Source: Planctomycetota bacterium (GTDB lineage: Bacteria; Planctomycetota; GCA-002687715; DRQF01). From it: DNA of 54,551 nucleotides. The notes beneath the pieces are model-generated. The model was not told where the DNA came from. It ran no database searches and saw nothing but the letters and a program-made list of their open reading frames with translations. The translations under genes were made by a program, and so were the position numbers. The stretch is taken from NCBI GenBank assembly GCA_027001995.1, contig JALTLO010000066.1, forward strand, positions 1 through 54,551. The letters are read 5' to 3'. Below are positions 1 through 54,551 of the stretch, piece by piece (the first letter of the stretch is position 1; each line of letters begins with the position of its first letter).

Positions 1-2
1 GC

Positions 3-2141
3 ACTCAAGTTGAGCGGTATGATGCCACAACAGATGTCTGGTCTGTTCTGGCTCCCTTGCCTGTACCTGTGGCTGATGCTTGTGCGGCTTATGATGGGGT
101 CGGTTATATCTTCGTTTTTGGCGGCTATGACAGCGCCGGTCTAAGAACGGCCAATGTGTCACGTTATGACATCGCGACGAACACTTGGTCAGATACGATC
201 GTCCCTGACATGCCTTTTCCGCGTAATGGGGCGGGGGCGGTTTTGGGTGCTGATGGCCGTATCTATGTCATCGGTGGCTCGGACGGGGCACCGACCAACA
301 CAACTTTCATCTTAGATCCCAGTTCTTTGACTTGGTCAACTGGTCCTACTCTTGCCGTTGCCCGTGATCACTTCGCTTCCGTTCTTCGGGACAGCGGCGA
401 AATCTTCGTCATGGGAGGCTCAACCACAAATACAGTGGAGAGCCTCTTCACTCCTACTTGTCCAACGATCACGAAACAACCCACCCATGCCCAGGGATTC
501 TTGGGAGCCAGTATTGGTTTTGATGTTGCCGTCGATGGTACCGCTCCGTTCACCTATCAATGGTATCGCGACGGCAACGCTTTGGTGGATGGTCCCACCG
601 GGACGGGTAGTGTCATTGTTGGTGCGACTACCGCTGGAGTGGGTGTTCAGTCTCCCGGGTTACTCGATTTGGGTACTTACCACTGCGTTATCAGCAACGC
701 CTGCGGGTCCACCCAGAGTCTTCCCGAAACTGCTACCTTGAATTTACCAACACAAATCCCCGCCACCTTTGTAGCGACCAATTTGCATCCTGCAGGCCAC
801 CTGTCTTCCTCTGCGAATTCCGTGGACGGTGGGATTATAGGCGGGTCCGCGAAGTACACGCATCCAACCTACGGACAACTGAGCCGTCCATTCAAATGGG
901 ACGCGATCGGTGGTGCTGGGGTGAACATCACCCCAGCGAATTCTGTGGGTGGTGAGATTGTGGATGTGAAGAACGGTGTTTTGTCTGGTTGGTGGTGGTG
1001 GCCGTACACCGTCCCCCAAGGCACAGGATACTACCGTCACGCCAGCGTTTGGGAAAACAACGGCACGTCCCACATAGATGTTCAACTCTCTGGCTGGGAA
1101 ATCGGAACCGTTTTTGCCTCCGACGGTCAACACCACGTCGGCAATTGCGTTTCCTCCGACGACTACCCCTCCCAATCTGGAGCTTTCTACTGGACCATTT
1201 CCAACAACGGACCATTCCGTATTGACCCAGTTGGCCACACAAGTACATCCGTTCAAGCGATCGAAAATGGTTGGGAATATGGCACGTCTGGCACGAGCTT
1301 CAATTCTCTGCATGCCGGAAAGTGGATGGGAGCTACCAAGAACTTTGTTGACATGAATCCGCCCCTCGCCAGCAAGAGTTCCATTGTTGGTGCCGGTGAC
1401 GGCCAGCAAGTGGGAACCGCGACTTTCAATGGCGTGGTGCAAGGTGGCTATTGGAGCGACAGTGCTGGCAGTTTTGTCTCCCTTGTTCCCGCTCTTGGGG
1501 GTAGTGTCACAGTGAATGATACGGAAGGAGGGCTTCAGGTCGGCGTGCTCGATGGGGCGGCCACCATTTGGAGCGGAACACGGGATTCTGCATTTGATCT
1601 TCATCAATTCCTGCCGCCAGAATTCACCGTTTCGATCGCTAAAGGCGTTGACGTGGCTGCTGACGGCACTGTGACGATCGTTGGTTTCGGATTTAACAGC
1701 ACTACAGCGCGCTTTGAAGCTCTCAAGTGGCAAGGAGCACTTCCTCTCTTGACCCAAGACGTAACAACGATTTCTGCCATGGCAGGAGGGGTTTTTCACC
1801 AGTATGTGAATGGCGACCCCACTTGGGCTGGGCGCGTTTATGCCATTGTTGGTTCCGTAAGTGGTTCCGTCCCAGGAGTCTTGATCGGGAATTCCCAGCT
1901 CTTGCCCCTCAATCCGGACTTCTATTTGGACTACATGATCAACACGCCCAATGATTGGATTTTGCCGTCATTTGCCTATTTGGATGGGGCAGGAAGAGCT
2001 TTGGCTACCGGGACCTTGCCAGCCGGCGCTCTCTATGTTGCGGGACAGGTCACGCTTCATCATGCGGTGGTCATTCTCACCGCAGACGGAAGTGGATTCG
2101 AAGCGATTAGTGATGCAGTTCCCATGATTATCACCCAGTAG
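3..2141 (+). CDS. Secreted modular protein (Kelch repeats + Ig-like domain + beta-repeat region + C-terminal domain); 5'-partial
   Basis: Frame is open to the window edge (TQVERYDATTDVWSVLAPLP...). Kelch motifs IFVFGG, IYVIGG, IFVMGG; Ig I-set-like TAPFTYQWYRDG...GTYHCVISNACG. Confidence 0.8.
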   Translation, partial: TQVERYDATTDVWSVLAPLPVPVADACAAYDGVGYIFVFGGYDSAGLRTANVSRYDIATNTWSDTIVPDMPFPRNGAGAVLGADGRIYVIGGSDGAPTNTTFILDPSSLTWSTGPTLAVARDHFASVLRDSGEIFVMGGSTTNTVESLFTPTCPTITKQPTHAQGFLGASIGFDVAVDGTAPFTYQWYRDGNALVDGPTGTGSVIVGATTAGVGVQSPGLLDLGTYHCVISNACGSTQSLPETATLNLPTQIPATFVATNLHPAGHLSSSANSVDGGIIGGSAKYTHPTYGQLSRPFKWDAIGGAGVNITPANSVGGEIVDVKNGVLSGWWWWPYTVPQGTGYYRHASVWENNGTSHIDVQLSGWEIGTVFASDGQHHVGNCVSSDDYPSQSGAFYWTISNNGPFRIDPVGHTSTSVQAIENGWEYGTSGTSFNSLHAGKWMGATKNFVDMNPPLASKSSIVGAGDGQQVGTATFNGVVQGGYWSDSAGSFVSLVPALGGSVTVNDTEGGLQVGVLDGAATIWSGTRDSAFDLHQFLPPEFTVSIAKGVDVAADGTVTIVGFGFNSTTARFEALKWQGALPLLTQDVTTISAMAGGVFHQYVNGDPTWAGRVYAIVGSVSGSVPGVLIGNSQLLPLNPDFYLDYMINTPNDWILPSFAYLDGAGRALATGTLPAGALYVAGQVTLHHAVVILTADGSGFEAISDAVPMIITQ

Positions 2142-2164
2142 TCTTCAGAAGTCGAATATGACAT

Positions 2165-2198
2165 GGGCCGCCATTTGTTGCTAGACGAATGGCGGCCC
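2165..2198. terminator. GC-rich hairpin between convergent genes, probable bidirectional terminator
   Basis: GGGCCGCCATTTGT...ACGAATGGCGGCCC inverted repeat. Confidence 0.65.
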
Positions 2199-2225
2199 TA
2201 CTTATTCTGTCACAGGTGTGAGAGT

Positions 2226-5200
2226 CTAATTGTAGGCGATACCCTGCTTGCCAAGAATGTTCTCTAAACCACCGATGAGTCTCGGGCTTGGCTCGACTTT
2301 GAAGGACGCCCCTGCTTGCACACAGACTTTGCCGAAGCGATCGGTTTGCAGCTCGAATGCCACAGGGATGCGTCCAGGGTTGTCTTTGATCATCCGTTTG
2401 ATGGCGACAATCTGAAGGTCCAAACTCTCCCCTTCGTCGGCATCGATGTGCAGTGTGAGACGGCGGGTGAGTTCACTCTTGGCATCTTCAATGGAGATGA
2501 CTTCATTCACCTTCAGGTTGGGTTCATTGCGCGATGTGTCGACCTCCCCTTTGAAGAAAACGATGGCATCGCTTGAGATTTTGTCGGCTACATCCTGATA
2601 GACGGAGGCAAAGATCACACAGTCAATGGAACCACTGAAATCCTCCAGCTTGACAAAGGCCATACGCTTACCTTCCCACTTGCCCCTTTTGGTCAGCATG
2701 AGACGAACAGAGCGGATGATCCCGCCGACGATGACCTCTTTTTTGCCATGGGCGTGGGCTAACCCTTTGATGTCCGAGTTTGAAAATTGTTTCATCGCTT
2801 GCCGGTGGGCATTGAGGGGATGTCCCGATAAATAGAATCCTAGGGCCCCTTTTTCCAAGAGCAGGCGTTCAGACTCGGGGAGTTCCGGTATGTCTGGTAA
2901 GGTGGAAACCCCTGCTTGCTTAGCGACTTCTTCTAATTCTTCCATACCGAAGAGACCAAGTTGTCCACTTCTCAGATCACTTTGGGCGCTGGATCCAGTT
3001 TTCAGGGCATCTTCCATGATGGCAAGCTTTTGGGCTCTATTCCCTTCGAGACCGTCTAAGGCTCCGGCGTGAATCATAGCCTCCAGGAAACCTTTGTTCA
3101 TGACGCGGGTGTCAACGCGCTCGCAGAGATCATAGAGGGAGGTATAGTCTTTCCCTGATTCGTCTCGCGTTTTACTCAGCAAATCAACTGGAGGTTGACC
3201 AGCTCCGCGGACAGCACCTAAGGCGTAGCGAATCTTGCCATCTTCGACGTTGAATTCGTAATAGCTGCGGTTGATATCGGGGGGTAAGATTTCGATGCCC
3301 ATGACGCCGCATTCTTCGATGTAGTCGACAGTCTTGTCGATGGTGATCATTTCACAGGTGAGAAGAGCAGCCATGTACTCAGTGGGGTAATTCGCTTTCA
3401 ACCAAGCTGTCTGATACGTCACCATGGCATAAGCAGCGGAGTGGCTCTTGTTAAAGCCATAGCCAGCGAAATACTCGATTTGCTCCCAGGTCTCCGTAGC
3501 GATTTCGGCGGGAATCCCGTTTTCGCCAGCCCCATCCACGAACTGTTGCTTGAATTTCGCCAAGATTTCTGGCTTCTTCTTGCCCATGGCCTTGCGTAGA
3601 GCATCGGCTTGGTTCAAAGAGAAGCCAGCCAAGGACGCGGCGATACGCATGACTTGCTCTTGGTAGAGGATAACCCCGTTCGACTCTTTGAGAATAGGTT
3701 CGAGGGTGGGGTGGAGGTACTCGATGGCCTCCTCGCCATGCTTGCGCTTGCAATACATCTCGTGCATTCCAGAGCCCAAAGGTCCTGGACGGTAGAGAGC
3801 TAAGATAGCGATGACGTCGTCAAAGCAATCGGCGCAGAGCTTCTTGAGCAGCTCGCGCATGCCGCTGGATTCCAACTGGAAAACACCGATTGTGTCGGAA
3901 CGTTGGAAGAGATCGAATGTCTTTTGATCTTCCAAACAGATCTTTTCGATGTCGATGTCAATGCCGGTGGTTTTCTTGATGTTCTTGACAGCTTTGTCAA
4001 TGATGGTGAGAGTTCGAAGACCCAAGAAATCCATCTTGAGCAGTCCGATCTCTTCACAGACATCCATGGGCCATTGGGTGGTGACGGTGTCGCCGTTCTT
4101 ATAGAGTGGAACACGGTCGGTGAGTGGTGCATCCGTGATGATGACGCCGGCGGCATGGACGGAACAATGTCGCGCCGCTCCCTCGAGTTTGAGAGCGACA
4201 TTAAAGAGGTCTCGGTTTTCGTCGTTTGATTCCCGCAGTTGCCTGAGCTCGTCGTCATCTTCTAAGGACTTAGGCAAGGTAATGCCGGGCCCGCTGGGAA
4301 TCTTCTTACAAATTGTGTCCACTTCTGACAGAGGGACGTCCAAAGCGCGCCCAACGTCGCGGATAACACCCTTGGCTGCCATGGTTCCGAAAGTGATGAT
4401 TTGGCAGACGTTGTCACGACCGTACTTTTGCCCCACATATTCGATTACTTTTTCTCGTCCGTCCTTGCAAAAGTCAATGTCAATATCGGGCATCGAAATA
4501 CGTTCTGCGTTGAGAAATCGTTCGAATAAAAGGTCGTACTTGAGGGGGTCGATACGGGTGATACCCATAGAGTAAGCGACAATGGAGCCAGCAGCGGATC
4601 CCCGGCCTGGTCCTACAGGAATTCCATTTTCACGGGCATAGCGAATGAAGTCCCAAGTGATGAGGAAGTAGTCAACAAACCCCATCTTGATGATGATGCC
4701 CATTTCGTAGAGAAGACGCTCTTCCACTTTGTCGCTGGGGTTGGGGTAGAGCTCGGCAATGCCCTTGCGGCAAAGATGCTCAAAGAATTCTTCGCTGGTG
4801 TAACCTTCTGGCGTGTCAAATTTGGGCAGGAAGCGATTGTTGAAGTTGAGCTCGACGTTGCATCGATCGGCAATGACCATGGTGTTTTCGATGGCCGACA
4901 TCTGGTTGGGAAAAAGAGAGGCCATCTCGTTCCCACTACGAAGATAAAGATCTCGGGAACCCATCTTGAAGCGATTCGTGTCGCTACGCAGTTTGCCTGT
5001 GCCGATGCATAGCATGACATCTTGAGCCTCGTAGTCTGCTTGATGAACGTAGTGAACATCGTTGGTAGCCACAAGTTGGGTATTCGTTCGTTCCGCCAAT
5101 TCGATGAGCTTGATATTGGCTTCGATCTGAATGTCGATGCCGTTTTCCATCAATTCGATGTAGTAGTTTTCTTGGCCGAAAAGGTCTTTGTAGTTTCCGA

Positions 5201-5684
5201 TTAGGTTTTCAGCAGCTTGTATGCCGTCTGTGCGAATCGTTTGAATCAACTCGCCACCCAAACAACCAGAGAGACACATGAGACCATCGCCATATTCTTC
5301 TAAGAGAGCTTTGTCTAAGCGAGGTCGGTAATAGAAACCTTCTGTGTATGCTGCACTGGAGATCTTGATGAGATTTCCGAAGCCAGCGTTATTGCGAGCC
5401 AAGAGTGTGACGTGATAGTTGTTCTTTCCGGATTTGACTTTCTTTCGATCGTGGCGGCTATCCTGGGCCATGTAGCCTTCCATGCCGATGATAGGCTTGA
5501 TGCCGTGTTTCTTGGCATGTTTGACGAAACTGATGGCTCCGAAGAGATTGCCGTGGTCGGTGAGGGCGATACTTTTTTGCCCTATTTCGACGGCTCGTTT
5601 CATGAGGTCATCGAAGCGACAGTTTCCATCCAGGAGTGAATAATCGCTATGGACGTGAAGGTGGGCGAAGTCGATATCAGTCAT
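2226..5684 (-). CDS. dnaE: DNA polymerase III alpha subunit
   Basis: PHP motif HLHVHSDYSLLDG, GPGRGSAAGS, catalytic PDIDIDF, YGFNKSH, C-terminal OB fold; ATG at 5684 preferred over TTG at 5693. Confidence 0.98.
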   Translation of the reverse strand: MTDIDFAHLHVHSDYSLLDGNCRFDDLMKRAVEIGQKSIALTDHGNLFGAISFVKHAKKHGIKPIIGMEGYMAQDSRHDRKKVKSGKNNYHVTLLARNNAGFGNLIKISSAAYTEGFYYRPRLDKALLEEYGDGLMCLSGCLGGELIQTIRTDGIQAAENLIGNYKDLFGQENYYIELMENGIDIQIEANIKLIELAERTNTQLVATNDVHYVHQADYEAQDVMLCIGTGKLRSDTNRFKMGSRDLYLRSGNEMASLFPNQMSAIENTMVIADRCNVELNFNNRFLPKFDTPEGYTSEEFFEHLCRKGIAELYPNPSDKVEERLLYEMGIIIKMGFVDYFLITWDFIRYARENGIPVGPGRGSAAGSIVAYSMGITRIDPLKYDLLFERFLNAERISMPDIDIDFCKDGREKVIEYVGQKYGRDNVCQIITFGTMAAKGVIRDVGRALDVPLSEVDTICKKIPSGPGITLPKSLEDDDELRQLRESNDENRDLFNVALKLEGAARHCSVHAAGVIITDAPLTDRVPLYKNGDTVTTQWPMDVCEEIGLLKMDFLGLRTLTIIDKAVKNIKKTTGIDIDIEKICLEDQKTFDLFQRSDTIGVFQLESSGMRELLKKLCADCFDDVIAILALYRPGPLGSGMHEMYCKRKHGEEAIEYLHPTLEPILKESNGVILYQEQVMRIAASLAGFSLNQADALRKAMGKKKPEILAKFKQQFVDGAGENGIPAEIATETWEQIEYFAGYGFNKSHSAAYAMVTYQTAWLKANYPTEYMAALLTCEMITIDKTVDYIEECGVMGIEILPPDINRSYYEFNVEDGKIRYALGAVRGAGQPPVDLLSKTRDESGKDYTSLYDLCERVDTRVMNKGFLEAMIHAGALDGLEGNRAQKLAIMEDALKTGSSAQSDLRSGQLGLFGMEELEEVAKQAGVSTLPDIPELPESERLLLEKGALGFYLSGHPLNAHRQAMKQFSNSDIKGLAHAHGKKEVIVGGIIRSVRLMLTKRGKWEGKRMAFVKLEDFSGSIDCVIFASVYQDVADKISSDAIVFFKGEVDTSRNEPNLKVNEVISIEDAKSELTRRLTLHIDADEGESLDLQIVAIKRMIKDNPGRIPVAFELQTDRFGKVCVQAGASFKVEPSPRLIGGLENILGKQGIAYN

Positions 5685-5754
5685 GGGACTCAAAATCCTG
5701 GATTCAAGAGGTTTGGCTATGGTGATGGTCGGTTAGAGCATCTCCCATGGCACC

Positions 5755-5783
5755 ACTATAGTCGTTTCGGCGTGGAGCGTAAA
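5755..5783 (-). promoter_or_regulatory. Putative sigma70 promoter of dnaE
   Basis: Minus strand TTTACG-N17-TATAGT. Confidence 0.5.
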
Positions 5784-6054
5784 AGGACGGGGGCGAAAGC
5801 CGCCCCCGCCGATGATCAAGTTCGCCTCATGTGCTTTTGAGTCGTGCGGTTACGTCGCATTGGGATCGGTTTCAAAAGGACACGAAAACTATGGCTTGAC
5901 CATCCACTCTCTCGGCTCGAAGCCTATTCCCACAGAGGGACAATTTGACTTCCGACGAAGAAGGTCCCAGTCCTTTGGAATCGTTGGTTCAGAGATGCTG
6001 AATTTGCTATTTTGCTCAACGGACGTTCACACTACTTTGGGTCAGGACAACCAC

Positions 6055-7083
6055 ATGAAGTACACCCTCATCGGTTTCATTTTCTTCGTTTTTCTTTGCG
6101 GCTTTTCTGCTTGTGGGAGCGACTCCGGGCGTGCTCCTCGCGATACGTCTGCTGATCGCAACCAGAGAGGCAATGAGAATAACCGCCCAAGTGGGTCTGG
6201 GCTCTGGGACATGCTGGCTCGTTCTGAGGAAGACAAAGCCCAGCGAAAGGCCAACGAAAAAGCCCGAGAGGTGCGACTCCAGGCCCAACTGCAAAAGGGG
6301 ATGGCCCAACTTCCTGTGGAGCAACGCAACAATATGGTTCGTTGGTGGCAGGAGTTCATTCGTTTGCAGCCAGCATGGATTGAGCATCGTCATCTTTGGC
6401 GGGCTTATGGCCAAGGGGCCCGTGAGATCCTGGCGGAGAATCTCATTATCGCCATGGTGCGTGCTTTCGAAAAAAACAATGGTCCCATCTACAAACGGGC
6501 CCGTTCCGAGCTCTTTGACCTCAAAGAAGAGGCCACCCCTTATCTTGTGGCTGGCTTGGCTGATGGGCGTGGGGATGCAGTGACCCGCAAGCACTGTGTT
6601 GAGATGTTGGGCTGGTACGGTGGAAGTGCGGTTGAGAAAATCGATGAAGCCTACGGCGATGCGGGGCGTGATGCCCGTCTTGACTTGCTGCGTGCGATCA
6701 AAGCTATGGGACCAGCCGGTGCGCCCCAGTCGATCCCTTTTCTTCGCAACGCCCTCAATCGGGAAGACGACTATCGTCTGCGCTTGACAGCTATTCAGGC
6801 CTTAGGTGCCAGCGAAGATCCTCGTAGTATCCCGCTGTTGATAGAGTGCCTGAAAGATCGCGACCTTTCGATTCGTAAGTTCGGCGCTGGGACCTTGAGC
6901 CACTTCAAGACGGATGCGGCCATTCTGGCTCTCATCGAATTGCTCGAAAGAAGCGAAAGAAACGTCCTTCCCGAAAACAGAGAAGGCGAAGTTGTTCAAA
7001 ACTGTATACACGCCCTGCGGGCCATGACTGGCCAGTCATTTCGGCGGGGCGCACAATGGAGACGCTGGTGGAACCGAAGGTAA
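6055..7083 (+). CDS. HEAT-repeat (PBS lyase-like) lipoprotein
   Basis: MKYTLIGFIFFVFLCGFSAC signal with lipobox after AGGA; HEAT repeats LRLTAIQALG, SIPLLIECLKD, IRKFGAGTL. Confidence 0.75.
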   Translation: MKYTLIGFIFFVFLCGFSACGSDSGRAPRDTSADRNQRGNENNRPSGSGLWDMLARSEEDKAQRKANEKAREVRLQAQLQKGMAQLPVEQRNNMVRWWQEFIRLQPAWIEHRHLWRAYGQGAREILAENLIIAMVRAFEKNNGPIYKRARSELFDLKEEATPYLVAGLADGRGDAVTRKHCVEMLGWYGGSAVEKIDEAYGDAGRDARLDLLRAIKAMGPAGAPQSIPFLRNALNREDDYRLRLTAIQALGASEDPRSIPLLIECLKDRDLSIRKFGAGTLSHFKTDAAILALIELLERSERNVLPENREGEVVQNCIHALRAMTGQSFRRGAQWRRWWNRR

Positions 7084-7694
7084 GCAAAGCTGTCGATTGG
7101 GAGTTAGCTCTCAAGAAACCTGGGACAACCTGTTGTATCACAGGGGTCACATTCGAAGTTGGTGACGACTACGTCAGCTTTATTCGCTATGACGACGAGG
7201 AAGGCTGGGGACGCGCGGATATTTCTCCCGAAGCGTTTGATGCCTTGGAAGAGAAGCCTTTTGCCTACTGGCGAGCGAAGGTTGCCGCTCCTGAAGCCAA
7301 GAAAGCCCGGCCTCTTGACCTAAATTTCTTGACTGAGTTCTTTGTTCGTTTGCAGGACCAAAAAGACGTGACAGAACATCGCGAGGTGGGGTACATTGTC
7401 ACCTTGTTGTTGGTGCGCAAGAAGGTCTTGAAGCAATTGGGTTTGGTGGTCGAAGACGAAGCCGAGTTTCTTGAAGTTCGTTTCACCAAAGAAAAAGAAG
7501 GCCCCACCTATCGCGTTCCTGTGCCCGAGATCAATGCAGAAAAGATGGAGATCATCCGTGATGATCTGGGACGCATCTTCAACCTCGATGATGGTGCTTC
7601 ACCTAAGAAGGATGAGAACCGCCCCGGGGAGGCCGACGAACTTGATGCCATGATGGCCGAAGAGGATGAAGAAGAAAAGAGTTCTGCTTCTTGA
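7056..7694 (+). CDS. Conserved hypothetical protein (resembles a PVC-type family), acidic tail
   Basis: Overlaps the upstream gene; C..TG..F..G..Y.S, R.D.S.EA, F.YW and LLL.RKK.L pattern; exact start uncertain. Confidence 0.65.
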   Translation: METLVEPKVSKAVDWELALKKPGTTCCITGVTFEVGDDYVSFIRYDDEEGWGRADISPEAFDALEEKPFAYWRAKVAAPEAKKARPLDLNFLTEFFVRLQDQKDVTEHREVGYIVTLLLVRKKVLKQLGLVVEDEAEFLEVRFTKEKEGPTYRVPVPEINAEKMEIIRDDLGRIFNLDDGASPKKDENRPGEADELDAMMAEEDEEEKSSAS

Positions 7695-7721
7695 GCGTGA
7701 TCTGTCATTGATCCCAACTAG

Positions 7722-7989
7722 CCCGAATAATTCACAACCTCGCGGCCGCCAGGAGCGGCATAGCGTCCGTACTCTGCATCAGTCGCCCCTCACGACCACG
7801 TGGTCGCATTAACTAGAAGAAGATCTCACAGATGACCCACGTGAGGTCGCAATCCTGGTTATGATTACGAACACTCTGCCACCCCTGGCTATGGTGTGTT
7901 TCGAAGAGAAGTCTTAAGAATTATTGTGCTGAGCTTTCTTTGCGGAGCATTTTCTTGCACAACGACCACGATCTCATGAATTAGTCGGG
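7722..7989. mobile_element. 268-bp MITE-like element, copy 1
   Basis: Ungapped match to 37933-38200 (31 mismatches by hand count); imperfect TIRs CCCGAATAATTCA.../...TGAATTAGTCGGG; flanks CTAG/CCAG. Confidence 0.85.
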
Positions 7990-8020
7990 CCAGCTCATCA
8001 ATTGAATGAGATGAATTTCG

Positions 8021-8058
8021 GAAACCGCCTCCTGAAAAGGAAGGCGGTTTCTTCTTTT
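8021..8058. terminator. Intrinsic terminator between convergent genes
   Basis: GAAACCGCCTCCT-GAAA-AGGAAGGCGGTTTC followed by TTCTTTT. Confidence 0.75.
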
Positions 8059-8719
8059 AGAGTTTCGGCCCGAAGCAAAGGTCGCCGGCGTCGCCCAAGC
8101 CGGGGACGATATAACCATCGCCATTGAGTTCTTCGTCGCAGGTGACGTACCAAATTTCTGCGTTCTTGATGTGGGCTTTGATGCGGTCATAGGCACCTCG
8201 CCATCCCACCAAACCTGCCACGATGAAACGGCGGGGTTCTTGATCGCGATCCAAGAGCCGCTGGTAAATGTCAATAATGGTAGACCCGGTGGCCACCATG
8301 GGGTCCACGAAGATGACGTCTCGTCCCCCACAATTCGTGAGAGCCTCATATCCCAAGTTAATCTTGATGCCACCGGAGGCATCGAGGGCGGAGCCTTCTG
8401 CCCGAGCGGCCCCAAAGAACATGGTGTCGCTCTGGCCAAAGATTTCCAGCATACCGTCGAGAAAGGGGATCCCAGCGCGGAGGGCAGTCGCCAAAATTGG
8501 CGATTCTACCAGGGTGTCTACGAGTTTGGTTCCCAAAGGCGTCGGGATCTCGACCTTCTTTCCCTCAAGGCTCTTGGCAATCTCGTAAGCCAGGAGAGTC
8601 CCTGTCATAGACATGTTACGGCGAAAAGTTTGGCGGTCTTGTTGGAGATCGACGTGCCTGAGTTGGCTCAAGAGAGGGCCCAAAGCAGGATTTCCATTTT
8701 GATCTAGGATGTTCAGCAT
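8057..8719 (-). CDS. upp: Uracil phosphoribosyltransferase
   Basis: LRAG, PRPP-binding VIFVDPMVATGST, C-terminal YIVPGLGDAGD. Confidence 0.96.
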   Translation of the reverse strand: MLNILDQNGNPALGPLLSQLRHVDLQQDRQTFRRNMSMTGTLLAYEIAKSLEGKKVEIPTPLGTKLVDTLVESPILATALRAGIPFLDGMLEIFGQSDTMFFGAARAEGSALDASGGIKINLGYEALTNCGGRDVIFVDPMVATGSTIIDIYQRLLDRDQEPRRFIVAGLVGWRGAYDRIKAHIKNAEIWYVTCDEELNGDGYIVPGLGDAGDLCFGPKL

Positions 8720-8731
8720 GGTCGGATCTTA
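8720..8731 (-). promoter_or_regulatory. -10 element 6 nt before the upp start (leaderless-type)
   Basis: Minus strand TAAGAT-CCGACC-ATG, no Shine-Dalgarno. Confidence 0.5.
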
Positions 8732-9026
8732 AGGCTCTCAATCAAATTTGGCTACGGAGTGGGGACGTGGGGCGAGGAAATCCGGACAATAAATCCGCCT
8801 TCCAAATAAAAGTCAAAGAATAATTTGAGCGTTTGCACAGGTTGGCCCCCACGATCTTGGGGTTTTGAGTCTGGGGAACCCTTTTATCTGGTGTATTGCC
8901 CAGAACTTGGGGAATTCCTGTTTGAGTTGTTGGGGATTCGAACTGGACACTGCTGAAAGTCAGGTGTAGATTTGTGGGTGTCCAGGGGGATCAGTGTCGA
9001 TGAGGGTCGATCTGATGTCAAAATGC

Positions 9027-9256
9027 TTGAAAATTGAAAATGGGTGGACTGTGGTGGTTTCACCCCGAGTGGAGGAAAGATCGGGAAGTTGGTTAACGCC
9101 GGCTCCTGGGACTGTCTTTTGACAGCGGAACCTGAAGGCTTCCGATTCCTTGATTCTGAAACAAGCGCCAGCCGGAGGGTTGGACCTGGTGTCTCAATCT
9201 GGGAACCCATGTGAGAGTGGGAGCCCTGTTGGGGAGAAAAGGTGGTCAAGTGGTGG
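9027..9256 (+). promoter_or_regulatory. Probable dcw promoter region with candidate MraZ boxes
   Basis: TTGAAA hexamers followed by clustered GTGG/TGGG repeats (GGTGG at 9043 and 9053, more at 9217-9256); MraZ is known to bind GTGG-type direct repeats. Confidence 0.35.
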
Positions 9257-9282
9257 CTGCCGATTTGAGGAGTGATGAGTCG

Positions 9283-9813
9283 ATGCTGCTGGGCCGCCTG
9301 TCCAACACGCTTACGGTGGACCAGAAGGGACGGATTACCATCCCTGCTCGGGTACGAGAGGGGGCTGGTGTGCCTGCTCCCTTGCCCGGTGAGAGCCCTG
9401 TGCATCGACCTGTCGACTTCTATGTGGGGTGTCCCAGGGGGTACTGTCTCTATTTGCATACGGAAGAGCAGCATGAGGCCTACCTAGATGCGACGGAGTC
9501 CGTCGTTGGGGTTACTGAAGAAGAACGTCTGGCCATGAGCATGTTTAATGCGGCTTTTGTTCTGGTCACGACTGATAAATCGAATCGGATCACGATCCCT
9601 AGTTTCCTCCTGGAGAAGCTGGGAATCAAGCATAAAGATGAAGTTATGCTCATTGGATCTCGCCAGCGGGTGGAAATCTGGGAGGTTGAAACTCAGAAAG
9701 CCACGGCGAAAAAGTTGGCAGAGAAGTTCCAGAAGGTCATGCAAAGGGCAGATCAGCGTTTGAGCGATCAAGCTCTGGAACGAAAAAAACAAGGTTCTGA
9801 GGTCGATGAGTAG
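9283..9813 (+). CDS. mraZ: Transcriptional regulator MraZ
   Basis: VDQKGRITIP and DKSNRITIP repeats, RVEIW; first gene of the dcw cluster; GAGGAG RBS supports ATG 9283. Confidence 0.92.
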   Translation: MLLGRLSNTLTVDQKGRITIPARVREGAGVPAPLPGESPVHRPVDFYVGCPRGYCLYLHTEEQHEAYLDATESVVGVTEEERLAMSMFNAAFVLVTTDKSNRITIPSFLLEKLGIKHKDEVMLIGSRQRVEIWEVETQKATAKKLAEKFQKVMQRADQRLSDQALERKKQGSEVDE

Positions 9814-10711
9814 TGAGGATTTTGGGCATGTATCGGTCTTAGCGGACGAAGCCCTGGAGTTTCTCGCCCTCAAAGCTGGGGATCATGTCTGCGATCTGAC
9901 CTTGGGTGCTGGGGGCCACAGTGAACGGATTCTCCGAACGATTGGTTCTACCGGTCGTCTTATTGCCTTTGATCAAGATCCGGTGGCCTTGTCAATTGCT
10001 GGTAAGAGACTTGCCGAATTCGAAGAGCAACTTGTACTTGTGAAAGCTAATTTCGCCAATGCCGGGAGGCAGTTGGACAAACACAAGTGCTCTGAGATTG
10101 ATGGAGCCCTCATGGACATTGGTGTGTCATCCATGCAAATCGATGATGCGGAGCGGGGCTTCTCTTTTGCTAAGTCCGGTCCACTGGACATGCGCATGTC
10201 CCCAGAGGTTCGCAGGACCGCTGCTCAATGGTTGGCCTCATCGAAAGTTGAGGAGCTGGAGCGCATCTTTTTCGAGTATGGAGAAGAGCCGAAAGCTCGT
10301 TTGATTGCAAAGAAAATTGTCGAAGTGAGACGGAGGATTCGGCTCACGACCACAAAGGAATTGGCTGAGTTGGTGCGGAGTGTCACGGGCGGAGGTGGTA
10401 AGAAAACTCACCCCGCAACCCGGGTGTTTCAAGCGCTTCGTATTGCGGTCAATGATGAGTTGGGTTCATTGAGCCGAATCCTGCCAGTCTTGATTCAGAG
10501 ATTGAAACCGCAAGGCCGATTGGTGGTCATTAGCTTTCACTCTCTGGAGGATAGGATCGTCAAGCAAGCCTTTCGGGACGGGGTCATGAGCGGCTTTGGG
10601 AATGTGGTGACCAAGAAACCGATCACGGCCAGTGCTGAAGAGTTGGCGCGCAATCCTCGGAGCCGGAGTGCTCGGTTGCGCGCATTCGAGAAAGGGGGGG
10701 GCCTAAAATGA
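9806..10711 (+). CDS. rsmH: 16S rRNA m4C1402 methyltransferase
   Basis: HVSVL, DLTLGAGGHS, GPLDMRM, FQALRIAVN, ISFHSLEDRIVK, NPRSRSA. Confidence 0.98.
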   Translation: MSSEDFGHVSVLADEALEFLALKAGDHVCDLTLGAGGHSERILRTIGSTGRLIAFDQDPVALSIAGKRLAEFEEQLVLVKANFANAGRQLDKHKCSEIDGALMDIGVSSMQIDDAERGFSFAKSGPLDMRMSPEVRRTAAQWLASSKVEELERIFFEYGEEPKARLIAKKIVEVRRRIRLTTTKELAELVRSVTGGGGKKTHPATRVFQALRIAVNDELGSLSRILPVLIQRLKPQGRLVVISFHSLEDRIVKQAFRDGVMSGFGNVVTKKPITASAEELARNPRSRSARLRAFEKGGGLK

Positions 10712-11001
10712 GAGTTGCTGCCTTTGTACTCGCAGTGATGTCAGTTTTTGGTGTCTTAGTTTACACCATTTGGCTGGAGTCAGCCGTGGTAGCAGAGGCC
10801 TATGAAATCTATCAGCTCCGCCAGGAAACCGCAGCGATGAAAAATCGCATTCATATGCGGAAGGCTGATCTGGCCGCCCGCAGTCGACCTGCAGAATTGT
10901 CGGAATCGGCGGCGCAGTTGGGGCTCGATGGTTTGGAACGCAACGTGGCAGTTGTGGTTGTTGGAACGAGATTAGATAACACGGCTCGGGGAGCCGATTG
11001 A
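10708..11001 (+). CDS. ftsL: Cell division protein FtsL-like
   Basis: Single TM helix, coiled coil and A.QLGL tail; syntenic between rsmH and ftsI. Confidence 0.7.
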   Translation: MRVAAFVLAVMSVFGVLVYTIWLESAVVAEAYEIYQLRQETAAMKNRIHMRKADLAARSRPAELSESAAQLGLDGLERNVAVVVVGTRLDNTARGAD

Positions 11002-11014
11002 GACGAGGTCAGCC

Positions 11015-12847
11015 ATGCCATCTGGCAGGTCAAAACAAGTTATTCGGATTTCGCTGGTCTTATGCGCGATGTATGCCGTCTTAGCTGCTCGTCTCTATCA
11101 TGTCCAAGTTACTGAAGCGGCTGATCACGGGAAGACCCAACAAGGATTTCAGACACGATCGAAACATCGCATCGGTGCCTCTCAATTCGAAAGACCTGCC
11201 CGGGCTGGTATTTTTGATCGTCATGGCAAAGCATTGGCTCTCGGCTTCGATACTTTCGAACTCTTGTTGGACATGTATCCCGGACACAAGCCCAGGGACA
11301 AGAAAGCAAAACCACTTTCGATCTCTCAGCGCATAGGCGTGCTCTGTGGCGTCCTGGATGATTTGGATATTCCTCATAAGCCCATGGATTTTTTGGACAA
11401 AGCTCAGAATGGCTTCTACACGAAGGTTGTGGACGGCAAAGAGAAAGTCTATTGCAAGCGGGGAATCAAACTCCTGGAAGGGGTGACACCTTGGCAAGTG
11501 GACTATATTCGAAAAGTTATGGCCAACCGCCGTATCGCCAATTTTGGGTTCATCCCGGAAGCCACCCGTGTCTACCCAGAGGGGGAACTTGTCACGGAAA
11601 TTGTGGGCTTCGTAGGGGAAACCAAAGAATCAAACGGAGTTGTGGCGGGGCGTGCTGGCCTTGAATTGTCCATGGATCGTTTTCTTTCCGCCGAAAAGGG
11701 TCGATACACCTGCGAGAAGGACGGTCATGGCCATGAATTGGATCTCAAAGGGCGCTGGCTAAAAGTCCCGAAAGAAGGCTACGACGTTCACATCACCATC
11801 GATGTTGATCTTCAGCAGATTGCCAGAGATGAGCTGAAAGCGATTTGCGCCCAAGTCGGTTGTCACAGTGGCTCAGTGCTCATTCTCGACAGCAATACTG
11901 CCGAGATTCTGGCAATGGCGAGTTATGAGAAACCAGTGAAGGGGAAGCCCAAGAACCCAATCGCTCCTTGCTTTCCTGTGGCTGGGACTTATGAACCGGG
12001 CTCGACCATTAAACCTCTTTTCTTAGCCATGGCGATTCAGAAGGGTTGTGTCTCCTGGGGACAAATCATTGACGTTAACCATGGTCGGCGGGTGTTTCGC
12101 AGCAAGTCTCGGGCGCGGACGGTTTCGGACAGTCATTCTTATGGACAGTCCATGTCTGTGGAAGAGATCATTATCATGAGCTCCAACGTTGGTATGGCGA
12201 TCATTGGATTCGAAAAAATGGGTTTCAGGAAACTCGTCGATTCGATTCGTGAATTGGGCTTGCAAAAAGAGCCTCAGATTTATCTTCATGGGGCTAAGAA
12301 CGGCCAGCGAATCCGCTACGACGAAGAGAAACCGATTTATCCCGGTGTTTCCATTCCTTTTGGTCATCAAATAACCATGTCTCCTTTGGCCCTGACTTCG
12401 ACCTTTAACGTCTTTGCTACCGGTGGCATCTATCATGCTCCGAAGCTTGTCATGGAGGTTCGCAAAGGAGGGGAGTCGACGCCGAACCGGAGTTCTTCCA
12501 AGAGGCTCATTCGAGAAGACATTGCTGACAGAATGTTGGACGTTCTTGAGCAAACCGTTGAGCGGGGCACAGCCACGCTGCTGAAGGATCTCCCCTGGCA
12601 TGTTGGGGCGAAGACGGGCACCGCCCAATTGTGGGGCAAGAACCGGGGGGCCTTCAACTCTTCGATAATTGCCATTGCGCCAGTAGCAGCCCCTCGCCTT
12701 ACGATCTATGTCGGGCTCTACAATGTGAGGGGCAAGGTGGTGACCGGCGGTCGCACCGCAGGGGTGGCTATGAAGAACATCATTGAGAAAGGGCTGAGGC
12801 ACCTTCGGGTGGCCCCAGATCGTGAAGGAAGGGAGAAAGCTAAATGA
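11015..12847 (+). CDS. ftsI: Class B penicillin-binding protein (FtsI/PBP3)
   Basis: N-terminal TM, R.GIFDR.G, RVYP, G..GLE, EPGSTIK (SxxK), SSN, KTGT. Confidence 0.92.
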   Translation: MPSGRSKQVIRISLVLCAMYAVLAARLYHVQVTEAADHGKTQQGFQTRSKHRIGASQFERPARAGIFDRHGKALALGFDTFELLLDMYPGHKPRDKKAKPLSISQRIGVLCGVLDDLDIPHKPMDFLDKAQNGFYTKVVDGKEKVYCKRGIKLLEGVTPWQVDYIRKVMANRRIANFGFIPEATRVYPEGELVTEIVGFVGETKESNGVVAGRAGLELSMDRFLSAEKGRYTCEKDGHGHELDLKGRWLKVPKEGYDVHITIDVDLQQIARDELKAICAQVGCHSGSVLILDSNTAEILAMASYEKPVKGKPKNPIAPCFPVAGTYEPGSTIKPLFLAMAIQKGCVSWGQIIDVNHGRRVFRSKSRARTVSDSHSYGQSMSVEEIIIMSSNVGMAIIGFEKMGFRKLVDSIRELGLQKEPQIYLHGAKNGQRIRYDEEKPIYPGVSIPFGHQITMSPLALTSTFNVFATGGIYHAPKLVMEVRKGGESTPNRSSSKRLIREDIADRMLDVLEQTVERGTATLLKDLPWHVGAKTGTAQLWGKNRGAFNSSIIAIAPVAAPRLTIYVGLYNVRGKVVTGGRTAGVAMKNIIEKGLRHLRVAPDREGREKAK

Positions 12848-12998
12848 CTCGAGACATGAAGGGGTTGTGGATGAACGGCACAGGAGCCCACAACAAGAAC
12901 AGGGGTAAAGCTCAGATCGCTCCTGTCCCACGCACGTCTTTGCTTTCGACTCTCGGGATGGCCTACAGAAATTTGGTTGACTGGTTTTTGGACTATTA

Positions 12999-14504
12999 GT
13001 GACTACTGCGACTGAGATTGAGATGAACCTCAACGAACTCTTGCGATCAGCTGGCTTGCCTGAGTTCGAATCTGAATCTCCAGCTATTGATTTCGTCACT
13101 TGCGATTCCCGCTCAGTAAGGCCCAATTCTCTCTTTGTGGTTCTGGCTGGGAGTCAAGTTAATGGGGCACGCTATGTTCAAGATGCTCTTGATAACGGGG
13201 CTGTCGCTTTGGCCACCTCGAGGCCCATTCTTCATCAGACCTCCATACCCACCATAACCTTAGTGGATCCTCGAGCAGACTACGCCAAACTCTGCGCTGC
13301 TTTCTATGATCATCCAGCTTTGGGCCTTGACGTCATTGGTGTTACTGGCACCAACGGAAAAACAACGTCGACGTTCATGATCGAAGAAATTCTCAAGACA
13401 GCAAACCGTAGGGTTGGTCTCATCGGAACGATTCACAGCCAGATTGGCTCTCGGACTGAAACCGCCACGATGACGACTCCAGGGGCAGAGGACTTGCAAC
13501 GGCTCTTGCGGGAAATGAATGACGAAGGGTTGGATTCCGTGGCCTTAGAGGTTTCCTCTCACGCTCTCGACCAGGACCGTCTTTGCGGTTGCCCATTGCA
13601 AGTAGCAGCCTTTACCTCCATGGCGCGGGATCATCTTGATTATCACCAGGATGTTGCTGCCTATCATGCGGCGAAGCGCCGATTGCTTGAGTACTTGAGC
13701 CCGGGGGGGTGGGCTGTTCTCAATGCCGACGCTCCCGAATGTCAATTGCTGGAAACTCTGGTGCCTGAGGGTTGTCAGACTCTGCGCTATTCCCTCTCTG
13801 GGAATGAAGCGGAAGTCTCGGCTCAGATCCTTGCCATGGACTTGAGGGGCATGACCCTCGAGATCAGTATCGCAGGCGAGACTGCGACTTGTGCAACTAA
13901 GATTGTTGGGGTCCACAATGCCGCGAACATTCTTTTGGCCAGCGCTGTAGCCTGGGGCTTGGGCACGTCGCTTACGGACATCGTTCGGGGCATTGAGTCA
14001 CTTAATCATGTGGAAGGCCGCTTCGAAGTCTTGGAGTTGGCCTGTGACTTTGATGTGCTGGTGGACTATGCCCATGCACCGGATGCCTTCGAAAACATGT
14101 TGGGAACTCTCCGAGCTTTGACTGGCGGTGAGCTTCATGTGGTGTTTGGCTGTGGTGGGGATCGAGACAGTGGCAAACGTCCTCTTATGGGGCGTATTGC
14201 CGAGATTATGGCGGACACCATCATGCTCACGGACGACAACCCACGTTCGGAAAATCCGGACAAGATCGCCATGGACATCAAGAGCGGGATGAAACAACCA
14301 GAAAGGGTGTCATACGTGGCGAACCGCCGAGAAGCGATTCTCCACGTCTTGGACAACGCCAGGGCACACGACGTTGTCCTCTTGGCAGGAAAGGGCCATG
14401 AAGATTGCCAAGTTTCGGCTGGGGAGGTCTATTCCCATAGTGACCGACTCGTGGCAGAGGAATGGAGTGCTTGGCGCAGCGGGAAACAGGGGAGGGCCCC
14501 ATGA
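12999..14504 (+). CDS. murE: UDP-MurNAc-tripeptide synthetase (meso-DAP type)
   Basis: GVTGTNGKTT, EVSSH, DHLDYH, DYAH, FGCGGDRD, DNPR, AGKGHE; the start may be ATG 13023. Confidence 0.97.
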   Translation: MTTATEIEMNLNELLRSAGLPEFESESPAIDFVTCDSRSVRPNSLFVVLAGSQVNGARYVQDALDNGAVALATSRPILHQTSIPTITLVDPRADYAKLCAAFYDHPALGLDVIGVTGTNGKTTSTFMIEEILKTANRRVGLIGTIHSQIGSRTETATMTTPGAEDLQRLLREMNDEGLDSVALEVSSHALDQDRLCGCPLQVAAFTSMARDHLDYHQDVAAYHAAKRRLLEYLSPGGWAVLNADAPECQLLETLVPEGCQTLRYSLSGNEAEVSAQILAMDLRGMTLEISIAGETATCATKIVGVHNAANILLASAVAWGLGTSLTDIVRGIESLNHVEGRFEVLELACDFDVLVDYAHAPDAFENMLGTLRALTGGELHVVFGCGGDRDSGKRPLMGRIAEIMADTIMLTDDNPRSENPDKIAMDIKSGMKQPERVSYVANRREAILHVLDNARAHDVVLLAGKGHEDCQVSAGEVYSHSDRLVAEEWSAWRSGKQGRAP

Positions 14505-15889
14505 TTGCCATGCCTTTGGAAGAATTGGCTGCTGTCATGAATGGCAAGCTCTTGTCCGAGGGGACAAACACAGTGACACCAACGGGGGTTGCCACGGATA
14601 CTCGCCGCATCAAGACGGGAGACTTGTTTTTTGCCTTGGATGGGGCCAACTTCAGAGGTACGGATTTCTTATCCGAAGCCTTTCGTGGGGGCGCTAGTGC
14701 GGCGGTCACTCATCATCCGAATCCCCAGATTGATGGCTCAGGCCCATTGATTTTGGTTGAAAACGCAGGGCAAGCTCTTATGGCTTTGGCTGGGGGGCTT
14801 CGCGAACGATTGACCATTCCTGTTATTGGGATTACCGGCAGCAACGGCAAGACAACAACAAAGGACGCTTTGCAGCAAGTGTTGAGGCAGACCTTTGTCA
14901 GTGTCGCTGCTGAAGGTTCTTTTAACAATCGAGTTGGACTGCCTCTGACACTGGCCCGGGCAGCCCAGGACACAGAAGTGCTGGTTCTCGAAATGGGGAC
15001 CAGCGAAGTTGGAGAAATCGCAAGCCTCACCGCCGTCGCGAAACCGACCATAGCGATTATCACTTCCATAGGTGCTAGCCATTTGCAGGGCTTGGGTTCA
15101 GAGTCCGGCGTCTTGGCTGAGAAGATCACCATTACCGAGGGGATGAAGGCTGAGAGCTTGCTCTTGGTCAATGGTGACGATGACCATCTTTCGTCGGTGC
15201 TTCCTCGGCTTCGTGATGTCCGCGGAGGCCCTCGAGTTGAATGTTATGGCTTGTCAGAAAGTGTCGATCATCGAGGGATAGAAGCCAACTGCAACGACAC
15301 CGGCGTGTCATTTCGCTTGTCCGAGGACGGTCCCATTTTGCGCTCAAAACTCTTGGGAAGGCACAATCTGGAAAACCTTCTCGCCGTTGCTGTGGTTGCC
15401 AAGAACCTAGGCATGACTGAAGCTGATTTGGCTTCGGTATTTCCGACGATAGAGCCCTCGGCCATGCGCTTGGAAGAGAGAAATCTCAACGGTCAGCGTG
15501 TGATTGTCGACTGCTACAACGCGAATCCCACCTCGATGGGGGCAGCAATCGAGTTCTTGAGTACGGCCAGTTCAGATCGTCGTAAAGTGGCGGTATTGGG
15601 AGACATGCTCGAGTTGGGGGAAGCAAGCCAGGGACATCATGTGGCGTTGGGGGAACGATGCCGCAAGTCCCAGATCCAGGTTTTTCTTTTTGTTGGCGAG
15701 GCCATGCGGGATGCATTTGATGCCTGTCGTGACGACAAGAGTGATTGTGGATGGGTAGAGAGTGTTCCGGAAGCTCGTGTTTGGTTGGCCAATCATTCGG
15801 CGCCTGCTGATCTTGTCTTGGTGAAGGGTTCCCGGGGAATCGGCTTAGAAAAATTATTTGAGGAATCGGGGTCGTGGAAGCCATCTTAA
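14501..15889 (+). CDS. murF: UDP-MurNAc-pentapeptide synthetase
   Basis: ITGSNGKTTTK, FNN.VG.P, D.YNANP.S, GDMLELG, KGSR; ATGA overlap with murE. Confidence 0.97.
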   Translation: MIAMPLEELAAVMNGKLLSEGTNTVTPTGVATDTRRIKTGDLFFALDGANFRGTDFLSEAFRGGASAAVTHHPNPQIDGSGPLILVENAGQALMALAGGLRERLTIPVIGITGSNGKTTTKDALQQVLRQTFVSVAAEGSFNNRVGLPLTLARAAQDTEVLVLEMGTSEVGEIASLTAVAKPTIAIITSIGASHLQGLGSESGVLAEKITITEGMKAESLLLVNGDDDHLSSVLPRLRDVRGGPRVECYGLSESVDHRGIEANCNDTGVSFRLSEDGPILRSKLLGRHNLENLLAVAVVAKNLGMTEADLASVFPTIEPSAMRLEERNLNGQRVIVDCYNANPTSMGAAIEFLSTASSDRRKVAVLGDMLELGEASQGHHVALGERCRKSQIQVFLFVGEAMRDAFDACRDDKSDCGWVESVPEARVWLANHSAPADLVLVKGSRGIGLEKLFEESGSWKPS

Positions 15890-17064
15890 AGCGAGGAGTT
15901 ACCTCGAAACAAAGCGGTGTGTTTATCGTGGTGATCGCCTTTTTGTTGGCATTGCTAGGGCTGCTGAATGTCCTTTCGGCTACACTGATTGAAGCGATGA
16001 AGCATGGAGAGTCTATTTCGGTTTCCTTCGAGAAGCAGTCTAAGGCCTTGGTGATTTCTATTGTGGTCTGCTACTTCGTTGCTCGAACTGACTATCGCCG
16101 CATGGTCGCCATGGCGCCGCGCTTGCTCTTGGGAACATGGATTGGTCTGGTTCTTGTGCTTCTTGTTGGCACGAAGATGCACGGCGCCAGAAGATGGATT
16201 CATCTTGGTTTTTACAGTGTGCAAGTCTCGGAGTTGGCGAAGTTCACTGTTCTTCTCTTTTGCGTTCACTATGCGACTGTGCGTGCCCGTGTGATTCACG
16301 ATTTGCGTCAAGGGTTCTTACCAGCTGCCTTCTGCCTGGGTGTGACGGTCTTGTTGGTAGCCAAAGAACCGGACTTCGGCACTAGTATGTTTCTGCTCGT
16401 TATTGGCTTCATGGTGTTGTACTTAGGTGGTATGCGTTTCAGGCATATCGCCTGCTCAGCGCTCTTGGCCTTACCGCCTTTCATTTACATGATGCTCAAG
16501 AGCTACGGCCACATTCAAAAACGCCTCGAGACCCTCAAAGGTCAAGTTCACCCCCAAGTGCAGAGCGCATTGCATACCATGGGTAATGGTGGTGCCTTCG
16601 GGACGGGCATTGGCTTGGGCAAGGCTCAACTCAAATTCGTTCCTTTCGTTGAATCCGATTTCGTTTTTGCATCGGTGGGTGAGCAACTCGGTTTCTTGGG
16701 CTCTCTGGCTGTCATTGTTCTTTTTCTCCTTTTCTTTTGGCATGGATTGAAGATCGCCATGAGAGCCTCGGATCGTGCAGGATTCTTGATGGCGTTTGGG
16801 CTGACATTCACCATTGTTTTTCAGGCAGGAATCAACATGGCGGTAGTGACTGGATTGGTTCCCCCTAAGGGTATTGGCCTGCCATTTGTTTCTTATGGCG
16901 GTTCTTCACTGTTGGTCCTTGGCTTCGCTGTGGGGACGCTTTGGAATATCGCCCAAGCAGGAGGGGAAGCCTCCGTAGACGACGACCATGAAGAAGAAAC
17001 AGAGATTGTTGAAGAAGACACATTACGCTCGGGGTTGCGAATCCCGGGTTTGGATTTTGATTGA
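15874..17064 (+). CDS. ftsW: SEDS peptidoglycan glycosyltransferase FtsW
   Basis: GARRWI, SELAK, EPDFGT, SDFVF, P.KG..LPFVSYGGSS. Confidence 0.93.
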   Translation: MEAILKRGVTSKQSGVFIVVIAFLLALLGLLNVLSATLIEAMKHGESISVSFEKQSKALVISIVVCYFVARTDYRRMVAMAPRLLLGTWIGLVLVLLVGTKMHGARRWIHLGFYSVQVSELAKFTVLLFCVHYATVRARVIHDLRQGFLPAAFCLGVTVLLVAKEPDFGTSMFLLVIGFMVLYLGGMRFRHIACSALLALPPFIYMMLKSYGHIQKRLETLKGQVHPQVQSALHTMGNGGAFGTGIGLGKAQLKFVPFVESDFVFASVGEQLGFLGSLAVIVLFLLFFWHGLKIAMRASDRAGFLMAFGLTFTIVFQAGINMAVVTGLVPPKGIGLPFVSYGGSSLLVLGFAVGTLWNIAQAGGEASVDDDHEEETEIVEEDTLRSGLRIPGLDFD

Positions 17065-17232
17065 AACATTGTAGGAAGAAATAAAAATGGGAGCCGACGT
17101 CGAGGTCACAATTCTGCCCTCCGTCTAATCGCAAACGAATGAAGCTTATTCCGCCCTGCGTTGCACAACGTTTTTATTGGTGTGGAATCCTATCTTCCCG
17201 GCGTTGGCCCCCAGTTTTTTTAAGGACAAATC

Positions 17233-17877
17233 ATGGGTCTCGAAAAGAAAGCAGCTCTTGTCTGCGTGGTAATTCTGCTGGCACTCTTTGTTGTCGGGTT
17301 GTCCAATCGAGAGCAACGGTCGGTGCCGAGTGGGCCAACAGAAGCGCATCGGGCCGAAACTCGCAGGATCCTGGCTCCCTTGGATCTTGGCAAGAACGAA
17401 GAGGATGCAGACGAGCCAGGAGAAGAGTTGGCGCCTGATGATGGTGGAGAAAACGAAGCCGAATCGGAGGTCGAAGACCATGCTGAAACCGATTCGATGA
17501 AAACGGAGTTTCGCTTGGTCAAGGTGCAATACCGGGATAATTTTTCTCGTATTGCCCAGCGGGAATTGGGTGCCGCGAACCTCTATCCCATTTTGATCAA
17601 AGCGAATCCTAACTTGAAACCCCGGTCTTTGCGGGAAGGCCAAGATGTGAAAATCCCTGTCAAGATGGTTGATGGCTCGGCATCTGGGGTGAAAGAGCCC
17701 CAGACGAATTCAGACAAACCGCGAGACTACTTGGTGAAAAGGGACGAAACACTTTCCGGTATTGCTCAGTCCCACTATGGTAAAGCCAGTCATTGGAAGA
17801 AAATCTTTGCTGCCAATCGCCAAAAGCTGAGGCGCCCGGAGTCTCTACGATTCGGGATGACGATTCGGTTGCCATAG
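17233..17877 (+). CDS. Membrane-anchored protein with two LysM domains
   Basis: N-terminal TM, acidic linker, LysM motifs VQYRDNFSRIA...L..GQ.VKIP and YLVKRDETLSGIA...L..GMTIRLP. Confidence 0.88.
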   Translation: MGLEKKAALVCVVILLALFVVGLSNREQRSVPSGPTEAHRAETRRILAPLDLGKNEEDADEPGEELAPDDGGENEAESEVEDHAETDSMKTEFRLVKVQYRDNFSRIAQRELGAANLYPILIKANPNLKPRSLREGQDVKIPVKMVDGSASGVKEPQTNSDKPRDYLVKRDETLSGIAQSHYGKASHWKKIFAANRQKLRRPESLRFGMTIRLP

Positions 17878-17926
17878 GATGACCGCCTCTCCTTGATCTT
17901 CGCCGGTTGTTGGTCTGAGGCGATCA

Positions 17927-19450
17927 ATGTCGGGTCTAATCAGCGTGCACATCCATGTGAACAACAAGTTGTCGCCCAAGGCCATCACGATGTGGGTGGT
18001 TTTCGCCTTCTTTTGTTCCATTGCCAGGCACCTTCCTCTTATGGACCGGCCCTTTGACTCTGGGTATGCCGGGGTCATTGGTGGTCGGTTTCAAGCAGCG
18101 ATCCAGCAAACTTGGGAACGGGAAGGTCTCATCGCCCACCAGTTTCGCCCCATTGTCCGTCCTTTGCCAACAGTTCCGATTAGCGGCGCAACCTACTCCA
18201 ATCACCCAACCTTATTTCATTACATTGTTCGCTTCTTTGTCTACCACTTTGGTTTGTCTGAGTTTGTCCTTCGGATCTATCCAGCCTTAGGGGCAGCTTT
18301 CTCCATGGCACTTCTGGCGTTTCTAGGGGCTCGACTTTGGGGGAGCCTTGGGGCAGGTGTGATCGTTGCACTTCAGTTGGCCGCACCTGGCCTGCTCTAC
18401 TATGGGGTAGCCGTTAACTATGAATCCACAGCGACGGCTCTCATATTGGGAGCATTGATCGTCTCTGAAATCGGGTCGAAACGACTGGCAGGTATAGGCG
18501 TTTTTCTCTTGTCCTTTCTCGCTACCGGCCATGATTGGGCTGGTGGGTTGGTGGTTGTCGGATTACTTGGGCGGATGCTCTACAAGAAACGGATACAATG
18601 GGTGATTCTCTTGAAAGCCGGAGCCGGAATCGCCCTGTGGCTTGCCTTGCACTTTGTTCTCGTCGTCTATTGGGAAGGGGGATTTGAGGGGGCTGTGTCC
18701 TCTCTCAAAGCTGCATCTGGAAGTGCCGACTTGTCGCAGATGGTTATCAGCCGGTGGCAATTCTTGAAGAACCAGTTTCGTTTTTTTGGCACCATGTGGG
18801 GTTGGTGCGGGTTGCTTCTGGTGTTCTTGCCATTCCTCCCCAAGCGTTGGCTATTTCCGGGCGTCGAGAAAGTGCGGGTCCAGGTGGCGACATGGTTGCC
18901 GATTCAAGTCGTTTGGGTGCTCCTGTTTACCGGGAGATCTTATGACCATGAGTTCTGGGGCTACTGCGCTCATCCCGGAGTGATGTTGGTGCAAACTGGC
19001 GTGCTGGTTGCCTTCTTAAAAGGTGAGTGGGGACCCCGGGGACGAAGTCGCCTCCGTTATGTGGTTCTCCTCAGTGTTGCCCTGGGGCTATTGTTCCCCC
19101 TTGTCCATCGCATTTCCGACATCAAAAACGACAGGACGAAAAAAGACCTGAGGGTGGTCCAGGGGTTTGTCAAAGACACGGACTTCGTCATGACGACCCA
19201 CTGGACTGGACATTGGTATTTCTATCTCAAATGTGCCATTTGGGACGATTGGATTGACGACCAGGAAAGAGATCGTTTGATTCAGATGTTTCGAGAAGGT
19301 CAGTTTCCTCAGGCGCGGCGTTTTCTCATTGTGGTCTACGACAATGCCAGGAACGACAGGGATAAACGGCCCGAAGATTTCTTGAAATCCAATCCGGACT
19401 TTCAATTCATTCGAACACCTTTAGCTGACTTTTATTCCCTTCTCCGTTGA
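17927..19450 (+). CDS. GT-C (ArnT/PMT_2-like) integral membrane glycosyltransferase
   Basis: Y.NHP.L...FG.SE..LR pattern and many TM segments; start uncertain. Confidence 0.7.
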   Translation: MSGLISVHIHVNNKLSPKAITMWVVFAFFCSIARHLPLMDRPFDSGYAGVIGGRFQAAIQQTWEREGLIAHQFRPIVRPLPTVPISGATYSNHPTLFHYIVRFFVYHFGLSEFVLRIYPALGAAFSMALLAFLGARLWGSLGAGVIVALQLAAPGLLYYGVAVNYESTATALILGALIVSEIGSKRLAGIGVFLLSFLATGHDWAGGLVVVGLLGRMLYKKRIQWVILLKAGAGIALWLALHFVLVVYWEGGFEGAVSSLKAASGSADLSQMVISRWQFLKNQFRFFGTMWGWCGLLLVFLPFLPKRWLFPGVEKVRVQVATWLPIQVVWVLLFTGRSYDHEFWGYCAHPGVMLVQTGVLVAFLKGEWGPRGRSRLRYVVLLSVALGLLFPLVHRISDIKNDRTKKDLRVVQGFVKDTDFVMTTHWTGHWYFYLKCAIWDDWIDDQERDRLIQMFREGQFPQARRFLIVVYDNARNDRDKRPEDFLKSNPDFQFIRTPLADFYSLLR

Positions 19451-19454
19451 CCCA

Positions 19455-19482
19455 TCGCCTTTCACGACCACGCTCTCATGAA
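19455..19482 (+). repeat. Short remnant of the MITE-like element (internal-deletion junction)
   Basis: TCGCCTTTCACGACCACGCTCTCATGAA matches element TCGCCCCTCACGACCACG joined to ACGACCACGATCTCATGAA. Confidence 0.5.
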
Positions 19483-19525
19483 CAACAAGAGGGGCTGCGT
19501 CCTTGCACTGTGTTCTAATAGGGCC

Positions 19526-20896
19526 ATGAAGTCAGAGTCCACATTCAGCGCCGAGAAAGTTCATTTGGTGGGCATTGGTGGCATTGGCATGTCTGCCTTG
19601 GCCCAGGTTCTTCATCAGATGGGCCGTGAAGTTTCAGGGTCTGATGCCGGTGAGGGGACTCGACTTCCCCAGTTGGCCGCCGGGGGCATTGCGGTTCACG
19701 AGGGGCATTCTATCAGCCACCTGACTCCTGGTGTTGATTGTTTGGTCAAAACCGCCGCTATCGCCGAAGGAAACCCGGAAGTTGATGAGGCTGCTCGCCG
19801 GGGAATACCGATCATTTCCTATGCCGAAGCCCTAGGAAAGGTTGCCAAAAGCTGGAATACAACCGCCGTGGCCGGGACCCATGGCAAGACGACAACCGCA
19901 GCCATGCTGACGTGGATTTTGCTGGTGGCCCACAAGAATCCGGCGGCCATCATTGGCGGTATCGTTCCTCAATTGGGAGGCAATGCCCTTTGGGGTGACG
20001 GCGGGCCCATGGTGGTTGAGGCGTGTGAATTCAACCGGTCCTTTCTCCAACTAGATCCTAATCATGGGATTATCACCAACTTGGGTGATGACCATTTGGA
20101 CTACTATGGCAGCAGTGATCATTTGCGCTCCGCCTTTCGCAATTTCGCCGGAAAAGTCGAAAAGAACGGTCTTTTGGTGACCAGTGCTTGGGTGGCCCGT
20201 GACTTAGATTTGCAAGGGGTTGTCGGTGGGCGTTTGGTCACGATTGGGGCCAAATCCACGGACGTACAAGTCTTGAAGCAGGAAGGCGCCATCGCCATCA
20301 GAATTCCGGGGTCAGGTGAAACGCCCTTCTTCAACATGCAGATGCCGGGAAATCACAACGCCTTGAATGCCGCAGCGGCAGCGGTGATTGCCAATTTCGC
20401 CTATGGCGTTGATTTGAATCAAATCGCCCAAGCTCTGGGGTCTTTCGAGGGTATCGAAAGACGTTATCGTATCCTGCGGCAGGACAAAAACGCTGTTGTG
20501 ATTGACGACTACGCCCATCACCCTGACGAAATCGAAGCCACTTTACTGACTGTCCGGGAGCAGTTTCCGGATCGGCGGTTGGTGGTGGTTTTTCAACCTC
20601 ATTTAGCCGATCGGGTTCGCAGGCACTTCAGCGGCTTCTTGAATGCACTGGCTTTTTCTGATGACCTATTCTTGGTGCGGGACTATCGGGTATTAGGGCG
20701 TGACGAGGCTGATCGGAGTGGAGCGAAGCTACTTCACGATGCCATGACCTCTCTCAGCATGCCTCATCACTTCTGCAAAGAGTTGGAATCTTGTCTTCCG
20801 ATGATTCAACAAAACCACAAGAAGAACGATGTGGTTTGTGTCATGGGTGCCGGGGATGTGGGTGGGGTGAGTCTTGAGCTGGCAAAACACCTTTAG
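19526..20896 (+). CDS. murC: UDP-N-acetylmuramate--L-alanine ligase
   Basis: GIGGIGMSALA, AGTHGKTTT, EACE, DHLDYY, DDYAHHP.EI, FQPH. Confidence 0.96.
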   Translation: MKSESTFSAEKVHLVGIGGIGMSALAQVLHQMGREVSGSDAGEGTRLPQLAAGGIAVHEGHSISHLTPGVDCLVKTAAIAEGNPEVDEAARRGIPIISYAEALGKVAKSWNTTAVAGTHGKTTTAAMLTWILLVAHKNPAAIIGGIVPQLGGNALWGDGGPMVVEACEFNRSFLQLDPNHGIITNLGDDHLDYYGSSDHLRSAFRNFAGKVEKNGLLVTSAWVARDLDLQGVVGGRLVTIGAKSTDVQVLKQEGAIAIRIPGSGETPFFNMQMPGNHNALNAAAAAVIANFAYGVDLNQIAQALGSFEGIERRYRILRQDKNAVVIDDYAHHPDEIEATLLTVREQFPDRRLVVVFQPHLADRVRRHFSGFLNALAFSDDLFLVRDYRVLGRDEADRSGAKLLHDAMTSLSMPHHFCKELESCLPMIQQNHKKNDVVCVMGAGDVGGVSLELAKHL

Positions 20897-21755
20897 AGAT
20901 ATTCTTGAGCTGGATCGCCCCCTGGCACCTTTGACGACCTTCCAGGTTGGAGGATGGGCTGCCTACTTTCTTCGTCCTCGTTCTGCCGCCGAAGTGGGGG
21001 AGGTGCTGAAGGTCCTGGCAGGGGAGGAGCAGGTGTTCCGTCTCATAGGCGGTGGGGCCAATGTTCTTGTTGAAGACGGTTGTCACCAACGTCCTTTTCT
21101 CCATTTAGATCGGCTCAGCACTGTGCAATGGCATGAGGATGGTCAACTGATTGTGGACGCTGGTTATCCGTTTTTGAAGTTGGTGAGCGAAACCGTTCGC
21201 CAAGGATGGCGCGGTCTGCAAGGTTTGGCGGGCATTCCCGGGCAGATGGGTGGCATTTGCGCCATGAACGCCGGGGGGCGTTGGGGGGAAATCAAAGATG
21301 TGATCTCCTGGGTCGAGGTGGCGACGTCCAAGGGAGAAGTCAAGCGCATGCCGCGGGAAGCCTGTGGTTTTGCTTATCGGAGTTCCCAAATCCCTGGTGT
21401 GATTACCCGTGTTTGTCTTCAATTGGACAAAGAGGGAGATCTGGGACGTTTGAAACAAGAAATGGCCGCCTGCCTCAAGGTCAAGGGGGCAAGCCAACCC
21501 CTCAAATTACCGAGCGGTGGTTGCTGTTTCGCCAATCCCCCGGGGTTGAGCGTGGGGCAAATCGTTGATGAGCTGGGCCTCAAAGGCATGCGTCATGGGA
21601 ATGCCATGATTTCGGAGATTCACGGGAATTTCATTGTGAATCTTGGCCAAGCACGTTTTGACCATGTGCTTTTCTTGATGAAGCAAATTGAGGGTGCCGT
21701 CTTGGATGCCACGGGGCATGTTCTGCGCCGGGAGCTTCAGCTCTGGCAGCGATGA
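20874..21755 (+). CDS. murB: UDP-N-acetylenolpyruvoylglucosamine reductase
   Basis: TTFQVGG.A, GIPG..GG...MNAG, F.YRSS, SGGCCFANP, HGNFIVN. Confidence 0.96.
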   Translation: MSWQNTFRDILELDRPLAPLTTFQVGGWAAYFLRPRSAAEVGEVLKVLAGEEQVFRLIGGGANVLVEDGCHQRPFLHLDRLSTVQWHEDGQLIVDAGYPFLKLVSETVRQGWRGLQGLAGIPGQMGGICAMNAGGRWGEIKDVISWVEVATSKGEVKRMPREACGFAYRSSQIPGVITRVCLQLDKEGDLGRLKQEMAACLKVKGASQPLKLPSGGCCFANPPGLSVGQIVDELGLKGMRHGNAMISEIHGNFIVNLGQARFDHVLFLMKQIEGAVLDATGHVLRRELQLWQR

Positions 21756-21975
21756 TGCACCCTTCTTGCGGTTGTGCAGAGGGAACTCTCAGAAATCGAA
21801 AATTTCTGCCAAAGCCCTATCAGTTGGCCTATGAGCCGCTTCAAGCCGCTGCGAGAGGTTTGATTCTGTCTCCGTCCCCTGGGCATTTGTCATCTGTGTC
21901 CCCAGTGGGATTTACAGTTATCGGACCGGACCGCGGGGGTCCGAAGCGCAAGTTTTCAGTTGAAAGGAATCTATC

Positions 21976-22218
21976 ATGGACGCCGGAAAATACATTGATC
22001 GTCGTTTGCACCCTGTTCGCGTAGCAATCGGCCTTTTGAACCACGAACTTGAACTCGCCGGTGGTGAATCTGTTGTCACGATTGACAAAGAGACTCTCCG
22101 CAGCATCGTTGAAACATCACAGCTCTTTGTGGAAGATTTTGACCGTAGCCTTGGCAAACTCAAAGAAAAGACCGCCAAGCACTTCATGAGCTCAGCTGCA
22201 TCAACCAAGGTTGGCTAA
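21976..22218 (+). CDS. Small hypothetical protein (80 aa) inside the dcw cluster
   Basis: Strong RBS AAAGGA, typical codon usage, amphipathic helices; no family recognised. Confidence 0.75.
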   Translation: MDAGKYIDRRLHPVRVAIGLLNHELELAGGESVVTIDKETLRSIVETSQLFVEDFDRSLGKLKEKTAKHFMSSAASTKVG

Positions 22219-22243
22219 ACCCCTTGACTGATTGACAGCTTGC

Positions 22244-22410
22244 GCCAAGAACCCCAGCGTTCGAATTCGGTATGATTCCTTGATGAATCCGATTTGAGCG
22301 CTGCGGTTCGGCCCAAGATGAAGCGTCAAACTTCCCATCTGCAGCAAAAATTTTCGCTCCGCGGTGCCGCGCCGTGTTAGGATTTCTCTGAGCTTCGAAG
22401 AGTGGAGCGA
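22244..22410 (+). other. Two stem-loops in the intergenic region before ftsQ
   Basis: GAACC-CCAGCGTTCGAATTCGG...CCGATTTGAGCGCTG-CGGTTC (22249-22309) and TCGCTCCGC...GTGGAGCGA (22354-22410). Confidence 0.4.
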
Positions 22411-22422
22411 CGGGGATGCGGA

Positions 22423-23340
22423 ATGGCTGCGAAGACAAGCAAGAAAAAGAAGAATGAAGAGGTGCCATCGACAGTTGGCGAAGGCCTGTTCGTTCTTTTG
22501 TTTTTGCCTTGCCTCCTTGTCATTTGTATTTTCCTCTTCGATTCTCAAGGGAATGATGATCGTTATCTGGTTGACTTATCCAGAACGACTCCCCATATTC
22601 CAGAGGGCATGCCCGGCGCTCTTGAAGTCAGTCATGAGTTTGACCATCTCACTAAGAACGAGCAGTCCATCAGTATTTTCGATACCAACCTGGGATCTGT
22701 GGTCCGACAAGTATATGAGAGCAGCCCCTTTGTTCGCCGGGTCACTACCGTACGTCGCCAATTCCCAGGTGGGCTCGAAGTGGAAGTTGAATTTCGCCAA
22801 CCCTATGCTGCGGTCGAGGTAGAAGGTCGTTATATTTTGGTCGATCAATATGGTGAGCTCTTACCCTACAAAATTGCCAAGGAAGACTTGGTTCCGCCCA
22901 TTATCACCATTCACCCTGAGAGCGACCTCGCAATTGATCCCGGGAAGTATGAGGAAAAGTGGTTACTCCAAGCTATTGCTGAGGGTATTCAGATTCTCAA
23001 AGATATGGCTCCCTACCAATCTGATCCTTTGTTTCGTGATATCACCATCCTTGCCATCGACGTGTCGAACCACGGAGGGCGTCTGCGCCGAGATCGCCCA
23101 GAGATTTCTTTGGTGAGTGATCGCACATGGTTTGATCCAAAATCTCAGAAACAAAGACCCACCATGCTCGCCTGGGGGCGAAGCACTCAACACCCGCAAA
23201 ATCTGATCGAACTCAGCGTCAAGAACAAGATTGAGCACCTACGGCAAGTTCAGCACGCTCGACCCAAAGGGATTGCAGGTCTGCGCCGGGTCGATCTTCG
23301 ATTCGACAAGGTATACTTTGTCGAAAACCAAGAACGCTGA
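22423..23340 (+). CDS. ftsQ: Cell division protein FtsQ/DivIB-like
   Basis: Basic N-terminus, TM, POTRA-like SPFVRRV..VRRQFPGGLEVEVEFRQP, YILVD..G.LL, C-terminal VDLRFD. Confidence 0.8.
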   Translation: MAAKTSKKKKNEEVPSTVGEGLFVLLFLPCLLVICIFLFDSQGNDDRYLVDLSRTTPHIPEGMPGALEVSHEFDHLTKNEQSISIFDTNLGSVVRQVYESSPFVRRVTTVRRQFPGGLEVEVEFRQPYAAVEVEGRYILVDQYGELLPYKIAKEDLVPPIITIHPESDLAIDPGKYEEKWLLQAIAEGIQILKDMAPYQSDPLFRDITILAIDVSNHGGRLRRDRPEISLVSDRTWFDPKSQKQRPTMLAWGRSTQHPQNLIELSVKNKIEHLRQVQHARPKGIAGLRRVDLRFDKVYFVENQER

Positions 23341-23411
23341 GACGTTTCCTCCGTTATCAAAGCAGATCCTTCCGTCTTCTTTTCTTCTTGAATGAGGGCT
23401 AAGATCCTTCC

Positions 23412-25667
23412 GTGATGAATCCTGCTGAAAATGTTGATCTTCCTGTGAGTCCAGTGAACCGCCGAATTACTTGGTTGATTCTTGGTTTTGCAGCTCTGAG
23501 CTTGGGTGCCAGTGTTTTGCCACTCATGCCTAGTGTTAGTTCGTTCTTGCCCTTTGGGTTGATGGACCGCAGGGGGGCAATGGCCCTCTATTCAGTTTTT
23601 CTCGTGATGTACATGGCCTTGGTTTTTCCGACAACCTTGCTCCCACCGCTTTCACCTGCAACTGGAGAAAGGCGCAAGCAAAGGGCCATGGCTTGGTGGT
23701 GGGTGGGGTTCTTCATGTTGGCTTTCTCCGGGGTGCCTCTCTTCGTATTGGCTTACATTGCCGGTGTGAGCTTCAAGGGGGTTGTCGCTGTCTTGCTGTG
23801 GGCCGGGGTTTTCCATGGTATGGCCACTTTCTGGACCTGCGTCTTTGGCTTTAGATCCCGACCGATTCTCGTGGCGCTCAATTTCTTGATTGTTGGTGTT
23901 ATTCCTCTTTTGTCCCATTTCGGCACCTTGCTGGGGGGAAAAGATGCCCTGAATTCACCGATCACCCTCATTCTAGGAATGACCCGCCACTTTGCCGAGC
24001 CCGAGCTGTTCTTGCCGGGGGGGCTCTGTTTTGGCATCTACGGCGGGCTCTGGGCCCTGTGCTTCTTGAGCAAAAGCCGTGTTGCTCTTTCTTTGCTTTT
24101 CGTTGTGGCCTCGGTTTTCTCTTTCGGGTTTTCCGGCCCGAACACCGGGGCCGTCCTCAGGGAAGACTCGCAGCAGAAATCTTCCCCCATGGTTCGTTCG
24201 ATTACCCAAGGACGCCATGTGGCGGGACGTGTCTTTCCTCTCGAGGTTTCTGCGAAGCCCGGAGAGGTTGTGAAGATTTCAGTAGGTGGGGGCACAGAGA
24301 TCACTTGGTCGCCGAAGAATGGCAGCCCCTCTTCACTATGGTTTTATCCAACAATTGAGTCCAACGCTGATCCTGTTTGCGTGAACGTCGATGGCCTTGA
24401 TCTGGCACGAATTAAGTTGGACGCCGTTTCCCCCCGACAAAGTCTCGTTTTGTTCTTTGACATTCCCAAAGTGGGATCAGGCCCATCCTGGGTTGGCATT
24501 CCTTTCTTGTCTCCAAGACCATTTTTGTCTCCCTTAGGTTACGACCCTTTTGGTGGCGTTGTCTTGACGGAAGAGCGCTATCTTCAGTTCTCTGTGGAAG
24601 AGCGGGCTGTTCTTCGAACTTGGGCGGAGACCGGTGGGCACTTGGTCATTCTGGGCGCGAAGGACCCTGGTGGTTCAACTTTGGGACAAGGACGGGTTCT
24701 GCGCCGTCGGGAAATGACCCTCCCAAATGACTTCAGCCCCCAACTTCGGAGTCGACATGTCAACGAATCAAATCTCTATTCGAGCTTTGCCCTGCCAGAT
24801 TGGGGGAAAGTCGATCTGACCCGTTTGCTCCTGTTTCTGGGCATCTATCACGCTGTTTTCTATGTCATCTTCTTGCTGCCCCTGATTTTCGACGCGAAAA
24901 AGTCGTTGGCTGTCTATTTGGTGTCTGTTGCATTTGTCCTGACTCTGGTTGTGGTGGGGTCTTACTACACCCTCAAGCGGGTTTTCTTGGCAGACAATCA
25001 AGTGCTGCAACAGAATCTGTGTACTTGGCGTGGGGCTCTGGATGAGGAAGGGGGGCTGACTTTGTTCCAAGAGACCTGTTTTGCCTCATTCAATGGCAGC
25101 CCCAGCGATCTTACCTTCCAAAGAGCTCATTCTCCCCGCTTGGTACCTGTCCCGGGCGTGGGCCTCCATTGCAAACAGTACGTGACGCCTTCTGGGGAGC
25201 AGATCACCGTCTCTGGGTTCATTCTTGATCGTTTCGCTGGCAAGCAGGTGGTGAAAATGGGGCAGCAATGGAAGTTACCCTTCACCGTCCAAATCCAGGG
25301 GCGAACAGTGAGTTTACGCCCTCGGCCCGGGGTCAAAGATGAATCGGGTCTTCTGACTGCCGAGCGTCTCGCGGCCTTCTATCGCCAAGGTGGGCAACTC
25401 TACGGCGCTGAACTGCGGGGACAGAGGATTCAGGTGGCGAAAACCCCAGATTCATTGATCTGGCAAGGGGTGCTCCCCGAGAATTTGCGGGAGGCAGGAA
25501 TCTTGCCATTTCTTCGCTATGGCCTCGGAAGACACACACATCGGGACGAGAATGTGCTGGTTATTCTCATGGAGGGTGCCAATAGCCTCCATGATGGCTC
25601 TGATTATCTGTCTCGGCGTGACTTGTTGCAGATGCTTGTGATTCCTGTTGACCTTTCGATGAAGTGA
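23412..25667 (+). CDS. Large hypothetical membrane protein (multi-TM N-terminus, soluble domain possibly GATase-like, TM hairpin)
   Basis: About 7 TM segments, then YD...GVVL...LRTWAETGGHLVIL, two further TMs. Confidence 0.65.
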   Translation: MMNPAENVDLPVSPVNRRITWLILGFAALSLGASVLPLMPSVSSFLPFGLMDRRGAMALYSVFLVMYMALVFPTTLLPPLSPATGERRKQRAMAWWWVGFFMLAFSGVPLFVLAYIAGVSFKGVVAVLLWAGVFHGMATFWTCVFGFRSRPILVALNFLIVGVIPLLSHFGTLLGGKDALNSPITLILGMTRHFAEPELFLPGGLCFGIYGGLWALCFLSKSRVALSLLFVVASVFSFGFSGPNTGAVLREDSQQKSSPMVRSITQGRHVAGRVFPLEVSAKPGEVVKISVGGGTEITWSPKNGSPSSLWFYPTIESNADPVCVNVDGLDLARIKLDAVSPRQSLVLFFDIPKVGSGPSWVGIPFLSPRPFLSPLGYDPFGGVVLTEERYLQFSVEERAVLRTWAETGGHLVILGAKDPGGSTLGQGRVLRRREMTLPNDFSPQLRSRHVNESNLYSSFALPDWGKVDLTRLLLFLGIYHAVFYVIFLLPLIFDAKKSLAVYLVSVAFVLTLVVVGSYYTLKRVFLADNQVLQQNLCTWRGALDEEGGLTLFQETCFASFNGSPSDLTFQRAHSPRLVPVPGVGLHCKQYVTPSGEQITVSGFILDRFAGKQVVKMGQQWKLPFTVQIQGRTVSLRPRPGVKDESGLLTAERLAAFYRQGGQLYGAELRGQRIQVAKTPDSLIWQGVLPENLREAGILPFLRYGLGRHTHRDENVLVILMEGANSLHDGSDYLSRRDLLQMLVIPVDLSMK

Positions 25668-25801
25668 CATGAGTGCTTGTATAGTAACGACTTAGGTTCC
25701 TTGTGTGGCGAAGCCCTGGGGGCGCCTGAGGCCAGGAAGCACGTTTGAAAGCCAATTTTTGGCGATAAATCTCACGAACTTCTATGACTTCAAATCTCCC
25801 A

Positions 25802-25829
25802 TTGAAGCTCAACTCGACCCTGCTATCAT
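25802..25829 (+). promoter_or_regulatory. Putative sigma70 promoter of rplM-rpsI
   Basis: TTGAAG-N16-TATCAT with extended -10 TG. Confidence 0.5.
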
Positions 25830-25895
25830 CCTCGTCCCATCAACGGCGAAGGTACGTCTGCAGATGGTGAAGTGTATTTCCAGGAAAGACCTGCG

Positions 25896-26324
25896 ATGAA
25901 GACCTATATGGCAAAAGAGCATGAGCTCGAACGTGAGTGGCTGATCGTTGATGCTTCAACGATGCCCCTTGGTCGTTTAGCAGCTAAGATTGCTCGCATT
26001 CTCATGGGCAAGCATAAGCCTACTTACACTCCACACACCGACACCGGTGACTTTGTGGTCGTGACAAACGCATCTAAGACTGTCTTGACGGGCAAGAAGG
26101 CCGAAACAAAGGTCTACCGTCATCACACCCAATGGGTGGGTGGTCTTAAGGAAATCGCGTACAGCCAGATGCTCGAAAGACATCCGGACCGCGTGATTCG
26201 CCTTGCTGTCCGCCGCATGCTGCCCAAGACGGTTATGGGGCAAAAAATGCTGACAAAATTGAAGGTCTACGGCGGCGACGAGCATCCGCACGAGGCGCAA
26301 CAGCCAAAGCCGCTGACTTTCTAA
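25896..26324 (+). CDS. rplM: 50S ribosomal protein L13
   Basis: MKTYMAK, W.IVDA, LGRLA, GKHKP.YTPH.DTGD, HPHEAQQP. Confidence 0.99.
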   Translation: MKTYMAKEHELEREWLIVDASTMPLGRLAAKIARILMGKHKPTYTPHTDTGDFVVVTNASKTVLTGKKAETKVYRHHTQWVGGLKEIAYSQMLERHPDRVIRLAVRRMLPKTVMGQKMLTKLKVYGGDEHPHEAQQPKPLTF

Positions 26325-26351
26325 CGCTCGATCAATAGGGGAGAATCGATC

Positions 26352-26750
26352 ATGGCGATCGACACTACATTTGACTGGGGAACAGGACGACGCAAGTCAT
26401 CCGTTGCCCGTGTTCGTATCAAGCCAGGCACTGGAACATTCCGTGTGAACAAGAAGGATCTGAGGGAGTATTTTCCTCGGGCCGATCACCAAAGAGAATG
26501 CAGTGGTCCACTCATTGACACCGAGTTGATGGGCAAGTTTGATATTTTTGTCAACGTCAATGGTGGCGGAATCAGCGGTCAAGCTGGGGCCGTTCGTTTG
26601 GGATTGGCCAGAGCTTTGGTCAAGGTCGACGAAACCAACATGGCAGAGCTTAAATCGAACGGGCATGTGACTCGTGACCCACGAATGAAAGAGCGTAAAA
26701 AATACGGTCTTCGTGGTGCTCGCCGAGCATTCCAGTTCTCGAAGCGCTAA
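26352..26750 (+). CDS. rpsI: 30S ribosomal protein S9
   Basis: GTGRRKSSVARV, GGG.SGQAGA, ERKKYG, QFSKR. Confidence 0.99.
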   Translation: MAIDTTFDWGTGRRKSSVARVRIKPGTGTFRVNKKDLREYFPRADHQRECSGPLIDTELMGKFDIFVNVNGGGISGQAGAVRLGLARALVKVDETNMAELKSNGHVTRDPRMKERKKYGLRGARRAFQFSKR

Positions 26751-26775
26751 ACCCAGGCCCTTCAAATCGAAATCG

Positions 26776-26810
26776 AAAGAGCGCTCCAACATCAGGTTGG
26801 GGCGCTTTTT
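26776..26810 (+). terminator. Intrinsic terminator after rpsI (likely bidirectional)
   Basis: AAAGAGCGCTCCAAC-ATCAG-GTTGGGGCGCTTTTT. Confidence 0.8.
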
Positions 26811-26897
26811 CCAATTGTGCGGGGCTTCCGGGTACTCCTGTTCCTGTGCCCGTCTATTTCACGTTTTGGAGCCAGGGTGGAGTTCTTGGCTTTCGAG

Positions 26898-28853
26898 CTA
26901 ATCTTGGGGTTTGCCACTTGGGAATTGGCGGTTAAAGGTGCGATAGTCCATGACCTGGTAGCCCCGTCTTTGAACTGCCATGAAACTCTCTTCGTTAGCT
27001 CTATGGCAGACAACAATTTTGGGCTCCAAGTGCCCCGTTAGAAGTAGGGTTGCGTCAACATCTGCACCCCCTTGGGGTAAAATGAGAATGTCAACCGGTT
27101 GTTTGTTCCACCGACAATACGTTAGGCATGATTCGAAGCTCATGGAACCGAAATTGATGAAGGTGGCTCCGCCCCAGAGCCCCTTGGCCAAGATGCCCTG
27201 AGATTGAAGGACCTCCATGTGGTAAGAGGTGCTTGTATCTCCTGCCACAAAGAAATCTTCTAAGCCCGGCTTCCATGAGCCCTCTGCCTTGAGTTGGGAA
27301 ACCTCTTCCCCAAAAGCTATGTCAAAGCGCTGGGGATTCTTGGTGAATCTTAGTTGGGGTTCTTCTTTGACTGTCCTAGTTGAAAAGAGCAAGAAAAAAA
27401 CGGCTATCCAAGCGATCATTTGGCTCTTCAGCTGAGATTGTTCTCTTTGATGCCAAGCAAGAACTAACCCGACTAAGAATGGGATGTAGGCCCAAACTGG
27501 GGGCTTTGAGGTCTCGATATGACCAAAGTTCACCTGGCTTGCCCCCTCCATGGAGATCAGCATGGTTTCACATAACCAATTGAGGATGAATGTGGGAAGT
27601 GAAACAAAGAGCTCGAGTAAGCCTGCGATGAGGGTGATTGTCAAGAGTGGCAGGATGGCAAGATTCGACAGAAGGGCGATGGGGGTGAAGGTGCCGAAGT
27701 GAAACAAAGTAAAAGGGGCTGTGGCCACAATGGCAGCGGAGGTGAGAATAATGCCGTCGATGAGTTTGCGCCCATGGCCGGCTTTCTTCTTGCGAATGAG
27801 AAAAGCTTTCAAAGCTGTTCTTGTTTTTCGTCCCTGGTGGCGAGGTCCGAGCCAAAGTATCCCTGCGACGGCGGCGAATGACAGTTGAAAAGAAATACTG
27901 CGAGCGAGTTGGGGAACTCGAAGGAGTTCGAAGGTCGCCACAATGAGAAGGCACCATCCAGAGTGAACCGGTCGTCTCGTTGTTTTTGCCAAGGTGAAGA
28001 GGGCAAAGCCGAGGAGCGCTCGTGTCATAGGCGGTTTGAATCCTGTGAGAATAGCAAACCCGGTCGCTCCCATGAGGGTTGCTAGGCCCAACCATGGGTC
28101 GCGCAATCCAGCCATTTTCAGCAAGAAGCTGAGAACGCCGCAGATGAGAATAAGGTGGAGCCCGCTGACGGCGAAAAGATGGGATACCCCAGCTTGGCGA
28201 ATCGTTTCGGTCTCTTCCGGTCGTAGATTTTTTCTTCCCAGAACAAGAGACTGGATAACTCGAGAGGGAAAACCCTGGTAGCGAGATTCAACACGGGTGC
28301 GCAAACGACGGCGCCATTCTGCTCCGATTCTTCCTGGATCAAGGGAGTTCTGAGCCCCGAAGGCCAAGAATCGCGATCTTAAATTCCACTTTGAGTTCTT
28401 GTATTCGAGCCAGCCGAAGACCCGCACTTGATCGCCGACTTCTAGATTTTCGTCGCCCCGAATTGTCGCTGAAATCCGGGGAATCGAGGTGTCTTGCCCT
28501 GCGATATGCCCGCGGGTGAGCAGCCATTTTCGCTTGTCTTGGTTTTCTTGGCGTATTCCGGGGAAGGTATAGAATGCCGAAAGTTCTCCTTCCACAGTGA
28601 CAAAGGCTCCGGCGAAAGATGGGATTGTTGGGGGGCGCGTTGGCGCCCCCCAAACAAAACCCAAGAGGCAGGAGCCTAGCGCCAGAGAGCCAGGAGGGGA
28701 GGCGCATGGGACGAAGCACTCGATGGCTCGGAATAGGAGGTATAAGCCAAGGAGCAAAATTGGGAGCAGTTCTTTGCGGGTGCCCCAAGAACATTGAGAC
28801 GACAACAGGCTGATGAGCAAGAATGGAATTGTGGCTGTGACACGCCTTACCAT
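26898..28853 (-). CDS. comEC: ComEC/Rec2 competence protein
   Basis: G.SHLFAVSGLH, RA, SFQLSF.AV, P....HFG, LSNL; OB-like region before the competence domain. Confidence 0.88.
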   Translation of the reverse strand: MVRRVTATIPFLLISLLSSQCSWGTRKELLPILLLGLYLLFRAIECFVPCASPPGSLALGSCLLGFVWGAPTRPPTIPSFAGAFVTVEGELSAFYTFPGIRQENQDKRKWLLTRGHIAGQDTSIPRISATIRGDENLEVGDQVRVFGWLEYKNSKWNLRSRFLAFGAQNSLDPGRIGAEWRRRLRTRVESRYQGFPSRVIQSLVLGRKNLRPEETETIRQAGVSHLFAVSGLHLILICGVLSFLLKMAGLRDPWLGLATLMGATGFAILTGFKPPMTRALLGFALFTLAKTTRRPVHSGWCLLIVATFELLRVPQLARSISFQLSFAAVAGILWLGPRHQGRKTRTALKAFLIRKKKAGHGRKLIDGIILTSAAIVATAPFTLFHFGTFTPIALLSNLAILPLLTITLIAGLLELFVSLPTFILNWLCETMLISMEGASQVNFGHIETSKPPVWAYIPFLVGLVLAWHQREQSQLKSQMIAWIAVFFLLFSTRTVKEEPQLRFTKNPQRFDIAFGEEVSQLKAEGSWKPGLEDFFVAGDTSTSYHMEVLQSQGILAKGLWGGATFINFGSMSFESCLTYCRWNKQPVDILILPQGGADVDATLLLTGHLEPKIVVCHRANEESFMAVQRRGYQVMDYRTFNRQFPSGKPQD

Positions 28854-28986
28854 GATTGTTCCTGCTCGAATCCTTTGTCTTGCAATGCCCTCAGGCCTGA
28901 AGGGATCAGGTCAGAACACAACTGCAAGAATAGACGTCAGGTTATGACAACCTGGACCAAGGAAATTTGGGAAGTTCTTTTGCGGG

Positions 28987-29017
28987 CTAATCCGACTGAT
29001 TCATGAGATCGCCGTCG
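28987..29017 (-). repeat. Isolated terminal-repeat remnant of the MITE-like element
   Basis: CTAA-TCCGACTGATTCATGAGATCGCCGTCG resembles the reverse complement of the element right end (CCCGACTAATTCATGAGATCGTGGTCG) plus its TTAG flank. Confidence 0.6.
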
Positions 29018-29037
29018 CGAGGTCGAGGAGTATTCAG

Positions 29038-31062
29038 TTAGTCTTCGACAAAGGGGATACTTAAGATGACAGTTGTGCCAGCGTTGACTTTGCTCTCAAT
29101 GCTCAATTCACCGCCATAACCTTCAATTGTCTTCTTGCAAATCGCCAAGCCCAAGCCAGTGCCAGAACTGCGGGTGGTGAAGTAGGGTTCAAAGAGTCGT
29201 TCAGAGATGTTGTCGTCGATCCCTTTGCCTGTGTCAGTAATGCGAATATCAAGACGACCCGGTTTGTCACCTTCCTTGAAGCGGAAGACGCTCACAGAGA
29301 CCATGCCACCATCCGGCATGGCTTCGAAAGCATTGTTGAAGAGATTGAAGAACACCCTCATAATTTCATCGCGATCAATGTTGAGGATGACATCCGTGTC
29401 CAAAAACGATTCTAACTTGACGTCGATACCTGATGATTCTTTGTTTGAATAGAGCTGGACGCATTCTTTGATCAATTCCAAGGCGCTGTGATGTTTGCGT
29501 TCCGTTTTCGGGAAGGCAGCATAGTTCGAAAAGTTGGAGGCAATTTTTCGTAATGAGTCAGCTTGGGTGACAATGTTGTGAACGCTTTCTTTCAGGATAT
29601 TTTCGAAATCTGGGTGCTTGTCTATGTAAGCGCGATGGACTAATTGAGCGGACAGCTTGATGGGCGTCAATGGGTTCTTGATCTCATGGGCCACTTGGTT
29701 GGCCATCTCCCGCCAAGCTGCTGTTTTCTCGGCTTGAATTAGTCTCTTGTTCGAAACCTTCAGGTCTTCGGCCATCTTGTTGAAGGAATCGCCCAAGAGG
29801 CCGATTTCGTCTTGAGTTTCGATTTCAACACGAGCGTCTAAGTTGCCCTTGGCAATTTCATTGGTCTGCTGAATCAGCACGCGGATGGGACGTGTAATGC
29901 GACGGGAGCTGACTGCGATCAAAATGATGATGATACCGGCGACCAAGAGGCCAGCGATAAACATGACCTTGCCCATTTGGTAGGTGGCTTTCAGGTAGTC
30001 GTCTTCATCGATGCCGAAGCCTAATTGCCACCCTGTCGCTCGAACGGGAGCGAATGCCGCGACTTTTTCCTTACGGTACTTGTAGTGGGTGCTGCCACGA
30101 TGTCCCTCGGCCTTGAGCATGGCCGATCGCAATTTGTCTAAACCATGATCTTCGACCAGACGGCTGGAATAGAGGCTCAGGTATCTGTGGGCAATCACCG
30201 TGTTGAAATCGGTGTTAAAAAGGAAGGTATAACCGGAACTGAATTGGATGTCGTCTCCTTCGAAATCTTCATTGACCCGGTCGAGCAAGTCTTGGATCGA
30301 TCGCCAATTGAAGAACACAACCAAGATCGCTTGGGTGATCTCACCTCCGACGATGTCCTCGCGACTAAACTCGGAGAGAGGAATACCCTTGGTGAATCCG
30401 AAGGAATAGGCCTCCGGGTTTTTTTGCCGTTCACTATCGACTTGGTCTGATTCTTCATCTAGAAACTTAGGATAACCGTAGGCCTCACGTATGAGAGGTT
30501 CGGTTCCCCAGTCAATGACGGCAGACTGGCCGGTGGCGGCCTTATCCCACCATTTTCGCGATCGCAAGTTTATGCCCGCCAGTGGATTGCTTTCATCGTC
30601 GGTGAACAGGCGAAAATCGGCGGTTCCTTCTAGCTTGCCGCTACGGACGTCTTCTCTCCTGCGATTACTGGTGACGAGAATGTTTCCCTCTAAGTCAATG
30701 ACGGCCAAAAGGTCGGCGTTACCCATGATCTCAATTGAGTTGTTGAGGTCAGTACGAATGCGCCCCAATGCCATTTGATAAGCTGTTTCGTTCGGCTGCC
30801 GGACGGAAAGTTCGTAGACGTTCTTGCGCAGGTTGCTGGAACGGGCCAAAAGCTCAGTGCCGTTCTGCATACTCTTGAGGGAGGTTTCCAAGTTGATGGA
30901 AGTGTCTCGTGTCACCCGCTTGACGAAACGTTCGACATAGGTTTCTGCCATGGTGTCGCGGGCTACGAAGTAGGCGGTCACCCCTACTAAGGTCATCGGC
31001 ACGATGCCCAAGAGCAAGAAAACGAATGCAAGTTTGAACGAGAGGCTACGGGGTATTCTCAA
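29038..31062 (-). CDS. Sensor histidine kinase (Cache-like periplasmic region, HAMP, NtrY-type HisKA, HATPase)
   Basis: Two TMs, HAMP DEIGLL..SFN.M, AAWREMA.QVAHEIKNPLTPI, NLF.NA, DTGKG, FEPYFTT, GTGLGL. Confidence 0.93.
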   Translation of the reverse strand: MRIPRSLSFKLAFVFLLLGIVPMTLVGVTAYFVARDTMAETYVERFVKRVTRDTSINLETSLKSMQNGTELLARSSNLRKNVYELSVRQPNETAYQMALGRIRTDLNNSIEIMGNADLLAVIDLEGNILVTSNRRREDVRSGKLEGTADFRLFTDDESNPLAGINLRSRKWWDKAATGQSAVIDWGTEPLIREAYGYPKFLDEESDQVDSERQKNPEAYSFGFTKGIPLSEFSREDIVGGEITQAILVVFFNWRSIQDLLDRVNEDFEGDDIQFSSGYTFLFNTDFNTVIAHRYLSLYSSRLVEDHGLDKLRSAMLKAEGHRGSTHYKYRKEKVAAFAPVRATGWQLGFGIDEDDYLKATYQMGKVMFIAGLLVAGIIIILIAVSSRRITRPIRVLIQQTNEIAKGNLDARVEIETQDEIGLLGDSFNKMAEDLKVSNKRLIQAEKTAAWREMANQVAHEIKNPLTPIKLSAQLVHRAYIDKHPDFENILKESVHNIVTQADSLRKIASNFSNYAAFPKTERKHHSALELIKECVQLYSNKESSGIDVKLESFLDTDVILNIDRDEIMRVFFNLFNNAFEAMPDGGMVSVSVFRFKEGDKPGRLDIRITDTGKGIDDNISERLFEPYFTTRSSGTGLGLAICKKTIEGYGGELSIESKVNAGTTVILSIPFVED

Positions 31063-31063
31063 T

Positions 31064-32590
31064 CTATTCGTCCTCGAGTGCTTCTATCCTTGGGAAAAGA
31101 GGTGAGACTTTCTCAAGTTGTGTCCCGGCGGCGAGAGCACCAAAGTTAGCATCCTCAAGGGTCAACCCGGAAAGGGGTTTGTTGACCACGAGAGACTTCT
31201 GCAACGCCATCATCTTTTCGGGCATGAAGGGTGCCAGAAGAACGCCAGCGCAACGGCAGCTTTCTAGAAGGTCATAGAGAACACGATCTAAACGTTCGCT
31301 TTTCTCCGGGTCTTTTGCCAACGCCCAAGGTGCTTCCTCGTCCACTAATTGATTGGCACGGACCACGATAGACATAGCAGCTTCTGCGCCTTGCCTCAGT
31401 TTGAGTTCGCTCATGCAAGTGGTGTACTCAGTTTTCGCAGCATCAATGGTGTCAGCTACCAGGGACGATCCTGAAACCTCGGGGACGATGCCATCGCGGT
31501 ATTTGCAGAGCATGGAGACGGAGCGGGAAAGTAGATTGCCCAAGCCATTGGCCAAGTCCGAATTGGCCCGTACCAGCAAACGGTCAGTGCCATATTCCAG
31601 GTCTTTGCCAAAGGAAGCCTCGATCATCAAATAGTAACGAAGGGCGTCTGCGCCGAAATGCTGGGCAAGTTGTTTCGGATCAGCGCTCTTGCCCCCGCTT
31701 TTGGACATCTTGTCTTTGCCCATGTTGACGAAACCGTGTCCAAAGATTTTCTTGGGCAGGGGCAGGCCAGCGCTTTTCAACATGGCTGGCCAAATGATGC
31801 AATGAAAGCGGGTGATATCTTTGCCAATGACATGGAGGTTGGCTGGCCAAAGATCATCGAAACGGCTGTCTTTTGCGGGCCATCCTGTACCTGAGATGTA
31901 GTTGATGAGAGCATCAAACCAAACGTAGACGACAGCTTCCGGATCGAAGGGGACAGGGACGCCCCAGTTAGCAGACTCCCGAGAGATGCTTATGTCCTTG
32001 AGCCCGCCCTTGAGGAATTCCAAGAGTTCGTTGCGTCGAACATCGGGTTGGACAAAGTCTGGATTGTTCTCGTAGAGGTCGAGCAAGAAATCTTCGTATT
32101 TGGACAGGCGAAAATGGTGGTTCTTTTCTTTGAGCCAAGCCAACTCCCGTCCAGGATGGTCTGGGCACTTTTCGTCGACCACATCACCCTCGTTCTTGAA
32201 TGCCTCGCAACCATGGCAATACCAGCCCTCATAATCGGCTTGATAAACATCACCATTAGCCTGGATGCGATTGAGCATTTCACCCACAGCAGCTTTGTGG
32301 CGATCTTCAGTGGTGCGAATGAAATCATCGAACTCAATGTTGAGAGAACCCCAAACATCGCGAAAAACAGCTTCCATCTGGTCGCAGTGTTCCTTGGAGG
32401 AGAGCCCTTTTTCTGTAGCTGCTTGTTCAACTTTCAAGCTATGCTCGTCGTTGCCCATGAGGAAGTAGACATCTTCCCCTGCCAGACGATGAAATCGAGC
32501 GATGACATCGGCGGCGATTTTCTCGTAGGCCGTGCCTAAATGGGGGTGGCTGTTGACGTAATCAATGGCTGTGGTGATGTAGTAGGTCAT
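31064..32590 (-). CDS. metG: Methionine--tRNA ligase (short form)
   Basis: YYITTAIDYVN..PHLG, G.DEH, YVWFDAL, GKDI.RFH, KMSKS. Confidence 0.98.
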   Translation of the reverse strand: MTYYITTAIDYVNSHPHLGTAYEKIAADVIARFHRLAGEDVYFLMGNDEHSLKVEQAATEKGLSSKEHCDQMEAVFRDVWGSLNIEFDDFIRTTEDRHKAAVGEMLNRIQANGDVYQADYEGWYCHGCEAFKNEGDVVDEKCPDHPGRELAWLKEKNHHFRLSKYEDFLLDLYENNPDFVQPDVRRNELLEFLKGGLKDISISRESANWGVPVPFDPEAVVYVWFDALINYISGTGWPAKDSRFDDLWPANLHVIGKDITRFHCIIWPAMLKSAGLPLPKKIFGHGFVNMGKDKMSKSGGKSADPKQLAQHFGADALRYYLMIEASFGKDLEYGTDRLLVRANSDLANGLGNLLSRSVSMLCKYRDGIVPEVSGSSLVADTIDAAKTEYTTCMSELKLRQGAEAAMSIVVRANQLVDEEAPWALAKDPEKSERLDRVLYDLLESCRCAGVLLAPFMPEKMMALQKSLVVNKPLSGLTLEDANFGALAAGTQLEKVSPLFPRIEALEDE

Positions 32591-32782
32591 TCCGTGAGCG
32601 TCTTCCGTTTCGCCGCTGAATCTTCTTTTTGTTGGTCCGGGTCAGTACCGTGGGGCCAATTGGCTATAGTCTAACTTGTTGGGAGAGCATTCTCACCATA
32701 TGGGGCAAGAATTGACGACTCCCCAGGCCCTGGGGCAGAATAGCGGGACGAAGCCGATCATGGGAATAAGGGAGAGACTTGA

Positions 32783-33271
32783 ATGGAACGATCAGCGGTC
32801 TATGCCGGCAGCTTCGATCCGCCAACACGGGGTCATTTAGACATCATTCAGCGTGGTCTTGGGCTTTTCGACCGGCTGGTTGTAGCAGTTGGCAAGAACA
32901 TCGGTAAGAATCCGCTTTTTTCCGCTGCTGAACGCATTGCCATGATTCGTGAGGAATTCCCCCATGAGAATCGGCTCACAGTAGTGGATTTTGACGGTTT
33001 GGCTGTTTCCTTTGCCCGCAAGCACGGAGCCAAGATCTTGCTGCGTGGAATTCGCTCCCTTTCGGATTTTGAATCGGAGTTTCAAATGGCTCTGACGAAC
33101 AATTCCTTGGATCAGGAAATCGAAACGGTTTTCTTGGCACCCAGTGAAGCCTTTGCCTTTGTGTCGAGCCGTTTGGTCAAAGAAATTGTCATGGCCGACG
33201 GCGACGTGAGCCGGTTCTTGACCCCCAAGGTCGCAGAAGCACTCAAGAAAAGAATGTTGGAAAATCAATGA
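32783..33271 (+). CDS. coaD: Phosphopantetheine adenylyltransferase
   Basis: YAGSFDP.T.GH, RGIR..SDFE.E, SS.LVKE. Confidence 0.97.
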   Translation: MERSAVYAGSFDPPTRGHLDIIQRGLGLFDRLVVAVGKNIGKNPLFSAAERIAMIREEFPHENRLTVVDFDGLAVSFARKHGAKILLRGIRSLSDFESEFQMALTNNSLDQEIETVFLAPSEAFAFVSSRLVKEIVMADGDVSRFLTPKVAEALKKRMLENQ

Positions 33272-33657
33272 CATCGAAAAAGCCAGTGAGCACAAAATCT
33301 GCTCCTCAAGCCATCGGCCCTTATTCCCAAGCAGTCCTATGTGACGGTTGGCTCTATTGCTCGGGCCAAGTCGCCCTTGACCCGGAGTCCGGTGTCATGA
33401 TTGAAGGAGGTGTCCAAGCCCAAGCAAGGCAGGCTCTGGAGAACCTTGCTGCTGTTCTGGAGGAGGGGGGGTGTGCCTTCTCGGATGTGGTGAAGGTTTC
33501 CGTCTTCCTGAAAGACTTAGAAGATTTTGGGGCCGTCAATGAAATCTATGGGCAGTTCTTTTCTGCGCCTTACCCCGCCCGGGCTTGCGTTGAGGTGGCC
33601 CGCTTGCCGAAGGACGCTTTGGTTGAACTAGACTGTGTGGCCAAATTGCCGAGCTGA
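33268..33657 (+). CDS. ridA: RidA/YjgF reactive imine deaminase
   Basis: APQAIGPYSQA, SGQ, N.IY..FF...PAR..VEV..LP. Confidence 0.93.
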   Translation: MTSKKPVSTKSAPQAIGPYSQAVLCDGWLYCSGQVALDPESGVMIEGGVQAQARQALENLAAVLEEGGCAFSDVVKVSVFLKDLEDFGAVNEIYGQFFSAPYPARACVEVARLPKDALVELDCVAKLPS

Positions 33658-33658
33658 C

Positions 33659-35482
33659 TTACTCACGACCTTGGGGGTTGATACGGGCGATAAGGCCCTC
33701 TATTTGAGTGCGGATGGAACCGATTGAAGGGAGGTAACTCAATTGCCTTTGACACAAGGCCATGAGAACCCCCTTATCCAAGACTCCTCGATCAGTCATG
33801 TATGACAGCTGGATCAAAATCTTGAGCGCGGTCTCTTGCTGATCCCCGTGTTGGCATTTCTTGAGGGCTTCCCGCCAGTACATTTCTGCCCAATCATCCT
33901 GTCCTTGGCGAGCACAAGCCGCTCCCAAGAACCATCTAGAATCGATATCGAAGTCATCAGTGTTTCGACCCTCAGTGAAGGCGATCTGGGCACCGTCTCT
34001 ATCTCCAGCTTTGAGCAAGGTGCGTCCTCTTAGGGCTGACAAGCCGACAAGAGTGGGACGCTCTGTTTGCAAGATAGTCAGAAGTTCTTGGCAACGGGAG
34101 ACACTTCCCCCCCGCTTGAGCTCGATCAATAGGGCCTGTTTCACCAATCGTTGGTCAGGACCCGCAGCGTCGATGGCTTTGGTGAGTAGGGCTTGAGGAG
34201 ATTTTCTAGCCAATTCTGAGCCCACGGCTGCCTCTTCTATTTCCTTGAGTTCATGGGCCCAATAAGTTGGTCCCGGTGTTCCGGGAAGGGATGCCAACAA
34301 GATGTCTTCATGACGCCAAGCGAGGGAACGGAGGGTGCATAGAAATAGGATGAGTACGGGCAAGGCGTAAGCAAGGCGTTTTCGTCCGGCTAAAGCACGG
34401 GCCCAGGAGAAAGGAAGGACAAGCAAGAACGGAATGCTGAATGAGGAGCCGAAGAAGGTCAGCTGGGATGGCAGAGAGCCTGCCAACATAGGGGATTGGA
34501 AGAGAGCTCCGATGAAGAAAATGAAACATCCCAAAGTGGGGAGGGGGTAGGTCTTGCGATGTCGCCAAGCGACGTAACATAGAAGTCCCAAGACAAGGAA
34601 TCCACCTATGGACCACAGAGCGCCGCTCAGTTGAATGAGGTTGGCACTCGGGTCCGGAGTCATTGCTTGGGGTAAAAGCAAAAGAGCCGGGAAAGCCAAC
34701 CCCATAACACTCATGCTCGAAGCAAGGTTGCCAAGAAGACTTCCAGAATCTAAGAAACGATCGTAGGCGTTCGGCCACAACGAGCCGGTGCATATCCACT
34801 GGAGAAGGAAAACAACCGTGGCCCCAGCAAGAATCGCCCGCTTGGAATTCAGGCTTGGTTGTGGAGTCAATCTCAGGCTTGCCAGAACAAAAGGGATAAT
34901 CCCCCAAGCAAGAGCCGCCTTTTGGCTCAGACCGGCGAAGACAAAAAGAGAAAAAATGATCCAGGATCTCTTAGGGGACTTGGAGGACTGCAAGATCAAG
35001 AGGAGAGCGGCGAGAGCAAAAAGGTGTCCCATAAGGGGGGCTCGTCCTGGCAAAGTTGCCAACACCTCAACATGGGTGGGATGGATGGCGAATACGGCAA
35101 CAACCAAGAATCCAGTCCATTTGGAGACCTTCAGAAACTCCATTAGGCGCAGGAGCAGCAGGGAAATCAAGTAGAACAGGACTATGTTGAAGAGACGGGG
35201 GATGAGGGCAGCATGATCCTCAGGTTCTTGGCCCAGACCTACCATGAGGGTCAGCGCCGGAAGTGGCTGGTAGGTGGCTGAATTGGGAGGAGTGGAGCGA
35301 AGAAAAAGATCTTCAGCCCCCACTTGACCCGATAGGGCAGGCTCACGATTGACCAGGGTTAGGTCTTTCCACACCAGTTCACCCCACATGAGGGGGCCAA
35401 ATGCCAAAATAAAGACAGCCACAAGCAAAACCGGCGGGGTCTGCAAAAAGGGTGGAATCCTGATTTTCGATTTAACATCCAT
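33659..35482 (-). CDS. TMTC-like (GT-C) membrane protein with C-terminal TPRs
   Basis: YQPL, FAIHP.HVE......GR, multiple TMs, R...W then TPR-like helices. Confidence 0.65.
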   Translation of the reverse strand: MDVKSKIRIPPFLQTPPVLLVAVFILAFGPLMWGELVWKDLTLVNREPALSGQVGAEDLFLRSTPPNSATYQPLPALTLMVGLGQEPEDHAALIPRLFNIVLFYLISLLLLRLMEFLKVSKWTGFLVVAVFAIHPTHVEVLATLPGRAPLMGHLFALAALLLILQSSKSPKRSWIIFSLFVFAGLSQKAALAWGIIPFVLASLRLTPQPSLNSKRAILAGATVVFLLQWICTGSLWPNAYDRFLDSGSLLGNLASSMSVMGLAFPALLLLPQAMTPDPSANLIQLSGALWSIGGFLVLGLLCYVAWRHRKTYPLPTLGCFIFFIGALFQSPMLAGSLPSQLTFFGSSFSIPFLLVLPFSWARALAGRKRLAYALPVLILFLCTLRSLAWRHEDILLASLPGTPGPTYWAHELKEIEEAAVGSELARKSPQALLTKAIDAAGPDQRLVKQALLIELKRGGSVSRCQELLTILQTERPTLVGLSALRGRTLLKAGDRDGAQIAFTEGRNTDDFDIDSRWFLGAACARQGQDDWAEMYWREALKKCQHGDQQETALKILIQLSYMTDRGVLDKGVLMALCQRQLSYLPSIGSIRTQIEGLIARINPQGRE

Positions 35483-35748
35483 GAGGAAAAGAGCTTAACG
35501 AATCGGGCTAAACTTGCAGGATAAATCGACGGCCGTGAGTAGGAGTTTACAATTTGTTTTGGTTTTGCCTATCCCGCCTTTGACCCTGCTGAGTGAGTGA
35601 TGATTGAGTGGAGATCGGGTTCTCTGCAACCCTAGGAGTCTCAGGGTCGCGGATGATGCACAGCATCCAACTTTGCTGGTTGGGGTGGCAAGAATCATGG
35701 GGCTTCCTATACTAGCCAAGTGCTCGAACATCCATTGAGAGAAAAACA

Positions 35749-36789
35749 ATGCCGATTTGTCCTAAATGTGAAACAGAATACCGCGATGGCTTTGATGTGT
35801 GTTTCGACTGCTCCGTGGAGTTGGTTGAGACGATTAGCCGACCGGAGTCTTTGGACACAGTGGAAGAGGACTTTGCTGCGGAGATGTTTGCATCTCCGGA
35901 AGAACCTGTACGCATCTGTTTGAATTGTTTGGTTGAATTTGCTCCGGAAGCCAGAATCTGCCCTCCCTGTGGTGATAGGCCCTTGGAGACAACCACACGG
36001 GACGCCTATGAGGGGATTCTCAAACACAGCCCCCTCAAACCGTATCGGGAAATCGAGAAGTCGGAAGCACCTCGTGATGTGACTTGTGTCTTTGTAGCCC
36101 ACAATCCTGCGGATGCCGGCTTCGCCATGGCGAGTTTGGAGGGGATGGGTGTCGAGGCCATTTTGGGGGAAGACAGTTTTGATGAGGTAGAAGATCCATC
36201 TCATGTGGGTGTTTGGGTCAAGAACGAAGACGTGGAGGCCTGTTCCATGATTCTTCCTGAAGATCCCAATGAGTGGCGAGATGACGAGGGTATCACCAGC
36301 GAGGATCCTTACGCCGCCCTGGTTCATTCTGCCAATACCTACGCTGAGATCGGCAAGAGGAATCACGCCATCGCCCTTTGTTCTCAGGCCATGGAGATGA
36401 ATAACGATCGTCCGGAAGCCTTCTTTTCTCTGGGGCGTATTGTTGGTGGCCAAGGACTTGTGACCCACGCCCATGAAAGTTTTCGCGCGGCGGTGGAACG
36501 TTCGAGCCAGGGCGCATTCGGAACAGCGGCGTGGTTGTTGGTGGTCTACGGATTCTTGACAGAGGATCGGGAGGTTTCATTCACGGGGCCAAAAGCTGAC
36601 GAGGCGCTGGCCCTGTTGAAGGCTCACAGTGAAGGCAACCCCAGGAGCATGGAGGCTATGCGCTTACTCTTGGAAGCTTGCTATGCCCGGGGTGAGAAAG
36701 CCAATGTGGCCGCTGTACGCGAGCGTATCCAGAAGGTGAATCGCTGGGTTTTAGAGGCCGATGGCCCCCATCAATCCATGCGCTTCTAA
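35749..36789 (+). CDS. Zinc-ribbon / DUF2007-like / TPR protein
   Basis: CPKC..EY..GF.VC.DC and C..C...C..C motifs; A......LE..GVEA segment; TPR-like helices. Confidence 0.7.
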   Translation: MPICPKCETEYRDGFDVCFDCSVELVETISRPESLDTVEEDFAAEMFASPEEPVRICLNCLVEFAPEARICPPCGDRPLETTTRDAYEGILKHSPLKPYREIEKSEAPRDVTCVFVAHNPADAGFAMASLEGMGVEAILGEDSFDEVEDPSHVGVWVKNEDVEACSMILPEDPNEWRDDEGITSEDPYAALVHSANTYAEIGKRNHAIALCSQAMEMNNDRPEAFFSLGRIVGGQGLVTHAHESFRAAVERSSQGAFGTAAWLLVVYGFLTEDREVSFTGPKADEALALLKAHSEGNPRSMEAMRLLLEACYARGEKANVAAVRERIQKVNRWVLEADGPHQSMRF

Positions 36790-36842
36790 GCCCTCATTCT
36801 TTGTGACCCTGTGGGTTGCTGTTGCTCGTCTTTTTTTCTTGA

Positions 36843-37871
36843 CTACTTGCTCTTGATCCAAGCTTCGATGAGCTTGATGCCTTCCATGTCGGGGACTGTC
36901 GACAGCTCATCAGGCATACGGAAGTCACTCACTGTTCGCATGCGACGGACAAGCTTTGAGCGCCTTGGCTTTCCGGGATATACAACTCCGGCAGTCATTT
37001 CGAAGTCTTTGTTCAGACGAAGCATGCCCGTTTTGTGCATGGGCGTATCAAAGCGCAAATCAAGCGTTCCACTGCCATTACCCTCGGGAACGTGGCAGGT
37101 GCCGCAGTTGACGTCCAAATAGCTTCGGGCACGGGCGTCCAATTTGAGTGATTTGTCTTTGTAGTCGACTTGCTTGGGAAGACCTTCCAGGCTCTTGGGG
37201 AGCCCATCCAAAATACCGATATTCTTGAAGTGCAAGAGTTGGTTGATTTTCTTGCCCTTGATGGTGACGTCCATATTGAGCTGGGATGTTTTGGCACCCA
37301 GGATAAGCGACGAAGTCTTGTCGTGGCAACGAAAACAGCGGAGGTCAGGGGTGAGCTTCCAAACTTGAGTACTGTGACCGTAATTGGCGAAGAATTCATA
37401 GCCATCTTTGTGACGGGTTGCGTCTTTTTGGTCTTCGTCCCAGGCGTAACTGGCAAAGGTGAGATTCTTGCCGTTTTTCTCCAACATGCGTGTTTCAAGA
37501 TAGAGGCGGTCACCTTCTTCTTCGATGTAGATGGTGAACATGAAGCGCGTACCTTGGGGGAAATCCCAGGTACCATCTTTCTTGAAGCCAATCTTCTTGC
37601 CTTTGGGCACCAGAATGAATCGTTCTTTGTGACCGCCATCCGTCCACAGAGGGGCCCGCACCTCATAGGGGATCAGGTCGGAAGAAAGAATTTTCTTCGC
37701 CGTGGACTGATAGAATCCAGTTTGGGAAAGTTTCTTTGGCAAGTTGTCAACTTGCTGCTTTTGTTCTTCGACCTCTTCGTCTTGAAAGGCATTGACGGCG
37801 TTTGACGGTGCCAAGAGTACAATGGATAGAGTCCCCAACAAGAGAAGGGCTGAGAGGAGGCGGATCATCAT
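36843..37871 (-). CDS. Exported diheme c-type cytochrome (SO2930-like)
   Basis: Signal peptide; LP..LS.TG, PLWTDG..K.RFI..P, ETR; heme motifs CFRCH and CGTCH; RMP. Confidence 0.82.
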   Translation of the reverse strand: MMIRLLSALLLLGTLSIVLLAPSNAVNAFQDEEVEEQKQQVDNLPKKLSQTGFYQSTAKKILSSDLIPYEVRAPLWTDGGHKERFILVPKGKKIGFKKDGTWDFPQGTRFMFTIYIEEEGDRLYLETRMLEKNGKNLTFASYAWDEDQKDATRHKDGYEFFANYGHSTQVWKLTPDLRCFRCHDKTSSLILGAKTSQLNMDVTIKGKKINQLLHFKNIGILDGLPKSLEGLPKQVDYKDKSLKLDARARSYLDVNCGTCHVPEGNGSGTLDLRFDTPMHKTGMLRLNKDFEMTAGVVYPGKPRRSKLVRRMRTVSDFRMPDELSTVPDMEGIKLIEAWIKSK

Positions 37872-37932
37872 GTTTCTTCATTTCCAGAAAAATACTTCAG
37901 TGGGCCCATCTTACCAGGGATCACAGGGTTAG

Positions 37933-38200
37933 CCCGAATAATTCACGACCTCGGGGCCGCCAGGGGGGGCATAGCGCCCGTACTTTGCATCAGTCGCCCC
38001 TCACGACCACGTGGTCGCATTAACTAAAAGAAGATCTCACAGATTACCCACCTGAGGCCCCAATCCTGGTTATGACTACGAACGCTTTGCCACCCCTGGC
38101 CGTGTTGTGTTTTGAAAAGAAGTCTGAAGAACGGTTGGTCTGAGGTTTCTTTGCGGGGCATTTTCTTACCCAACGACCTCGATCTCATGAATTAGCCGGG
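37933..38200. mobile_element. 268-bp MITE-like element, copy 2
   Basis: Same length as copy 1; TIRs CCCGAATAATTCA.../...TGAATTAGCCGGG; perfect TTAG direct repeats at 37929-37932 and 38201-38204. Confidence 0.85.
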
Positions 38201-38295
38201 TTAGAAAGAGCACTGGAATTTCTCCCGATGATGCCCCCACGAAAAGGCCGGAGGGCTTTGGACATCCGTACCCCGAGAACGACATAATGCCTCCC

Positions 38296-39939
38296 ATGAA
38301 AGCAGTTTGGGGCATTTTATTGGCGACATTCTTGGGGGCCTGCGGTTTTACCGGTGAGGTGGGCGTACGACCATGGGATGTCCTTGTAGTCAACAACATG
38401 GCCGATCCTGCCTTTCTTGACCCTGGACTTCAATCGGCTGCGGAAGACCAACGCATCACCCTGGCTCTTTTTGAAGGATTGGTGACGCCTCACCCCAAGA
38501 CCCTCGAACCTCTCCCCGGGGTGGCTCAACACTGGACGATCTCCGCCGATGGTCTGGTTTATCGCTTCACTCTTCGGTCCTGCCAATGGAGCGACGGTGT
38601 GGCTGTCACCGCCAACGATTTTCTTTACGCTTGGCGTCGTGTTCTTACTCCACCGAGCCGAAACTCCTCCCGCAAATTCGCAGACCAAAACTACTATGTG
38701 TCAGCTCCCTACGTGGATGTGGTTTTTGCCATTCGCGGGGCGAAGGCTTGGCATCAAGGACGGCTGGGGTCATTTGATCAAGTGGGCATTCGTGTGATCG
38801 ACGAGCATAATTTGGAAGTTACTTTGCAGCAGCCAACGCCTTGGTTTCTTGAGCTTCTGAGCTTTCCAACTTTTGCCCCGGTTCCACGTCATGTGGTGGA
38901 GCGCCATGGCCGAGACTGGACTCGAGTTGAGAACTTCGTTGGCAATGGGCCGTTTAAGTTAACGGAGCGCCGTCAAGGAGATCTGCTGCGAGTGAGGCGT
39001 TCCGAGACCTATTGGGATCGAGAAGCTGTAGGTCTGGGGGGGATCGACTACCTTTCGACGGACCAGGTAGACACAGCCATTGATCAATTCTTGGCTGGAG
39101 AATCTGATTGGGTTCGTTCATTTAATCCGAAGAAAGTTAGGGCTTGGCGAAGGGATCAGGAATTGACCACCTACCTGCGGGCACCGGAATTCTTGGCCAC
39201 TTTTTTCTTTCGATTGAACACGGTCCTGGATGTCTTCAAGGATCCCCGGGTACGCCGCGCTTTGTCTTTGGCTATTGACCGAGAGTCCATCACGCGCTAC
39301 GTCACCGGGCTCGGTGAAGTTGCTACATCCCGCTTCGTTCCAGACTGCTTGACCGAAAACTCTCCCTGGCCAAAACGTCAGTATTCTGGGTCGTTCCGAC
39401 CAGAGGAAGCCCGGGAGATTTTGGCCGCATGTGGCTTTCCCAAGGGCCAAGGTTTGCCGGTTATCACCATCGCATTCAACACAGATGTCAAGAATCGGGC
39501 TATTGCTGAAGCTGTTCAACAGATGTGGGCCAAAGAGTTGGGCATCACCGTACTCCTGGAGAACCGGGAGAAAAAAGTGCACTTTGCCAAAGAAAGAGCA
39601 GGGGACTACATCATTTCCCGAGGCAATTGGATTGGCGATTTCAGTGACCCCGTTACTTTCTTGGACGTCTTTCGTTCTGACGGCTCCAGCAATCGCTGTG
39701 GCTGGCAAAACAAAGACTACGATCGCCTTCTTGACCGTGCGGCCGCAGAGCTTGATGAGGTCAGACGCTTTTCCCTCTTGGAGAAAGCCGAACACATTCT
39801 CTGTGTCGAAGACCCGCCGATCATTCCTATTTTTTTCTATCGCACGGCTTACTTGCTGAAGCCTGGCCGTTTCCTGGGGATCTATGAGAATAGGCGCAAC
39901 ATCCACCCTCCCAAACATATTCGGCCAAGAAACTCATGA
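38296..39939 (+). CDS. oppA: Oligopeptide ABC transporter substrate-binding lipoprotein
   Basis: Lipobox LGAC; LFEGL, PGVA..W.IS.DG..Y.F.LR, WSDG, NGPF, WIGD..DP. Confidence 0.9.
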   Translation: MKAVWGILLATFLGACGFTGEVGVRPWDVLVVNNMADPAFLDPGLQSAAEDQRITLALFEGLVTPHPKTLEPLPGVAQHWTISADGLVYRFTLRSCQWSDGVAVTANDFLYAWRRVLTPPSRNSSRKFADQNYYVSAPYVDVVFAIRGAKAWHQGRLGSFDQVGIRVIDEHNLEVTLQQPTPWFLELLSFPTFAPVPRHVVERHGRDWTRVENFVGNGPFKLTERRQGDLLRVRRSETYWDREAVGLGGIDYLSTDQVDTAIDQFLAGESDWVRSFNPKKVRAWRRDQELTTYLRAPEFLATFFFRLNTVLDVFKDPRVRRALSLAIDRESITRYVTGLGEVATSRFVPDCLTENSPWPKRQYSGSFRPEEAREILAACGFPKGQGLPVITIAFNTDVKNRAIAEAVQQMWAKELGITVLLENREKKVHFAKERAGDYIISRGNWIGDFSDPVTFLDVFRSDGSSNRCGWQNKDYDRLLDRAAAELDEVRRFSLLEKAEHILCVEDPPIIPIFFYRTAYLLKPGRFLGIYENRRNIHPPKHIRPRNS

Positions 39940-40862
39940 TGAAGAGAGCTCTGTATCGCCTGCTTCAGTCCATCGTGACATTCTTGGTGGTTGTCATTTT
40001 GAGCTTCTTGATGCAGAAGTCGGCACCGGGAGGACCTTTCGATACGGCTCGGGAGATGGAGCCTGAAGCACGGGCGGCTTTAGAGCGCGAGTGGCAACTT
40101 GATCAACCCACATCTTCCCAACTGCTTACTTATATGGATGGTCTGTTTTCGTTTCCCCCAGATTTGAAACATTCCATGTCCAGGCCCGATTACACAGTTG
40201 TTGAACTCATCACCCCTCGGTTGGCGGTCAGCTTGTCTTTGGGGTTCGTTGTTCTCATGGCGAGTTTGTTCTTTGGCATTTCCATGGGAGTTTGGGCGGC
40301 CATCCATCGGAACAAGGCCGGGGATCACATTATTATGGTTGTGGCCCTGTTGGGGGTGAGCATTCCTAATTTCGTCATCGGGCCCCTTTTGAAGTGGGTT
40401 TTTGCTCTTGAGCTTGACCTGTTTCCTGAATCACGTTGGGCCGGGCCAAGCAGTATGGTGCTTCCGGCTTGTTCTATGTCGTTTCTCTACATTGCCATCG
40501 TTGCGCGGATGGTGCGAGGGGGGTTGATTGAATCTCTTGACCGGGATCACATTCGCGCGGCTCGGGCCAGAGGTTTTTCCGAGGGGCGATTGATTTTCGT
40601 TCATGCTCTGCCGGAAGCGCTTTTGCCGGTGGTATCGTGGTTGGGACCAGCTATGGCGGGGCTGGCTGTGGGCAGCGTGGTGATTGAACGGGTTTTCAAT
40701 ATTCCCGGATTGGGAAATACGCTGATCGACGGGGCTTTCAACCGGGACTATACCGTGGTCATGGGAGCAGTCATTGTCTACAGCGCTTTATTGATCTTTG
40801 CCAATCTCATATCTGACTTGTTGGTGACTTTTCTTGACCCCAGAGCGAGGGCCAAGGCATGA
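39936..40862 (+). CDS. oppB: Oligopeptide ABC transporter permease
   Basis: APGGPF, EAA loop ARARG, E.VFNIPGLG, RDY. Confidence 0.92.
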   Translation: MMKRALYRLLQSIVTFLVVVILSFLMQKSAPGGPFDTAREMEPEARAALEREWQLDQPTSSQLLTYMDGLFSFPPDLKHSMSRPDYTVVELITPRLAVSLSLGFVVLMASLFFGISMGVWAAIHRNKAGDHIIMVVALLGVSIPNFVIGPLLKWVFALELDLFPESRWAGPSSMVLPACSMSFLYIAIVARMVRGGLIESLDRDHIRAARARGFSEGRLIFVHALPEALLPVVSWLGPAMAGLAVGSVVIERVFNIPGLGNTLIDGAFNRDYTVVMGAVIVYSALLIFANLISDLLVTFLDPRARAKA

Positions 40863-41710
40863 CGAGGTTAGGGATTCAATCAACTTCATGGCAGCGCTTC
40901 AGAAGTCACAGAGGAGCGATGATAGGTCTGGTGTTTCTTTGTTTGATGGGGATTTTCGTTCTGCTCTTGCCGGCGTTATGGCCTGAAGCGACCTCAACAC
41001 AGCATCTTGCCCTCGGTCCGGTTTCGCCGTCCTGGGAACATTGGGCAGGCACTGATTATGAAGGTCGTGATCTTGTCGGGCGTATCGCGTCTGGGGGGCG
41101 GGTCTCTCTCTTAGTCGGATTGGTCGCGACCTTGGTCGCCCTTTTGATTGGTGTCACTTGGGGAGCCACCGCCGGATACATGGGGGGGCGGGTGGATGCC
41201 GTCATGATGCGCATTGTCGATGTTCTCTATGGTCTGCCCTACATGTTCTTCGTCATTATTCTGATGGTCTGGTTTGGGCAGAGCATGACCAATATTTTTA
41301 TTGGTTTGGGGGCTGTTTCTTGGCTCACGATGGCGAGGATTGTTCGTGCCAATGTCTTGACCTATCGAGAGCGTGATTTTGTTTTGGCGTCCAGGCTTGC
41401 AGGCAAGGGGACTCTCTTCATTATTGCCAAGCATATTATTCCGAACGTCATGGGTCCTATCATTGTCTACAGTACCTTGACAGTGCCTCGGGTCATGATT
41501 GAAGAGGCTTTTCTTTCTTTCTTGGGGCTTGGCATTCAGCCTCCCCATGCGAGTTGGGGCTCACTGCTTTCTGAAGGGGCATCTTTGTTTCGAGAATACC
41601 CGTGGATGCTGGTGGGACCAGCTCTTGCTTTGTGTCTGACTCTGCTTTCGCTGAACTTCGTGGGCGACGGTCTCAGAGATGCTCTTGATCCCAGGGGAGA
41701 ACGCCATTGA
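40859..41710 (+). CDS. oppC: Oligopeptide ABC transporter permease
   Basis: HW.GTD..GRD, KHIIPN, EAFLSFLGLG, SWG, N.VGDGLRDALDP. Confidence 0.93.
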   Translation: MTRLGIQSTSWQRFRSHRGAMIGLVFLCLMGIFVLLLPALWPEATSTQHLALGPVSPSWEHWAGTDYEGRDLVGRIASGGRVSLLVGLVATLVALLIGVTWGATAGYMGGRVDAVMMRIVDVLYGLPYMFFVIILMVWFGQSMTNIFIGLGAVSWLTMARIVRANVLTYRERDFVLASRLAGKGTLFIIAKHIIPNVMGPIIVYSTLTVPRVMIEEAFLSFLGLGIQPPHASWGSLLSEGASLFREYPWMLVGPALALCLTLLSLNFVGDGLRDALDPRGERH

Positions 41711-42678
41711 CCCTTTTGTGCGTTAAGAACATGTGTTTGAGCTTTGAAGCCCAAGGAAAATCTATAGAGGTTTTGCGGGGTGTTGACTTACACTTGGCCA
41801 AAGGCGAGTTACTGGGCTTAGTGGGTGAAAGTGGCAGTGGCAAATCCCTCACAGGGCTTTCGCTTTTGGGATTAACAGGACCTTCCGCAACGGTGACGAC
41901 AGATGTCTTTTCTTGGGACGGACGACAGGTTGCTGGGCAAGGGAAAAAAGCCTGGCGGGCTCTGCGGGGCCTAGAAATTGGCATGGTTTTTCAGAGTCCA
42001 AAGACCTGTTTGAATCCTCACTATAAGATCGGCAGCCAACTCCAGGAAGTTCTTCGGGTTCGTGGAGGTCAAGCAAAAGCGGAGTCCATTCGTCGAAGCA
42101 AGGAGCTCCTATCTGAAGTTGGCTTAGATGACATTGACCGGGTGTGTCGCTCCTATCCCCACGAGCTTTCTGGTGGTATGAACCAAAGGGTCATGATTGC
42201 TTTGGCGATTGCCTTAGATCCGAAACTCCTGATAGCGGATGAGGCCACCACGGCTTTGGACGTCACCACCCAAAAGAAGGTCTTAGACTTGTTACGCCAA
42301 CTGGCCACTGAACGGGAGATGGCAGTTCTTTTTATCAGCCATGACTTAGACGTGGTGGGGCATCTTTGTGACCGTGTCAATGTGATGTACGCCGGTCTTG
42401 TGGTTGAATCTGGCGCGGTTCATCAAGTCCTCGAGTCTCCCAAACATCCTTACAGCGAAGGGCTGCTGAGAGCTCGCCCGAGACTTTCCCTTGGTCGTGG
42501 CGAATTGCTGAGTATTCCCGGTCAACCTCCCGCCATGGGGGAGGCTGTTTCCGGCTGCGCCTTTGCTCCCCGATGTCCCCACGTCATTGACTGTTGCCAA
42601 AAACAAATACCGCTGTTTCAAGGAACACAAGAAGATGGTGTTTGTTGCCACTTAAACCAAGGGGCAGGCCTCCTATGA
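41707..42678 (+). CDS. oppD: Oligopeptide ABC transporter ATPase with Cys-rich C-terminal extension
   Basis: GESGSGKS, YPHELSGGM.QR, LIADE, HPY, GC.F.PRC. Confidence 0.88.
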   Translation: MTLLCVKNMCLSFEAQGKSIEVLRGVDLHLAKGELLGLVGESGSGKSLTGLSLLGLTGPSATVTTDVFSWDGRQVAGQGKKAWRALRGLEIGMVFQSPKTCLNPHYKIGSQLQEVLRVRGGQAKAESIRRSKELLSEVGLDDIDRVCRSYPHELSGGMNQRVMIALAIALDPKLLIADEATTALDVTTQKKVLDLLRQLATEREMAVLFISHDLDVVGHLCDRVNVMYAGLVVESGAVHQVLESPKHPYSEGLLRARPRLSLGRGELLSIPGQPPAMGEAVSGCAFAPRCPHVIDCCQKQIPLFQGTQEDGVCCHLNQGAGLL

Positions 42679-43418
42679 CAAAAATTTGCATCAAGAACCT
42701 TCATGTTGTTCGCGGCCACGGGGCTGTCTTGCGGGACGTCTCATTGGTGGCCCGATCCGGAGAGTGTTTAGGAATCGTTGGTGAAAGTGGGAGCGGGAAA
42801 TCAACTTTGCTGCACACGGCCTGTGGCATTCTTACCCCGGCCAGCGGTACCATCGAGATGATCACAGAAGATGGAACCGTGTTGGTCCCTGGCAAGCCAG
42901 GAAAGCACCGGGAACGCCTACAGATGGTCTTTCAAGATCCAACGGCGAGCTTAGATCCCCGATGGCCATCTTGGCGCATCGTGACTGAGTGCTTGCCTCC
43001 CATGACAACTCACAAAGCCAAGGAGATAGCTAAGAAGATTCTTGACGATGTCGAGCTTGGTTCTTCATTTGCCGAGCGACTTCCTGGGGAACTTTCTGGT
43101 GGACAGAAACAACGGTTGGGTATTGCCAGGGCACTGGGGAGTGAACCTTCGGTCTTGTTCTTGGATGAACCGGTCTCTGCTTTAGACGTCTCTGTCCAAG
43201 CAGGGATTCTCAACCTATTGAAGCGATTGCAAAGAGATCGAGGTCTTACTTACCTTTTTGTCAGTCACGATCTCGCCGTCGTCAGTCACATGGCCCATCG
43301 GATTGTTGTGCTTAAAAGTGGGTGTGTTGTCGAAGAGGGAGAGACTGCCCACATTTTGGCAACACCTCAATATCCTTACACCAAGTCTCTTGTGGATGCA
43401 GCAGCGTCTCTTAGGTGA
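42675..43418 (+). CDS. oppF: Peptide ABC transporter ATPase (OppF-like)
   Basis: GESGSGKST, QMVFQDP, LSGGQ.QR, LDEP.SALD; ATGA overlap with oppD. Confidence 0.8.
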   Translation: MTKICIKNLHVVRGHGAVLRDVSLVARSGECLGIVGESGSGKSTLLHTACGILTPASGTIEMITEDGTVLVPGKPGKHRERLQMVFQDPTASLDPRWPSWRIVTECLPPMTTHKAKEIAKKILDDVELGSSFAERLPGELSGGQKQRLGIARALGSEPSVLFLDEPVSALDVSVQAGILNLLKRLQRDRGLTYLFVSHDLAVVSHMAHRIVVLKSGCVVEEGETAHILATPQYPYTKSLVDAAASLR

Positions 43419-43421
43419 AAC

Positions 43422-43457
43422 TGGCGAAGAATCAACTGGGCAGGTATAGTCAACTCT
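43422..43457 (+). promoter_or_regulatory. Putative internal promoter directly before the third ATPase gene
   Basis: TGGCGA-N17-TATAGT-N7-ATG, no Shine-Dalgarno. Confidence 0.45.
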
Positions 43458-44144
43458 ATGAAGATCGAGGTCAAAGAGCTTTGTTTAAGCCGTGATTGCG
43501 AAGGGGGGAAGGAATTTCCTTTGGTCGACCGTTTGAGCTTTGTGGTCCCACAAGGAGAGACTTTGGTGCTTTGGGGGCCATCAGGCTGTGGCAAGACGTC
43601 CGTTGCACTCAGCATCCTACGTTTGCTTCCCCCAGGGCTACGCCAAGTTGGAGGCGAGATTCTCATAGATGGCAAACCTTTCAACATGGAGTGGCGGGGG
43701 CGGTTGATAGGGCTCATTTCCCAAGAACCTCGGTTGGCATTTCATCCGAGTTTTTCTATCGCATTTCATTTTTCAGAACGCTTGAAGAAAATGGGAATGT
43801 CACAATCCGAGATCGTGGCCCAGAGTCTTCATTGGTTGGAGAGGGTGGGGATCGAGAACCCAAAGGAAAGACGATTTGACTTGGCTTCGAGTTTTTCCGG
43901 AGGCGAGCTACAACGCATCCTCATTGCTCTCGTCTTGTGTCAACGGCCATCATTCATCATTGCAGATGAGGCCACCAGTAACCTGGACGTGCTTGTCCAA
44001 GGGAAAATCCTTGCTCTGCTTAAGAGCCTTCAGGATGAATTGGGTTTGGGTATTCTCCTCATCACTCATGACAAGCGCGTGGCTCAGGCCATGTCTGACA
44101 AGAGAGTTCTCATGAATGTGTTGAATCGGAAGCAAAAGGCATGA
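43458..44144 (+). CDS. Additional peptide/nickel ABC ATPase (OppD-like, short)
   Basis: GPSGCGKT, FSGGE.QR, IIADE, LITHD. Confidence 0.85.
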   Translation: MKIEVKELCLSRDCEGGKEFPLVDRLSFVVPQGETLVLWGPSGCGKTSVALSILRLLPPGLRQVGGEILIDGKPFNMEWRGRLIGLISQEPRLAFHPSFSIAFHFSERLKKMGMSQSEIVAQSLHWLERVGIENPKERRFDLASSFSGGELQRILIALVLCQRPSFIIADEATSNLDVLVQGKILALLKSLQDELGLGILLITHDKRVAQAMSDKRVLMNVLNRKQKA

Positions 44145-44953
44145 TCGAGCAACCTCTGTTGAAAATGGAAAATGTGAGCGTGAACTATCCTGGCCACGGA
44201 GAGAATCTCAGTCGTGGTATCGAAGCCATCAATTTTTCAGTCATGGCAGGACAGCATTGGGGGGTGGCTGGAGAAACCGGTGCCGGAAAATCCACCTTGG
44301 CCCGCGCCGCTGCCGCTCTTGAGCATCTATCCCAGGGCCGTGTGTTCCTCGACGGCATTTGCACGGCATCAGCAAAACTCGGCGAAGCTATAACCGGAGA
44401 ACCTCTGCGCCAAGCACGCAAGAGTTTTCAGATCATGTTTCAGGACCCAGCCTCTTCTTTAAGCCCGAGACTGAACATTGAGATGATCGTTGCGGAGGGT
44501 GCTTTGGCCCATGGCTTGTGGCAACAATCTGATGTTCAGGATGGCGTACAGAAGGCCCTTGAAGAAGTTGGTCTGGATGGGGCTATGAGGACGCGCTTTC
44601 CCCATGAACTTTCTGGTGGTGAGAGGCGTCGGGTGGCATTGGCCCGTGTCAAAGCCGTGCAACCAAAACTCTTGATCTTGGACGAACCCACAGCCGGACT
44701 CGACCAGGAAAACGTCCATGACATCCTCAATCTTCTGCAAGATTCCTCATCCTTGGGTGTCATGACGCTTATGGTTGTCAGCCACGATCTTAGTTTTCTC
44801 AAATATCTGTGCAGCAATATGGCGATTCTTCGGGGTGGCAGAATTGTCGAGAAAGGTGAAACCCAGGATATCTTCAGCCGTCCCCAAGAGCCTTACACCC
44901 AAGCTCTCGTCCAGGCATCGTCCGGTCTCGAAGCTTGGGTTGACCCCAGTTGA
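44141..44953 (+). CDS. Additional peptide/nickel ABC ATPase (OppF-like)
   Basis: GETGAGKS, FQDP, PHELSGGE, ILDEP, SHD. Confidence 0.87.
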   Translation: MIEQPLLKMENVSVNYPGHGENLSRGIEAINFSVMAGQHWGVAGETGAGKSTLARAAAALEHLSQGRVFLDGICTASAKLGEAITGEPLRQARKSFQIMFQDPASSLSPRLNIEMIVAEGALAHGLWQQSDVQDGVQKALEEVGLDGAMRTRFPHELSGGERRRVALARVKAVQPKLLILDEPTAGLDQENVHDILNLLQDSSSLGVMTLMVVSHDLSFLKYLCSNMAILRGGRIVEKGETQDIFSRPQEPYTQALVQASSGLEAWVDPS

Positions 44954-45094
44954 TCCGCCCCCTGGAGAAAGCACTCTTCTCCTTTTGAAACTTACTAACT
45001 TCTCTATGAAATTCATTTCCTTCTCCTTGAGTGCATCGTGTACCGTGCGCTCACGGCGATTCGATCGCGGGCGCGCAAACTCTCGGGGAAAATC

Positions 45095-46750
45095 ATGTTG
45101 AGAAATCAAGTTGTCTTGATGGTTACGCTTGTCTTTGGACTGAGCGCAAACGCGGATGCACAGTTCACCACTCTTCACTACTTAGATGGGGCCAATCATG
45201 CCTTTTCCGGCTCCTCGGATGTGAGCGCCGCAGGTGACGCGAATGGTGACGGGGTTCCCGACTATCTGGTTGGCGCACCAGGGAATCAATTTCAGCCTTC
45301 GGATTTTGGCTTTGTTCAGGTGTTTTCAGGTTCAGATGGTTCACTCCTTCATAATTTACTGGGGTCCGCTTTAGGGGATAACTTCGGTTTCGCCGTAAGT
45401 GGTGCAGGGGATGTGAACAATGATGGCTTCGACGATTTTATCGTAGGCATCCCAAGAGATGGGACCGCTGGGTCCGATGTCGGAGCTGCCAAGATTTTTT
45501 CTGGGTTAGACGGCACCGAGCTCTACCATATCCTGGGCTCAACAATGTCTGGATTCAGTGGACGTGCTGTTGCTGGTTTGGGGGATGTCAATGGTGACGG
45601 GCATGGGGACTTCGCTATTGGTGAACCCAAAGCTGCCGCCGGTTTGGGGCAAGTCCGCGTGTTTTCTGGTGTCGATGGAACTTTGATCTACTCAATCGCC
45701 GGATTCCCGAGTTCTCTCTTTGGGGAGAGTATTGCCAACGCCCAGGACGTCAACGGTGATGGTATTAACGATCTCATCGTCGGAGCTCCTGAGTTTGGCT
45801 TGGCTGCGTCAGGACCTGCGCGGGGGCGTGTTATGGTTTATTCTGGTATGGATGGCTCCTTGCTCTTGTTGCGTAACGGCGGTGCAGCAGGTGATCGCTT
45901 CGGATCTGATGTTGATGGGGTGGGAGATCTAAACGGTGATGGCTTTGATGATGTCATGGGTGCCAGTCCTGGCCGAGTGGCTCCTGTCACCGGTCGTCTT
46001 GGCCGGGTTCGCATTTTTTCCGGATTTGACGCCAGTGCCCTGCACGTAATTGAAGGCACAAGTTCGATCAATGCCGGCAGCAGTGTCGGAGGTTTGGGGG
46101 ATGTGGATGGGGACACTGTTCCAGATTTCGCCGTTGCTTTTATCCCTTCTCTAATCGTCTTGGGTCAAGTGCGGGCTGAGGTTCGTGTCTATTCTGGTGC
46201 GAGCGGAGTTCAGATGGACAGTTTGCCTGCCCCGGTTGCCTCAGGAGTTAAGCATCAAGTGGTGGCCGGTGTGGGGGATGTCAATGGCGATGGCTTGACG
46301 GAAATTGCAGTGGGCACATTTGAGGCCTTGGTTTCCAATGGCGAAGTCCGCGTCTATAGAAGTGGCCTTGATCCTATTGTTGACTATCAATCGAATTCTG
46401 GAAACGCACCTGGGCTCACTTTGGCGTGGACTTCCGAAGGTGGCAACATGCACGACGTTCGGGGTCAATTGCGCTGTGGAGGTGCTACACCCGGTGGCTC
46501 AGGAGTCATTCTTGTCAGTCTGGCTGCGGTTGACATTCCGATCTTCGGATTTGATCTTTTGTGCGCGGTCGACTCAACCAATTTGGCATTGATCGCAACT
46601 GTTGGGGCCTCATTCTCAGGAGAGTTTGTTGTTCCAGACATTTCCAGACGCAATCCCTTCTTGGCCGGGAGCATGACCCACGTGCAATTCATCGAAACCA
46701 GCCCAATCGTGCAGGCATCCAACAGGATTCGCTTTATTGTGATTCCTTAG
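45095..46750 (+). CDS. Secreted FG-GAP/integrin-alpha beta-propeller protein
   Basis: Signal peptide ending ADA-Q; seven GD.NGDG..D..VG.P-type repeats; about 120-aa C-terminal domain. Confidence 0.9.
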   Translation: MLRNQVVLMVTLVFGLSANADAQFTTLHYLDGANHAFSGSSDVSAAGDANGDGVPDYLVGAPGNQFQPSDFGFVQVFSGSDGSLLHNLLGSALGDNFGFAVSGAGDVNNDGFDDFIVGIPRDGTAGSDVGAAKIFSGLDGTELYHILGSTMSGFSGRAVAGLGDVNGDGHGDFAIGEPKAAAGLGQVRVFSGVDGTLIYSIAGFPSSLFGESIANAQDVNGDGINDLIVGAPEFGLAASGPARGRVMVYSGMDGSLLLLRNGGAAGDRFGSDVDGVGDLNGDGFDDVMGASPGRVAPVTGRLGRVRIFSGFDASALHVIEGTSSINAGSSVGGLGDVDGDTVPDFAVAFIPSLIVLGQVRAEVRVYSGASGVQMDSLPAPVASGVKHQVVAGVGDVNGDGLTEIAVGTFEALVSNGEVRVYRSGLDPIVDYQSNSGNAPGLTLAWTSEGGNMHDVRGQLRCGGATPGGSGVILVSLAAVDIPIFGFDLLCAVDSTNLALIATVGASFSGEFVVPDISRRNPFLAGSMTHVQFIETSPIVQASNRIRFIVIP

Positions 46751-46930
46751 CCCGAATTCGGTCCTCACTCTCTCCATCCTGCGATAATGAGGGATGTGAT
46801 TTCAAGCCCACAGGTTGCTCCAAGCGCATGTTCGAGCCCTGTGGGCTTTTTCCTGGCTGTCTCAGTTCTGCCCTTGGCTATGTCCCAGTCATCCCGCAAG
46901 ATGGAACAGATCTTTGGGAAAGGACCGGAA

Positions 46931-48964
46931 ATGCCTTTGATGAAACAATTTGCTCACCGCGGAATCGTTCTTGTTGTTCTCTTTGCCCTCTTGGTTTCCT
47001 GCGGGGCGTCGGATGGTGATGGTCGATTCGCCTTTCGTTTGAATCTGGTGGGCCTACCTGATTCAACAGCGACTTTTGGGCACTATGAAGTGTGGGTGGT
47101 CATCAATAACCAAGCATTTCGTGCTGGCAAGTTTGTGGTGGAAGGAACTGGGCCTACGGCCTTGATTAAGAGTCCAGATGGCAGCGTGAATTTTGGCCTG
47201 GCATCCGGTGCCACCTTCGGACCTTCTTCTACCTTGATCGGCAACGGCTTCCCCCTCATCACAGCCGCATCTCATTTGTTCATTACCATGGAGCCTGAGG
47301 GCGACATGGATTTGAATCCAAGTTGTCAAGTTATCTTAGCTGGGGAAGTGGTGGGAAGGACTGCCGTCCTGACGGCGGCTGGTGTTCCTGTTGCCGCAGG
47401 ATTTCCTTGTGCTCAGCCTGATGGGGCTGGTGGATTCTTCTTGGGGCTGGGTGATTTCTCCAATGCTGCGGGGAGTTTTACCATGCAAACGCCCACAGAT
47501 GATCCTACGAATCCCAATAATGATTTTGCTGGAGTTTGGTTTTTTCAACCCAGCGCTCTTTTGCTGCAGGAAGGTGTATCTTCGAACATCGCATCTTTGA
47601 GTTTGCCAGAGTTGAATTCCGGGTTGCGCTACGAGGCTTGGGCGGTGGTTGATGGAGTTGAACGTAGCCTAGGGACCTTTACTTCACCGGATGGCTTCGA
47701 CAGTGATGCCATGACCGCATTGCAAAGAGGCGCAGACGCGATTGGCCCTCCTTTTCCTGGTGGTGACTTTGTTGTCGACTATGTCCCACCTTTTGCCCTG
47801 GACCCTCCTGCTCTTGACTTGACGTCCACGAACAACATTCCTGAAGGGGACTACCGCACTTTCATCTCGATCGAACCTGATATCGACAACGATCCAGCTC
47901 CCTTCCAACTACGAATCTTGGATGCCCTGATTCCGAGTACGGCTGCAGCGAATGGTTCGAATACGGGAAATATCGTCATGAACTCCTTGTTCATGGGGCT
48001 GCCCACGGGGGTCGCAACCATGGGAGCCAATGATATCACCGTAACATCCCTCGGATTAACTGGGCTGAGTTCTGTTGCCATGAGTGATCGTCGGGGACAC
48101 TTTGAGCTTTGGCTGGATGATGGGGTGGGGGTCTTTTCTGCTGGTCGGTTCTTGATCGAAGGCAGTACTGTGCGCTCTTTGACCACAGGCACAGTCTTGG
48201 GTGACACCATGTCGTCCACCTTTGACCTCGTCTCCACTGGTGCCAATCCATTCCCTAACCCGCTGAATGCCCAGTCCTGCTTTATCACGGTGGAGAATGA
48301 AGGCGATGCCGACAACGTGCCGTCACAACGAGTGATTCTCCAGGGCAATGTCGTTTCCGGCGTGGCCAACCTGACAGTGGCCGGGGATGTGAGTAATGGG
48401 GGAAGAGGTTTGGAAGACTTCAGTGCCAGCGCTGGGGTGTTCCACTTGTCAACACCGTCAGACAATGTTGGCAATGCCCCCAATGACAACATGGGAATTC
48501 AATTTCGCCAGGCGAATATCACCTTAGATCTTGATGCCCGGGGTTTGACCCTTCCAGTCTTGCCCGTTGGTTGGACCTACGAAGGTTGGGTCGAAGATCG
48601 TACCACCCAACGTGTTTTCAGCACAGGTAAGTTCTTTGATCCACTTTTGCCGGATAGCGACCACAGCACGTCCGCGTCTGAGGGGACAGGTCGTAAATTC
48701 GCTTTGCCAGGAAAAGGGTTCTTATTCGATGTCGGGGCAAGCATGCGTTTGGCTGCACAGATGGGGTCCATTACTCAGGTCTATATCACAGTGGAGTCCA
48801 GTCCTGACAATGCTTCGGGAGCAAGTGCGTTACGAATTTTGGAATGGAGCTCTTCCCTTCCGCTTCAAGAAGGGACTGGGCTTGGTAGTCAACTCATGAT
48901 GCAGAATGTCTTCCCCGATAGTACAGGGTTTCGCGTTGAAATGAGCTATGAGATCGGCGATTGA
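46931..48964 (+). CDS. Lipoprotein with internally duplicated RskA-C-like beta domains
   Basis: Lipobox LVSC; two homologous halves, each with H(Y/F)E.W, FIT.E.EGD, TP.D, LP.L..G..YE.W. Confidence 0.7.
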   Translation: MPLMKQFAHRGIVLVVLFALLVSCGASDGDGRFAFRLNLVGLPDSTATFGHYEVWVVINNQAFRAGKFVVEGTGPTALIKSPDGSVNFGLASGATFGPSSTLIGNGFPLITAASHLFITMEPEGDMDLNPSCQVILAGEVVGRTAVLTAAGVPVAAGFPCAQPDGAGGFFLGLGDFSNAAGSFTMQTPTDDPTNPNNDFAGVWFFQPSALLLQEGVSSNIASLSLPELNSGLRYEAWAVVDGVERSLGTFTSPDGFDSDAMTALQRGADAIGPPFPGGDFVVDYVPPFALDPPALDLTSTNNIPEGDYRTFISIEPDIDNDPAPFQLRILDALIPSTAAANGSNTGNIVMNSLFMGLPTGVATMGANDITVTSLGLTGLSSVAMSDRRGHFELWLDDGVGVFSAGRFLIEGSTVRSLTTGTVLGDTMSSTFDLVSTGANPFPNPLNAQSCFITVENEGDADNVPSQRVILQGNVVSGVANLTVAGDVSNGGRGLEDFSASAGVFHLSTPSDNVGNAPNDNMGIQFRQANITLDLDARGLTLPVLPVGWTYEGWVEDRTTQRVFSTGKFFDPLLPDSDHSTSASEGTGRKFALPGKGFLFDVGASMRLAAQMGSITQVYITVESSPDNASGASALRILEWSSSLPLQEGTGLGSQLMMQNVFPDSTGFRVEMSYEIGD

Positions 48965-48996
48965 CCGAGGCCATGAGCTTGTGCTGCTTGCGATTG

Positions 48997-49020
48997 GCAC
49001 AACGACCACAATCCTATGAA
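48997..49020 (+). repeat. Remnant of the MITE-like element right end
   Basis: GCACAACGACCACAATCCTATGAA versus element GCACAACGACCACGATCTCATGAA. Confidence 0.5.
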
Positions 49021-49949
49021 CAAGGCAGGTTCAGGATCTTGGCGGTTACAGGGCAGAGAGCGTGAGTGATGTCGGCAGGGAGGTCCTTCTGTTGACCGCT
49101 ACGAAAAAGGTGGGATGGTTTTCCTGACCGAGCTTCTTCAAAGCTTGAGAAGTAGCCGATGCGGCGGTTGAGAAGACGGTCTTGCAAGATCTCTCCGTCC
49201 AATGGGATAAGTGATTGGGTGTTCTCCAATGCAATGGGCCGAACACACTCGATGCCAAAGTCTTCGGCATTGAGGACGACACAAAGGTCGGGAGTCGTTT
49301 GGCGTGATCCGTCCAAGGCTTCTATGGTGATCTTGTCTGGTCCGGCCTCCCTACTCCAAGAAACATCATCACCTACTTTGGCTCCGAGCTTTTGGCACCA
49401 AAGTTCCTTGGCCAAAGCAAATTCTTGGTTTTCTGAGACACCAACCAGCGAATGAATGGTTTTTTGCCGAGGGTCATAGAACATGATCTCCTCCCCGGCC
49501 TCTCTTTTGATGAGTCCGTCTAAGTGGCTGAGCTCGGCAAGAGATGAACTGGCCCCATTGGCGATATTCCAACCCAAAGGGGCAATGTCCCGTTCAAAAA
49601 GCAGGTAGGTCTTTGTGGCAGAGGAGTCCAGTTTGGGGAGAACGCCGCCGCTGGCATGGCGCAAAACAAAGTCCCTAAACACGATCTTTTTGGTTACTCC
49701 GGATTCCAATTGGCGCAATCGCAGGCAGGCTTCTTCCATGGCTTCGCCTTCGGCATTGTTGAGCTTTTGGGCCACTTCTCGTCGCTGGGAGGCCGACGTT
49801 AACACTTGAAGCGTGCCTCTCAGCTTGATTTTGAAATGAAGGCCGCCCTTGCCCAAGGAGGTGAATTCGATCTCTGGGCACAATACCTGAAGAAACGAGC
49901 CTGGTGGTGCATGGCTAAGATCTTGGAGACTCTGAAAGAAAGGAGGCAT
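49014..49949 (-). CDS. Hypothetical protein, possible divergent Nudix-fold hydrolase
   Basis: Long ORF with AGGAG RBS; SGGVLP..YLLFER...WNIANGASSSLAE.......REAGEE resembles a Nudix box. Confidence 0.55.
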   Translation of the reverse strand: MPPFFQSLQDLSHAPPGSFLQVLCPEIEFTSLGKGGLHFKIKLRGTLQVLTSASQRREVAQKLNNAEGEAMEEACLRLRQLESGVTKKIVFRDFVLRHASGGVLPKLDSSATKTYLLFERDIAPLGWNIANGASSSLAELSHLDGLIKREAGEEIMFYDPRQKTIHSLVGVSENQEFALAKELWCQKLGAKVGDDVSWSREAGPDKITIEALDGSRQTTPDLCVVLNAEDFGIECVRPIALENTQSLIPLDGEILQDRLLNRRIGYFSSFEEARSGKPSHLFRSGQQKDLPADITHALCPVTAKILNLPCS

Positions 49950-49976
49950 GGGCGTTCTCCTGGGAGTAGAAGGGGG

Positions 49977-50684
49977 CTAACGCAATCGAATCAAGAATTT
50001 GAGATGGGAAAGGGCGGTGCGGAATACTTTCATTTTTGATTCCCCTTCTTGGCGCACACTCAGGGTGCTGGGGACCTCAACGACTCTGTATCCAGCTAAC
50101 AATGCCCGTACCAGAAATTCGGCTGTGGCCAAAAAGCCGTTGTGGCGATTTGCAATGGAACCTAAGAGTTCTGTTTTGTAAGCCCGGAATCCACAGGTGA
50201 CACAGGTGATGCCTGCTAATTTCTTGCCCAGTCTCAGTTTGTAACAGGCGTGGGCCAAGGCGCTGATCGATACCCGACCTTCTTGGGCCAGCTCCGTAGA
50301 TCCCTGGGGATGAAAAGGCGATGCCGTCACCACATCAGCCCCGGCGTCGATGGCATCCATCAGTCGATCAATATCCTTGATGGGATAGGTCATGTCAGCG
50401 TCGTAGGTGATAGTGACACGGGCCGTGGCGAATTTCATCCCGCATCTGAGAGCACCCCCGATTCCTTCTTGGGGATTGAGCCTCAGAACCTTGACAGGGA
50501 ATTGGGCTGTGCTTGCCCAGGTATGAGCGATGGCAAAAGTCTGATCGCTGGAGCCATCGTCCACCAAGATGACCTCAAACAAGCGGCGAGGTGCGAAATA
50601 GTCGTAAGATGCTGTCAACGTGGGAAGTAGACGCTTAAGGGCGTCTTCTTCTTGGTGCATGGGAATAATGATGCTGAAGTCCAC
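49977..50684 (-). CDS. GT2 glycosyltransferase (polyprenol-phosphate glycosyltransferase-like)
   Basis: SIIIP..QE, VILVDDGSSD, YDAD, GFRAY, R..GESK. Confidence 0.9.
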   Translation of the reverse strand: MDFSIIIPMHQEEDALKRLLPTLTASYDYFAPRRLFEVILVDDGSSDQTFAIAHTWASTAQFPVKVLRLNPQEGIGGALRCGMKFATARVTITYDADMTYPIKDIDRLMDAIDAGADVVTASPFHPQGSTELAQEGRVSISALAHACYKLRLGKKLAGITCVTCGFRAYKTELLGSIANRHNGFLATAEFLVRALLAGYRVVEVPSTLSVRQEGESKMKVFRTALSHLKFLIRLR

Positions 50685-50807
50685 AGCAGTTTATAACAGC
50701 CTCTGCTGAGCATGGGTAGGATGAAGCTGCTCATGGGTCGATCTCAGTTAATTGCGTCCGGGATCAAATGATGAAACAATGGCTGACCAAGTAAAAGGAG
50801 CCCTGCT

Positions 50808-52124
50808 GTGGCCACACCCCGAACATTTCGATTGCATGAGCTGGGCTGCAAGGTCAACCAATGGGAAGGCCAGTGGTTTCGCGAGGGTTTTCAGGCTTTG
50901 GGCCTCAAGGAGTCCGAAGGAGACGAAGAAGCCGATATTTACGTGGTGAACAGTTGCTCCGTGACTGAGTCCGGAGGCTCCAAGAGCCGGCATTCTGTTC
51001 GGCATTTTGTTCGTCGCAATCCTAAGGCAAAAGTACTTGTCACCGGTTGCTACGCAGAGTCGGATCGGGAAACCGTGGAAGCCTTGCCCCAAGTCGTGCG
51101 GGTCTTTGGCAACCAGGAAAAGGCCAACATCGTGCCTTGGGTTGCTCGAATTTTGATGGGAATGGATGGTGAACTTCCTGAGCTTCCCCAGGGAATCTCG
51201 GAATTCAAAGGCCACACCCGGGCCTTCGTGAAGATCCAAGATGGATGCCGGGACAATTGCAGTTTTTGCATTATTCCAAGTTTGCGGGGGGAGATTGTCA
51301 GTCGCCCTCAGAAAGAGATTGTTGAGGAAGTGGAGCGCTTGGTGGCATTTGGCCATCAAGAAGTGGTTTTGACGGGTGTTCATCTGGGTTACTTCGGCTG
51401 GGAACGAGGCCAGGAGAATGCTGTTTTTGATCTCCTCAAGGCTTTGGCTCAGGTGCCTGGGCTGAAGCGCCTGAAGCTCTCGAGCATAGAAGTTCATGAG
51501 ATCACCCAAGAACTAGTGGATCTTTTTGCCGAAAACGAGATCTTCGTCCCTCATTTTCACTTGCCACTCCAAGCGGGGAGTGATCTCACATTGCGTCTGA
51601 TGAGGCGTAAGTACAGTGTTGGCCGTTTTCGAGAGGCTGTGGCCATGCTCCGGGCCAGTTTAGATAATCCCGCTATCACCACGGACTTAATCGTCGGCCA
51701 TCCTGGGGAAACACAGCAGGCATTCGAAGAGTCCATGGCGTTTTGTCAAGAAATGAACTTCGCCAAGATGCACATATTCCCCTACAGCCCGCGAAAAGGC
51801 ACACCTGCGGCGGTTATGCCTGATTTTGTCCAAGACGCTGAAATCTCCAGACGCAAGAAAATTGCTGCGGATTTGGACGATGCCATGGCCTTAGGTTTCC
51901 GGGAAGGCTTCTTGGGGGCCTGCGTTCCTGTGTTGGTGGAAGATCGGGCCCAGCTGGTGGGGGAGACTTTGACTGGTCTCAGTGATCGTTTTCTCCGGGT
52001 TCATTTTGAAGGTGAGCATGCATTGGTGAATCAAATCGTCCCCGTGCGCATAGAGACTGTCGACGGCGATCGAGTCACGGGGACTTGGATCCAGGACGAA
52101 GACTCACCCATTGAGGTCTCATGA
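50808..52124 (+). CDS. mtaB: tRNA threonylcarbamoyladenosine methylthiotransferase
   Basis: LGCKVNQ, VNSCSVT, TGCYA, RAFVKIQDGC...CSFCIIP, H.FPYS.R.GT. Confidence 0.93.
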   Translation: MATPRTFRLHELGCKVNQWEGQWFREGFQALGLKESEGDEEADIYVVNSCSVTESGGSKSRHSVRHFVRRNPKAKVLVTGCYAESDRETVEALPQVVRVFGNQEKANIVPWVARILMGMDGELPELPQGISEFKGHTRAFVKIQDGCRDNCSFCIIPSLRGEIVSRPQKEIVEEVERLVAFGHQEVVLTGVHLGYFGWERGQENAVFDLLKALAQVPGLKRLKLSSIEVHEITQELVDLFAENEIFVPHFHLPLQAGSDLTLRLMRRKYSVGRFREAVAMLRASLDNPAITTDLIVGHPGETQQAFEESMAFCQEMNFAKMHIFPYSPRKGTPAAVMPDFVQDAEISRRKKIAADLDDAMALGFREGFLGACVPVLVEDRAQLVGETLTGLSDRFLRVHFEGEHALVNQIVPVRIETVDGDRVTGTWIQDEDSPIEVS

Positions 52125-52897
52125 GCAACCACGGGGAACTGGACTATAACTTGGCCCGAGCCATCCAGCTCTCCATAGAGCTTGAGTCGGTTTTTGGCAT
52201 TGATCAACTGCCCAAAGGAGATCGATTCTCCGAGATTGCTGAATCTGCCCAGGAAAGCAGGGGGAGGGGGAGCGCCACAGATGTCTCTCAGTCTTCCCAA
52301 GGCATGAACAACCCCGGGGCAGCCAATGGCCTCGGCCAGGGGACGAAATCCCGTACTTTGGCAGAAATGGCGGAAGAAATGGCCGCTTGTCGTGCCTGTG
52401 AGTTGTGCGATTCCCGCAATCTGGTGGTTTTTGGTCAGGGAAATCCCCAAGCTCGCCTGATGTTCATCCACGATGGGCCCAATGTTGAAGAAGATGCCTC
52501 TGGAGCTTCTTACGGCGGTGAAGAAGGCCAGTTGATGGCAAAAATGATTGCCGCCATGAAATTGACTCCTGCAGATGTCTACATGACGAGCGTCCTTAAA
52601 TGCCGTCCTGGAGGAGGAGAAGCTGATTTGCTTCCTTTTGTTGAGATTTGCTCAACTTTTCTTCGGGAACAAATCGCCTCGGTGTCGCCGGAGATCATTT
52701 GCACCCTGGGACCTATGGCTTTTTCAGTCCTGAGAGGGCATGGGGGCAATTTGGAGGTCTTGCACGGCCAAGAGTTCCACTTCGGGAATGTACCTGTGAT
52801 TCCGACTTTTGCACCCCAATTTCTCTTGGCAAACCCTCAGGCCAAGAAGCCCGCTTGGCAAGATTTGCAAACGGTCATGGCATTTCTTGGCCTTTGA
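52121..52897 (+). CDS. Family-4 uracil-DNA glycosylase-like Fe-S protein with degenerate active site
   Basis: C..C.LC..R..VVFG.GNP.A.LMF and KCRP present, but GEGPG is HDGPN and HP is AP. Confidence 0.85.
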   Translation: MSNHGELDYNLARAIQLSIELESVFGIDQLPKGDRFSEIAESAQESRGRGSATDVSQSSQGMNNPGAANGLGQGTKSRTLAEMAEEMAACRACELCDSRNLVVFGQGNPQARLMFIHDGPNVEEDASGASYGGEEGQLMAKMIAAMKLTPADVYMTSVLKCRPGGGEADLLPFVEICSTFLREQIASVSPEIICTLGPMAFSVLRGHGGNLEVLHGQEFHFGNVPVIPTFAPQFLLANPQAKKPAWQDLQTVMAFLGL

Positions 52898-52951
52898 ACA
52901 ATCTTGTTGCCAATAAATGGGCTCACATTCCGGTTTCAATCCCTGTGAACC

Positions 52952-52981
52952 TTGACCAAGAGTCCTCTTCGGGACTATATT
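52952..52981 (+). promoter_or_regulatory. Putative sigma70 promoter of pilM
   Basis: TTGACC-N18-TATATT. Confidence 0.45.
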
Positions 52982-53056
52982 CCCATCACAAGCCGATGCG
53001 CTGCTGAGGTGTATGGTGAAGTGTCGTTTGACGACGAGAAGAAGGGATGGCGCAGT

Positions 53057-54551
53057 ATGGCCGAATTTCCCGCTTGGGGAATCCATGTCACGACGACCTC
53101 AATCCGAGGAGTCAAAATCGAAGAAGTCGGGGGCGAGTTTGAAATCGTCGCTCACGACCAGTTCGATTTCGTTGAGGACATCGAAGAGCTCAATAGCTTA
53201 GAGAACGCCGGGGCAATGCTTCATGCATTGGCTGTGTTCGCCAAGAAACATGACATGGCTCGCTGCCGTGTTTTTATCTCCATTGATTCTGCAACCGCGT
53301 TCAACCGTTTCGTTACAGCACCTGTGGTGCAGGGCGAAGAATTGATGCGAATCTTGGCCTACGAAGGGCAGCAGCACATTCCCTTCGATTTGGATACGGT
53401 TTATTGGGACCACAAAGTCCTTGACGTGCGCCAAGAAGAGGGCGAAGTGGATGTCCTTCTGTTCGCCATCAAGAAGGACGTGGTCGAAGAACGTTTGCGG
53501 CGTTTGGAGAAGGTGCGTTTTCCTGTGGATGGAGCCCAGTTGGCCCCCATTGCTCTCTACAACATGGCCGTCGCTGAGCGTTTGGTTTCGAGCGGTCAAT
53601 TGATTGCGTCTGTGGATGCTGATCGTGTTGATCTTCTGCTTTGTCACGGAAAAAAACTGTGGTTCCGAACACTTCCCATGGGTTTCCATGAGATTTTTGC
53701 TGACATCTGTGAGGCCTATGGCGTTAAGCATCGAGGGGCAGTCAAAATTCTGAGAGGTGAGATGGCGGTAGACGATGATCTACCCCTGCGAAAATTGAGA
53801 CGGAAACACGCCGCCCGTCTTACCAAGGAAGTAGCCCGGATGGCAGCCTATTTCGGCGGTGCTATCGAAGGGGTGGCTTTGGAGTCCATCCTCCTTGTTC
53901 CTGCCAGCCCATGCACTCCCCCGATGAAGAAACTTTTGGCCGAAGAGACGGGGCTGGAAGTGAACGTCATGAAGTCGTTCCGCCATCTTCCAGTGGCCAT
54001 GCCAGAGGTGAGCCCCCATTTGCCTGGTTTGGGCCATGCTGTGGGGCTAGCTTTGCAGGGAGTTGGGGCCAGCGACATAGACATCAAACTCTATCCTCCA
54101 GAATTGGAACGGATCATCGCTGGACGCCGAGTCTTCTACGTTCTAAGCGTTCTCTTGTGCTTTGTGGCGGTGGCCGCCATGTGGATGATGTTGGATTCCG
54201 CTGGGGCTGAAGTTTCTCATACCCAAGAGCGCCTCTCTAAGTCCATCGTTGACATGGACGGATTCAAAAAGGACTTCGACAGTAAGCGCAAGGAACGTCA
54301 GCTCAAAGACGAGGTCTTGCCCTTCCATGAAGCAGGCAAGAATCGTGTTGTGGTTGTCGACGCTCTGACTGTTGTGCTCCAAGCCATTGCCAAAGCCAAT
54401 GAAAACGATCAATCGCCCCATTGGGTTGTGGTCCGGCTGGCGACAAAGATTCCCGCCGCCAAGGATGGGGTGGAAGTTTCCCAGTTGGCTCGGCGAATTG
54501 AGTTGGTTGTGGGGGCTGTCGACACTGGAGACCAGGAGGCGATGAAAAAGC
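53057..54551 (+). CDS. pilM: Type IV pilus assembly PilM-like protein fused to a PilN-like TM/periplasmic part; 3'-partial
   Basis: Hand translation open to the window end: MAEFPAWGIHV..., YE.QQHIPFDLD.VYWD, LLFAIKK, QLAPIALYN, AVGLALQG, I.LYP then a TM helix. Confidence 0.85.
   Translation, partial: MAEFPAWGIHVTTTSIRGVKIEEVGGEFEIVAHDQFDFVEDIEELNSLENAGAMLHALAVFAKKHDMARCRVFISIDSATAFNRFVTAPVVQGEELMRILAYEGQQHIPFDLDTVYWDHKVLDVRQEEGEVDVLLFAIKKDVVEERLRRLEKVRFPVDGAQLAPIALYNMAVAERLVSSGQLIASVDADRVDLLLCHGKKLWFRTLPMGFHEIFADICEAYGVKHRGAVKILRGEMAVDDDLPLRKLRRKHAARLTKEVARMAAYFGGAIEGVALESILLVPASPCTPPMKKLLAEETGLEVNVMKSFRHLPVAMPEVSPHLPGLGHAVGLALQGVGASDIDIKLYPPELERIIAGRRVFYVLSVLLCFVAVAAMWMMLDSAGAEVSHTQERLSKSIVDMDGFKKDFDSKRKERQLKDEVLPFHEAGKNRVVVVDALTVVLQAIAKANENDQSPHWVVVRLATKIPAAKDGVEVSQLARRIELVVGAVDTGDQEAMKK

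Follow-up and report, generated by a model that had tools for sequence, protein, structure and literature searches.

In a 54,551-nucleotide stretch of planctomycete DNA (hereafter the window; contig C66 of a 5.22-Mb assembly in 204 contigs that is 92% complete), we found copies of a short repeat that are, with a probability of roughly 85%, a non-autonomous transposon (MITE), having no gene of its own, bearing the CCCGAMTNATTCAYGA ends of a clade of the IS1380 family (DDE type) and being moved by a transposase of that clade. The repeat family, its ends and flanks, an empty allele, and IS1380-family elements with the same ends led us to file it as an IS1380-type MITE. As far as the sequence tells, this is an ordinary kind of selfish DNA, and the transposase family is IS1380, corrected from the IS5/IS701 assignment of a first-pass annotation of the same DNA.

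Window positions 7722-7989 (copy 1) and 37933-38200 (copy 2) aligned without gaps over 268 columns, with 31 mismatches in 268 (88.4% identity), and the similarity between them ended sharply at either element edge. Each copy has 27-bp terminal inverted repeats that match at 20 of the 27 positions. The first 16 bases of the family consensus are identical at all 16 positions to the left tip of an IS1380-family insertion sequence (IS) from another planctomycete, G299; copy 1 departs from the consensus at position 15, with A in place of G. Both copies occupy intergenic DNA. Copy 1 follows the stop codon of ORF 7056-7694 (+) at a distance of 28 bp, and 68 bp separate it from the end of the upp-like (uracil phosphoribosyltransferase-like) ORF 8057-8719 (-); copy 2 is flanked by two divergent ORFs, 36843-37871 (-) and 38287-39939 (+). 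Within the copies, the longest stop-free frame ranges from 41 to 73 aa and differs from copy to copy. The gapless 268-bp alignment, mismatches, terminal repeats, flanks, and intergenic positions given in the first-pass annotation were all reproduced when measured again, and its statement that no transposase lies in the window agrees with the lack of PF01609 and PF13701 matches on contig C66. It had counted two copies in the window; both full copies are real, but a third, 47 bp long, had been overlooked. The features are listed in Table 1.

Table 1. Element copies and their flanks in the window
Feature	Position	Strand	Description
Copy 1 left flank	7718..7721		CTAG, first of the two putative 4-bp target repeats
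MITE copy 1	7722..7989	+	268 bp, subfamily A
Left terminal inverted repeat, copy 1	7722..7748	+	IS1380-type end motif in the first 16 bases
Right terminal inverted repeat, copy 1	7963..7989	-	20/27 match to the left end
Copy 1 right flank	7990..7993		CCAG, second putative target repeat; 1 transition from CTAG
Mini copy flank	28987..28990		CTAA
Third copy	28991..29037	-	47-bp degenerate mini form, little beyond two terminal repeats
Mini copy flank	29038..29041		TTAG; its TTA, read in reverse complement, is the stop codon of ORF 29038-31062 (-)
Copy 2 left flank	37929..37932		TTAG
MITE copy 2	37933..38200	+	268 bp, subfamily A; in a divergent promoter region
Copy 2 right flank	38201..38204		TTAG; identical to the left flank, giving a perfect direct 4-bp duplication that is non-palindromic

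When copy 1 was used as a BLASTN query against its own genome, it was found at 47 places at E ≤ 0.001, and the sequence is therefore repeated far beyond chance. Its best paralogue is C49:51391-51658 (93% identity). A search by nhmmer with a profile of six full copies gave 63 hits at E ≤ 0.01, and merging hits at E ≤ 1e-4 gave 48 loci on 39 contigs (contigs counted by hand). The size of the copies ranges from 40 to 269 bp. Six belong to a class of about 268 bp (two on C66 and the others on C49, C158, C142, and C153), five to a class of about 230 bp (C107, C125, two on C179, and a truncated one on C125), and two to a 166-bp class; many are shorter, down to 40-46 bp, with both ends kept. The 230-bp form differs by more than a simple deletion, about 50 internal bases being swapped for 15-18 others. 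Pairwise identity is 82-92.5% among the 268-bp copies and 92-96% among the 230-bp copies; the 230-bp subfamily appears to be the younger of the two.

The 16-base motif CCCGAMTNATTCAYGA, with one mismatch at most, marks 77 ends genome-wide, of which 36 fall within the 48 loci and 41 elsewhere. Many of the latter come from forms of about 40-61 bp consisting of hardly more than two terminal repeats, and mini forms in roughly this size range resembling the one at 28991-29037 were seen about a dozen times elsewhere in the genome. Furthermore, there are two head-to-tail dimers with a spacer of exactly 4 bases (C179:23401-23629 with 23634-23863, and C125:13673-13902 with 13907-13991); such a spacer would be expected if a second element had inserted into the target duplicated by an earlier one. 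The copies are small, lack a gene, have terminal inverted repeats, and are dispersed in large number, as is usual for MITEs. With 48 loci and 77 ends, the proposal of a non-autonomous, MITE-like family with many genomic copies was borne out. The family had also been called uncharacterised, which is true of this particular sequence family but not of the kind of element.

The flanks point to YTAR as the target. This tetranucleotide stands beside 35 of the 77 ends (CTAA 18, TTAG 8, CTAG 6, TTAA 3) against a background of 0.49% of all genome tetranucleotides, in line with the YTAR-type flanks first noted in the window. Only one of the 13 two-ended copies, copy 2 with TTAG/TTAG, has a perfect duplication; in the remaining ones the flanks are 1 to 3 bases apart, mostly by transitions (CTAG/CCAG, CTAA/CTAG, TTAG/CTGG), and the copy on C118, whose flanks are not YTAR-like, is an exception. 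CTAG is the rarest of the 256 tetranucleotides in this genome (5630 counts on both strands; Markov observed/expected ratio, 0.34), whereas the ratio is 1.12 for TTAG and CTAA, which may explain why the flanks are mostly transition variants of CTAG. The old copies by themselves fit a target that was YTAR from the start and a CTAG target that decayed by C-to-T changes on either strand equally. Intact related IS elements have perfect CTAG, TTAA, and CTAA duplications, showing that YTAR is at least tolerated. Three observations underlie a duplication length of 4 bp: the flanks of copy 2, those of the intact IS elements, and a length difference of 272 bases to an empty allele.

This allele was found on a 13,785-bp contig of a sequencing run from a separate study (X2), which aligns with window positions 7300-7712 and 7991-8400. 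Its flanks are 91-95% identical to the window (36 other letters in 413 and 19 in 410), and it skips 278 bases and has 6 other letters in between, so that it is shorter by a net 272 bases, i.e., 268+4, a difference that by itself also fits a TA duplication with a 270-bp element. To judge from the alignment, the contig represents an empty copy 1 allele with a single tetranucleotide, its flanks being too diverged for the ancestral target to be read. At the copy 2 site, the flanking genes are syntenic in the congeners G001 and G002, from whose intergenic region the element is wholly absent; measured between corresponding anchor points, this region is 202 and 225 bases long in the congeners versus 466 and 490 here, and the intergenic DNA is too diverged for the target sequence to be read. 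At the copy 1 locus, synteny is broken in both congeners. The comparison with empty orthologous sites thus yielded a related strain without copy 1 and two congeners without copy 2.

Insertion is largely confined to spaces between genes: 46 of the 48 loci are intergenic, with an overlap of at most 20 bases with any ORF of at least 120 aa. At seven of the 48 loci (counted by hand), the element adjoins the stop-codon end of a neighboring ORF at a distance of at most 2 bases, and the mini copy of the window is likewise at a stop codon (TTA at 29038-29040). The YTAR target is therefore often the stop codon itself, which the duplication would restore.

The assignment to the IS1380 family comes from complete elements with the same ends. 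In G299 (G299:C34:170283-172192), a 1910-bp IS has the MITE consensus end as its left end and CCCGACTTCTTCACGA as its right end, with CTAG preceding the former and CGAA following the latter. Its only long ORF (486 residues) scored 420 bits with PF13701 and 383.6 bits with NF033539, the NCBIfam model 'IS1380 family transposase' (cut-off, 180). The metagenome contig L106 carries a complete IS of 1651 bp with an intact 478-aa transposase and TTAA on both sides, arranged as TTAA, CCTGAATAATTCATGAAG...CTTCATGAATAGATCAGG, TTAA (left tip also given as CCTGAATAATTCATGA); compared with the MITE end, it matches at 15 of 16 positions on the left and at about 13 of 16 on the right (hand count). The closest named relatives of the L106 transposase are of the IS1380A type of Acetobacter (35-36% identity over 96% of the length), and relatives in the genome contig collection reached only 31-39% identity. 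In G005, a member of the same bacterial family, four identical IS copies have the ends CCCGCTTCGCTCACCAC and the flanks CTAG/CTAG in three cases and CTAA/CTAG in the fourth, and in a Flavobacteriaceae MAG (L108) an IS with the ends CCTGAATTATTCATAA is flanked by the duplication CTAA/CTAA.

IS1380-family transposases bounded by MITE-type ends are thus present in G299 and L106. The first-pass annotation had proposed looking for a transposase gene with the same ends; such genes exist in these two sources, but the MITE's own genome offers only a 151-residue relic. It had also named a match to a known IS family as speaking against its reading. The ends do match such a family, IS1380, by which the element is re-filed and is still a MITE.

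Four PF13701 matches were found in the own genome, namely the relic on C58 and divergent genes on C187, C134, and C128. The relic (C58:47598-48095, -) corresponds to the C-terminal part of a transposase, is interrupted by stops upstream, and is 44% identical to the G299 enzyme and 76% identical to the L106 enzyme. When it is read side by side with the L106 element, a putative decayed right end lies about 200 bp past the stop of the relic, the same distance as in L106. The three divergent enzymes are 22-24% identical to that of G299, and the ends of their elements are unlike those of the MITE; their flanks are CTAG, or CTAA on one side and TTAG on the other. The elements at C134:25.7-27.5 kb and C128:2.1-3.8 kb (L045, L046) encode a 471-aa transposase (PF13701, 115 bits) and have the terminal repeat CGTYGCATT...; they are flanked by CTAA (left) and TTAG (right), and a solo MITE-like end is found about 25 bp away. 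The third gene, at C187:30.1-32.1 kb (L043), is open over 500 aa and is cut off by the end of the contig; CTAG follows its right end, ...GATTCATGAGG.

No intact transposase with MITE ends was detected in this 92% complete assembly of 204 contigs. When ends separated by as much as 6 kb were paired across the own genome, three candidates for an autonomous copy emerged, none of which was a transposon with a transposase: C102:3637-5250 contains unrelated ORFs, C19:35527-36311 lacks a transposase, and C158:26247-31106 consists of two separate elements. Furthermore, the MITE interior gave nothing above chance against 27 IS1380 loci of the bacterial family (nhmmer and blastn-short) and no match to L106. 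Since about 16 bases per tip are all that it has in common with any IS, descent from a particular IS by deletion is not supported.

IS5-subgroup and IS701-family transposases also make YTAR duplications, and the first-pass annotation had accordingly named them as the mobilizer of the MITE. The flanks fit this proposal, and the genome contains 11 PF01609 (DDE_Tnp_1) matches, some of them IS5-like and multicopy at contig ends. We nevertheless abandoned it as very unlikely: the genome has no match to PF13546 (IS701-type), the end motif is missing within 3 kb of all 11 PF01609 loci at up to two mismatches and occurs at chance level at three, and the ends correspond exactly or nearly to those of IS1380-family elements. 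PF13359 (Harbinger-type) likewise had no match in the genome. That elements with these ends encode IS1380-family and not IS630-family enzymes also weighs against an IS630/Tc1-mariner-type element, for which TA alone within CTAG would be duplicated and the outer bases would belong to the element or the target. PF13358 (DDE_3, IS630-type) had no match in the genome, and the perfect non-palindromic 4-bp direct repeats of copy 2 (TTAG/TTAG) and of the IS in L108 (CTAA/CTAA) go beyond TA. Although the flanks are TA-centered, the length of the empty allele fits 270+2 as well as 268+4, and the inner flank bases are complementary in 7 of 12 two-ended copies (hand count), which is no worse than under the 4-bp model, we consider such an element highly improbable.

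A different kind of explanation is a selected, structured noncoding RNA or regulatory repeat (REP-like, riboswitch-like, or an sRNA gene) in place of selfish DNA. The element folds better than its shuffles (z of -2.6 on the + strand and -5.26 on the - strand), ten copies have in common a 76-pair consensus structure in which the terminal repeats, and likewise a second inverted repeat in the interior, form base pairs, and copies are found in UTR-like positions. Hairpin potential is given by construction in a palindromic MITE, however, and a compensatory change was seen in only 1 of the 76 pairs, with an unfavorable covariation term of +1.39. Rfam 15, searched with window positions 7400-8400 at E ≤ 1, had no known noncoding RNA matching the element and one chance-level match outside it (E 0.76). 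The copies show no orientation bias with respect to co-directional neighboring ORFs (9 same, 12 opposite; hand count), they occupy tandem (21), convergent (12), and divergent (11) contexts alike, they tolerate internal deletions while the ends remain, and the element is missing from the syntenic sites of congeners. We regard a selected RNA or regulatory repeat as extremely improbable and retain the IS1380-type MITE as our reading.

Apart from this, the genome harbors a multicopy IS5-like PF01609 transposase with copies at contig ends (C149:34299-35246, C40:3-596, C12:22732-24039, and C30:566-976), which is unrelated to the MITE; on C12, the copy is truncated, with read-through into an unrelated 436-aa frame.

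The exact 21-base left end occurred in no other record of the genome and metagenome contig collections, and a DNA search of 40 relatives gave only weak, diverged copies in the congener G001. This species of the same genus has its own diverged version of the family, of about 237 bp with about 74% identity over the left arm (e.g., L031:1349-1585), and about 20 ends carrying the variant CCCGCATTATTCAYGA. Other planctomycete MITEs have the same ends and CTAG or TTAG flanks, with lengths of 219 bp in G011, 173 bp in G113, and 45 bp in G122. The 16-base motif was matched at least once in 226 of 401 phylum genomes and the reversed control pattern in almost none, a count that overstates the true spread, since 2 of 20 sampled loci, which came mostly from genomes with few matches and had one mismatch in 19 of the 20 cases, were CTAG-flanked. 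At least 10 ends, similar in number on the two strands, were present in about 26 of the 401 genomes, the own genome included (hand count). G113, G125, G283, and G364 each have 65-75 IS1380-type ends and no PF13701 match. These genomes are MAGs, in which repeated IS copies are often left unassembled, so the absence of PF13701 is no proof; they contain either orphan MITE families or IS copies that were not assembled.

The MITE resembles known IS1380-family elements (NF033539, PF13701; type element IS1380A of Acetobacter; IS1247) in that its repeat starts with CC, has TCAC at about positions 11-14, and is accompanied by a short putative target duplication. It differs from them in lacking a transposase gene and in sharing only about 16 terminal bases. 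For IS1247, Table 2 of PMC3281130 gives a 5-bp direct repeat and inverted repeats of 16/13 bp. Two IS1380A-type copies on Acetobacter ascendens plasmids (L110/L111) have the ends CGCGGAAATCTCACA and, on both sides, TCGA and not YTAR; judging from these two copies only, the type element may have a palindromic tetranucleotide target other than YTAR. The MITEPye1 element of Paracoccus yeei, which the description in PMC11578231 attributes to IS1182-family elements and not to IS1380, is, as portrayed there, likewise small, gene-less, and intergenic, with direct repeats, IS-like terminal inverted repeats, and a predicted stem-loop. According to the same description, it is present in 1-3 copies per chromosome and linked to IS1182, whereas the MITE reported here has 48 loci, is linked to IS1380, and forms a graded series of lengths between 268 and about 40 bp. 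The literature we searched contains hardly anything on IS1380-derived MITEs: no title among the matches listed for IS1380 together with MITE was that of a dedicated paper, and the literature search found no paper on a CTAG target site of IS1380.

For the family described here, an IS1380-family transposase made elsewhere would bind both ends and cut the MITE out or copy it; insertion would then take place at YTAR (CTAG, TTAG, CTAA, or TTAA), with duplication of those 4 bases. From the sequences, we infer that such a transposase moved these copies and that the family is now largely inactive in its own genome, because the 268-bp copies are 82-92.5% and the 230-bp copies 92-96% alike, the duplications are mostly decayed, and the transposase is a relic only.

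The piggyBac transposons of eukaryotes have ends of the form CCC...GGG and the target TTAA. The MITE and its relatives are similar to them in their 4-bp TA-centered target, which in the case of the IS in L106 is TTAA/TTAA, and different in that they belong to another kingdom, with what is probably only a distant sequence relation, and use YTAR where piggyBac is strictly tied to TTAA. In PMC10813416, IS1380 transposases are taken as the prokaryotic outgroup of piggyBac. Since the termini are CCC/CCT...GGG/AGG and the TA-centered 4-bp YTAR target is strict, perfect TTAA/TTAA and CTAG/CTAG duplications being among the cases seen, it is conceivable, though rather unlikely, that the IS1380 clade behind the MITE works like a bacterial piggyBac, perhaps with seamless excision. 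If so, the empty allele could be a footprint-free excision site and not a site that was never occupied. The MITE-rich genomes without a transposase (four of the four tested, plus the own genome with its relic) would then preserve the remains of past bursts, the driver having disappeared after its own excision, and the clade would provide a simple bacterial model for target choice in the superfamily.

For annotation, the IS1380-type reading means that about 50-70 short intergenic repeats in this MAG can be labeled IS1380-type MITEs, and that comparable repeat sets in roughly two dozen of the 401 sampled phylum genomes can be given the same label. This avoids confusion with regulatory motifs, small RNAs, and IS5/IS701 debris. 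For the IS1380 clade, it indicates that YTAR, often the stop codon of a gene, is the target, and that the MITEs persist after the transposase gene has gone.

In the gap that separates copy 1 from the end of the upp-like gene, window positions 8020-8058 form a strong hairpin (-23 kcal/mol; z of -3.86) followed by a T-run, which looks like an intrinsic terminator. If it acts as one, copy 1 would lie in the 3' untranslated part of the upstream transcript. A simple promoter/terminator scan of positions 7600-8150 called no terminator, the hairpin at 8020-8058 included, and gave a single weak promoter-like site, which extends across the left junction of copy 1.
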